Below, in pieces: positions 1 to 32,000 of a stretch of DNA of 32,000 nucleotides (the stretch's first letter is position 1; each line of letters begins with the position of its first letter). The notes under the pieces were generated by a model. The model saw only the letters and a program-made list of their open reading frames with translations, did no database searches and was not told the DNA's origin. The DNA is from Pseudanabaena cinerea FACHB-1277 (GTDB lineage: Bacteria > Cyanobacteriota > Cyanobacteriia > Pseudanabaenales > Pseudanabaenaceae), in NCBI RefSeq assembly GCF_014696345.1, contig NZ_JACJPY010000028.1, forward strand, positions 19,151 to 51,150, in the 5' to 3' direction. Both the position numbers and the translations under genes were made by a program.

Positions 1-225
1 GCAGAACTACATCTCTATGAGGCGATCGCCGCTTTACCAAGTCAGCCCACTGATGAGCAGTTAATGGCAGGCATCAAAGCGATCGCGCCATTGTTAAACC
101 AATTTTTCGAGGATGTTTTGGTGATGGTTGATGATGTGGATATCCGCCAAAATCGGCTGAATTTACTGGCGATTATCCGTAACTACAGCCGCCAACTAGC
201 AGACTTCAGCGCGATCGTTAAATAG
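1..225 (+). CDS. glyS: glycine--tRNA ligase beta subunit, C-terminal end (5' part lies outside the window)
   Basis: Frame 1 is open from base 1 to TAG at 223-225. The translation ...FFEDVLVMVDDVDIRQNRLNLLAIIRNYSRQLADFSAIVK matches the conserved GlyS C-terminus as I recall it from E. coli (FFDKVMVMVDDKELRINRLTMLEKLRELF). It is absent from the ORF track because it has no start codon. Confidence 0.7.
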   Translation, partial: AELHLYEAIAALPSQPTDEQLMAGIKAIAPLLNQFFEDVLVMVDDVDIRQNRLNLLAIIRNYSRQLADFSAIVK

Positions 226-366
226 ACAGCAAGCGCCCTATGTGAGCTTAAAACCCAAAGAAATTTTTAAAAGGTGTGGAAGCGCACTTTTTAAGAAATT
301 TCTGTGCTATGTCAAACCTTAGTAAGCTGGTTTCTGCCCGATCATAGCTGTGGCAAAGCATTTGTG

Positions 367-651
367 CTATGGCTTAGCCAATACAAAGGGCGGCACAACT
401 AAACTCGTAAATTGCCTTTGATTGTCGCCATTCCACGCACTCAATTCTTCGGCCGTAGGATGACGCAGCCAACCATCTTCGATCCATGACTGGACAAGGA
501 CTGTATTATCTTCTGTCAGCGCCACACCCACATCCACTAAGTCCAGATTTGGAGCTACCAAAATTACCCGCGCCCTTGCCGCATGGGGTGATAGCCATTC
601 CCACAGTGCCACATCAACCATTTTGGTTAGATCTTCCCGTAAACTATTCAC
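367..651 (-). CDS. small conserved protein, DUF2288-like
   Basis: 94-aa ORF. The region WEWLSPHAARARVILVAPNLDLVDVG...WIEDGWL resembles DUF2288 from memory. The start at 651 is GTG and overlaps the TAG of the upstream UDG gene by 1 nt. An alternative ATG lies at 621. Confidence 0.55.
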   Translation of the reverse strand: MNSLREDLTKMVDVALWEWLSPHAARARVILVAPNLDLVDVGVALTEDNTVLVQSWIEDGWLRHPTAEELSAWNGDNQRQFTSLVVPPFVLAKP

Positions 652-1430
652 TAAAAATCCTCATCATCAAGTGCATTGGTTTGATTGTGCTGTTCGCCTG
701 CATTTTGCAAGATCTCTAAATATTTTGCCTTCACAGTTTTGATGTCCTGCCATGTCAACCATTTGGGGCTACCCTCCTCACGGCTTTGATTGCGTAATAA
801 ATAAGAGGGATGGAAAATTGGCATCACTAAGCGCCCTTCCCATTCATACCATTTACCACGCACTTTCGTAATCCCTAATTTTTCGCCCAAAATCGATTTC
901 AGCGAAGTTGCACCCGTCAGCAAAATAATTTGCGGATTGATCAGGCGGATTTGCTCCAGTAAATAGGGCTTGCAGGTATTGGTTTCAATTTCAGTGGGAG
1001 GGCGATTATTGGGAGGGCGACATTTGACTGTGTTACAGATATAGACATCGCGGTTACTATCTATATCCACTGAGGCTAAAATTTTATCCAAAAGTTGCCC
1101 AGATTTGCCAACAAAGGGCAAGCCTGTGAGGTCTTCCTGTTCTCCAGGTGCTTCACCGATGATCAATATCTTTGCTTGGCGATCGCCTCTCTCGACAACA
1201 ACGTTAGTACGGGTTGGTGCAAGGGGGCATTTTTGGCAATTACAGGCGGCTTCGCGTAAGGCATCAAGGTTGTCAAACTGAAGTGTGGGCAGAGGGGCAG
1301 CAACTTGTTTATCTTTTTGCTTATCTTTTTGCTTATCTTTGCGAGGGCGGGAGGTGGCAGTGGGTAATTCTGCTAAGGGTATTTCCGATGGAGCTATATC
1401 AAATATGCTCATTTGCTCTTTTTCATTCAT
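651..1430 (-). CDS. uracil-DNA glycosylase, family 4
   Basis: Family-4 UDG signatures are present: CQKCPLAPTRTNVV, IIGEAPGEQEDLTGLPFVGKSGQLLDKIL and HPSYLLRN. The ORF-track start at 1451 is TTG; the first ATG is at 1430. The N-terminal linker carries a (KDKQ)3 repeat. Confidence 0.85.
   Translation of the reverse strand: MNEKEQMSIFDIAPSEIPLAELPTATSRPRKDKQKDKQKDKQVAAPLPTLQFDNLDALREAACNCQKCPLAPTRTNVVVERGDRQAKILIIGEAPGEQEDLTGLPFVGKSGQLLDKILASVDIDSNRDVYICNTVKCRPPNNRPPTEIETNTCKPYLLEQIRLINPQIILLTGATSLKSILGEKLGITKVRGKWYEWEGRLVMPIFHPSYLLRNQSREEGSPKWLTWQDIKTVKAKYLEILQNAGEQHNQTNALDDEDF
1309..1344. repeat. 12-nt tandem repeat TTATCTTTTTGC, about 2.8 copies
   Basis: Two perfect copies lie at 1309-1320 and 1321-1332, followed by a shortened third copy. 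On the minus strand it encodes KDKQKDKQKDKQ in the UDG N-terminal region. Confidence 0.9.
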
Positions 1431-1511
1431 AGACAAGGATCTGCGCCCCAATTTAATGCTTGTTCTTTATTTTATGCAATTGAGGTAAACAACAGAGAGA
1501 AATTCAAAAGC

Positions 1512-2108
1512 TTAAAAATTATATTCAATTTTTTTGGCAGAATTTAATTTGATTTTCTTGATATCAAATAGCTTTTGGTAAACTTCATCAATTACAGGCA
1601 AGGCTTCCTTTAAGCCTAAATGTGACTTTATGTAGTTTTTCAGTGTGGTTTCAGATCTTGGTCTACTTTTATCATTTAATATGAGTTTTTGAATGATGAT
1701 GTTGCAAGTATCTTCTAGAGATAGTTTTTCGTCCCAAATAAGGCTTGTAATTAATGACAAGTCATCACTACGCTTGCAGAGTAATTTTTGAGATTTTAGG
1801 TAACTAACTAGAGGATCAAAGCCTGTGTCTTTGGAAATGATATGGAAAACTGCCGTGGGATCTCTTTCGGTTAGTCGTCCTAACATAAACGTGATGTGGA
1901 AATCTAGGGCATTTTTACCACTGCCATTGATTTGAATCCATTCCACTTGACCGCTTAGCTCTTGCGATTTTAAAACTAGATCTATGGGGATTTTGGTTTG
2001 ATTTGTGCCAATGAATATTTTGATATAAAAATTTTTATCTTTAAGACAGTTTAGGTCAATATTTTGGACATTTTCATAATCCACCATGACATAGTTATTT
2101 CGCATCAA
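1512..2108 (-). CDS. hypothetical protein with an N-terminal PIN/NYN (LabA-like) nuclease-like region
   Basis: 198-aa ORF. The N-terminus (VMVDYENVQN...GSGKNALDFHITFMLG...HIISKDTGFDPL) has the acidic-residue pattern of NYN/PIN-like folds. The gene is very AT-rich (line 1981-2040 has 15 of 60 G+C) and has no HIP1 site. The family assignment is from memory only. Confidence 0.5.
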   Translation of the reverse strand: MMRNNYVMVDYENVQNIDLNCLKDKNFYIKIFIGTNQTKIPIDLVLKSQELSGQVEWIQINGSGKNALDFHITFMLGRLTERDPTAVFHIISKDTGFDPLVSYLKSQKLLCKRSDDLSLITSLIWDEKLSLEDTCNIIIQKLILNDKSRPRSETTLKNYIKSHLGLKEALPVIDEVYQKLFDIKKIKLNSAKKIEYNF

Positions 2109-2312
2109 GTTCTAGCAAGGTAAAAAATGAATGAGGGGATCAGTAAGAAACTGATTTTTATATGCTTAGTGATTATATCGTATTCCAGATTAACCCATTA
2201 AACAAAGAAAAAAAACAAGCTTTTTGGCGAATTCAGGCAGTTGTCGCGCAAAGCTTTGAGATTGGGAGATACTAAGAATTAATACTTTTAACGCTGGAAA
2301 TAATTTTAAATA

Positions 2313-3179
2313 ATGCCCGAGTTACCCGAAGTTGAGACAGTGCGGATTGGTTTAAATCAAAATACCTTAGGTTGGCAAATTGAGGATGTGGAGGTGTTGT
2401 TGGCTAGGGCGATCGCCTATCCTGAGCAAACCCAAGATTTAATAAACCTCCTCATTGGGGCAGAATTTCAGGAATGGCAAAGGCGAGGCAAATACTTAAT
2501 CGCGCAATTGTCCAGTGGGCGGAAATTGGGCGTACATTTGCGGATGACGGGCAGTTTGTTATGGTGCGATCGCGATGCGCCAGTGGGGAAACATACGCGG
2601 GTGAGAATGCTCGTCAAGGAAAAAGTAGAAAGGAAAAAGGAAAAAGGGGGGAAGGAGTTGCGGTTTGATGATCAACGGACTTTTGGGCGGGTTTGGGCAG
2701 TGCCGCAGGATCGGGCGGTGGAGTCGGTGATTACGGGATTGCAAAAGCTGGGGCTGGAGCCTTTTGATCTAGAATTTACGCCTGAACATTTGGCGGCTAA
2801 GTTGAGCCGTAGCGGTCGCCCGATTAAAACTGTGCTGCTCGATCAGGAAACAGTGGCGGGGATCGGCAATATTTATGCTGATGAGTCGTTATTTTTGAGC
2901 CGAATTTATCCAGAGATGGCGGCAAATTCTCTAAGTTTTGAGCAGGTGCGATCGCTGCATCAAGGAATTATTCGCGCCCTCAGTGATGGTATTGCCAAGG
3001 GTGGGACAACCTTTAGTTCTTTTCAAAATATTGCAGGAATTAAGGGTAATTATATAGATACGGCTTGGGTGTTTCGCCGCAATGGTCAACCCTGTAATGT
3101 CTGTGGCACAGCGATCGCTAGGATCAAGTTAGGCGGACGATCAACCCATTTCTGCCCAAAATGTCAAGCCATAGATTGA
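2313..3179 (+). CDS. mutM: formamidopyrimidine-DNA glycosylase (Fpg/MutM)
   Basis: Canonical MPELPEVETV N-terminus, GNIYADE H2TH region and C-terminal zinc finger CNVCG...CPKCQ. It contains a lysine/glutamate-rich insertion (KEKVERKKEKGGK) encoded by a polypurine tract. Confidence 0.9.
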   Translation: MPELPEVETVRIGLNQNTLGWQIEDVEVLLARAIAYPEQTQDLINLLIGAEFQEWQRRGKYLIAQLSSGRKLGVHLRMTGSLLWCDRDAPVGKHTRVRMLVKEKVERKKEKGGKELRFDDQRTFGRVWAVPQDRAVESVITGLQKLGLEPFDLEFTPEHLAAKLSRSGRPIKTVLLDQETVAGIGNIYADESLFLSRIYPEMAANSLSFEQVRSLHQGIIRALSDGIAKGGTTFSSFQNIAGIKGNYIDTAWVFRRNGQPCNVCGTAIARIKLGGRSTHFCPKCQAID

Positions 3180-3263
3180 AAGTGTGGCATGATGGGCGGC
3201 ACTGTATCCTAACTGGTTGCCGATCGCACTAGTAAATTTGTATTCTTAACACAAAGTTACAAA

Positions 3264-5270
3264 ATGTTTATGAGTAAGAAAGATCAACCACACAAACCAT
3301 CGCCCATTAGCGATCGCCCTGAAGAAGAGGAGGATAATGCCATCGATTCCCAATTTCGACCGAAGTTACACCATTTGTTGGTGATCCTATTTGTCGGCAC
3401 GGTTGTCAGTGGAGCCGCAGCAAGGAACTGGCAAATAGTTGGTAAACAAACCGCCGTTAGCAAGGTCACACAAACTAACTATCAAGCGACGGCAAATTTA
3501 CCCCTAGTCGATGCCAATGGTTTACCTGTGATGAATCCACAGCCGCCATCGGATGCGGAGGTATGGGAATGTGATGTGGCGATCGTGGGTGGCTCCCTTG
3601 GTGGTGTGGCGGCGGCATACCATTCCATGAAAACAGGAGCTACAACTTGCCTAATCGAGCTAACGCCCATGCTAGGCGGACAGGTGAGTTCGCAGGGGGT
3701 CAGTGCGATCGACGAATCAATGCTAATGCGCTATCGTCAGCAATTTCCCTTGAGTTGGACACATTTCAAAAATATTATTGCCAGTCAGCCTGCCCTACCC
3801 CAAAAATATTCCTATCTCAAGCCGGGGGCGGTGGTGGCTGATACCAATAGCTGCTGGGTGGGCAATCTTTGCTTTACCCCCTATTCGGGCGAACTTGCCT
3901 CTGAAGAGTTTTTGCGTGAGTCCCAGCGTTCTGCCCCAAAAAGTCGATGGGGAACCCAAATTGCTTTTAAGGGTGCAAGTTTTAACGAGCGCGGCGATCG
4001 CATTACGGCTATTCATGGCGTGAAGCGGATTCCCCGCGATCCCAACTATTTGCCAGTGGGTCGCCTCTCCCGTGAGCTCAAAGGCTGGTATAACTGGAAC
4101 TCTGATGAAACCTTTGATAAAAAAGCGATTCGCCTCCAAGCACCTGTGGGCAAACAGATGCAGGTAATCGATGCCACGGACACCGCCGAATTAATTGCAT
4201 GGGCAAATTTGCCTCACCGTGTTGGCTCCGAAGGTTTTGAAACCACAGGCGAAGTCCATGCTGTTGCCGATAACCCCGACTGCACCCAAGCATTTACCTT
4301 CCCCTTTGTCCTCAAAATTGCCGATGATGGTGGGCGATCGCTCAAGGAACTCAGCAAAGTCCAACCAGGCTTCTCCCGTGAAGAACATCGCCGCGACTAT
4401 GATCTAGGGCGATTTCCTATGTTTGAGGGCAATAGCGTATTTAACTATCGCCGTATTGTCAGTATGCGGCGCGATGATCCCTTCACTGCTACCCCTGTCC
4501 AAGGCGATATGACCGTGATCAATTGGAATCGTGGCAATGATTGGGGCATTATGAACCCCCCTTTGATCTTGACCGAGCAGCAGATCCGTGCATCAGGACA
4601 ACAGCAAAATTGGCTAGGGGGTTTGAATACCACAGCGCTCAAGGATGGCGAAAATCATGCACTGCTCTTTGCCGAGTGGCTCATGGAAAAGTATGCATCA
4701 TCCCAGTTTCCCTTGCGGATGATGTCTGGTCCTGATAGTCCTATGCCCACCGAATCAGGGCTAAGTATGTATCCTTACATTCGGGAAGGGCGCAGAATTT
4801 TAGGACGTGCCGCCTATGGGCAGAAAGAATTTATGATGCGGGAACAGGATATTCGTAATGATATGCGGGGCGGTCGCGATTTCAACGCCACCTCGATCGG
4901 TATCACTCACTATGCGATCGATATGCATGGTTGCCGCTATCGCAACTGGGAGCCATCGAAAGCGCCAAGCTCGGCTCCTGCCAATGAGGATAAAGTGCTG
5001 CCGATCATTCTGCCCTTCGAGAGTTTGATTCCCCAACGCATTGATAATTTGCTCATTGGCGGTAAATCAATGGCAGTTAGTCATATTGTTAATGGTGCAA
5101 CCCGTATCCATGTGGGTGAATGGTCAGCAGGGGCGGCGGCTGGCGCGGCGGCAGCTTGGTTATCTTTGCAAAGTGACAACAGCCTAACGCCACAGGCGAT
5201 TCTTGATCGCGGTAGACTCAACGAATTACAGGACTTACTGCGATCGCAGGGGATTGTCTTGCGCTGGTAA
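3264..5270 (+). CDS. FAD-dependent oxidoreductase with an N-terminal membrane anchor
   Basis: 668-aa ORF. It has a dinucleotide-binding motif (DVAIVGGSLGGVAAAYH...LIELTPMLGGQ) and a hydrophobic segment (LLVILFVGTVVSGAAA) near the N-terminus. The start could be the ATG at 3264 or at 3270. Confidence 0.7.
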   Translation: MFMSKKDQPHKPSPISDRPEEEEDNAIDSQFRPKLHHLLVILFVGTVVSGAAARNWQIVGKQTAVSKVTQTNYQATANLPLVDANGLPVMNPQPPSDAEVWECDVAIVGGSLGGVAAAYHSMKTGATTCLIELTPMLGGQVSSQGVSAIDESMLMRYRQQFPLSWTHFKNIIASQPALPQKYSYLKPGAVVADTNSCWVGNLCFTPYSGELASEEFLRESQRSAPKSRWGTQIAFKGASFNERGDRITAIHGVKRIPRDPNYLPVGRLSRELKGWYNWNSDETFDKKAIRLQAPVGKQMQVIDATDTAELIAWANLPHRVGSEGFETTGEVHAVADNPDCTQAFTFPFVLKIADDGGRSLKELSKVQPGFSREEHRRDYDLGRFPMFEGNSVFNYRRIVSMRRDDPFTATPVQGDMTVINWNRGNDWGIMNPPLILTEQQIRASGQQQNWLGGLNTTALKDGENHALLFAEWLMEKYASSQFPLRMMSGPDSPMPTESGLSMYPYIREGRRILGRAAYGQKEFMMREQDIRNDMRGGRDFNATSIGITHYAIDMHGCRYRNWEPSKAPSSAPANEDKVLPIILPFESLIPQRIDNLLIGGKSMAVSHIVNGATRIHVGEWSAGAAAGAAAAWLSLQSDNSLTPQAILDRGRLNELQDLLRSQGIVLRW

Positions 5271-5274
5271 GCAG

Positions 5275-5313
5275 AAAAGGAGAATAGGGCTAAGTCCTAT
5301 CCTCCTTTTTTTT
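5275..5313. terminator. bidirectional rho-independent terminator between convergent genes
   Basis: Left arm AAAAGGAGAATAGG (5275-5288), 7-nt loop, right arm CCTATCCTCCTTTT (5296-5309). This gives a 14-bp stem with one mismatch and a T-run extending to 5313. An A-run on the left provides a U-tract for the minus strand. The right arm overlaps the last codons of the DUF3082 gene. Confidence 0.7.
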
Positions 5314-5622
5314 GAAAATTGCGATCGCAACCTGCTTCACTGTCAATAACACCAAACCCAAAGCGATGACGGCAAAGATCATCGTTGCACCAGAGCCGAG
5401 GGCTAATAGTAAAGTCCGCACTAGCGTGGCAAGACGATTGGCAAGGGTATTGGTGGTTTGCAAGGGCGCAGAGGCTAATTTATGGGCAACCATATTGGTA
5501 AAAGCATAAAGCCCTGTTGCCAGAGTGGCCGCGATCGCTGCACCCGTGAGATTTTTAAAAGGAGATGGCGCAATATTTTCAGAGGCTGCGGCTAAAGATG
5601 CTTGTGGTGTTTCGTCAGACAT
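5290..5622 (-). CDS. DUF3082-like small membrane protein
   Basis: The ATG at 5622 gives MSDETPQASLAAAS... with two hydrophobic segments. The longer ORF-track version (to 5763) starts at a TTG and only reads through the heptamer array, so I discount it. Confidence 0.6.
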   Translation of the reverse strand: MSDETPQASLAAASENIAPSPFKNLTGAAIAATLATGLYAFTNMVAHKLASAPLQTTNTLANRLATLVRTLLLALGSGATMIFAVIALGLVLLTVKQVAIAIFKKKEDRT

Positions 5623-5628
5623 AGAGGC

Positions 5629-5747
5629 GGGATGGGGGATGGGTAATGGGTAATGGGTAATGGGTAATGGGTGATGGGTGATGGGTGATGGGTGATGGGT
5701 AATGGGTAATGGGTAATGGGTAATGGGTAATGGGTAATGGGTAATGG
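5629..5747. repeat. heptanucleotide tandem array (STRR-like): 15 perfect units plus degenerate leading units
   Basis: Counted directly: GGGTAAT x4 (5641-5668), GGGTGAT x4 (5669-5696), GGGTAAT x7 (5697-5745). It is preceded by the degenerate units GGGAT and GGGGGAT. Confidence 0.97.
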
Positions 5748-5757
5748 TTTTCTTAAT

Positions 5758-5794
5758 CCCCAATTACCAATCCCCAATCCCCAATTACCATTAC
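5758..5794. repeat. second, degenerate heptamer array in inverted orientation
   Basis: CCCCAAT TACCAAT CCCCAAT CCCCAAT TACCATT. When rotated this reads ATTACCA/ATCCCCA, close to the reverse complement of the GGGTAAT unit. Confidence 0.85.
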
Positions 5795-5945
5795 AACAAA
5801 AAATGACGACACAATGTGCCGCCATTTCTTAATGTGGATTCCAGATTGCAGTGAATCTTAGACAAATATCATAAAACAAAGTAAAAATCTTAATATCATT
5901 GACCACAAAATGATTTAAGATATCCGCACTCAACACAAAAATGCT

Positions 5946-5971
5946 AGTCCACTGGGAGCAGTGGACTTTTT
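5946..5971 (+). terminator. orphan rho-independent terminator hairpin (possible sRNA 3' end)
   Basis: AGTCCACTG (5946-5954), loop GGAG, CAGTGGACT (5959-5967), then TTTTTATTT. No plus-strand CDS lies upstream of it. Confidence 0.45.
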
Positions 5972-6082
5972 ATTTGTTGACAACCCGAATTAATCAGGCT
6001 GATCAAAGTGTCAGTCCACTGATCACATTAACCATAATCATTGCACAAATATTTGTGCCATACGCTTTTAATATCGGAAATT

Positions 6083-6793
6083 ATGACCCAAAGCCTTGAG
6101 CCAGTTTTACTGCCTGATAATCTCGAAGATGCGATCGCCCAAGCAATTAACGCCACCCATCTGGCGATCGCCAATGGTGCTACCCGTATTGTTGTGGATT
6201 TGCGGTTTCCAGAATTAAAGGTATTGCCGATCGCCACCGAGTTTGCGGTGAGTTTTAATCAAAACTATGGCAACAATTGGCAAGCGATCTTTGCGGATGC
6301 GGGGGCGGCGGCTCTAGCCAAAAGAGAATGGGCAGATTTAGATATCTCGGTGCGGGGCGTAAATGAGGGGCGGCGAGCGATTAGGGAAGATGATCGCGCC
6401 TTTTTGATTATTGAGCCAACCTCTGTCGAAGTGGAGCAGTTGGAAAAATTATTGCAATTAGCTGGCGATCGCCCCTTTGTGATGGTCAACCCAAGATTAG
6501 AAAATAGTGAAGTGGGCTTGGGCTTAGCCGCGAGACAAATGCGCGATCGCTTTTTCAATACCTTTGAAACCGCTTACTACATCAAACCCCTAGAACTGGG
6601 TGCATTGTGGCGCTGCTATCCACAAACATGGCAAGTGTGGCAACAAACGGAGCTAGGCATGGAGCCAATGGCGGAGGTATCCCAACGTCCATCTAGTGAG
6701 GATATTGATCGCCTGTTCCGTCAAAAAACAGGACAGCGATCGGGAAATTTCTTAGAAAGCTTGCAACAATTTTTTAATGCTCTGTCCCGTTAA
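6083..6793 (+). CDS. DUF1995 domain protein
   Basis: The ATG at 6083 gives MTQSLEPVLLPDNLEDAIAQA... The overall pattern resembles the cyanobacteria/plastid DUF1995 family from memory. The ORF-track start at 6041 adds an implausible 14 aa. Confidence 0.6.
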   Translation: MTQSLEPVLLPDNLEDAIAQAINATHLAIANGATRIVVDLRFPELKVLPIATEFAVSFNQNYGNNWQAIFADAGAAALAKREWADLDISVRGVNEGRRAIREDDRAFLIIEPTSVEVEQLEKLLQLAGDRPFVMVNPRLENSEVGLGLAARQMRDRFFNTFETAYYIKPLELGALWRCYPQTWQVWQQTELGMEPMAEVSQRPSSEDIDRLFRQKTGQRSGNFLESLQQFFNALSR

Positions 6794-6834
6794 AATTGCA
6801 ACTTACAATTGCATCGCCAATATAGCCCGTAACT

Positions 6835-7854
6835 ATGCTATCCTCCCCCGTCATGCAGCCAGCGATCGCCCAATATCCCATTGCCCAATATCCCATTAGT
6901 ATTGCGCCGATGATGGATCGCACCGATCGCCATTATCGGTACTTCATGCGACAGATCACTAAACAGACGCTGCTCTATACAGAAATGGTGACAAGTGCCG
7001 CAATTAAGCATGGCGATAAAGATTATTTATTAGGATTTTCAGCCTTGGAGAAACCTTTGGTATTGCAGGTGGGGGGCGATCTGCCGCAGGATTTGGCGGA
7101 ATGTGCAAGGATTGCGGCGACGATGGGCTATGACGAGATTAATTTGAATGTGGGTTGTCCTAGCGATCGCGTCCAGAGTGGCAATTTTGGCGCTTGTTTG
7201 ATGAAAACCCCTGACCAAGTGGCGCGATGTATTGAGGCAATGGGTCGCGCCGCACCGATCGCTGTGTCGGTCAAACATCGCATTGGTGTCGATGAACTCG
7301 ATAGTTATGAGCATATGCGAAATTTTGTGCAGATTCTGGCATCCGCAGGCTGTCAAAAATTTACAGTTCATGCTCGCAAAGCTTGGTTACAGGGGCTAAG
7401 CCCCAAGGATAACCGCGAAATTCCGCCATTGCGCTATGGTGATGTGCATCAACTTAAGCAGGAATTTCCCCATTTATTGATCGAAATCAATGGCGGCTTT
7501 ACTGATTTAGAACAGGCTCAGGCACAGTTAAATTATGTGGATGCGGTGATGATTGGTCGCGCTGCCTATGACAATCCCTATTTATTTGCCACCAGCGATC
7601 GCCAATTTTATGGTTCTTCCCATTCTATTCCCAGTCGTTTAGAAGTTGCGGCGGCGATGATTCCCTATATCGATCATTGGACAGCCAAGGGATTGAAACT
7701 GCATAAAATCACCCGTCATATGCTGCAACTGTTTCACGGTCAAGCAGGGAGCCGTATTTGGAAGCGGATGCTCACGGATAATTCCTGTAAGGCAGGGGCA
7801 GATTCGGCAGTAATCGAAGAAGCGATCGCGGCGGTAAGATTATGTCTAGGGTAA
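6835..7854 (+). CDS. dusA: tRNA-dihydrouridine(20/20a) synthase
   Basis: ISIAPMMDRTDRHYRYFMR, EINLNVGCPSDRVQ and VKHRIG are DusA-type motifs. The N-terminus contains a perfect 15-nt tandem duplication, so the exact start is uncertain (6835 or ATG 6853). Confidence 0.85.
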   Translation: MLSSPVMQPAIAQYPIAQYPISIAPMMDRTDRHYRYFMRQITKQTLLYTEMVTSAAIKHGDKDYLLGFSALEKPLVLQVGGDLPQDLAECARIAATMGYDEINLNVGCPSDRVQSGNFGACLMKTPDQVARCIEAMGRAAPIAVSVKHRIGVDELDSYEHMRNFVQILASAGCQKFTVHARKAWLQGLSPKDNREIPPLRYGDVHQLKQEFPHLLIEINGGFTDLEQAQAQLNYVDAVMIGRAAYDNPYLFATSDRQFYGSSHSIPSRLEVAAAMIPYIDHWTAKGLKLHKITRHMLQLFHGQAGSRIWKRMLTDNSCKAGADSAVIEEAIAAVRLCLG

Positions 7855-9056
7855 TATCTCATGTAGTAATTGGCATTTCGGGCGGCATTGCTGCTTACAA
7901 AGTTTGTGAAGTGGTTTCCAGTTTGGCAAAGCGTGGGATCGAAGTGCGCGTAATTCTTACCGAAGCAGCATCGGCATTTGTCACGCCCCTCACCTTCGCC
8001 ACCCTGTCGCGCCATCCCGCCTATACCGATGCTGACTTTTGGCAACCTACCAATGGTCGCCCCCTGCATATCGAGTTAGCAGAATGGGCGGATTTAATTC
8101 TCTTAGCACCTGTTACCGCCAACACTTTAGCGAAACTTGCCTATGGCATGGCAGATAATTTGTTACTGAATACAGTCATCGCTGCCGATTGTCCAGTTCT
8201 CTTTGCGCCAGCGATGAATACCACCATGTGGCTACAGCCAACGGTGCAGGAAAATTGGCGAAAATTATTAGCGTTCCCTCGCTATGGCGCGATCGCCCCC
8301 ACGGCTGGCATTCTCGCCTGTGATGCCGTTGGCACGGGGCGCATGGCAGAGCCAGAAACTATTTTGGAATATATAGAATCATGGTTATGGACTAATGGAA
8401 GGCAAGACCTCAAGGGAAAAACTGTATTAGTGAATGCGGGGGGAACTCGTGAATTTATCGATCCTGTACGCTTTATTGGCAATCCATCCACAGGCAAACA
8501 GGGCATCGCGATCGCCAAAGCCGCTATCCATCGCGGCGCAAAATTGATCTTAGTTAAGGCGGGAAGTTTAGAAATTCAATCCGATTTGCAACTACAAACT
8601 ATTAGTGTTGATAGTGCTAGAGAAATGCAAGAAGCGATGCAAATAGCCATGCCCATTGCTGATATAGCGATCGCTGCTGCCGCCATTGGCGATGTGCGAA
8701 CCACATGGCAAAGCGATCGTAAGTTACCCAAATCAGAATTACCGCTCCATTGGCAAATGGAATATATCCCTGATATTATCGCCAATCTCGCCCAGCAAAA
8801 GCAATCTGCACAAATTCTTGTAGGTTTTGCCGCTCAGACTGGTTCTGAGTCGGAAATTATCGCCGCCGCGCTGGATAAGCTGCAACGCAAAGGACTAGAT
8901 GCGATCGCTGCCAATGCGGTCAACCATGCTGAAACAGGCTTTGGCACTGACACCAATCAAGCCATATTTTTACACAAAGACGGCAAACAGCAACAAACGC
9001 CCCTCTGTTCCAAATTGGAATTAGCCCACCGTTTATTTGACTTTTTAGCTAGTTGA
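7842..9056 (+). CDS. coaBC: bifunctional phosphopantothenoylcysteine decarboxylase / phosphopantothenate-cysteine ligase
   Basis: 404 aa. It has an N-terminal flavoprotein motif ([11 protein letters not shown]) and PAMNTTMW, and a C-terminal CoaB half ([25 protein letters not shown]). It overlaps dusA by 13 nt. Confidence 0.9.
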
Positions 9057-9174
9057 CCGACAACCTAAAAAGCGAGAAAGCGAAAAAGCTATAGCGATCG
9101 CTTTGAACGTTTGGGGGTTGTGCTTCAGTTACACTAGAGGGAGTCATTTTATAAAAAATCATAAAAAACTATAT

Positions 9175-11097
9175 ATGCGGCTAAGTGAAATTACTCATCC
9201 TAATCAATTGCATGGGCTGACGATCTCGCAGTTGGAAGCGATCGCCAAGGAAATCAGGCAAAAACATTTGGAAACCATCGCCGCCACAGGCGGACACCTA
9301 GGACCTGGGCTAGGCGTGGTCGAGCTAACCCTCGGCTTGTACCAAACCCTCGATCTTGATCGCGATAAGGTCGTTTGGGACGTTGGGCATCAGGCATATC
9401 CCCATAAACTGATCACGGGACGCTACAAAGATTTCCATACCCTGCGGCAAAAGGATGGCATCGCTGGCTATCTCAACCGTCGCGAAAGTGAATTCGATCA
9501 TTTTGGCGCTGGTCATGCTTCCACTAGTATTTCCGCAGCTCTTGGCATGGCGATCGCCCGTGACCTCCAAGGCGAAAATTATAAAACCGTAGCGATCATC
9601 GGTGATGGCTCCCTCACAGGTGGCATGGCACTAGAAGCGATCAACCATGCAGGACATCTGCCTAAAACTAATTTGTTGGTTGTTCTCAATGACAATGAAA
9701 TGTCAATTTCTGCCAATGTGGGCGCAATTCCCAAGTACCTCAATAAAATGCGCCTCAGCCCACCGATGAAATTTATCACCAACAATCTCGAAGGGCAGAT
9801 CCGCAATATCCCCTTTGTCGGCGAACAAATCAGCCCCGAAATCGAACGCATCAAGGACAATATCAAAATTGTGACTATGGTGCAGAATAAAGTCGGAGCC
9901 GTATTTGAAGAACTCGGCTTTACCTATATTGGTCCCGTGGATGGTCACAACCTCAAGGAATTGATCGACACCTTCAAAATGGCGCATAAGCTCACAGGTC
10001 CTGTCATGGTTCACGTTAGCACCACCAAGGGCAAGGGTTACAGCTACGCCGAAGCCGATCGCGTGGGCTACCATGCTCAAAATTCCTTTGACCTCGCCAC
10101 GGGCAAAGCCAAACCCTCTAGCTCTAGCAAGCCCAAGCCGCCTAGCTATTCCAAGGTTTTTGCCGATACCTTGATCCAACTTGCCAAGCATGACAAGCGC
10201 ATCGTTGCCATTACCGCCGCCATGTCTACGGGTACGGGTTTAGATAAATTCCAGGCTGCCTTACCCCATCAGTTTGTGGATGTTGGCATTGCCGAACAGC
10301 ACGCGATTACCCTTGCCGCAGGGATGGCTTGCGAAGGAATGCGCCCCGTTGCCGCCATTTACTCCACCTTTTTGCAACGTGGCTTTGATCAAATCATCCA
10401 TGATGTCTGTATCCAGAATCTGCCCGTCTTTTTCTGTCTTGATCGCGCAGGCATTGTCGGAGCCGATGGTCCCACCCATCAAGGGATGTATGACATCGCC
10501 TATCTGCGCTGCATTCCCAATATCGTGCTGATGGCTCCTAAGGACGAAGCCGAAATGCAAAGCATGATTGTTACGGGCTTAACTCACAATGGCGCGATCG
10601 CGATGCGTTATCCTCGTGGTAATGGGGTGGGCACACCTCTGCAAGATGAGGATATTGAGCCATTACCCATCGGCAAAGCGGAAGTATTGCGCGAAGGTAA
10701 GGATCTATTGCTATTGGCATATGGCTCAATGGTCTATCCATCTTTGCAGGTTGCTGAACTCTTGAATGAACATGGTGTCAGCGCCACAGTGGTTAATGCC
10801 AGATTTGCTAAGCCCTTGGATATAGATTTAATTCTGCCCCTTGCTCAAAAGATTGGTAAGGTTGTCACCCTTGAAGAAGGCTGCTTGATGGGTGGTTTTG
10901 GTAGCGCGGTTTTAGAGGCGTTGAATGATGCTAATGTGCTTGCGCCTGTTTACCGCATTGGCGTTCCCGATATTCTTGTAGAACACGCTTCGCCAGAGCA
11001 GTCCTTCAATTCCCTCGGCTTATCCAGTGGACAAATCTGCGATCGCATCCTCAACCAGTTTGTGTTTAATCGTCAGGAGCAAGCTGCTGTTAAGTAG
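9175..11097 (+). CDS. dxs: 1-deoxy-D-xylulose-5-phosphate synthase
   Basis: The ATG at 9175 gives [15 protein letters not shown]. Also present: [27 protein letters not shown], the TPP motif [13 protein letters not shown]...NDN and [10 protein letters not shown]. The ORF-track start at 9103 is an upstream alternative start. Confidence 0.95.
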
Positions 11098-11123
11098 ATA
11101 AAATCCTTTTGATTCCCCCCCAG

Positions 11124-11242
11124 CCCCCCTTGTGAAGGGGGGAGAAAAAAATTCCTCCCCATTTTTAAGGGGGATTGAGGGAGGTCTTTACCTTCAGAAA
11201 ATTCCTCCCCCCTTCGCAAGGGGGATTGAGAGGGGTCTCTAC
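11124..11242. repeat. C/G-hairpin mini-elements: one CCCCCC/GGGGGG hairpin plus two ~48-nt direct repeats
   Basis: The hairpin is CCCCCC (11124-29), loop TTGTGAA, GGGGGG (11137-42). Unit 1 spans about 11144-11192 and unit 2 about 11196-11242. Both read GAAAATTCCTCCCC..AAGGGGGATTGAG.G.GGTCT.TAC. They lie between the convergent dxs gene and the 145-aa gene. Confidence 0.85.
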
Positions 11243-11676
11243 TTATTGTTAAACACTTCCAGAGCTTGGCGACAGAATTGCCTTAACTTTTCTGAGCCAT
11301 CTTCCATCGGCAACTTATCGCCAAAAAACTGCCAACTCTCAACGGTCGAGAAGCGCCATCGCTCTCCCTTAAAGTCGTGACCGCAGGCTTCAATACCGAT
11401 CGCCCGCAAATCTTGATCCACAGGATCTTCATAGAGTCGGATTTGAAAAAGAATACTGCGTACCTTCAGCCGCCAACTCACCCCAGGAAAATGGAATCCA
11501 ATATCAATGGAATCTGGATCGAGCAGGCGGCGGGTATCAGAATTATTCAGCCAAGGCTTGAGATCGGAACCTGCGGCAGGATAAATCTCCTTAAACAGGT
11601 TAACAACTGTAGCAATTTTGGTGGCTAGTTCGACATTTCTCGCTTGTTCGGCGGCATTCACAGGCAAGCTCCTCAA
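11239..11676 (-). CDS. hypothetical protein (no domain recognised)
   Basis: 145-aa ORF with native-like composition. The listed start at 11676 is TTG. A GTG at 11661 preceded by GAGGAG is an alternative. Confidence 0.55.
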   Translation of the reverse strand: MRSLPVNAAEQARNVELATKIATVVNLFKEIYPAAGSDLKPWLNNSDTRRLLDPDSIDIGFHFPGVSWRLKVRSILFQIRLYEDPVDQDLRAIGIEACGHDFKGERWRFSTVESWQFFGDKLPMEDGSEKLRQFCRQALEVFNNK

Positions 11677-11894
11677 AAATACTTTTATGGCTTTGTTTAG
11701 GGTAAATTCATTTACCTAGCGATCGCTGTAACGATTGCTATAATTCTAGGCTTTTTGACAAATTTTGTGGCGATCGCCCAAGCCTAAAACCAAGGGGTGA
11801 AATTAAGCAATCCTTTAGGGTGAAGAGATTATCACAGCGATCGCCCTAATATTGAAAATACTGGTTAAAAACTAGCTAGCACTTCAGTTAGAGA

Positions 11895-12467
11895 ATGATC
11901 GCTATGATGTCCATCCAAAACGCAAGCCCCTACTCTCCAACTCACAGCAATAACCAACCTCCCAAATTTAATGCTCTTGCGATGGGGATGGCAATCAAGA
12001 GTATGTACGAGCAGGGACGCAAAGACTTTAATTGTGAAAACCTAGCAGGATTGAAACTGTCCTGCTGTAAGCTTCCATCTATCAGTCTGAATAGCTCTGA
12101 TCTGCGCGATGCTGATTTAGATTTGACAGATCTCAGTGGGGCAAATTTGCAGGGAGCCAACCTTGAGCGATCGACCTTAAGCTTTACCAATCTTAGAAGA
12201 GCAAATTTAAGTAATGCTAATTTGCAAGGGGCAAATTTAAGTGGCGCAGATTTGCAAGGGGCATTATTACGGGGTGCAAATTTACAAAATGCTAATTTAC
12301 GAGGCGCAAATTTGAGTCATGCTTATTTAGAATTTGCAGATTTACAGGGAGCAGACTTGACGGGGGCGAATTGTTTTGGATGCAACTTGAGCTACAGCAA
12401 AATCAGCGATACCGATTTTACTGATGTAAACCTTAATAGGGCTAATTTAGTTGGTACGGGTTTCTAG
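11895..12467 (+). CDS. pentapeptide repeat protein
   Basis: Long run of A(D/N)LxG-type pentapeptides, for example ANLQGANLERSTL...ANLSNANLQGANLSGADLQGALLRGANLQNANLRGANL. Confidence 0.9.
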   Translation: MIAMMSIQNASPYSPTHSNNQPPKFNALAMGMAIKSMYEQGRKDFNCENLAGLKLSCCKLPSISLNSSDLRDADLDLTDLSGANLQGANLERSTLSFTNLRRANLSNANLQGANLSGADLQGALLRGANLQNANLRGANLSHAYLEFADLQGADLTGANCFGCNLSYSKISDTDFTDVNLNRANLVGTGF

Positions 12468-12483
12468 AGCTTTGCTAAAACGT

Positions 12484-12538
12484 AAAACCAAGGAATTGAG
12501 TGGCGGCGCGAAGCACCGCCACTCAATTCTTTAGTTTT
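12484..12538. terminator. bidirectional terminator hairpin between convergent genes
   Basis: AAAACCAAGGAATTGAGTGGCGG / CCGCCACTCAATTCTTTAGTTTT forms a roughly 23-bp stem with 2 mismatches. The core arms GAATTGAGTGGCGG (12493-12506) and CCGCCACTCAATTC (12516-12529) are perfect. It is flanked by an A-run and a T-run. Confidence 0.75.
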
Positions 12539-12554
12539 GGGTAAATGATTATCC

Positions 12555-13892
12555 CTAGCTAATCCCGATCGCCAAACGGTTATAGACCGTTGCCAAGGCT
12601 TGGGCATCGCCAACATTGCCAGGGAAAAGCACAACGGGCAGTTCAGGGAATCGTGGGTGATCGGCAGGGGTTTTGACAACGGAGCAACCCGCTAAAATTT
12701 GCCCTAATAATCTTGCGGTCGGTAGATTTAGCCCCGTACTCAGCACATCATTAGAGGTAATGCCACCCTTGCTAATCAGAAAGCCGATATCATTTGGTAA
12801 TTCCTGCACGATCGCCATCAACAAAGCGGACACAGACTGACCAAAGGCAAGGCGAGTGGTGATATCTTCAAATACTAATTCTTGGCGACTGGTGAAGACC
12901 ACTGCCGTTTTCCCCTGTGCATGGGCTTGATAGACCTGAGCTAGTGCTTCTTGTTTGAGAAGCTCTGACTGGGCGCTATCCGCCAACAATCGCGCCACCT
13001 CGATTTCCACTGGCACTGTGTTCGCAGCCTTGAGCAAATTTTCTAACTGCTCAGTGGTTTTCTTGACATGGGAACCCACGATCGCTACTCCCGCTTTGGG
13101 CGATCGCATATATTTCGACATCTCTGCCGCCGCGATGGGCTGGGGTGGCAATTTAGCTAGGGCGGTCAATATACTAGCGGCACTGCGAAATAAAAAGCGC
13201 TTGCCCATTGCCGCCACAGCCAAAATATCAGCAGCAAATTGATTGAGATCCCCTTGGTTTTCGGCATCCACCACACAACATTGATTGTCATGCAGGCGTT
13301 GCAAGCGTTGACGACTGCCTGCCCTGATGTCTGACAATAGGAAGCGCTCCACCTTGTCCGCAGGGATGCGCCCCTTGGTCTTTTCTGCCACATAGTCGGG
13401 TAGATAGCTATGGGTATAGCCAAATACTGAATCTTTGGCGAATTCTGTTTCATGGACTGGTGTGGGTACGCCATTGACCACAAGGTAATGCACGCTCGCT
13501 TTGGTAAAGCGTCCACCTTCAAAAAATGCGGGTACAAGGAAATGGGCATCAAAACCACCTAGCTCTTCGGCGATCGCATCGGTTTCGATGGGGTAATGTC
13601 CGCGCAGGGTCGAGTCAGAGCGACTGACGATCATAAATTCTTGAATATTTTCCGCAGCGATCGCAATTTTTAAGTTCTGACAAACTTCGCGGGTGACATG
13701 GGTCGCATCTTCAGGGGTCAGCGATCGCGTATTTGTCAGCACAAACATAATCGGCGCAGCATCAGCTAAGCCAATCCGCAGAGTATCGACATCCCATCGA
13801 GTTAGTAATAGACAGCTATGCACAGTCTGAGAGCCTGTGGGATCATCGTCAAGCACAATAATTTTGGGTTGTCGGGAAGAAGTTGCTGCCAT
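12555..13892 (-). CDS. four-carbon acid sugar kinase family protein (DUF1537-type)
   Basis: 445 aa. The N-terminal IIVLDDDPTGSQTV motif and the overall length are typical of the DUF1537/YgbK kinase family. Confidence 0.7.
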   Translation of the reverse strand: MAATSSRQPKIIVLDDDPTGSQTVHSCLLLTRWDVDTLRIGLADAAPIMFVLTNTRSLTPEDATHVTREVCQNLKIAIAAENIQEFMIVSRSDSTLRGHYPIETDAIAEELGGFDAHFLVPAFFEGGRFTKASVHYLVVNGVPTPVHETEFAKDSVFGYTHSYLPDYVAEKTKGRIPADKVERFLLSDIRAGSRQRLQRLHDNQCCVVDAENQGDLNQFAADILAVAAMGKRFLFRSAASILTALAKLPPQPIAAAEMSKYMRSPKAGVAIVGSHVKKTTEQLENLLKAANTVPVEIEVARLLADSAQSELLKQEALAQVYQAHAQGKTAVVFTSRQELVFEDITTRLAFGQSVSALLMAIVQELPNDIGFLISKGGITSNDVLSTGLNLPTARLLGQILAGCSVVKTPADHPRFPELPVVLFPGNVGDAQALATVYNRLAIGIS

Positions 13893-13940
13893 TACAGTTG
13901 GATTAAAGTCCGATAGGATGCGTAGATTACATTCACCAAA

Positions 13941-13977
13941 GATACAGCGCTTTGGGCTGAATTAAAACCCATAGAGA
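13941..13977. repeat. dispersed ~35-nt motif, copy A
   Basis: GATACAGCGCTTTGGGCTGAATTAAAACCCATAGAGA. It aligns with copies at 17583 and 17981 and lies 48 nt upstream of the minus-strand kinase ATG. Confidence 0.75.
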
Positions 13978-14026
13978 ATCACGAAAGCTCAGCCAAGCCG
14001 CACTATCCTAATTCTCTATGCCAATT

Positions 14027-14926
14027 TTACCGATTGCAACTCTGTCGCCCTAAAGCCACACATACAATTACTCCCGAAGCAAAGCCGATGGTCGAAAAAG
14101 TCAATGGCTCTTGGAGTAGAAATGAAGAGGCTAAAATTGTTAAAAATGGTTGTATTAGCTGCAATTGCCCAATTTTGGCAATTCCCCCCAAAAATAAACC
14201 GCGATACCAAGAAAAGAAGCCGATAAACATACTAAATAGGCTGACATAGCAAAAACCTAACCATGCCTCCCTCGAAATCGCCGAAACCGATGCGGGTGCA
14301 TGGTGCAGCACAATGGGCAGCAAACAGGGTAAAACAATCACCAAAGACCAGCAAATTACTTGCCAAGAGCCAAAAGTCCTGGCTAAAACTGTCCCTTCGG
14401 CATAGCTAAAACTGGCGGTAATCACTGAGCCTAGCAGGGCGACATCGGCAAAACTAATATTGCCAGTCCCAGAGGTCAGTGCAAAGGTCATGACCAAACC
14501 ACTACCTGCGATCGCGCAAAGCCAAAACTGCCAATTAGCTCGCTCTCCGCCACGCCATACCCCAAACAGCGCCGTTGCTAGAGGCATCAGCCCAATGATT
14601 ACCGCCCCATAGGAGGCTGAAGCATCCCGCATCGCTAAGCTAGACAGCAATGGGAAGCCAATAATGCCACCACTTGCCACCACGATAAAATTAGGAAAAA
14701 AGCGCCAAGATGGAATTGTTTGTTTAGTTGCCACCAATAGCACAATGGACAAACAAGCCGCCACCACTGCCCTGCCTAAGCCCACAAATACAGGATCAAG
14801 TCCCGTTAGTGCCATTCGCGTTGCTGGCAAAGTCAGGCTAAATATCATTACCCCAAATGCACCATAGATTAGTCCCCATAGCTCTTGTTTAGGATCTTTG
14901 GGCTGTGTTTTTTGAGATACATTCAT
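14027..14926 (-). CDS. DMT-superfamily (EamA-like) transporter
   Basis: 299 aa. It is hydrophobic throughout, with about 10 membrane-spanning segments in two halves, as in EamA-domain permeases. Confidence 0.75.
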   Translation of the reverse strand: MNVSQKTQPKDPKQELWGLIYGAFGVMIFSLTLPATRMALTGLDPVFVGLGRAVVAACLSIVLLVATKQTIPSWRFFPNFIVVASGGIIGFPLLSSLAMRDASASYGAVIIGLMPLATALFGVWRGGERANWQFWLCAIAGSGLVMTFALTSGTGNISFADVALLGSVITASFSYAEGTVLARTFGSWQVICWSLVIVLPCLLPIVLHHAPASVSAISREAWLGFCYVSLFSMFIGFFSWYRGLFLGGIAKIGQLQLIQPFLTILASSFLLQEPLTFSTIGFASGVIVCVALGRQSCNR

Positions 14927-14958
14927 TTTTTGATATGGGGCCTGTAGTTGGCATTGCT

Positions 14959-15672
14959 TTAATAAAAGGGTTTAAGAACCTGCAAAATCACGGCAGCAGC
15001 TCTTTTAGCGTCCTCAGGCTGATCGAGGGTTTGACTGACTTGTATCAATTGATCTTCTAATCCTTCAAAAGTTTCATAAGCCTGAAAAATCAACTGAATC
15101 AAATCATCTAGGTCGTACGTGTAAAGGGCTGACCAGTCTTTCTCCTGAGGGCTAAAACGATAATGCAAACTAGAGAATAGCAGTATTTTTGCATGGAGAG
15201 GACTTATATTCCGTGAGATGTCGGCACGCAAATCGAAGAGATTTGTGAGATATTTCAGATTGTGGCGATGGGGAATCGTGTCATGGTCGGTTTTTTGATC
15301 TATAAATGGTGCTGTTTTTTGGGCGATCGCCAGTCCTTCAGGATCAAGAAAACTAGGGGGCAGATGTCCATCATCGCGCAGGGTATACAAAAAGCCAATA
15401 CTATCGATCAGGCTATCGGCGGCGAGTAAATAGTCTGCTTGCTTACTTAATTGTTTGACATGGCTATTGAGAGTTTGTTTGAGGTTCTTGAGTTCAGGAA
15501 ACATAATCATCAATTCACGCACAAGTTGCCGAACGTGCAACGCTCTAATTTCGTTGACATCGTTAGACCAAGTATCATGACAGGTAAAGAGGATGAGTCG
15601 TTTGATGCGAAGTACATTGCTGTCCTGTTCCAAACTATCAATTACTTCCTCCAGAAGATTAGCATCTTCCAT
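14959..15672 (-). CDS. hypothetical protein (no domain recognised)
   Basis: 237-aa ORF with an ATG start and native composition. It is on the same strand as, and close to, the flanking genes. Confidence 0.6.
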   Translation of the reverse strand: MEDANLLEEVIDSLEQDSNVLRIKRLILFTCHDTWSNDVNEIRALHVRQLVRELMIMFPELKNLKQTLNSHVKQLSKQADYLLAADSLIDSIGFLYTLRDDGHLPPSFLDPEGLAIAQKTAPFIDQKTDHDTIPHRHNLKYLTNLFDLRADISRNISPLHAKILLFSSLHYRFSPQEKDWSALYTYDLDDLIQLIFQAYETFEGLEDQLIQVSQTLDQPEDAKRAAAVILQVLKPFY

Positions 15673-15734
15673 ATTTTTTTCGGTATTGATGAAGGTGGCA
15701 AGATTTGTGGCGATCGCCAGATGAAATTAGATGA

Positions 15735-15778
15735 GATCAAACAAGGTCAAAGCCGATCTTGCTTGATCTTGTTTGATC
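15735..15778. repeat. 11-bp perfect inverted repeat
   Basis: GATCAAACAAG (15735-15745) and CTTGTTTGATC (15768-15778) are separated by 22 nt. It lies between the pentapeptide gene 3' end and the 237-aa gene start, both on the minus strand. Confidence 0.7.
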
Positions 15779-15826
15779 AAAGCACTCTGCGTCAAGGTTA
15801 ACAATACTAATTTTGCTCAATTCCAA

Positions 15827-16822
15827 CTAAAGCCGATGCACTTTACCATCGGGCATAGTCGTGCCACTGAAGATCGTGCCAATGGTACTAGCGCCACTCA
15901 GCTCTGCACGGGTAAGAATGGCTTCGCTAAAGTCGGCTCCATCTAGATTAGCCCTCACCAAATAAGCATCCACAAGGCTAGCTTGGCTGAGATTTGCACC
16001 ATCTAGCAGCGATCGTGATAGATCACAGCCCGTTAAGACTGCCTGAATCAAGCCCGCACTGCTAAGGGTTGCCATGCTCATATTTGCCTTGGTCAGATTT
16101 GCACCAAATAAGTTGGCAAGGTGAAGATTAGCATTTTTGAGATCGACCCTAGTTAAATTTGCACCCTTGAAATTTGCCTCTGTCAAGTTAACGCTACTAA
16201 AATTGGCTTCAGGCGCAATCAGATCGATCGCGATCGCGCCACTGAGATTTGCCCCTTGTAGATTTACCCTCGATAAGGTTGCCCCACTTAAGTTTGCCCC
16301 TGAGAGATCCACTCCCGACAAGTCCGCACCACTGAGATTTGCACCGCGCAAGTCAGCCTTACGCAAATTTGCGCCATTCATGGTGGTGGGTGGATAGCCA
16401 CGCTCCTCCCGCATCAAAGCGGCGCTGAGAATGGCACAACGCAGATTTGCGCCACGTAAGTTCACACTGCGTAAATCCGCCTCCACTAAGTTGGCATCCA
16501 TCAAATTTGCCAATGATAGGTTAGAACCAAATAGATTAGCCCTTTGCAACATTGCGCCATGCAAATCTGCTTCAGACAGATTGGCATTCATGATGATCGC
16601 CTGATTGAGGGTTGCCCCACCGAGCTTTGCCCCCGTGAGGTTGGCATGGTTGAGCGTAACTTTGTTGAGATAAGCAAATACAAAGCTAGATCGGCGCAGA
16701 TCTGACTTAGACAGATTTGCGCCAATAAGATCACTATTGTAAAAATTGACATTGGCAAGATTGAGTCCAGAAAAGTCACGCCGTCCAGCCGTATATTCTT
16801 TTAAAAGTTTTTCCACACTCAT
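15827..16822 (-). CDS. pentapeptide repeat protein
   Basis: 331 aa, almost entirely A(N/D)LxG pentapeptides, for example ANLSGADLSGVDLSGANLSGATLSRVNLQGANLSG. Confidence 0.9.
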   Translation of the reverse strand: MSVEKLLKEYTAGRRDFSGLNLANVNFYNSDLIGANLSKSDLRRSSFVFAYLNKVTLNHANLTGAKLGGATLNQAIIMNANLSEADLHGAMLQRANLFGSNLSLANLMDANLVEADLRSVNLRGANLRCAILSAALMREERGYPPTTMNGANLRKADLRGANLSGADLSGVDLSGANLSGATLSRVNLQGANLSGAIAIDLIAPEANFSSVNLTEANFKGANLTRVDLKNANLHLANLFGANLTKANMSMATLSSAGLIQAVLTGCDLSRSLLDGANLSQASLVDAYLVRANLDGADFSEAILTRAELSGASTIGTIFSGTTMPDGKVHRL

Positions 16823-16833
16823 GGTTTGCAGAG

Positions 16834-17499
16834 CTAGTTAGTTGAGTTGGACTGGTCGGATTTAAAGCTAAATTCTGTACCATTTAGCAATCTTTCAATA
16901 TTAGATCGGTGTAACCAGATCACAAACATACAGCCAACGGTTACAAAAATGGAATAGGCTATATTGCTTTGTAATGTCCACATCAAAATTGGCGCGATCA
17001 TGGCAGCAGAAATTGAACTGAGGGAGACAATGCGCCAGATTGCCATTATGCCTAGCCAAACACCAAGGGCGGCGATCGCCACCGTCCAATTCAATACGAA
17101 TAAAATACCGACACCCGTTGCCACCGATTTGCCCCCCTTAAATCCGAGCCAAACTGGGCGACTGTGACCAATTAAAGCCAACATGCCTGCCCCAATTACA
17201 AATAAAGATAAATTGGGGATGGGCGATCTCGTTTGCTCAAGGACAAAGGCATTAAAAACTAAGCTTTGTAGAAACTCAGCAGACTGCATCATCAAGATCG
17301 CGATCGCCCCCTTCGCAAAGTCCACCACAAACACCGTGATCCCTGCAACTCTGCCCACATTGCGCCAAACATTTGTGGCTCCTGTCGATCCTGAGCCAAG
17401 CAGGCGAATATCAATACCTTGCCACCTGCCCACTAAGTAACCCGTGGGTAGAGATCCCAAAAGATAAGCGATCGCCAGCAAGAGATAGGGAAACCACAT
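16834..17499 (-). CDS. plsY: glycerol-3-phosphate acyltransferase PlsY
   Basis: The ATG at 17499 gives MWFPYLLLAIAYLLGSLPTGYLVGR...GSGSTGATNVWR, a PlsY signature. The 51-aa upstream extension in the ORF track is non-homologous. Confidence 0.85.
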   Translation of the reverse strand: MWFPYLLLAIAYLLGSLPTGYLVGRWQGIDIRLLGSGSTGATNVWRNVGRVAGITVFVVDFAKGAIAILMMQSAEFLQSLVFNAFVLEQTRSPIPNLSLFVIGAGMLALIGHSRPVWLGFKGGKSVATGVGILFVLNWTVAIAALGVWLGIMAIWRIVSLSSISAAMIAPILMWTLQSNIAYSIFVTVGCMFVIWLHRSNIERLLNGTEFSFKSDQSNSTN

Positions 17500-17582
17500 A
17501 TGTGTAATACATAAATATATAGTGAAATTGTGGCAAAAACACAGTAGATATAGGGCGTTACAGCGTGGAAAAATTGCCAAAA

Positions 17583-17620
17583 TGTTACAGCGCTTTACGC
17601 TGACTAAAAACCCAGAAAGA
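17583..17620. repeat. dispersed ~35-nt motif, copy B
   Basis: TGTTACAGCGCTTTACGCTGACTAAAAACCCAGAAAGA, 83 nt upstream of the plsY ATG on the minus strand. A partial extra copy, GTTACAGCGT, lies at 17557-17566. Confidence 0.75.
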
Positions 17621-17713
17621 TGATTGAAGGTGTCACAAAACCCAGCTTTCAATAATCTTTCTGTACTACTAAAAGCCTTGATCGACTAAAAGGATCGGGC
17701 ATTTAATGCGGCA

Positions 17714-17917
17714 TTAGTCGATCGAAATTGATTGTGGACCATCTTTTTTGCCATTACTATCAGCAGAAACAACTGTTGGTGAAGCCCCTTGCTTTTCGAG
17801 CCAACTCTTGAGCGGATCTTGCTGAAGATCCAGTTTGAGAAAGCCTGAAACGAGTCCACCAAAAAAGGCGACAGGCTGCCCTAAGAACTCATTGACAATC
17901 GGTTTTAACTCGTCCAT
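17714..17917 (-). CDS. small hypothetical protein (67 aa)
   Basis: ATG start, with a hydrophobic/glycine segment VAFFGGLVSGFL. An inverted repeat, GATCGACTA (17680-17688) / TAGTCGATC (17715-17723), spans its stop codon and may act as a terminator. Confidence 0.5.
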   Translation of the reverse strand: MDELKPIVNEFLGQPVAFFGGLVSGFLKLDLQQDPLKSWLEKQGASPTVVSADSNGKKDGPQSISID

Positions 17918-17980
17918 AGGAATAAATTTAAGATTCTTGTTAAGATGTTTGATGAACTTATGTGCATTGATTGTAGCATT

Positions 17981-18016
17981 GTTACAGCGCTTTGCGCTTA
18001 ATTAAAACCTAGAAAA
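17981..18016. repeat. dispersed ~35-nt motif, copy C
   Basis: GTTACAGCGCTTTGCGCTTAATTAAAACCTAGAAAA, 63 nt upstream of the 67-aa gene ATG. On the minus strand a TACAAT hexamer (17975-17970) follows the motif after 5 nt. Confidence 0.75.
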
Positions 18017-18330
18017 TTTTTCGGAATTGGCTCTCAGCAAAGATTCCAAAAGTTTCTCTGGAATACTCAAAGCTGCCATAGGCTGTAACTATTTTGAAAT
18101 CACTTTATGAAATCACTTCACGACTAGCCCTTTGCCTTGTCCGCGAAAACTTTGCTGTTTTTTTAGATGGTTACGTGTTTATTCTAAAAGCAAGGGTTTT
18201 GAATTTTCACTTTACCCGCGGCAAAATGAAAACAGCTATAAAATAGCTAATTCTCGCCATATCATAGTTAAATCGATCAATGCACTCTGGCCAATTTATC
18301 CAAGAGTGGCTAATCTAGAGAATACTTTCG

Positions 18331-20010
18331 ATGACCACGCTAAACCCTTCCACCCTTCGCCGCCTTCAAAAGCTCAAACATTCAAATGCTGTTTGGGAGG
18401 GCGATCGCCGTTCTTTGCCAGCGAAGATCCGCCATCAGTCAGACTCTTCTAATATCATTCCCCTCCATAACCGTGAAGAGGAGTCCACGCCCCATTGCAT
18501 TTTGTGGGTCGATGGCTCAATGGGAATGGTGCGCTCAATGGATGTGGTAGAAACTAATGTGGGGCAAGAAGCCTTTGTCCGCGCTTTGTTGCAGGCAATG
18601 GAACATCCCCAAAGCCCAGCCCAACCATCTCGCCCTCAAAAGATTCTGGTATGCGATCGCGAACTACAATTTTACCTGCGTGGCGTTTTACAGGACTTGG
18701 GCATTACCGTTGAGTATGTCGAAAGGCTACCGCTTATCGATGAAATCTTTTCCCACATTCTCGAAAGCTTTGCTGCTAACCCGCCCCTAGTGCCAGATAA
18801 ATATGCAGCGACCCTATATCGACAATCGGAAGCACTATGGCAAAATGAGCCTTGGGAAGGACTATGGGATCATCAAGTCATCGCGATTAAGTTAGATCGT
18901 TGGGATCTAGATACGCTTTATGCGATCGTCATGGGCAGAATGGGGCTAGAGCGTGGAGTGATTTTTTACCGCAGTGAGGCATCTTTAGTCAAATTCCGCC
19001 AACGTATTATCGCGGGTAGCTCTGAAGATGAAATGGAAGAGACTTTTTTACATCAAGATTGTTTATTTAATCTCTTTGAAACTCCCGAAGCCAATGATGA
19101 GCCTTTTGCTGCGCCCCGCAATCTGTTCTTCAATTTGCCTAGTGCTAAGCCCCAGATGAAACCCATCTATGGCACATTACATCCCCTTGAAGGTGGTCGT
19201 CCCTATCTCTACGATGAGGAGGCGATCGCCCTAACCGTTGCCCTAGAAGCTTTTAATAAATTTTGGGAACAACATGGCAAACGCATCTCCCAAAAGTTTA
19301 GTGCCATATCTAGTACCTATAGTATCTATGCTCCCAATTTTGACAATGAAGCGGAGGAGCAGATAGAGGTATCGGTCAAAACCATGCCCGATCTCGCATC
19401 GGAGTTAAATCAGTTATCGGAAAGGGCGGTTGATTTTGACGATGACGATTCACCTATTATTCACGAAGATATCTTCCCAGATAATAGTTTCATTGATATG
19501 GTGACTTTGCCATGGGATAATGTTGAATTTTTAAGGAATACTAATATTTATCAACAAATTGGCGATCGCAGTCCCGCCGTGATCGCTAATCGCAAGGGTG
19601 AGGGTGTGCCAGCCCTATTAATTCAAACGTCGCGCCCCAAGGCAATGGAACTCATCAACAAAATCAAGGACTTCGACGGCATCAAGTCACTATGCTTCAA
19701 TCCTGCGGAAGACTTTTTTGGCAATCAATGTCATCTTGGGCTAATGATTATGGGGAATGCCGACATTCATTTGTTTGGTGAGTTTGACAAGCCCACGGTC
19801 AATGGCGATCATTTCAAACGTTGGAAGCAACGGGCTAAAAACTGCAAGGGCAATATTGCGGTAATCATTGCAATGGGAGTCACGGGGGCAACCAAGGGCA
19901 AACCCGCTCCTCGCCATGTATTGGCATATTATGAAATCAAACTCATCGATGCTAAAGAACTGGGGCTAGGCAAATTATTGGCTCAACCCGCCTTCGACAT
20001 TGACTTTTAG
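18331..20010 (+). CDS. large hypothetical protein (no domain recognised)
   Basis: 559-aa ORF with an ATG start, HIP1 sites inside and native composition. It is preceded by a 413-nt intergenic region. Confidence 0.7.
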   Translation: MTTLNPSTLRRLQKLKHSNAVWEGDRRSLPAKIRHQSDSSNIIPLHNREEESTPHCILWVDGSMGMVRSMDVVETNVGQEAFVRALLQAMEHPQSPAQPSRPQKILVCDRELQFYLRGVLQDLGITVEYVERLPLIDEIFSHILESFAANPPLVPDKYAATLYRQSEALWQNEPWEGLWDHQVIAIKLDRWDLDTLYAIVMGRMGLERGVIFYRSEASLVKFRQRIIAGSSEDEMEETFLHQDCLFNLFETPEANDEPFAAPRNLFFNLPSAKPQMKPIYGTLHPLEGGRPYLYDEEAIALTVALEAFNKFWEQHGKRISQKFSAISSTYSIYAPNFDNEAEEQIEVSVKTMPDLASELNQLSERAVDFDDDDSPIIHEDIFPDNSFIDMVTLPWDNVEFLRNTNIYQQIGDRSPAVIANRKGEGVPALLIQTSRPKAMELINKIKDFDGIKSLCFNPAEDFFGNQCHLGLMIMGNADIHLFGEFDKPTVNGDHFKRWKQRAKNCKGNIAVIIAMGVTGATKGKPAPRHVLAYYEIKLIDAKELGLGKLLAQPAFDIDF

Positions 20011-20014
20011 AAAA

Positions 20015-20086
20015 GATCCCCCTCAATCTTCCTTGGCAAGCGAGAAGCAGAAAGTTCTCCTCCTTTTCGATGCGGCAGGGGGGATC
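20015..20086. repeat. 72-nt MITE-like element with 8-bp terminal inverted repeats
   Basis: GATCCCCC (20015-20022) ... GGGGGATC (20079-20086). The interior CCCCTCAATCTTCCTTGGCAAGCGAGAAG resembles the reverse complement of the 11144-11242 units. It begins 5 nt after the stop of the 559-aa gene. Confidence 0.65.
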
Positions 20087-20113
20087 GCATCCTTAAAACG
20101 AAAATAACAAGAT

Positions 20114-21205
20114 ATGTCTGAACAGATTATTTATCGTATCCTTGATGCCAATCTTGATCGCGCCCGTGAAGCGATTCGCACCATCGAAGAATGGTGTCGG
20201 TTTGGGCTAGAAAATCGGCATCTCTGCGATCGCTGTAAGCAAATGCGGCAAACATTAGGGCAGTGGCATCGGGAAGAATTTCGCCGCGCCCGTAATACGG
20301 ACGATGATCCTGCCACCGATCTTAATCATGCTCAAGAATTACAGCGTACTGACATCCAAGCTGTACTAAGGGCAAATATGGCAAGGCTACAGGAAGCGCT
20401 ACGGGTTTTGGAAGAATATAGCAAGGTGATTGATCCGCAAATGGGGGCGGCGGTGAAGCAAATGCGCTATGGGGTCTATAGCCTAGAGAGTGAGCTAATC
20501 AACCATACGGCTGCTAATCGTGATCATGATCATAATCTTGATCTTGGGCAAGTGCGCCGCCGCAAGTTGCAAACAGCAAAGCTATATTTAGTGACGATGC
20601 CTGTGGATAATATCATTGCTGTTGTGGAATCAGCCTTACAGGGTGGGGTTGATATTGTGCAGTTTCGCCAAAAGGACGGCGATGATCAGCCAAGATTTGT
20701 CATTGCCCAAGCCCTTTGCCAGCTTTGCCATCGCTATGGAGCGCTATTTATTGTTAATGACCGCGTGGATATTGCGATCGCTGTTGGTGCAGATGGTATC
20801 CATGTGGGACAAACTGACTTACCCGTAAGCGTAGTTCGCCAGATTCTGAATGCCAATGGCAATGGGGCTGACCAATATATCATTGGGCAGTCAACCACCA
20901 ATCCCGAAGAATTGACGATCGCCTTGCAAAATCAGGTCGACTATATCGGCGTGGGACCAGTTTATGCCACCCCCACCAAGCCCAATAAACCCGCATCTGG
21001 GCATGATTATGTGCAGTATGCTGCCAAAAATGTGGAGATTCCTTGGTTTGCGATCGGGGGCATTGATGCTACGAATCTCGTTGAGGCGATCGCCTCAGGT
21101 GCAGAACGGGTGGCGATCGTCCGCGCCCTCATGCAAGCCGAGCAGCCCCATCTCATTGCCCAACAAATGAAAGCGATGCTAAATAAGGGCTACACAAGAA
21201 AATAA
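20114..21205 (+). CDS. thiE: thiamine-phosphate synthase with a cyanobacterial-type N-terminal extension
   Basis: The C-terminal half has ThiE motifs: LYLVT, VQFRQKD, FIVNDRVDIAIAVGADGIHVGQTDLP, YIGVGPVYATPTK and FAIGGI. The N-terminal ~150 aa (YRILDANLDRAREAIR...) matches the extension seen in cyanobacterial ThiE. Confidence 0.85.
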   Translation: MSEQIIYRILDANLDRAREAIRTIEEWCRFGLENRHLCDRCKQMRQTLGQWHREEFRRARNTDDDPATDLNHAQELQRTDIQAVLRANMARLQEALRVLEEYSKVIDPQMGAAVKQMRYGVYSLESELINHTAANRDHDHNLDLGQVRRRKLQTAKLYLVTMPVDNIIAVVESALQGGVDIVQFRQKDGDDQPRFVIAQALCQLCHRYGALFIVNDRVDIAIAVGADGIHVGQTDLPVSVVRQILNANGNGADQYIIGQSTTNPEELTIALQNQVDYIGVGPVYATPTKPNKPASGHDYVQYAAKNVEIPWFAIGGIDATNLVEAIASGAERVAIVRALMQAEQPHLIAQQMKAMLNKGYTRK

Positions 21206-21206
21206 A

Positions 21207-21256
21207 GAACCGATTTTTAGTGGCGCGGCTTCGCCGCGCCACTAAAAATTTGGTTC
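21207..21256. terminator. bidirectional terminator hairpin between thiE and glcD
   Basis: GAACCGATTTTTAGTGGCGCGGC, loop TTC, GCCGCGCCACTAAAAATTTGGTTC. This is a roughly 23-bp stem with one mismatch, and each arm contains a T-run or A-run. Confidence 0.8.
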
Positions 21257-21297
21257 CTTATTAAATCGCAGAACCCTAACCATTAAAAACAAAATCA

Positions 21298-22800
21298 TTA
21301 AAAGCGATCGCTTAGTTTGTATTTAGCATCATGACTAGGTTTTGCCCCCTCACCACAGGTGCGTGGGGTTGGCAAGATTTTGGTGGGGTTGGCAATGCCC
21401 TTAGGGTCAAAAGTGTCCCGTAACCAGCGCATGGTTTCTAAATCCGTTTCACTAAACATTTCTGGCATATAGCATTTCTTATCTGCGCCAATGCCATGCT
21501 CACCCGAAATACTGCCGCCCACCCTGACACAGAGTTTGAGAATCTCACCGCCTAATTCCTCAACGGTTTCGAGAGCGCCAGCTTCGGCATTGTTGTACAA
21601 AATAAGTGGGTGCAAATTGCCATCACCCGCATGAAACACATTGGCAACATGGTAGCCATATTGTTCGCTTAATTTCGCGATTTCCTGCAATACATAGGTG
21701 AGCTTAGTGCGAGGAATTACGCCATCCTGTACATAATAATCGGGACTGAGGCGACCCATTGCGGCAAAGGCAGCTTTACGCCCTTTCCAAAGTCTTAACC
21801 TCTGTTCGGGTTCGGTGGCGATCGCCACATTTCGCGCCCCATTTTGATAACAGATTGCCTCCACCCGTTTGGCACTTTCGGCAACCTCACTGGCTAATCC
21901 ATCAATTTCAATAAGTAGAATTGCCGCCGCATCACGGGGATAGCAATTAGTCGCCACCGTATCTTCAACAGCATTAATACTCATATTGTCCATGATTTCC
22001 ATGCCGCCTGGGATCAATCCTGCACCAATCACATCGGAAACCGTTGCCCCTGCGGCTTCAACATTGGTAAAGTCGGCAAGCAAAACTTGAATAGATTCTG
22101 CGGATTTAAGAATTTTGAGAGTAATTTCTGTGGCAATGCCCAAGGTTCCTTCAGAACCCACAAACACACCCGTAAGATCATAGCCAGGAGCCTCTGGGAT
22201 CTTGCCGCCGATATCTTTCACTTCGCCATTGGGAAGCACAATTTTTAAACCTAAAACATGGTTGGTGGTCACGCCATATTTCAAGCAATGCACCCCGCCA
22301 GAATTTTCAGCGACATTACCACCGATGGAGCAGATCACCTGACTGGAAGGATCGGGAGCATAATAAAAGCCAGAACCACTAACCGCCTGTGTCACCCAAT
22401 TATTAATCACCCCTGGTTGAACGACCACACGCTGATTTTCAAAATCCACCTCTAGAATTTTATTCATGCGTGAGGTGACGATCAGCATGGAGTTGGCAAG
22501 GGGCAATGCGCCGCCCGATAGCCCTGTCCCCGATCCACGGGCGACAAAGGGGATTTGGTGGCGATCGCAGACCTTAACCACTGCCGCCACTTCAGCAGTG
22601 CTGCGCGGCAACACCACAAGGGCGGGCTGTTGTTTATAGCTAGTTAAACCATCGCATTCATAGGCAAGCAATTCTTCGCGGGTACGCACCACATAGCGAT
22701 CGCCCACAATCGTGGCTAATTCAGAGGCGATCGCCTGCCAGTCAATGGAGCTTGAATTTGGAGGCGATGAGATATGTAAACTAGGGGCGATCGCTGTCAT
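21298..22800 (-). CDS. glcD: FAD-linked glycolate oxidase subunit GlcD
   Basis: The ATG at 22800 gives MTAIAPSL... It has an FAD-binding PCMH domain (VVLPRSTAEVAAVVKVCDRHQIPFVARGSGTGLSGGALP) and the C-terminal motif GSISGEHGIG. The 36-aa upstream extension in the ORF track is discounted. Confidence 0.85.
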   Translation of the reverse strand: MTAIAPSLHISSPPNSSSIDWQAIASELATIVGDRYVVRTREELLAYECDGLTSYKQQPALVVLPRSTAEVAAVVKVCDRHQIPFVARGSGTGLSGGALPLANSMLIVTSRMNKILEVDFENQRVVVQPGVINNWVTQAVSGSGFYYAPDPSSQVICSIGGNVAENSGGVHCLKYGVTTNHVLGLKIVLPNGEVKDIGGKIPEAPGYDLTGVFVGSEGTLGIATEITLKILKSAESIQVLLADFTNVEAAGATVSDVIGAGLIPGGMEIMDNMSINAVEDTVATNCYPRDAAAILLIEIDGLASEVAESAKRVEAICYQNGARNVAIATEPEQRLRLWKGRKAAFAAMGRLSPDYYVQDGVIPRTKLTYVLQEIAKLSEQYGYHVANVFHAGDGNLHPLILYNNAEAGALETVEELGGEILKLCVRVGGSISGEHGIGADKKCYMPEMFSETDLETMRWLRDTFDPKGIANPTKILPTPRTCGEGAKPSHDAKYKLSDRF

Positions 22801-23035
22801 AGGGCAAACACTTTTAAATACTGGAATAAATGTTGGGATAAATACTGGGAAATTTAATATAACTAGACTCCAATTATAGGTTATCCTAGACAAGCTGTTA
22901 AAAAACACACGCTTGAGGTTTCGGGTGTTTTTTAGTTTTTAAAATCTTGCCAAAGCCTTGCAAGCATAAAATTTTAAAAATTACGAAATTCCATCTCAGG
23001 CGCAAGGATAAACCCGAACAAAGGAGAAAACTTAA

Positions 23036-23815
23036 ATGGGAGTCGTCACCCTAGCCCAATTGCTAGAGTCTGGAGTTCACTTCGGGCATCAAACCCGTCG
23101 TTGGAATCCCAAAATGGAGCCATACATCTTTACCGAGCGTAATGGCGTTCATATCATTGATCTTGTGCAAACCGCCCAATACCTCGAAGAGGCTTACGCC
23201 TATTTGCGTCAAGCTTCAGAACAGGGCAAAAAAGTATTATTTGTTGGCACAAAGCGCCAAGCCGCAGGCTTGATCGCTCAAGAAGCCTCTCGTTGTGGCA
23301 GTTACTTCATCAACCAGCGCTGGCTCGGTGGAATGCTCACCAACTGGACAACGATCAAAACCCGTGTCGATCGCCTCAAGGATCTCGAACGCCGTGACGA
23401 AAGCGGCGCACTCGATCGCCTACCTAAAAAAGAAGCATCCACCCTGCGCCGTGAAATGGAGAAGCTCCGCAAATATCTGGGCGGCATCAAGCTCATGCGT
23501 AAGCCACCTGATATCGTAATTGTGGTTGACCATAAGCGCGAATATAACGCTGTACAAGAATGCCAAAAGCTGCGTATTCCCATCGTCTCTTTGCTAGACA
23601 CCAACTGCGATCCTGACAGCGTTGATATCGGCATTCCTGCCAATGATGACGCAATTCGCTCCATCAAACTAATCGTCGGTAAGCTTGCCGATGCCATTTA
23701 CGAAGGTCGTCATGGCGATATCGAAGACATCGAGTACGAAATTTCTGCCGAAGAAGCAGAAGCATTAGTTGATGAAGATGCAATCATTACTGGTGACGAA
23801 GAGGAAGAAGTTTAA
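23036..23815 (+). CDS. rpsB: 30S ribosomal protein S2
   Basis: [36 protein letters not shown] and an acidic C-terminal tail. AAGGAG lies 8 nt upstream of the ATG. Confidence 0.95.
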
Positions 23816-23887
23816 GAACTTCTTGCCAATCCCTCACCAATTTAACTAACTGTCAAACCTTCCCAATTTGTATTAGGACAAATCAGC

Positions 23888-23937
23888 AAAGCCCAAGATA
23901 AGAGTGGTAAGCCTACTCGCTTCTTGGCTTTGTTTCC
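23888..23937 (+). terminator. probable rpsB terminator
   Basis: AAAGCC(C)AAGA (23888-23898) pairs with TCTTGGCTTT (23922-23931), with an inner GAGT/ACTC stem, followed by GTTTCC. The loop is long and the U-tract is interrupted. Confidence 0.45.
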
Positions 23938-24060
23938 TAATAAAACTGGCGATCGCTAGATTAAAAACTGGCACAATAATTTGATCTCATTTGATTTTAA
24001 ATTATGCAAGTGCTAACATAAGAAACGCTGAAAAATTTACCCGAATATATTCCTAAGACT

Positions 24061-24375
24061 GTGGCACCTCAACAACAAAAGATTCGGATTCGTCTCAAAG
24101 CTTTCGATCATCGCCTGCTAGACTCATCCTGCGAAAAAATCGTCGAAACTGCTAATCGGACCAATGCGGCTGCCGTCGGCCCCATCCCCCTCCCTACTCG
24201 TCGTCGTATTTACTGCGTCCTCAGATCTCCCCACGTTGACAAGGACTCCCGCGAGCATTTTGAAACCCGCACCCATAGTCGGATTATCGACATCTATCAA
24301 CCCTCTGCTAAAACCATTGATGCGCTGATGAAGCTAGATTTGGCGGCAGGTGTTGACATTGAAGTTAAATTGTAA
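24061..24375 (+). CDS. rpsJ: 30S ribosomal protein S10
   Basis: [69 protein letters not shown]...DIEVKL is a near-canonical S10 sequence. The start is GTG at 24061. Confidence 0.9.
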
Positions 24376-24398
24376 AAATTTGAAAATCCCAAAAAAGA

Positions 24399-24431
24399 GA
24401 GAGTGGCAGTGCTTTGCGCTGCCACTCTTTT
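24399..24431 (+). terminator. rpsJ terminator hairpin
   Basis: GAGTGGCAGTGC (24401-24412), loop TTT, GCGCTGCCACTC (24416-24427). This is a 12-bp stem with one G-U pair, followed by TTTTG. Confidence 0.75.
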
Positions 24432-24497
24432 GTCATTTCTTATTTTGGTATAAACTCGCTAAACTATAGTTGAAAATCGTAGCTCTCAAGAATACAA

Positions 24498-25529
24498 ATG
24501 CTGAAAAAGCTAAGGATTAAATATTTACTGGTAGCTCTCATGGCAGCGATCGCCACCATTGCGATCGCTATATTTCCAGCGCTGACGATGGGAAATGGAC
24601 TGCTACAGGCGCAAAACCAACCTCAAGCAAGCCCCACCTTGGCTCAAGGCAAGCCAGTAGAAACAAACCTAACCACGGTGAGTTTGCAAAATGCAGGGCT
24701 CCAGTTACAAGAAGTTGCACAGGGCATCTATGCACTGGTTGCCAGCACTGATTTCCCCCCCGCCAGCCCCACCGTTGCCATTTGTAACGGCGGCTTCATC
24801 ATCGGCAGCGATGGCGTATTGGTGATTGATCCTTTTCAAACCCCTGAACTAGGTAATTTGATGATTGCAGTGGTCAAATCCCTGACCGATAAACCTATCA
24901 AATATGTACTAAATACCCATTATCACTTTGATCACACTGGTGGCAATGCTACCTTTGCGAGGCTTGATATTCCCGTTATGGGGCGGGGGGTGATTCGAGA
25001 ATATATCCAGAGTGGTAAGAATAATACGGCTGGAGTAACACCTCCGACGGTGATTATTAATAGCCAAACCGATCTCTGGCTAGGCGATCGCTTAGTACGC
25101 ATTGAGCGTGTTGATGGTCATTCCGCAGGAACTGATCTCGTTGCCTATGTGCCTGATGCTAAAATTCTATTCACTGGCGATATGGTTTTTAACAAGCGCA
25201 TTCCTTACACAGGCGACAGCGATATCCGTCAATGGCAAGGTAGTTTGTATCGCCTCATTGCCACCTATCCAGAGGCTAAAGTTGTGCCTGGACATGGTGA
25301 TGTGACTGATGTTACGGGGCTACAAGCACAACAGGCTTATTTTAGTTGGCTAGAGCGCACTGCCCTAGAATGGAAATCTCAGATCTTATCTAAAGAACAG
25401 GTATTGGAGAAGTTTGCGAAGGTTCCTGATGCTTATAAGGATTTCAAATTTAAGGCAATTTATCCTCTGAATTTAGAATCTGCCTATGAGCAGTTTACGC
25501 GCAGTAAAACAATTCCTCTAATTCCTTAA
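24498..25529 (+). CDS. secreted or membrane-anchored MBL-fold metallo-hydrolase
   Basis: HYHFDHTGG (the HxHxDH motif) and later GHG/GDM histidine and aspartate ligands. An N-terminal hydrophobic signal-like segment reads LLVALMAAIATIAIAIFPAL. Confidence 0.8.
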   Translation: MLKKLRIKYLLVALMAAIATIAIAIFPALTMGNGLLQAQNQPQASPTLAQGKPVETNLTTVSLQNAGLQLQEVAQGIYALVASTDFPPASPTVAICNGGFIIGSDGVLVIDPFQTPELGNLMIAVVKSLTDKPIKYVLNTHYHFDHTGGNATFARLDIPVMGRGVIREYIQSGKNNTAGVTPPTVIINSQTDLWLGDRLVRIERVDGHSAGTDLVAYVPDAKILFTGDMVFNKRIPYTGDSDIRQWQGSLYRLIATYPEAKVVPGHGDVTDVTGLQAQQAYFSWLERTALEWKSQILSKEQVLEKFAKVPDAYKDFKFKAIYPLNLESAYEQFTRSKTIPLIP

Positions 25530-25562
25530 TAGAGATTTTTAAAATCTCAACTAATAAAAAGC

Positions 25563-25796
25563 TTGAAATCATTACCAAGAAATAATTTCAAGTTCTTTAT
25601 GATTAGGAATAAGAATTTATTAACCCCAAAGGTGATAGAGGCTAAGTACACCTTTCCACCTTTGGACATTGATTGCAGAAGTTGTTTTAATTATTCCTTA
25701 AATGTTTCGGGTCTTTTGGATACTGGCTCTAGTGTTAATGTCTTACCTTATGACATGGGGTTAGCATTAGGTGCAATCTTGGAAAATCAAAGCTAA
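25563..25796 (+). pseudogene. truncated retropepsin-like aspartic protease fragment
   Basis: GLLDTGSSVNVLPYDMGLALG carries the D-T-G-S active-site signature. The ORF has a TTG start, ends about 25 aa after the motif and abuts the IS remnant. It is AT-rich. Confidence 0.35.
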
Positions 25797-25858
25797 TATA
25801 AAGCTAATATTATGTTTCACGACACCTGAAGCTGTGAACAAAGTGCTAAGAGCCTTAA

Positions 25859-26748
25859 TTGAGTCTATGCCTCAATCATCAGTTGGCTAAAACTATGGTA
25901 ATTGCTCAACCTAGAAAAATCAAAGAAAAAAAGGTCGAAAAGTGGGAAAATGACAGGATGAAAGAACTTCCCAATCTCAAGGAGCTAACAGAAGAAGTGA
26001 AAGAAGCCTTGATAGTGGAATTATGGGAAAAAACACAAAAGTTAGAGAAACCGCTAGAAAAGAAACCAAAGAAAACGTCAAAAAACTCCAGCCTACCACC
26101 AGCGCGAGGATTTAAAGCTCAAACAAAAAGTGGAAGAGAAAGGGAATGACCAGCAGCGAACTAGTAGCATAGGGAGAGAAGGAGGAGTTCGTCCGTTGAG
26201 TGAAGCTCCAGACCAAATCATCAAAGCCACCGTAAAAAGTTGTGCAGAATGATGCAGCAGATGATGTCGGAAGTGTTCGGATTAGAGATTTCAGAAGGGG
26301 CGATCGCCAACCTGCTGATGCGCGTGCAAGGACAACTAGAGAATGAGGTAGAGAATATCCTCAAAGGAGTCAGAAGCGCTCGACTGATATGCAGTGATGA
26401 AACAAGTGCGAGAGTAAATGGCAAAAACGAGTGGGAATGGGTATTTCAAAACGACCAAGTCTGTTTTCATATCATCCGTCCATCCAGAGGTGGTGATGTC
26501 TTCAAAGAAGTGGTGGCAGAACACCAGCCCGAAGTATGGGTATCAGACTTATATAGCTCCCAGAAGACACATCCCGCCATTGGGGTCGAGATTTATTTGC
26601 GATGGTTCGCTCTATTGTTAATACTGGAAAGAGACATGGTTTATCCACTTTTGAATCGATTCTTGCTGCTTTGAATCCCCTCAAATCCCTATTTTCTCTA
26701 ATGCGATCGCCCAGATTGACTTCACGCTTGGCAGTGTTGACAGCTTGA
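25859..26748 (+). mobile_element. decayed IS66-family transposase (frameshifted, with internal deletions)
   Basis: Four fragments lie in different frames. (1) 25859-26149: LKELTEEVKEALIVELWEK...KKTSKNSSLPP, the IS66 N-terminal coiled coil. (2) About 26150-26255: IGREGGVRPLSEAPDQIIKATVKSCAE. (3) 26240-26580: MSEVFGLEISEGAIANLL...ICSDETSARVNGKNEWEWVF...VWVSDLYSSQ, the DDE core. (4) 26557-26748: FAMVRSIVNTGKRHGLSTFESILAALNP, the C-terminus. About 0.9 kb remains of an expected ~1.5 kb. I could not identify terminal inverted repeats. Confidence 0.7.
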
Positions 26749-26856
26749 GTTAGTAATTTACCTAGCGATGCCCCCGACATTAATTTTGACCCGTTTAATA
26801 GGCAACAGGAGCGATCAAGGCAAAATTACCAACGATCGCCCCTTTTGCTAATGTTT

Positions 26857-27909
26857 TTAAGGGGCAGGATTGAAATAGCGATAATGGACTTCTTCAATGG
26901 CGGTCAAAATTTCGGCGCTAAGCTGCACCTTGGCGCTGTCGATGTTTTCTTGCAGTTGTTCCATTTGGGTTGCGCCAATAATTGTACTAGACACAAACCA
27001 ACGACTGCGGACAAAGGCGAGGGCAAGTTGCACGGGTGATAGCGCATATTGCTGAGCGATCGCCACATAATCAGCGATCGCCAAATTTACATTCGTTTTA
27101 TAGTAGCGCTGTCCAAAATTAGGAAATAGCGCCATACGGCTATTGGGGGGAGTGGTTTGCAAATATTTACCCGACAAGCGCCCAAAGGCAAGGGGGCTGT
27201 AAGCCAGTAACCCCACATTTTCGCGATAGCAAGCTTCCGCAAGGTTAATTTCAAAGGTGCGATTAACGAGGTTATAGGCATTTTGAATAGAGATAATTTG
27301 CGGTAAATTATGGATTTTGGCAAGGTGACTAAATTCACAAATGCCCCATGCTGTCTCATTGCTAACGCCGACATAGCGAATTTTCCCCGCCTTGATCAAA
27401 TCTGCAAAGGTTTCTAACTGCTCATGCAAACTCACCATTTCGCGCTCCTGTGCAGGATTAAACTCCACCTGCCCAAACATCGGTACATTGCGATCGGGCC
27501 AATGGATTTGATAGAGATCGATATAGTCAATTTGCAGACGCTTGAGGCTGTCTTCAACCGCTTGCAATACATTCTTCCGACTGAGGGCGGCGATCGCATC
27601 ATCTCGCAACCATTTATAATTGCGCCCCGTGCCAATGATTTTGGTGGCGATAATTAATTTGTCTCTTTGGGCTTTGATGTGGGGCTGCGCCAACCACTCA
27701 CCCAGATACTGCTCTGTCGTGCCTTGGGTTTGGGCATTGGGCGGCACGGGATACATTTCTGCCGTATCAATAAAATTTATACCTTGGGCGATCGCATAGT
27801 CTAGTTGTTGATGTGCCTCAGCGATCGAGTTTTGCTGTCCATAGGTCATCGTCCCTAGACAGATCTCGGATACTAAGAGTTCACTATTGCCAAGTTGGTT
27901 GTATTGCAT
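26857..27909 (-). CDS. NADP-dependent aldo/keto reductase (Tas-like)
   Basis: The ATG at 27909 gives MQYNQLGNSELLVSEICLGTMTYG. Also present: FIDTAEMY, DLYQIHWPD and VGVSNETAWG. The upstream extension in the ORF track is discounted. Confidence 0.85.
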   Translation of the reverse strand: MQYNQLGNSELLVSEICLGTMTYGQQNSIAEAHQQLDYAIAQGINFIDTAEMYPVPPNAQTQGTTEQYLGEWLAQPHIKAQRDKLIIATKIIGTGRNYKWLRDDAIAALSRKNVLQAVEDSLKRLQIDYIDLYQIHWPDRNVPMFGQVEFNPAQEREMVSLHEQLETFADLIKAGKIRYVGVSNETAWGICEFSHLAKIHNLPQIISIQNAYNLVNRTFEINLAEACYRENVGLLAYSPLAFGRLSGKYLQTTPPNSRMALFPNFGQRYYKTNVNLAIADYVAIAQQYALSPVQLALAFVRSRWFVSSTIIGATQMEQLQENIDSAKVQLSAEILTAIEEVHYRYFNPAP

Positions 27910-28026
27910 ATGGTTTAGACTCCTGTTAGTCACTTGTCGCTTTAATTTCGGCAGTGATGCTTTAGCATAAATAATCTGTAATGCTTGCACAAAAAGGGGC
28001 AGCGATCTTTAATCCATAAGATAAAA

Positions 28027-28056
28027 TTGCAATTTTTGTTCTTGAGAGCATAAACT
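28027..28056 (+). promoter_or_regulatory. candidate sigma70-type promoter for the 28071-31622 gene set
   Basis: TTGCAA (28027-28032), an 18-nt spacer, then TAAACT (28051-28056), ending 14 nt before the first ATG. This is hexamer matching by eye only. Confidence 0.25.
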
Positions 28057-28070
28057 TTCGAGCAGAATCA

Positions 28071-28265
28071 ATGAAGCAAATTACGCCATTGGGTAGCGTC
28101 TTAAAGGAAGAGTTGCAGGAAGCAATCAGTGATGCTTATGGAGTGGCTCTATCAGGTGTGGCGGCTGAGGCTTTTGGTGGTTGCTATACGGTTACACAAT
28201 TAGCGGCTATGGTCGATCTCGATAGGATTATCAATCAGGCGATCGCTTTAGTTTCTAATAACTAA
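28071..28265 (+). CDS. small hypothetical protein (64 aa)
   Basis: ATG start with a HIP1 site inside. It lies 37 nt upstream of the next ORF on the same strand. I recognise no domain, and coding status is uncertain. Confidence 0.4.
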   Translation: MKQITPLGSVLKEELQEAISDAYGVALSGVAAEAFGGCYTVTQLAAMVDLDRIINQAIALVSNN

Positions 28266-28302
28266 GATAAAATCAAGGCAATGGTAAATCATTGGTGCAA
28301 TT

Positions 28303-28836
28303 ATGGAAGTTATTACTCCAATTCTGGCTGCGATCAAAATCATTGTTGACTCTGGGGTATTGAGCAAGGTCGGTGATGGTGCAATTGCTAAAGTTGGTGA
28401 AAATTCTGTAGATTTTGTCAGCAACTTGGCTCAGAGATTATGGTATGTGCTAGTACAGAAAGCTCCTGATACTAAGAAATGGGGTACAGGTAAAGAGATC
28501 GATTATCAGCAAGCGGTAATTGATGTGGAGGCGATCGCCTCCGATCCTGAAGTTGCGAAGTTGTTGGATGAGGTGCGATCGCTACTATCAAGTAATCAAG
28601 AACTAGCGGCTAAGGTTGAGGCTTTGCAAAAACAAATCGAGCAGTTAACCAATACAGCAAACAATCCCCAAAGTACACAAGTGGCTCTTGAGTATTTTGA
28701 AGCAGGAGAGCTAGAGGGAGAAATTAGGCAAGAAAAGCCTCAGAGCGATCGCCAACAGAATACGGAGCAAGTGGCAGCAAGGAATGTCAAAGTAGCGGGT
28801 AAGGCAGTAATTACAATCAATCAGAAAATAAATTGA
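28303..28836 (+). CDS. hypothetical protein: hydrophobic/Gly-rich N-terminal helix, coiled coil, and a C-terminal I-x-I-x-Q-x-I-N tail (candidate membrane-targeting effector, Bell/HeLo-like by architecture)
   Basis: 177 aa. The N-terminus is MEVITPILAAIKIIVDSGVLSKVGDGAIAKVGE. The central region has heptad-like sequence (EVAKLLDEVRSLLSSNQELAAKVEALQKQIEQL). The C-terminus is NVKVAGKAVITINQKIN, directly followed by the stop. The stop TGA shares a base with the next ATG. The Bell/HeLo analogy rests on architecture only, not on demonstrated homology. Confidence 0.6.
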   Translation: MEVITPILAAIKIIVDSGVLSKVGDGAIAKVGENSVDFVSNLAQRLWYVLVQKAPDTKKWGTGKEIDYQQAVIDVEAIASDPEVAKLLDEVRSLLSSNQELAAKVEALQKQIEQLTNTANNPQSTQVALEYFEAGELEGEIRQEKPQSDRQQNTEQVAARNVKVAGKAVITINQKIN

Positions 28837-29198
28837 TGCTTATGAATACATTGATACCTCAATCGTCTGCGCTTGGGCTTGCCTTTGGGCTTTCCTTAAA
28901 TTTACCAAAGCAACAGATTCAGGCATTTTGCCAGCGTTGGCAAATTCAGGAATTATATGTGTTTGGCTCGATCTTGCGGAATGATTTTCGTGAGGATAGT
29001 GATGTTGATTTTGTTTATAGGTTAGAGCCGATCGCTTCGTGGAGTTTTGGCAATTTGCTGGATGCGGAAAAGGAGTTATCGGCAATTGTGGGGCGTGAGG
29101 TGGATTTGGTTAGTCAAAGAAGTATTGATCGCGATCGCAATTGGCTGCGTAAGCAAAACATTCTCAATTCAATGAGGTTAATCTATGTCGCAAAATAG
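28836..29198 (+). CDS. mntA: MNT-type nucleotidyltransferase antitoxin
   Basis: VFGSILRNDFREDSDVDF matches GS-x10-DxD, the minimal nucleotidyltransferase motif. The ATG at 28836 overlaps the upstream TGA (TGATG); the ORF-track TTG at 28833 is less likely. It overlaps hepT by 14 nt. Confidence 0.85.
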   Translation: MLMNTLIPQSSALGLAFGLSLNLPKQQIQAFCQRWQIQELYVFGSILRNDFREDSDVDFVYRLEPIASWSFGNLLDAEKELSAIVGREVDLVSQRSIDRDRNWLRKQNILNSMRLIYVAK

Positions 29199-29541
29199 AG
29201 ACCCTGAATCCCTTCTAGATATTTACAATTACGGACAACAAGCGATCGCTTTTGTGGCAAGTCTGACTCAAGAAGAATTTGAAGAAGATGATAAATCGAT
29301 CGCCGCAGTCATGTATGTAGTTGCCATTATGGGAGAAGCAACGAAGCGTTTATCAAAGGAGTTTCGTCAACAGTATGACTTTATTCCTTGGGGAGACATA
29401 GCGGGAATGCGCGATCGGCTAGTCCATGATTATAAAAACATCGATTTGGATATTTTGTGGGATATTGTAAATGTGGAAATCCCTAGACTCTTAGCACAAA
29501 TTCAGCCAATGATACCAAGTTTTGAGGAGCGGTCGGAATGA
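29185..29541 (+). CDS. hepT: HepT-like (DUF86/HEPN) RNase toxin
   Basis: 118 aa. The R-x4-H-x-Y HEPN motif is intact as RDRLVHDY (29410-29433). It sits immediately downstream of, and overlapping, an MNT gene, which is the canonical pair order. Confidence 0.85.
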   Translation: MSQNRDPESLLDIYNYGQQAIAFVASLTQEEFEEDDKSIAAVMYVVAIMGEATKRLSKEFRQQYDFIPWGDIAGMRDRLVHDYKNIDLDILWDIVNVEIPRLLAQIQPMIPSFEERSE

Positions 29542-31622
29542 GCGATCAATATAATCAAACTGGGATTAGCGATTCGACTTTTGGCGACAATGCTCACATT
29601 GAGATTAAGCAGGAGATTAACGCGCCACGCCAGAAGCAACCCATTCCTGACAATGTACCTGTCGCTTCGCCGAACTTTGTGGGGCGGGTGCAGGAGCTTA
29701 AAGATATTTATGCCAAGTTGCAAACAGGGCAGGGGGTGAGTGTCTGTGCGGTGGAGGGCATGGGCGGATTGGGCAAAAGCGAACTGGCGCGGCGCTATGC
29801 TTGGGAATATCGACAGGAATATGCGGCGCGGTATTGGTTTTCGTTGCGGGGGGTGGGGTTGGCGCAGGCGGTGGTGACTTTCGCGAGTCGCTATCTGGAT
29901 TTGCCAGAGGTGATGCAGTCGCAAACCGTAGAGGCGCAAGCGGAATGGTGTTGGCAAAATTGGACACCGACTGAGGGGAAGGTGTTGGTGATTTTGGATG
30001 ATGTGACCGATCTCAAGAGTATTCCGCAACAGGCGCGCCCCTTGGCGGATCGCTTTCAGATTTTGGTGACGACCCGCAAGCGGAAGTTGAGTCCGTATTT
30101 TGCGGATATTCCTTTGAATGTGATTTCTGAGGATGAGGCGTTGGAGTTGTTGAGGAAGTTTTTGGGCGCGGCGCGGGTGAACCGTGAGGAGGACGCAGCA
30201 AAGGCAATTTGTGAAGATTTGGGTTATTTGCCCTTGGGTGTGGAGTTGGCGGCGCGATATTTGCAACTGGATGAGGATCTGTCGCTGGGCGATTATCAAC
30301 AACGCTTAAAGATCACCGATGAGTCGTTGGCTTTGCAGGAAACGGAAGAAATTAATGCGGGGCGAGGTGTGATCGCGGCGTTTGAGTTGAGTTGGCAGGA
30401 GTTGAGCGCGAGTACGGCGAAGGCGGCGATGTTGTTGGGGTTGTTTGCGCCTGCGGACATTGCTTGGGGTTTGGTGGAGGAGATTGCGGCGGATTTAATC
30501 GAGGTGGCGGATCTGCGGGAGGGGAGAAAGCAGCTTAATAATTTGTATCTGATTAAGGCTGTGGATCAAGAGCGCACAAGATTTGCGATGCATTCGCTGA
30601 CTAGGGAGTTTTTGCAATGGAAACTCGCTCAAGACTCGGATACTAATCGTCTATTTCGAGAAACCTTTGTTACCAGTTTGCTCAACAAAGCCAAACAAAT
30701 ACCCCAATCACCAACGCGAGATCTGATTGCCGCAGTAGCTCCCGCAATTCCGCATTTAGATATGTTGAGCCGTGAAATGCTCGATGATATTCCCAATCTT
30801 GAAGAAGATTTAATTTGGGCTTTTATTGGAATTGCAAGATTCTATGAAGGACAATCCCTATATTCATCTGCAATGCTTTTTTATCAAAACTGTCTTGAAA
30901 ATATTAAATCTTACCTAGGATTAGAACATCCTACGGTAGGAACTATCCTAGAAAATATGGCTAAAATAGACACATTGCAAGGTGATTTTGGCAACGCAGA
31001 AACTCGATCACTAGAAGCAATTTCTGTGTTCAAAAAAGTTCTGGGAAACTATCATCAATATGTTGCTTATAGTTTGAATAGTTTAGCAAATTGCTATTAT
31101 GAGCAATGCAGGTATAAAAAAGCTGAAGAGTGTTTATTACAATCCCAAGAAATTATTCGTATTACCTTAGGAGAAGATAGTTATCTATTTGCTGAAAACC
31201 TTTCTAATCTTGCCAATCTTTATCGAATACAACAAAAATTTATCGAAGCAGAAAGTCTATTTCTTAATGCCTTTCGTATTTTAAGAACCCAATTCTATGA
31301 TGATGATTTGCGGATTGCAACTATCCTTAATAATTTGGCTGAATTATATAAAGATCAAAAGAAATATAAAGAAGCAGAGACTCTATTTTCTCGTTCACTT
31401 TCTATTTGGTATCAAAATTTAGAATCATGCCATATTGATATTGCTCTTGGACTCAATAACTTGGCAGAATGTTATCGATTACAAAATAAGAATGGGAGTG
31501 AAGTAAAATTTCTTTATTTAAAAGCACAAGAAATTATGGAAAAAGCATTAGGTGAAAATCATATAAAGGTAAAAATAATTCGAGCAAATATGCGTCTTTT
31601 TCTTAAAGGACAGAACCTTTAA
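29538..31622 (+). CDS. STAND NTPase: short N-terminal motif + NB-ARC + TPR repeats (bacterial NLR-like)
   Basis: P-loop GMGGLGKS (29757-29780), Walker B VLVILDDV (29982-30005), a GLPL-like motif LGYLPLGVELAARYL, then about six 42-aa TPR_12-like repeats (for example LNNLAELYKDQKKYKEAETLFSRSLSI). Only about 47 aa precede the NTPase domain. The ATG overlaps the hepT stop as ATGA. Confidence 0.9.
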   Translation: MSDQYNQTGISDSTFGDNAHIEIKQEINAPRQKQPIPDNVPVASPNFVGRVQELKDIYAKLQTGQGVSVCAVEGMGGLGKSELARRYAWEYRQEYAARYWFSLRGVGLAQAVVTFASRYLDLPEVMQSQTVEAQAEWCWQNWTPTEGKVLVILDDVTDLKSIPQQARPLADRFQILVTTRKRKLSPYFADIPLNVISEDEALELLRKFLGAARVNREEDAAKAICEDLGYLPLGVELAARYLQLDEDLSLGDYQQRLKITDESLALQETEEINAGRGVIAAFELSWQELSASTAKAAMLLGLFAPADIAWGLVEEIAADLIEVADLREGRKQLNNLYLIKAVDQERTRFAMHSLTREFLQWKLAQDSDTNRLFRETFVTSLLNKAKQIPQSPTRDLIAAVAPAIPHLDMLSREMLDDIPNLEEDLIWAFIGIARFYEGQSLYSSAMLFYQNCLENIKSYLGLEHPTVGTILENMAKIDTLQGDFGNAETRSLEAISVFKKVLGNYHQYVAYSLNSLANCYYEQCRYKKAEECLLQSQEIIRITLGEDSYLFAENLSNLANLYRIQQKFIEAESLFLNAFRILRTQFYDDDLRIATILNNLAELYKDQKKYKEAETLFSRSLSIWYQNLESCHIDIALGLNNLAECYRLQNKNGSEVKFLYLKAQEIMEKALGENHIKVKIIRANMRLFLKGQNL

Positions 31623-31760
31623 AATTAAAGTAAAATGCAGAAAATCGAAATCGCTTTATCAACAAGCCCTTGTTTTGAGGCAAAACCATTGTTGAGCAAT
31701 AGATGTATAAGGCTTACTTGGTTGCTACAATTGCTTTAGTCTCAAAAAAACCTAAAGGCA

Positions 31761-32000
31761 ATGCAAATAAATAAGTTTGTGGCAATTGGCGCGATCTCTT
31801 TAGTATCTATCAGTGTGATCGCATTTCTCAATAATGTTAAATATCAGGAAGAGAAAAAGGCAGCACGGCTAGGGCTAGGAGGCGCTAAAGTACGATGTTC
31901 CATGCTTTCATTTAATATCAGAGATGTCGAATCTTGGAAAGAGGCGGTAAAAGCTCCGTCAAATCAAGAAAGGGAAAAACATAAACAGTATTTACTCTGA
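31761..32000 (+). CDS. small hypothetical membrane-anchored protein (79 aa)
   Basis: ATG start, hydrophobic N-terminal segment FVAIGAISLVSISVIAFL, stop at 31998-32000. It is AT-rich with no HIP1 site. Coding status is uncertain. Confidence 0.3.
   Translation: MQINKFVAIGAISLVSISVIAFLNNVKYQEEKKAARLGLGGAKVRCSMLSFNIRDVESWKEAVKAPSNQEREKHKQYLL

Follow-up and report, generated by a model that had tools for sequence, protein, structure and literature searches.

What kind of system is encoded by the run of overlapping genes in Pseudanabaena cinerea FACHB-1277 that sets a nucleotidyltransferase-HepT toxin-antitoxin (TA) pair between a 177-aa protein and an NB-ARC-TPR NLR? The sequence analysed here, hereafter the window, is a 32,000-nt stretch of contig NZ_JACJPY010000028.1 (positions 19,151–51,150, forward strand of RefSeq assembly GCF_014696345.1), and the locus occupies window positions 28,071–31,622. 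Our reading, to which we give a probability of roughly 70%, is that these genes form a Bell-domain/BASS-NLR pair for cell death by amyloid signalling, with a nested TA cassette that is generic and not controlled by the NLR.

Gene layout and upstream region

Re-reading of the sequence returned exactly the ORF coordinates and overlaps of the initial annotation (Table 1). The TGA stop of the 177-aa gene (28834–28836) ends on the A that begins the MNT start codon (ATG 28836–28838), although TTG 28833 and ATG 28842 are two other possible starts for MNT. The MNT and HepT genes overlap by 14 nt (29185–29198), and the HepT stop and NLR start are fused as ATGA at 29538–29541. No terminator-like site was found between the operon genes. 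Equally close packing is seen in all related loci, so it reflects conserved operon architecture and not chance.

Table 1. Features of the locus, in window coordinates.
Feature	Position	Strand	Description
orf64	28071–28265	+	64 aa; 5′-truncated remnant of a DUF29-family gene
Conserved leader	28263–28302	+	TAAGATAAAAT-CAAGGCAATGGTAAATCATTGGTGCAATT; putative −10 element plus 5′UTR/operator
Bell-domain protein	28303–28836	+	177 aa; MBD2150571.1
Bell-side motif	28762–28833	+	aa 154–177, TEQVAARNVKVAGKAVITINQKIN; amyloid-signalling-type, BASS4-like, 'class A'
MNT (MntA-like)	28836–29198	+	120 aa from ATG 28836; NTP_transf_2
HepT	29185–29541	+	118 aa; HEPN RNase toxin, HepT-like
NB-ARC-TPR NLR	29538–31622	+	694 aa; Pfam NB-ARC, TPR_12
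NLR-side motif	29550–29621	+	aa 5–28, YNQTGISDSTFGDNAHIEIKQEIN
P-loop / Walker A	29757–29780	+	GMGGLGKS, aa 74–81; read from sequence
TPR sensor region	30855–31619	+	aa ~440–694; Pfam TPR_12/TPR_10/TPR_MalT, composition, identity matrix

The neighbouring AKR gene and IS66 remnant (a fragment at 26240–26674) were both confirmed. The 161-nt gap first given between the AKR gene and orf64 holds only if translation of AKR begins at an internal ATG, but is 80 nt when measured from the longest AKR ORF (GTG 27990). The small orf64, 37 nt upstream of the 177-aa gene, had been counted as a component of the system. Comparison by tblastn and open frames showed that it lacks the 5′ part of relatives of 141–144 aa that start MEELLELKGFLLSGN. 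Full-length relatives score 31.5 bits on Pfam DUF29 (cutoff 22.5), and two other loci (L026 and L027) share the truncation. By this comparison orf64 is a decayed DUF29 gene and not a separate component of the system; its probable place is upstream of the conserved leader of the operon. Nearly every Pseudanabaena Bell gene is preceded by this same leader of ~45 nt, independent of what stands further upstream. A generic promoter scan at the locus gave no signal above shuffles. We infer that the leader combines a putative −10 element with a 5′UTR/operator and is likely the start of the transcription unit; the genes would then probably be transcribed from just 5′ of the Bell gene, with their translation coupled.

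A shared motif in the Bell protein and the NLR

The 177-aa protein is homologous to BBC24761.1 (P0071; E=6e-26), which is tabulated as a Bell-side partner (Dyrka et al., 2020, bioRxiv 10.1101/2020.01.06.895854), and its family takes in both this protein and an OYQ63525.1-type protein, the published Bell-side BASS3 and BASS5 partners. From N- to C-terminus it comprises a hydrophobic helix (MEVITPILAAIKIIVDSGVL), a helical domain reaching ~aa 120, a linker of low complexity and a signalling motif. The N-terminus of the family, MEP[IVL], is of the 'MEPIS' type (cf. Ibarlosa et al., 2024, bioRxiv 10.1101/2024.11.07.622273). An AF2 model of the N-domain is all-helical (pLDDT 68), and fold comparison gave no match to Bab, to HeLo or within the PDB. 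On the strength of this homology the protein is identified as a Bell-domain effector.

The NLR contains an NB-ARC domain (51.6 bits, aa 53–242) and four stretches of TPR_12 (132 bits) by Pfam. As initially described, its P-loop, Walker B and GLPL-like motifs are intact, with GMGGLGKS, VLVILDD and GYLPLG all visible in the sequence. Its suggested Avs-type likeness did not hold up: no PADLOC Avs or bNACHT model matched. The proposal that the NLR lacks a fused effector and relies on a partner in trans gained support. Adjacency to the 177-aa gene is conserved; an NB-ARC NLR lies on the same strand downstream of the Bell gene in ~35 related loci. Furthermore, the NLR gene is a mosaic, with a GC content of 0.50–0.58 in the NB-ARC/helical part versus 0.29–0.32 in the TPR part, and in an identity matrix this AT-rich region is ≤44% identical to the TPRs of any related NLR. 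The NLR of one related locus, L013, is 91% identical to that of the window from residue 33 to ~430 and ~30% identical in the TPRs; its N-terminal motif and the tail of its partner have switched together to BASS3.

Motif profiles derived reciprocally from other loci, and applied full-length and ungapped, picked out the last 24 Bell residues and NLR residues 5–28 as the best two of 23,752 window positions. The Bell-side motif ranked first with the Bell-side profile and second with the NLR-side profile, and the NLR-side motif ranked first with the NLR-side profile and second with the Bell-side profile (33.4 vs 19.6 for the next best). The two align without gaps, and each motif ends in Q-x-I-N. 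HMMER found the Bell-side motif (E=1.4e-4), while its local profiles missed the NLR-side motif, and plain pairwise alignment of the window's Bell tail and NLR N-terminus was not significant (score 24, z=1.0, reached by 165 of 1000 shuffles); the match therefore rests on the ungapped full-length profile and on relatives that link the two motifs transitively. Among 25 non-redundant related loci, the Bell tail and the NLR N-terminus belong to the same class in 22, a count reached by none of 100,000 permutations (mean 7.3, sd 2.2). Three of the motif classes, BASS3, BASS4 and BASS5, are already published. A string search of the table published by Dyrka et al. (2020) did not find the window's own 'class A', which in our judgement is a BASS4-like variant.

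Judged by its sequences, then, the core of the locus is a published kind of system and not a new NLR system. The initial annotation did not recognise the gene combination and held that a match to a described system would speak against its proposal. For the core there is such a match, as close Pseudanabaena relatives of this Bell/BASS-NLR pair stand in Table S2 of Dyrka et al. (2020).

The cassette slot and its possible role

MNT matches Pfam NTP_transf_2 (57 bits, catalytic motif GSILRNDFREDSDVD), PADLOC PDC-S09 (E=6e-20) and PDB 1wot (E=2e-5), and scores 44.9 bits on NCBIfam MntA_antitoxin, under the cutoff of 60. HepT matches Pfam HepT-like (85 bits) and scores 38.4 bits on NCBIfam HepT_toxin, again under a cutoff of 60. 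Its Rx4HxY motif, RDRLVHDY at aa 76–83 (nt 29410–29433), is kept in same-slot relatives at 74–84% identity. The pair looks intact, and at least eight distinct loci have it in the same position, flanked by Bell and NLR. Together the two would make up a type VII TA module complete in itself, the HepT RNase being neutralised by MNT.

Other occupants of the Bell-to-NLR spacer in Pseudanabaena, besides two MNT-HepT lineages, are RelB-ParE, HicAB, HicBA or DUF29 (Pfam-confirmed); whatever the cassette, its junctions measure −26 to +14 nt. The '466 bp' spacer of the published Pseudanabaena BASS3 pair contains HicA-HicB. The slot is filled in nearly all Pseudanabaena pairs, whereas out-group pairs overlap directly; four pairs have no spacer whatsoever. 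The cassettes in some slots are decayed, with RelB only (L003), HicB only (L037, L055 and L011) or a ParE remnant (L032 and L036). Cassette lineages gave 39 matches in 19.7 kb of slots versus 4 in 336 kb of flanks, a figure biased by the choice of query families from slots and by the phylogenetic relatedness of the loci. TA pairs are common in the flanks too. Cassette type tracks motif class and not the NB-ARC backbone or TPR sensor: backbones 88–96% identical bear different cassettes, and TPR similarity does not track cassette type.

This nested slot appears to be undescribed so far; the word 'toxin' is absent from the main text of Dyrka et al. (2020). Counting against our reading, the seamless junctions, the two MNT-HepT lineages kept in the slot and the near-absence of these cassette lineages from flanks suggest that the cassette is more than a passive passenger. 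The cassette and the two motif-coding segments may be inherited as one block, the slot being generic to Pseudanabaena Bell-NLR pairs. Most likely MNT-HepT is not a specific NLR-controlled effector, and its role is either generic (addiction-type locus stabilisation or independent backup) or none.

Two other readings of the gene order fare poorly. The initial annotation envisaged one abortive-infection (Abi) module in which the NLR drives two arms, the 177-aa protein and HepT freed from MNT. Translational coupling across all four genes, the recurrence of MNT-HepT at this position and the match of MNT to a PADLOC defence candidate are consistent with it. However, a motif-profile scan found the shared motif in neither MNT nor HepT, neither has an adaptor, ~3/4 of homologous Bell-NLR pairs have other cassettes in place of MNT-HepT, and the interchangeable cassette does not co-vary with the TPR or NB-ARC parts. 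In addition, HepT is 63% identical to its nearest stand-alone relative found, from a pair among housekeeping genes in Nostoc sp. PCC 7107, versus 39% to the other slot lineage. A second arm formed by HepT under control of the NLR thus has no support and is very improbable. Fortuitous adjacency is likewise disfavoured, and we give it almost no credence: here the NLR would be a regulator of the AfsR/SARP type or a TPR protein of an FxSxx system, with the genes for the 177-aa coiled-coil protein and the TA pair as unrelated accessory genes on an island beside an IS remnant. The nearby IS66 fragment, the weak pairwise alignment of the window motifs and partial NCBIfam matches (FxSxx_TPR, 190.6 bits; AfsR, 102.7 bits) could be taken that way, but those scores fall far under their cutoffs (300 and 1430), the NLR has no DNA-binding domain, and Bell-NLR adjacency and motif co-variation are conserved over ~35 loci and four NB-ARC clades.

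The cassette could also be a functional third component, the slot being a dedicated position whose occupant, whether TA pair or DUF29, would play a generic part in the system. NLR expression might be set or gated by way of TA autoregulation and translational coupling, the cassette might protect the co-adapted motif pair from deletion, or a second layer of growth arrest might come into play once infection stops the host's gene expression and the labile antitoxin disappears. The near-universal occupancy of Pseudanabaena slots against the direct overlap in out-groups, the narrow range of junctions, the near confinement of cassette lineages to slots, the intact toxin catalytic motifs and the movement of cassette type with motif class all favour such a function, as do the two MNT-HepT lineages, that of the window being retained in the slot down to 74% identity. 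DUF397 offers a precedent, as a part of TA origin taken up by NTPase conflict systems (Kaur et al., 2020, PMC7159879). Against it, unrelated toxin chemistries (HEPN RNase, ParE, HicA) and the non-TA DUF29 swap freely, some cassettes are decayed, four pairs are spacer-less, most published pairs lie ≤10 bp apart, TA pairs are common in the flanks as well, and block-wise hitch-hiking between two co-adapted motif segments accounts for the linkage without function. We consider a third component possible though doubtful, and prefer a Bell-NLR pair with a generic nested cassette.

Proposed mechanism and comparison with known systems

If the pair works like HET-S/NWD2 and Bab/Agp, its NB-ARC-TPR protein would sense a ligand via its TPR array and oligomerise via its NTPase. 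The clustered NLR motifs (aa 5–28) would adopt a cross-beta fold and template the matching Bell C-terminal motif (aa 154–177). The templated Bell protein may then free its N-terminal hydrophobic helix to attack the membrane and kill the cell, with abortive infection or another regulated cell death as the outcome.

Like Avs and bNACHT proteins, the NLR is a STAND NTPase that has a repeat sensor at its C-terminus and presumably acts in defence or cell death; unlike them, it lacks a fused N-terminal effector and would reach its effector in trans via a short motif. The MNT-HepT pair resembles MntA-HepT type VII TA (Shewanella SO_3165/3166; NF047751/NF047752) in its protein sizes and in the order of a GSx(n)DxD nucleotidyltransferase upstream of an overlapping Rx4HxY HEPN RNase, but both proteins fall under the NCBIfam equivalog cutoffs and the pair is embedded in another operon, coupled at both ends. 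Podospora anserina has HET-S/NWD2 (and HELLP/PNT1), in which a neighbouring gene encodes a pore-forming effector whose C-terminal prion-forming motif is templated by the motif at the NLR's N-terminus. The motif-templating logic is the same, whereas those systems are eukaryotic, with HeLo/HELL domains, NACHT-WD NLRs, other motif families and no operon.

Bab/Agp of E. coli ECOR25, an antiphage Abi system, is the experimental precedent for abortive infection via amyloid signalling (Ibarlosa et al., 2024). There, too, the effector is small and helical, with a 'MEPIS'-type hydrophobic helix at its N-terminus and an amyloid motif at its C-terminus; a TPR-containing sensor encoded next to it, which has the same motif at its own N-terminus, activates it. 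It differs in its shorter 'Babybell' effector domain, its BASS11 motif and the lack of a cassette between the genes, and the window proteins have no detectable sequence or fold similarity to Bab/Agp. The closest likeness is to the Bell-domain/BASS-NLR gene pairs known from multicellular bacteria, the nearest listed being BBC24761.1/BBC24758.1 of Pseudanabaena sp. ABRG5-3 (BASS3) and OYQ63525.1/OYQ63523.1 of Pseudanabaena sp. SR411 (BASS5) (Dyrka et al., 2020). As in those pairs, a Bell domain homologous to theirs is accompanied within 5 kb by a collinear NB-ARC-TPR NLR, a ~24-aa motif is common to the Bell C-terminus and NLR N-terminus, and the host is a filamentous cyanobacterium. The window pair departs from them in its 'class A' motif and in its spacing, 701 nt with MNT-HepT inside, whereas 57% of the published pairs lie ≤10 bp apart (Dyrka et al., 2020). 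What is unusual here is the TA cassette set seamlessly between the Bell and NLR genes, in a slot that holds other cassettes in related strains.

Gene order and flanks of the locus

All five open reading frames (ORFs) of the locus were found with exactly the coordinates, junctions and overlaps described in the initial annotation. The gene for the 177-aa protein (MBD2150571.1), which we call the Bell protein, ends in a TGA that has one base, 28836, in common with the ATG of MNT. The MNT and HepT ORFs overlap by 14 nt, and the end of HepT forms an ATGA overlap with the start of the gene for the 694-aa NB-ARC-TPR protein, hereafter the NLR. The spacer between the Bell and NLR genes measures 701 nt and holds two genes, MNT and HepT, with the same strand used throughout. 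The NTP_transf_2, HepT-like, NB-ARC and TPR_12 matches all lie above their Pfam gathering cutoffs, which confirms the NB-ARC and TPR domains proposed for the NLR. In the flanks are housekeeping genes, a fragment of an IS66 transposase and, divergently oriented, an aldo/keto reductase gene.

Features of the Bell-NLR locus in the window
Feature	Coordinates	Strand	Remarks
orf64	28071-28265	+	64 aa
Conserved leader, window copy	28263-28302		overlaps orf64 stop codon; same element 5' of Bell genes in related loci L002-L051
Bell protein gene	28303-28836	+	177 aa
MNT	28836-29198	+	Pfam NTP_transf_2
HepT	29185-29541	+	Pfam HepT-like
NB-ARC-TPR NLR	29538-31622	+	694 aa; Pfam NB-ARC aa 53-242, TPR_12

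A terminator scan detected no terminator-like site between the four genes from Bell to NLR, and these genes are probably co-transcribed. Signals from promoter and terminator scans were no higher than in shuffles, and an Rfam scan of positions 25000-32000 returned no match. The short ORF at the 5' end, orf64, corresponds to the last 64 codons (the C-terminal part) of a DUF29-family gene. An intact version of this gene (141-143 aa) is present in most relatives, located directly 5' of Bell, in the Bell-NLR spacer, or both, and the truncation is common to L026 and L027, two of the related genomic and metagenomic Bell loci used for comparison (designated L with a number).

Nearly all Pseudanabaena Bell genes, independent of the upstream content, have in front of them a leader of ~45 nt (...GATAAAATCAAAATATTGGTAAATCATTGGTGyAAATATG). 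It combines a -10-like GATAAAAT with a ATTGGTAAATC repeat unit, which is duplicated in L013 and L031; the leader core, TAAGATAAAAT, is found again 43 nt 5' of orf64 (28017-28027). We regard this leader as a promoter or operator candidate for the Bell operon. Because the window copy overlaps the stop codon of orf64, the transcription unit probably starts downstream of orf64.

The Bell protein, the NLR and their terminal motifs

None of the curated family models of Pfam, NCBIfam or PADLOC matched the 177-aa protein. It falls into a family of at least 140 proteins, drawn almost wholly from Pseudanabaena, where a genome has several paralogues. In the family alignment an N-terminal domain of ~115 aa is conserved, and the C-terminal tails after it form discrete classes. 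One relative, P0071 (BBC24761.1; E=6e-26), is the Bell-side partner of a pair with BASS3, one of the published motif families BASS1-10, in Table S2 of Dyrka et al. (2020; bioRxiv 10.1101/2020.01.06.895854), and other tail classes of the family are BASS5 (Pseudanabaena SR411) and BASS4 of the same study. The window protein begins with MEVITPILAAIKIIVDSGVL, having an acidic residue at position 2-3 and a hydrophobic helix. The wider family has MEP[IVL] and then a hydrophobic helix, and an M[ED]P/x[ILV] start is present in 22 of 24 diverse members. N-termini of this 'MEPIS' type have been described in the Bell, Hell and Bab cell-death domains (Ibarlosa et al., 2024; bioRxiv 10.1101/2024.11.07.622273). 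On the basis of sequence homology and this N-terminal signature, and not of fold, we assign the 177-aa protein to the Bell family.

The Bell fold expected from published work is a helical bundle of ~100 aa in which helix 1 is cupped by other helices. AF2 modeled the N-domain as all-helical, with six helices (pLDDT 68, pTM 0.52), and this model had no match at E<1.5 in a PDB fold search. The full-length model was unusable (pLDDT 41), and a profile-versus-PDB sequence search with the Bell protein gave coiled-coil noise only. A similarity to Bab or HeLo is therefore unproven. In the subfamily of the window protein, the region of the N-terminal helix has gained ~11 aa by insertion (MEVITPILAAIKIIVDSGVLSKVGDGAIAKVGEN vs MEPVSLLVGLLVIVGTGSLTKVGEN). 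A 19-nt direct repeat (28293-28311 and 28377-28395) also lies near the 5' end of the gene and suggests that this end was partly duplicated.

The NLR has 52 aa ahead of its NB-ARC domain. The initial annotation had likened it to Avs-type sensors; in the PADLOC run no Avs or bNACHT model matched the protein, which was hit by a generic TPR model only (E=3.7e-4), and the combination of a fused N-terminal effector with a family-model match, by which Avs and bNACHT proteins are recognized, is not found in it. The FxSxx_TPR model (NCBIfam NF040586) scored 190.6 bits against an equivalog cutoff of 300, and FxsA/FxsB-like neighbors are absent near the NLR. Both the FxSxx and AfsR annotations were dropped because their NCBIfam scores lie under the cutoffs.

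The GC content of the NLR gene (positions 29600-31620) is 0.50-0.58 in the NB-ARC and helical part and 0.29-0.32 in the TPR part, with surroundings at ~0.42. From residue 33 to ~430 the protein is 91% identical to the NLR of L013. Its TPR block, foreign in composition, reaches no more than 44% identity with those of the other fetched NLRs. This mosaic of composition and identity points to the TPR part being a recombinant sensor module.

For comparison, 45 genome and metagenome loci were fetched with a profile of the Bell family, and further loci were added by exact look-ups. In ~35 loci the Bell gene is followed, on its own strand, by an NB-ARC gene, an arrangement that bears out the earlier proposal that the effector is supplied in trans, here putatively as the Bell protein. 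By eye, each tail class resembles the N-terminus of its own NLR. Within the window, plain Smith-Waterman alignment gave no significant match between the Bell tail and the N-terminus of the NLR (score 24, z=1.0), and HMMER local profiles detected the Bell-side motif and missed the NLR side. Since no gaps are needed to align the motifs, they are better tested with an ungapped profile over their full length, and the motif claim was retained only after such a profile had been set against an empirical null. Built from the other loci only, the Bell-side profile ranked the C-terminus of the window Bell protein first (aa 154-177, TEQVAARNVKVAGKAVITINQKIN) and NLR residues 5-28 second (YNQTGISDSTFGDNAHIEIKQEIN), the second site scoring 33.4 against 19.6 for the next among 23,752 positions. 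The reciprocal NLR-side profile, likewise from other loci only, placed the same two sites on top, at 39.6 and 35.9, with the next at 15.7.

Tail class and NLR motif class (labeled, for instance, A, A', B or D) are the same in 22 of 25 non-redundant loci, compared with a permutation mean of 7.3 (sd 2.2). None of 100,000 permutations reached 22 concordant loci, a figure that is no strict probability because the loci are related. Mismatches occur in L014, L034 and L051, the last having a tail of BASS4 and an NLR of the A' type. L013, the locus whose NLR is 91% identical up to residue ~430, provides the most telling individual example: here the NLR N-terminal motif and the tail of the partner Bell protein are both BASS3, having switched together. 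The sister classes within the Bell family are BASS3, BASS4 and BASS5. Class A, to which the window motif belongs, resembles the BASS4 pattern (Q-x-x-L-x-N-V-x-V-x-G...Q), and Table S2 of Dyrka et al. (2020) does not contain the exact window motif strings; by resemblance, the window motif would be a BASS4-like variant. Together, the reciprocal profiles, the class concordance and the switch in L013 identify the core of the locus, at the level of sequence, as a Bell/BASS-NLR amyloid-signaling pair. The gene combination had initially been taken for an unrecognized system, a view that has to be given up for this core, which is of a published kind.

Some relatives depart from the two-gene arrangement. 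In L034, a 174-aa protein (996-1520) with a non-Bell N-domain carries three tandem motifs (BASS4-like, BASS5 and BASS3), and its gene and HicAB are flanked by a Bell gene of the BASS5 class and an NLR of the BASS3 class; given that L034 is one of only three class mismatches, this protein may be an adaptor bridging motif classes. In L018 (3380-3680; Pseudanabaena bin) and L024 (5640-5920; Limnothrix bin), the Bell ORF ends in TGA CTA and NB-ARC continues in frame, with the P-loop 48-52 codons past the Bell stop, no NLR-side motif and, in L018, no start codon ahead of the FVGRD box. These loci may represent UGA read-through into a Bell-motif-NLR fusion with the motif encoded once, or a nonsense-split all-in-one gene.

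MNT-HepT and other occupants of the spacer

MNT carries the catalytic motif GSILRNDFREDSDVD (GSx10DxD) and scores 57 bits with NTP_transf_2 (cutoff 21); the NCBIfam MntA score, 44.9 bits, is under the equivalog cutoff of 60, and PADLOC matches the protein to the candidate system PDC-S09. HepT scores 85 bits with HepT-like (cutoff 23.5) and 38.4 bits with NCBIfam HepT (cutoff 60), and has RDRLVHDY (Rx4HxY) at aa 76-83, of which Tyr83 is a candidate AMPylation site. In motifs, gene order and overlap the two agree with MntA-HepT, a type VII toxin-antitoxin (TA) system, and both look intact. PDB searches with HepT and with DUF29 gave no match. As regards a recent mobile insertion of the pair, no flanking direct or inverted repeats were found except HIP1-type GCGATCGC sites.

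MNT-HepT of the window lineage lies between Bell and NLR in L001 and L026, and also in L049/L050 (HepT 74% identical) and L051 (84% identical), and a second lineage (39% identical) occupies the same position in L006, L028, L033, L046 and L047. In Nostoc PCC 7107 a stand-alone pair lies among housekeeping genes, and the window HepT, at 63% identity, is closer to it than to the second slot lineage. In Pseudanabaena sp. ELA607 (L046:4188-5357 and L047:836-2124), a window-type MNT-HepT (82% identity) directly follows DUF29 with no Bell gene, and in L047 a 40-aa ORF lies 3' of it. Directly 3' of this Bell-less unit lies a full DUF29-Bell-MNT-HepT(second lineage)-NLR locus, and the unit resembles a tandem copy of the system that has decayed.

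Elsewhere the spacer, or slot, is filled by RelB-like + ParE, HicA + HicB, HicB + HicA, a 141-144-aa DUF29 protein, combinations of these, or a minus-strand pair; all identities but those of the minus-strand pair exceed Pfam gathering cutoffs. The gene neighborhood proposed at the outset is conserved as far as the Bell-NLR adjacency is concerned, and not for MNT-HepT, which is found in some loci, with other cassettes in the rest. Members of four or more TA families, as well as DUF29, have been spliced into mid-block with translational coupling, with junctions of -26 to +14 nt whatever the cassette type, seamless in all lineages. Antitoxin-only, decayed cassettes are seen in L003, L037 and L055, and four pairs have no spacer: L018 (Pseudanabaena), L022 (Crocosphaera), L024 (Limnothrix) and L044 (a metagenome contig). 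A homology search with a broader profile again matched mostly Pseudanabaena. In strain ABRG5-3, the spacer of the published BASS3 pair, '466 bp apart', contains HicA-HicB, and published Bell-NLR 'intergenic distances' can conceal genes. The Bell-domain literature that we searched nowhere mentions toxin-antitoxin systems, and Kaur et al. (2020; PMC7159879) describe only DUF397-derived parts, in other NTPase systems; it appears that no TA/DUF29 slot with this nesting, interchangeability and seamless coupling has been described.

Of the companions of Pseudanabaena Bell-NLR pairs, one specific DUF29 lineage (141-144 aa) is the most constant. It is sometimes found twice per locus, lying 5' of Bell in L002, L006, L012-L017, L023, L029, L035, L036, L038, L046, L049, L051 and L055 and in the slot in 13 loci. 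The minus-strand pair (159 aa and 115 aa, no Pfam match) fills the slot of three class-A loci (L030:1746-2129, L032:907-1738, L036:2223-3054), where a ParE 3'-end remnant still lies 5' of the NLR, which indicates cassette replacement. The slot of L016 has an inserted two-ORF transposase (8213-9087; DDE and HTH parts, minus strand) beside HicBA and a HicB remnant, which lengthens the spacer to 1.8 kb.

The NB-ARC backbones form four clades with several cassette types in each, and TPR similarity does not track cassette type. What the cassette type does track is motif class: B-DUF29-B in all such loci, D-HicAB-D, and A and A' around MNT-HepT or RelB-ParE. The simplest reading is that Bell tail, cassette and NLR N-terminal motif have been exchanged as one block among NLR backbones, so that the two motifs would stay matched and the intervening cassette would be carried along. 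A 'guard' idea, in which the TPR sensor recognizes its own cassette, was ruled out because the TPR and NB-ARC identity matrices are independent of cassette type.

Proposed mechanism, alternatives and published relatives

We favor a reading, to which we give a probability of roughly 0.7, in which the locus would combine a Bell/BASS-NLR amyloid-signaling cell-death pair with an autonomous type VII TA system, MNT-HepT. Following the precedents of HET-S/NWD2, Bab/Agp abortive infection and the prion and fibril assays on BASS1 and BASS3, a ligand would be sensed by the TPR array and the NB-ARC domain would then oligomerize. Once clustered, the NLR N-terminal motifs would take a cross-beta fold and template the C-terminal motif of the Bell protein, whose N-terminal helix, set free, would attack the membrane and cause cell death. 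MNT-HepT would function on its own.

Alternatively, the cassette could be a generic functional third component. Block exchange leaves such a role open, and cassette lineages gave 39 tblastn matches in 19.7 kb of slots vs 4 in 336 kb of flanks, a comparison biased by the choice of query families. This enrichment argument is tempered by TA-rich neighborhoods in which PIN, PhdYeFM and two ParE genes lie just 3' of the NLR genes (L049:8229-9651, L055:8339-9535), and we consider a generic third component rather unlikely. The initial annotation had gone further and made HepT a second execution arm under NLR control. Intact as the TA pair looks, the motif shared by Bell and NLR is absent from MNT and HepT, NB-ARC clades and TPR are independent of the cassette, and block exchange argues against both a specific HepT-NLR partnership and a 'guarded TA' model; a second arm is unsupported and, in our view, highly improbable. 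That Bell, TA pair and NLR are neighbors by chance, set beside the recurrent Bell-NLR order, is hardly credible.

The favored pairing of a Bell/BASS-NLR core with an autonomous TA system requires no new concept for that core; the part worth pursuing is the comparative picture, namely the slot. We tentatively entertain the possibility that the Pseudanabaena Bell-NLR spacer is a dedicated plug-in slot, with TA modules and DUF29 as working third components of an immune operon, and it possibly extends to other cyanobacteria with published Bell-NLR pairs 200-900 bp apart. Cassettes might govern NLR expression, protect the co-adapted pair of motifs from deletion, or add a second layer of arrest. If true, this would be an undescribed three-part architecture joining toxin-antitoxin biology to NLR/amyloid signaling, and if cassettes regulate or stabilize the system, they would offer a testable chromosomal TA-NLR immunity link and a first functional context for DUF29. 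The tail-cassette-motif blocks on near-identical NLRs, in five or six motif classes, also constitute a natural experiment on amyloid-templating specificity.

Among related systems, heterologous prion and fibril assays are on record for BASS1 and BASS3, and antiphage logic has been shown experimentally for the Bab/Agp abortive-infection system (Ibarlosa et al., 2024). Dyrka et al. (2020) found 57% of Bell-NLR pairs ≤10 bp apart, adjacency being typical and not obligatory. In contrast to such pairs, the window genes are neither directly adjacent nor overlapping; the collinear NB-ARC + TPR_12 protein 701 nt downstream lies within the 5-kb criterion of that study. Within the Bell/BASS-NLR class, the window locus would be an additional cyanobacterial member with a BASS4-like motif variant.

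Follow-up and report, generated by a model that had tools for sequence, protein, structure and literature searches.

The window, a stretch of 32,000 nucleotides from Pseudanabaena cinerea FACHB-1277, carries a four-gene operon whose first and last genes probably encode a Bell/BASS-NLR pair for amyloid signaling such as Dyrka et al. 2020 (bioRxiv 10.1101/2020.01.06.895854) described, a reading by analogy to which we assign a probability of roughly two thirds. A preliminary description of this DNA had proposed an amyloid-signaling-like pair, and the parts of that proposal that could be checked (Bell homology, effector layout, motifs at both termini and matching between motif classes) held.

Operon layout and domain content

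The four genes lie on the forward strand and are tightly packed, with overlapping boundaries and intact reading frames in all of them. The first (28303–28836) encodes an effector of 177 aa with a Bell domain, 100% identical to the database entry MBD2150571.1 / H6F44_10625 of Pseudanabaena sp. FACHB-1277. Its stop overlaps by 4 nt the start of an MntA-like nucleotidyltransferase antitoxin of 121 aa (28833–29198), which is in turn overlapped by 14 nt by the gene of a HepT toxin (HEPN RNase, 118 aa, 29185–29541). The latter overlaps by 4 nt the start of an NLR-type receptor of 694 aa (29538–31622), in which the N-terminal motif is followed by NB-ARC and TPR regions recognized by Pfam. Effector and receptor genes are collinear, with 701 nt between them. 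Just 5' of the effector, a 64-aa ORF on the same strand (28071–28265) is the remnant of a DUF29 gene, being 59% identical to residues 91–139 of the 143-aa protein of locus L028 that passes Pfam DUF29; intact DUF29 genes flank the Bell genes in L028, L032/33 and L037.

The receptor shows the NTPase with C-terminal repeats that defines NLR / STAND proteins. NB-ARC was found at residues 53–242 (E 9.8e-14, 51.6 bits, cut-off 23.5), with a Walker A sequence GMGGLGKS, and TPR_12 was matched with an E value of 6.2e-39 (132.5 bits).

The effector has no match among Pfam, NCBIfam or PADLOC families, and its N-terminal domain of about 100–120 aa is homologous to recognized Bell proteins. The closest link is to P0071 = BBC24761.1 of Pseudanabaena sp. 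ABRG5-3 (phmmer E 6e-26), a Bell/BASS3 entry in Table S2 of Dyrka et al. 2020. Among the compared loci, L017 corresponds to the SR411 pair OYQ63525.1/OYQ63523.1, as judged from the strain and from motifs of identical sequence, and OYQ63525.1 is another Bell protein of the same genus listed in that paper. Profile searches with the effector reached cyanobacterial proteins of about 130–150 aa that start with MEP and end in typical BASS tails (95 representatives, and 415 proteins by word-indexed search); tails of the BASS3, 5, 7, 9 and 10 types occur in this wider Bell family.

The helical Bell-like domain spans about residues 1–119 (28303–28659, forward strand), as delimited by AF2 helices and by conserved columns in alignments A1/A2. 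The sequence begins ME-VITPILAAIKIIV: residue 2 is acidic, in line with the acidic position 2–3 expected, and the N-terminal helix, MEVITPILAAIKIIV, is hydrophobic. Six helices are predicted (residues 6–16, 33–53, 55–62, 68–78, 82–97 and 99–118), in blocks with pLDDT values of 57–81 (moderate confidence), suggesting an all-helical bundle. Past about residue 118 the tail is non-helical in two structure models whose confidence is low to moderate (pLDDT 47.7 and 62.9). The layout read earlier from the sequence, with a hydrophobic N-terminal helix, a helical body and a C-terminal motif, is thus reproduced by the models. A helix packed into the domain at the motif residues had been named as grounds for doubt; AF2 with a broad alignment places the tail in beta strands instead. 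A Foldseek search of the PDB with the effector model, whose quality limits the comparison, gave a best E value of 0.66 and no match to Bab or HeLo; the plant NRC coiled-coil domains that came up had a probability of 0.1 or less, and the effector profile found nothing below E 0.1 among PDB sequences.

Within the tail, residues 125–144 (TQVALEYFEAGELEGEIRQE; 28675–28734, forward strand) form a possible first pseudo-repeat, with AF2 strands at 125–130 and 137–144 (pLDDT 52–61). Its net charge is -5, as against +3 for the terminal motif, and its pairwise similarity to that motif is not significant; the assignment is therefore tentative. Together with the strands of the terminal motif it gives an intramolecular four-strand arrangement in the AF2 monomer.

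The motif pair and its matching across loci

The effector-side motif comprises residues 155–177 (EQVAARNVKVAGKAVITINQKIN; 28765–28833, forward strand), with AF2 strands at 155–160 and 168–175, and the receptor-side motif residues 6–28 (NQTGISDSTFGDNAHIEIKQEIN; 29553–29621, forward strand). With the window left out, the former matches the profile of other effector tails of its class with 29.0 bits (E 6.5e-8) and the latter that of other A1-type receptor N-termini with 43.8 bits (E 1.4e-12). They are placed as in BASS-type pairs, at the effector C-terminus and the N-terminus of an NB-ARC protein encoded collinearly within 5 kb. The effector ends in ...NVKVAGKAVITINQKIN. Re-reading its last 10 residues, AVITINQKIN (28804–28833), against receptor residues 19–28, AHIEIKQEIN (29592–29621), confirmed both the sequences and the six identities in ten claimed at A, I, I, Q, I and N. 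Q156/Q7 and V164/F15, also noted earlier, align in the same register and fall within the 23-column motif. The nucleotide identity of 19/30 that had been given was corrected to 17/30 on recounting.

Over the fixed 23-column register 7 positions are identical, and the BLOSUM sum of 23 has a shuffle p of 0.0003. When the receptor N-terminus was shuffled, some 10-mer in it matched the tail at 6 or more of 10 positions in 30 of 20000 shuffles (p 1.5e-3), and among 200 natural N-termini from the compared loci this level was reached by homologous receptors only. The free Smith-Waterman score of the tail with the receptor N-terminus is 24 (p = 0.04), within the background of 14–26 for unrelated pairs. 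The tail scores only 5.1–5.2 bits against the receptor-side profiles, and no single profile is significant for both window termini. The match in the window is therefore modest when taken alone; it is the comparative data that convince.

In the homologues the conserved N-domain is joined to four interchangeable tail classes, three of which are the published BASS3, BASS4 and BASS5; BASS1 was not found here. In about 30 loci the upstream tail class is the motif class of the downstream receptor N-terminus. Over 21 loci the mean score with the partner is 45.7, against 26.9 with partners of other classes, and the observed sum was reached in none of 20000 label permutations. In class A, that of the window, an effector is followed by the same receptor-side motif in at least 12 loci, and a reverse screen from this motif recovered a class-A effector upstream in 6 of 7 loci. 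Orthologues and paralogues carry motifs at both termini, where their absence at one or both had been considered. Divergent lineages are included: L030/31, with 13/23 identical residues; L026, where the partners are adjacent (30 nt); and L035–L037, with a different effector N-domain. The effector-side profile matches A2 receptor N-termini (E 2e-6 to 0.01) and leaves those of the A1 type undetected (1.2–1.5 bits). An A1-only profile matches A2 receptors (E 1e-4 to 7e-3), and the top non-receptor matches of an A2-only profile include effector tails (E 0.011), ranked behind an antisense-ORF artefact. The receptor-side motif occurs on NACHT-type receptors too and is therefore modular.

These data bear on the idea that two low-complexity termini of functionally unlinked genes resemble each other by chance. 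The motif is short and was picked post hoc in the preliminary description, and the free local alignment is at background; against this stand the permutation result, the cross-profile matches, the reverse screen, the shuffle p values (3e-4 to 1.5e-3) of the observation itself and the published precedent within Pseudanabaena. Chance is effectively refuted by the comparative data and retains a very small probability.

The covariation that had been called for within pairs is seen between motif classes and fails inside class A, where true pairs show no excess similarity (diagonal 31.5 vs off-diagonal 31.4; exact permutation 20256/40320). Class-A tails score 54–66 with A2-type receptor N-termini and only 24–37 with the adjoining A1 type, and in fixed register each class-A effector scores best with the L030 receptor and not with its own partner. 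The pair could therefore be recombinant or weakened, recombination having set an A2-lineage tail beside a diverged A1 receptor so that templating is weak or absent; the effector could then be an orphan or be triggered in trans by a receptor elsewhere in the genome. Tails and N-domains do recombine, the window tail being found on a different N-domain in P0002/L027, and decay is seen in relatives: in Nostoc PCC 7107 an IS5 insertion accompanies loss of the NLR, the effector is frameshifted in L023, and the receptors are truncated in L022 and L027. We nevertheless consider such a mismatched or decaying pair unlikely. An A1 receptor with a class-A tail recurs in those 12 or more loci including the distant L026 and L035–L037, which argues that the combination is probably maintained; none of the four window genes is disrupted, and their boundaries overlap; and the identity of 7/23 falls inside the range of published BASS4 pairs ('lcs' 6–15). 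Natural pairs of the class span 13/23 to 4/23 identity in fixed register, and the window pair is among the weaker ones of the family.

The window motif class reads Q-T-G-h-x4-h-x-G-x-A-x-I-x-I-x-Q-x-I-N. Table S2 of Dyrka et al. 2020 has no pair of this class, and the strings KLNQQ, ATIK and IKQEI were not found in the supplementary tables of that paper. A Smith-Waterman comparison with the published instances in Table S2 parts 6–9 gave best scores of 12–27 for BASS1–3, BASS5–10 and unassigned pairs, the shuffled null having a mean of 28–29 and a 95th percentile of 35–36. For BASS4 (Q-x-h-L-x-x-V-x-V-x-G-x-h-x-h-G-D-I-x-Q), a proxy HMM, trained on the 16 Table S2 rows that give BASS4 motifs, stood in for the authors' HMMs. 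It gave 35–42 bits to true BASS4 tails, 7.5 bits (E 0.4) to the class-A consensus tail, 2.0 bits to the window tail and no match to the window receptor. As far as the Table S2 instances and the proxy BASS4 profile allow this to be tested, none of BASS1–10 fits the motif.

Judged by its sequence pattern, the motif appears to be a divergent relative of BASS4, its nearest family, and has not been listed so far. The first half of BASS4, Q-x-x-h-x-[ND]-V-x-V-x-G, as in Cuspidothrix PPJ64015.1/PPJ64013.1 (VEQTMLKNVKVTGDIDLGDLSQE), is common to the window class, and canonical BASS4 copies sit on the same N-domain in Pseudanabaena sister proteins. The two also have in common a long tail that may include a pseudo-repeat further upstream; BASS4 is frequently repeated on the Bell side according to the 2021 grammar paper. 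In contrast, the second half of the window class has no G-D-I-x-Q turn, and the stretch from the central G to the conserved Q is shorter by one residue.

Both 23-mers are free of proline and rich in N, Q, G, I and V, and this composition and the length of about 23 residues are features of published BASS (Dyrka et al. 2020). They weigh, together with the sister tails, against a non-amyloid tag, in which the motif would make a one-to-one or oligomeric beta-strand contact or be a shared localization or degradation signal, with no prion-like templating. The alternating I-x-I-x-Q-x-I would suit any beta strand, and the AF2 monomer already has its four strands within one chain. On the other hand, sister proteins with this N-domain have BASS3, BASS4 and BASS5 tails, and for BASS3, as for BASS1, Dyrka et al. 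2020 report experimental formation of fibrils and prions. We regard such a tag as quite improbable.

The cassette between the partners

That a toxin-antitoxin pair separates the two partners had been taken as the peculiarity of this locus. The pair is present, and it is the usual situation in Pseudanabaena: the slot holds MntA/HepT, RelB/ParE, HicAB or DUF29 genes in 25 of 28 Pseudanabaena-type loci, and in 0 of 4 loci of other cyanobacteria. MntA matches Pfam NTP_transf_2 (2.3e-15, 57.2 bits, above cut-off), PADLOC PDC-S09 (5.9e-20) and, below its curated cut-off, NCBIfam MntA_antitoxin (8.5e-12); HepT matches Pfam HepT-like (4.3e-24, 85 bits, above cut-off). The adjacent NTase and HEPN genes are predicted to form a type VII HepT/MntA toxin-antitoxin module, with which they share the GSx10DxD motif read in MntA, the Rx4H motif (RDRLVH) read in HepT, overlapping frames and usual sizes. 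They differ from such modules in being nested inside another two-gene system and in NCBIfam scores (44.9 and 38.4) under the equivalog cut-off of 60.

MntA/HepT is here one of several interchangeable small cassettes in the Pseudanabaena slot; in all likelihood it is an addiction module that hitch-hikes with the motif pair. A more speculative reading, which we hold to be possible and rather doubtful, takes the Bell-receptor junction as a dedicated cassette slot in which the cassette type tracks the motif class. Under this reading, either effector tail, cassette and receptor N-terminus would move between paralogous loci as one recombining unit, which would keep the motif halves matched during shuffling, or, in a bolder version, the toxin-antitoxin pair would be a working part of the death pathway, for instance as an addiction device that keeps the suicide operon from being lost, or as an additional RNase arm freed at expression collapse. 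No description of either version was found in the literature searched.

Known systems and meaning of the locus

Like the pairs carrying BASS1–10 in Dyrka et al. 2020, the locus has an effector whose N-domain is homologous to Bell proteins listed there from this genus, with a collinear NB-ARC/TPR receptor gene downstream of it. The motif at the end of the effector and the start of the receptor is about 23 residues long and rich in N, Q, G, I and V, and the host is likewise a filamentous cyanobacterium. The locus differs in the 0.7 kb MntA/HepT cassette that separates the partners, 57% of the published pairs lying within 10 bp. HET-S / NWD2 of Podospora anserina (HeLo, HRAM) follows the same logic, with an adjacent NLR that bears one N-terminal motif copy and a membrane-targeting helical domain with a hydrophobic N-terminal helix, which the window effector resembles in predicted layout. 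The two pseudo-repeats of the HET-S C-terminal region are possible in the window, where AF2 strands fall in two equivalent blocks, and lack statistical support there; sequence or fold similarity was not detectable, and the window host is bacterial. Bab/Agp of E. coli (BASS11) is arranged like the window, with a small Bell-related effector whose C-terminal amyloid motif matches the N-terminus of an adjacent sensor. It is the only bacterial amyloid-signaling case with a demonstrated function, antiphage abortive infection, in which cell death provides phage defence (Ibarlosa et al. 2024, bioRxiv 10.1101/2024.11.07.622273). In contrast to the window, its sensor is TPR-GreA/B-C-PIN and not an NB-ARC NLR, and its motif family is different; the solved Bab domain did not match the window effector in PDB sequence or fold searches.

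In the preferred reading as an amyloid-signaling pair, the NB-ARC/TPR receptor would sense a cue through its TPR array and oligomerize, as its domain family suggests. Oligomerization would gather copies of the 23-residue receptor motif (6–28) into a cross-beta fold able to template effector residues 155–177, perhaps with the pseudo-repeat 125–144. Conversion of the tail would free the helical Bell domain, whose hydrophobic N-terminal helix could attack the membrane and cause cell death, by analogy with HET-S/HeLo and Bab. By the same analogy, we infer that the window motifs may form amyloid and cross-seed.

A system of this kind is already published for Pseudanabaena, and the locus leaves the overall picture unchanged. 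It adds a further motif subfamily, apparently related to BASS4 yet distinct, which occurs with two effector N-domains (for one of them no relation to Bell was detectable) and with two receptor NTPase types. Amyloid templating as signaling is experimentally established for few motif families only, and the natural pairs from 13/23 to 4/23 identity offer a ready series on the similarity needed for cross-seeding. The nested toxin-antitoxin cassettes, in turn, offer a cheap handle on the upkeep and shuffling of suicide operons.

Operon and matching termini

Four plus-strand genes joined by overlapping boundaries form the operon (28303-31622): the ORF of the 177-aa effector (28303-28836), 100% identical to MBD2150571.1 of the filamentous cyanobacterium Pseudanabaena sp. 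FACHB-1277, a 121-aa MntA-like nucleotidyltransferase (28833-29198), a 118-aa HepT HEPN RNase (29185-29541) and the 694-aa NB-ARC/TPR receptor (29538-31622). Housekeeping genes, an IS66 transposase fragment and an aldo/keto reductase surround the operon, which thus lies in no obvious defence island. PADLOC matched the MntA-like antitoxin (28833-29198) to the candidate defence family PDC-S09 (E 5.9e-20) and gave no match for HepT or the effector. Promoter and terminator scans of 27900-32000 returned signals not above the shuffled expectation. The IS66-family fragment (26240-26674), a 144-aa ORF corresponding to profile positions 27-140 of 284, is placed 1.6 kb upstream of the operon, beyond the opposite-strand aldo/keto reductase gene. 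A 64-aa ORF (28071-28265) preserves the C-terminal part of a decayed DUF29 gene and matches residues 91-139 of a complete 143-aa copy at 59% identity. In the comparison loci L028, L032/33 and L037, complete DUF29 genes stand directly upstream of the Bell effector genes.

The C-terminal AVITINQKIN of the effector and residues 19-28 of the receptor (AHIEIKQEIN) share six of ten residues, as the preliminary description stated, and the DNA identity over these 30 bases measured 17/30 instead of the 19/30 claimed there. Its additional alignments, Q156/Q7 and V164/F15, both fall within one gap-free register of 23 columns and 7 identities between effector residues 155-177 (EQVAARNVKVAGKAVITINQKIN) and receptor residues 6-28 (NQTGISDSTFGDNAHIEIKQEIN). 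In shuffling tests the 10-mer match had a p value of about 1.5e-3, and the register of 23 columns one of about 3e-4. The free Smith-Waterman score of the pair (24) is at best equal to that of unrelated tail/N-terminus combinations, which leaves the match, taken alone, only suggestive. Elsewhere, the fixed-register identity was 13/23 (L030 pair) and 4/23 (L026 pair).

The effector domain and its predicted fold

Pfam, NCBIfam and PADLOC yielded only coiled-coil noise for the 177-aa protein, and a homology search returned 140 relatives, nearly throughout from Pseudanabaena. One of these (P0071) is BBC24761.1, which Dyrka et al. 2020 (bioRxiv 10.1101/2020.01.06.895854) list as a protein with the helical Bell effector domain and the amyloid motif BASS3, with BBC24758.1 as its partner NLR. 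A profile search of 1.8 billion representatives and a word-indexed search widened the family to proteins of ~130-150 aa from Nostoc, Anabaena, Scytonema, Microcoleus and others, with a 'MEP' start, a hydrophobic first helix and a terminal BASS5, BASS7, BASS9, BASS10 or BASS3 motif. The relation to BBC24761.1 and these BASS-tailed relatives identify the effector N-domain, by homology, as a Bell domain. The effector profile found no relative among PDB sequences.

An AF2 model built from the shallow, Pseudanabaena-only alignment was unusable (pLDDT 47.7). The broad Bell alignment gave a best model with a pLDDT of 62.9, the other four being poor; searched with Foldseek against the PDB, the broad-alignment model had no match below E 0.6. 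It predicts six helices ending at residue 118, followed by a tail of four strands (125-130/137-144 and 155-160/168-175) arranged in two equivalent blocks with a linker between them. The motif is thus modeled in strands and not in a helix packed onto the domain, the placement that the preliminary description had named as contrary to its proposal. The blocks carry net charges of -5 and +3, and the two-rung arrangement of HET-s would fit them; a tail of two HET-s-like pseudo-repeats of complementary charge is retained as no more than a tentative proposal. Similarity between the putative pseudo-repeats was not significant in any of eight effectors compared pairwise (p 0.06-0.59), and the opposite-charge pattern is absent in L035/L037.

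Motif classes and their receptors

Among the relatives, a single conserved N-domain carries four tail types: class A (...QTGFDNVKIKGKATIKLNQQIN), of which the window tail is a variant, class B (...KLAEKIGIVVQSGGKADIQTFNM), class C (...ISIGKQINVDQSGTGNTQTNTFNL) and class D (...VEQTMLKNVKVTGDIDLGDLTQEA). Compared with Table S2 of Dyrka et al. 2020, class B is BASS5 (the Pseudanabaena SR411 pair is our L017), class C is BASS3 and class D is BASS4, with the tail also seen in Cuspidothrix. At 23 fetched genome loci the downstream receptors were read and 21 pairs scored. The class of the receptor N-terminus was that of the upstream tail, with a mean score of 45.7 for partners versus 26.9 for receptors of other classes, and 0 of 20000 permutations of the partner labels reached the observed sum. 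The greater similarity within than between pairs anticipated in the preliminary description holds across motif classes but not inside class A, where partners are no more similar than non-partners (no covariation).

Receptors beside class-A tails have two related N-terminal forms, A1 (QTGISGSTFGDNAQIEIKQEI; window, L002, L005, L009, L026, L029, L032-L038) and A2 (QTGLDNVNIGGDAEINISQEI; L030/31, L006), and A1 also heads NACHT-type receptors (L008, L029). The core common to both sides is Q2 T3 G4 h5 ... h10 G11/12 A14 I16 I18 Q20 I22 N/D23. Profiles built without the window sequences assigned the window tail to the effector-side class with 29 bits (E 6.5e-8) and the window receptor to A1 with 43.8 bits (E 1.4e-12). 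The A2 N-termini were matched by the effector-side profile (E 2e-6 to 0.01) and by the A1 profile (E 1e-4 to 7e-3), effector tails were among the best non-receptor matches of the A2 profile (E 0.011, below one antisense-ORF artefact), and all class-A tails are closer to A2 than to A1 receptors. A direct effector-A1 link by profile was not significant (1-5 bits); therefore, the relationship between the class-A tail and A1 is transitive. It has positional backing: at least 12 loci have an A1 receptor downstream of a class-A tail. When metagenomes were screened in reverse, with the A1 receptor motif as the sole seed, 7 loci were returned, 6 of them with an upstream effector bearing a class-A tail; in three of these six effectors the helical N-domain could not be related to Bell.

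The supplementary tables of Dyrka et al. 2020 hold no class-A string. A proxy BASS4 profile, made from the 16 BASS4 rows of Table S2, scored true BASS4 tails at 35-42 bits and their receptors at 4.9-23 bits, versus 7.5 bits for the class-A consensus tail and 2.0 bits for the window tail, and did not match the window receptor; with this profile, class A as BASS4 itself was ruled out. Pairwise scores of class A against part of the listed BASS1-10 and unassigned instances did not exceed the shuffled null and were highest for BASS4, which rules out another published motif among the instances compared. Some receptors of BASS4 partners (NQTGFQDVSVGGNLTANLDQ) visibly resemble A2. Taking the absence from the tables, these scores and the A2-like receptors together, class A is regarded as a divergent relative of BASS4 outside the published list.

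Several further arrangements were seen. In L001, L006, L008, L014, L016 and L017 the receptor begins with tandem motifs, A1 or A2 and then BASS5 (...SQEIHHEPNKLADKIGVVAQ...), the first half being A2-type in L001, L014, L016 and L017 and A1-type in L008. The effectors beside them have class-A (L006), BASS5 (L001, L008, L016, L017) or BASS4 (L014) tails; since each receptor bears two motifs, it might address two effectors. The DNA for the receptor-side motif NLLGDADINISQEIH of L017 contains a 46-nt palindrome (L017:6908-6953) of two 23-nt arms, 91% complementary and without a loop, so that nearly the same peptide can be read from the antisense strand. The palindrome is weak in L006, and neither L030 nor the window has it. 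It may be a side effect of codon complementarity (I/N, D/I, L/Q and G/S) or form a real hairpin.

Class-A-tailed effectors with another helical N-domain (MSDPITASLLVGLAV...) occur at L035:879-1367, L036:26-514 and L037:3000-3497. This domain had no Pfam match and no detectable relation to Bell (hhalign probability 1.6%), so Bell homology could not be shown; it may be a second effector domain using the class-A motif. Tandem Bell genes, the first with a BASS4 and the second with a BASS3 tail (L013:4957-6378), and fragments of BASS4 tails that precede other Bell genes (L016:5322-5498, L028:215-481) suggest that effector genes form local arrays and decay. At L019:3029-5527 the stop codon of a Bell protein with a BASS9-like tail (NRDNSQGYQFNNKVEASIIGGNHTHIYG) abuts an NB-ARC ORF in which an N-terminal motif was not seen, and the locus may represent a frameshifted fusion, or its receptor may have lost the motif. 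In Nostoc sp. PCC 7107 (CP003548.1, L024:5001-6906) a BrnT/BrnA toxin-antitoxin pair directly precedes a class-A-like Bell effector (tail SQTVLERVEIIGKVKLKSNQIIY), followed 3' by an IS5-type element (DUF4096 + DDE_Tnp_1) and an apparent C-terminal TPR remnant. The receptor seems destroyed: the homologue lacks a partner because the element replaces it.

Toxin-antitoxin cassettes between the partners

The toxin-antitoxin pair separating the window partners had been described as an odd feature. It turned out to be the norm: a cassette or its remnant lies between effector and receptor in 25 of 28 distinct Pseudanabaena-type loci with both partners visible. MntA/HepT occupies this place in five loci (window, L005, L009, L021, L030/31) and is also found in L027 and L028, whose contigs stop before the receptor. 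RelB/ParE is present in seven loci, plus two remnants, HicB/HicA or a HicA-like gene in five, and DUF29 in every BASS4 locus. Which cassette is present depends on the motif class, BASS4 going with DUF29, BASS3 with HicA-like genes, BASS5 mostly with RelB/ParE and class A with MntA/HepT or RelB/ParE. L006 compared with L001/L017 shows one breakpoint between tail and cassette, where recombination of the tail and cassette as one module would rarely place it. The partners are directly adjacent, without a cassette, in four Bell loci of other cyanobacterial orders (Anabaena, Argonema, Microcoleus, Phormidesmis) and also in L026 and L035/36.

For the SR411 pair (L017), Dyrka et al. 2020 give a distance of 476 bp, and RelB/ParE lies within this interval; their paper makes no mention of toxins. 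A text search of the literature found no description of such a cassette between Bell effector and receptor genes. Most simply, mobile addiction modules would settle in a permissive operon junction and be inherited along with the motif pair on either side; they may have a function there, though this is unsupported.

The Bell/BASS-NLR amyloid-signalling pair was correctly recognized from the raw sequence in the preliminary description. This kind of system is already published, Pseudanabaena included, and the window locus is a new member with a motif subfamily outside the published list. We infer amyloid behaviour for class A, whose rather dissimilar window pair may still cross-seed. The cassette slot, a by-product of the analysis, is its newest element.
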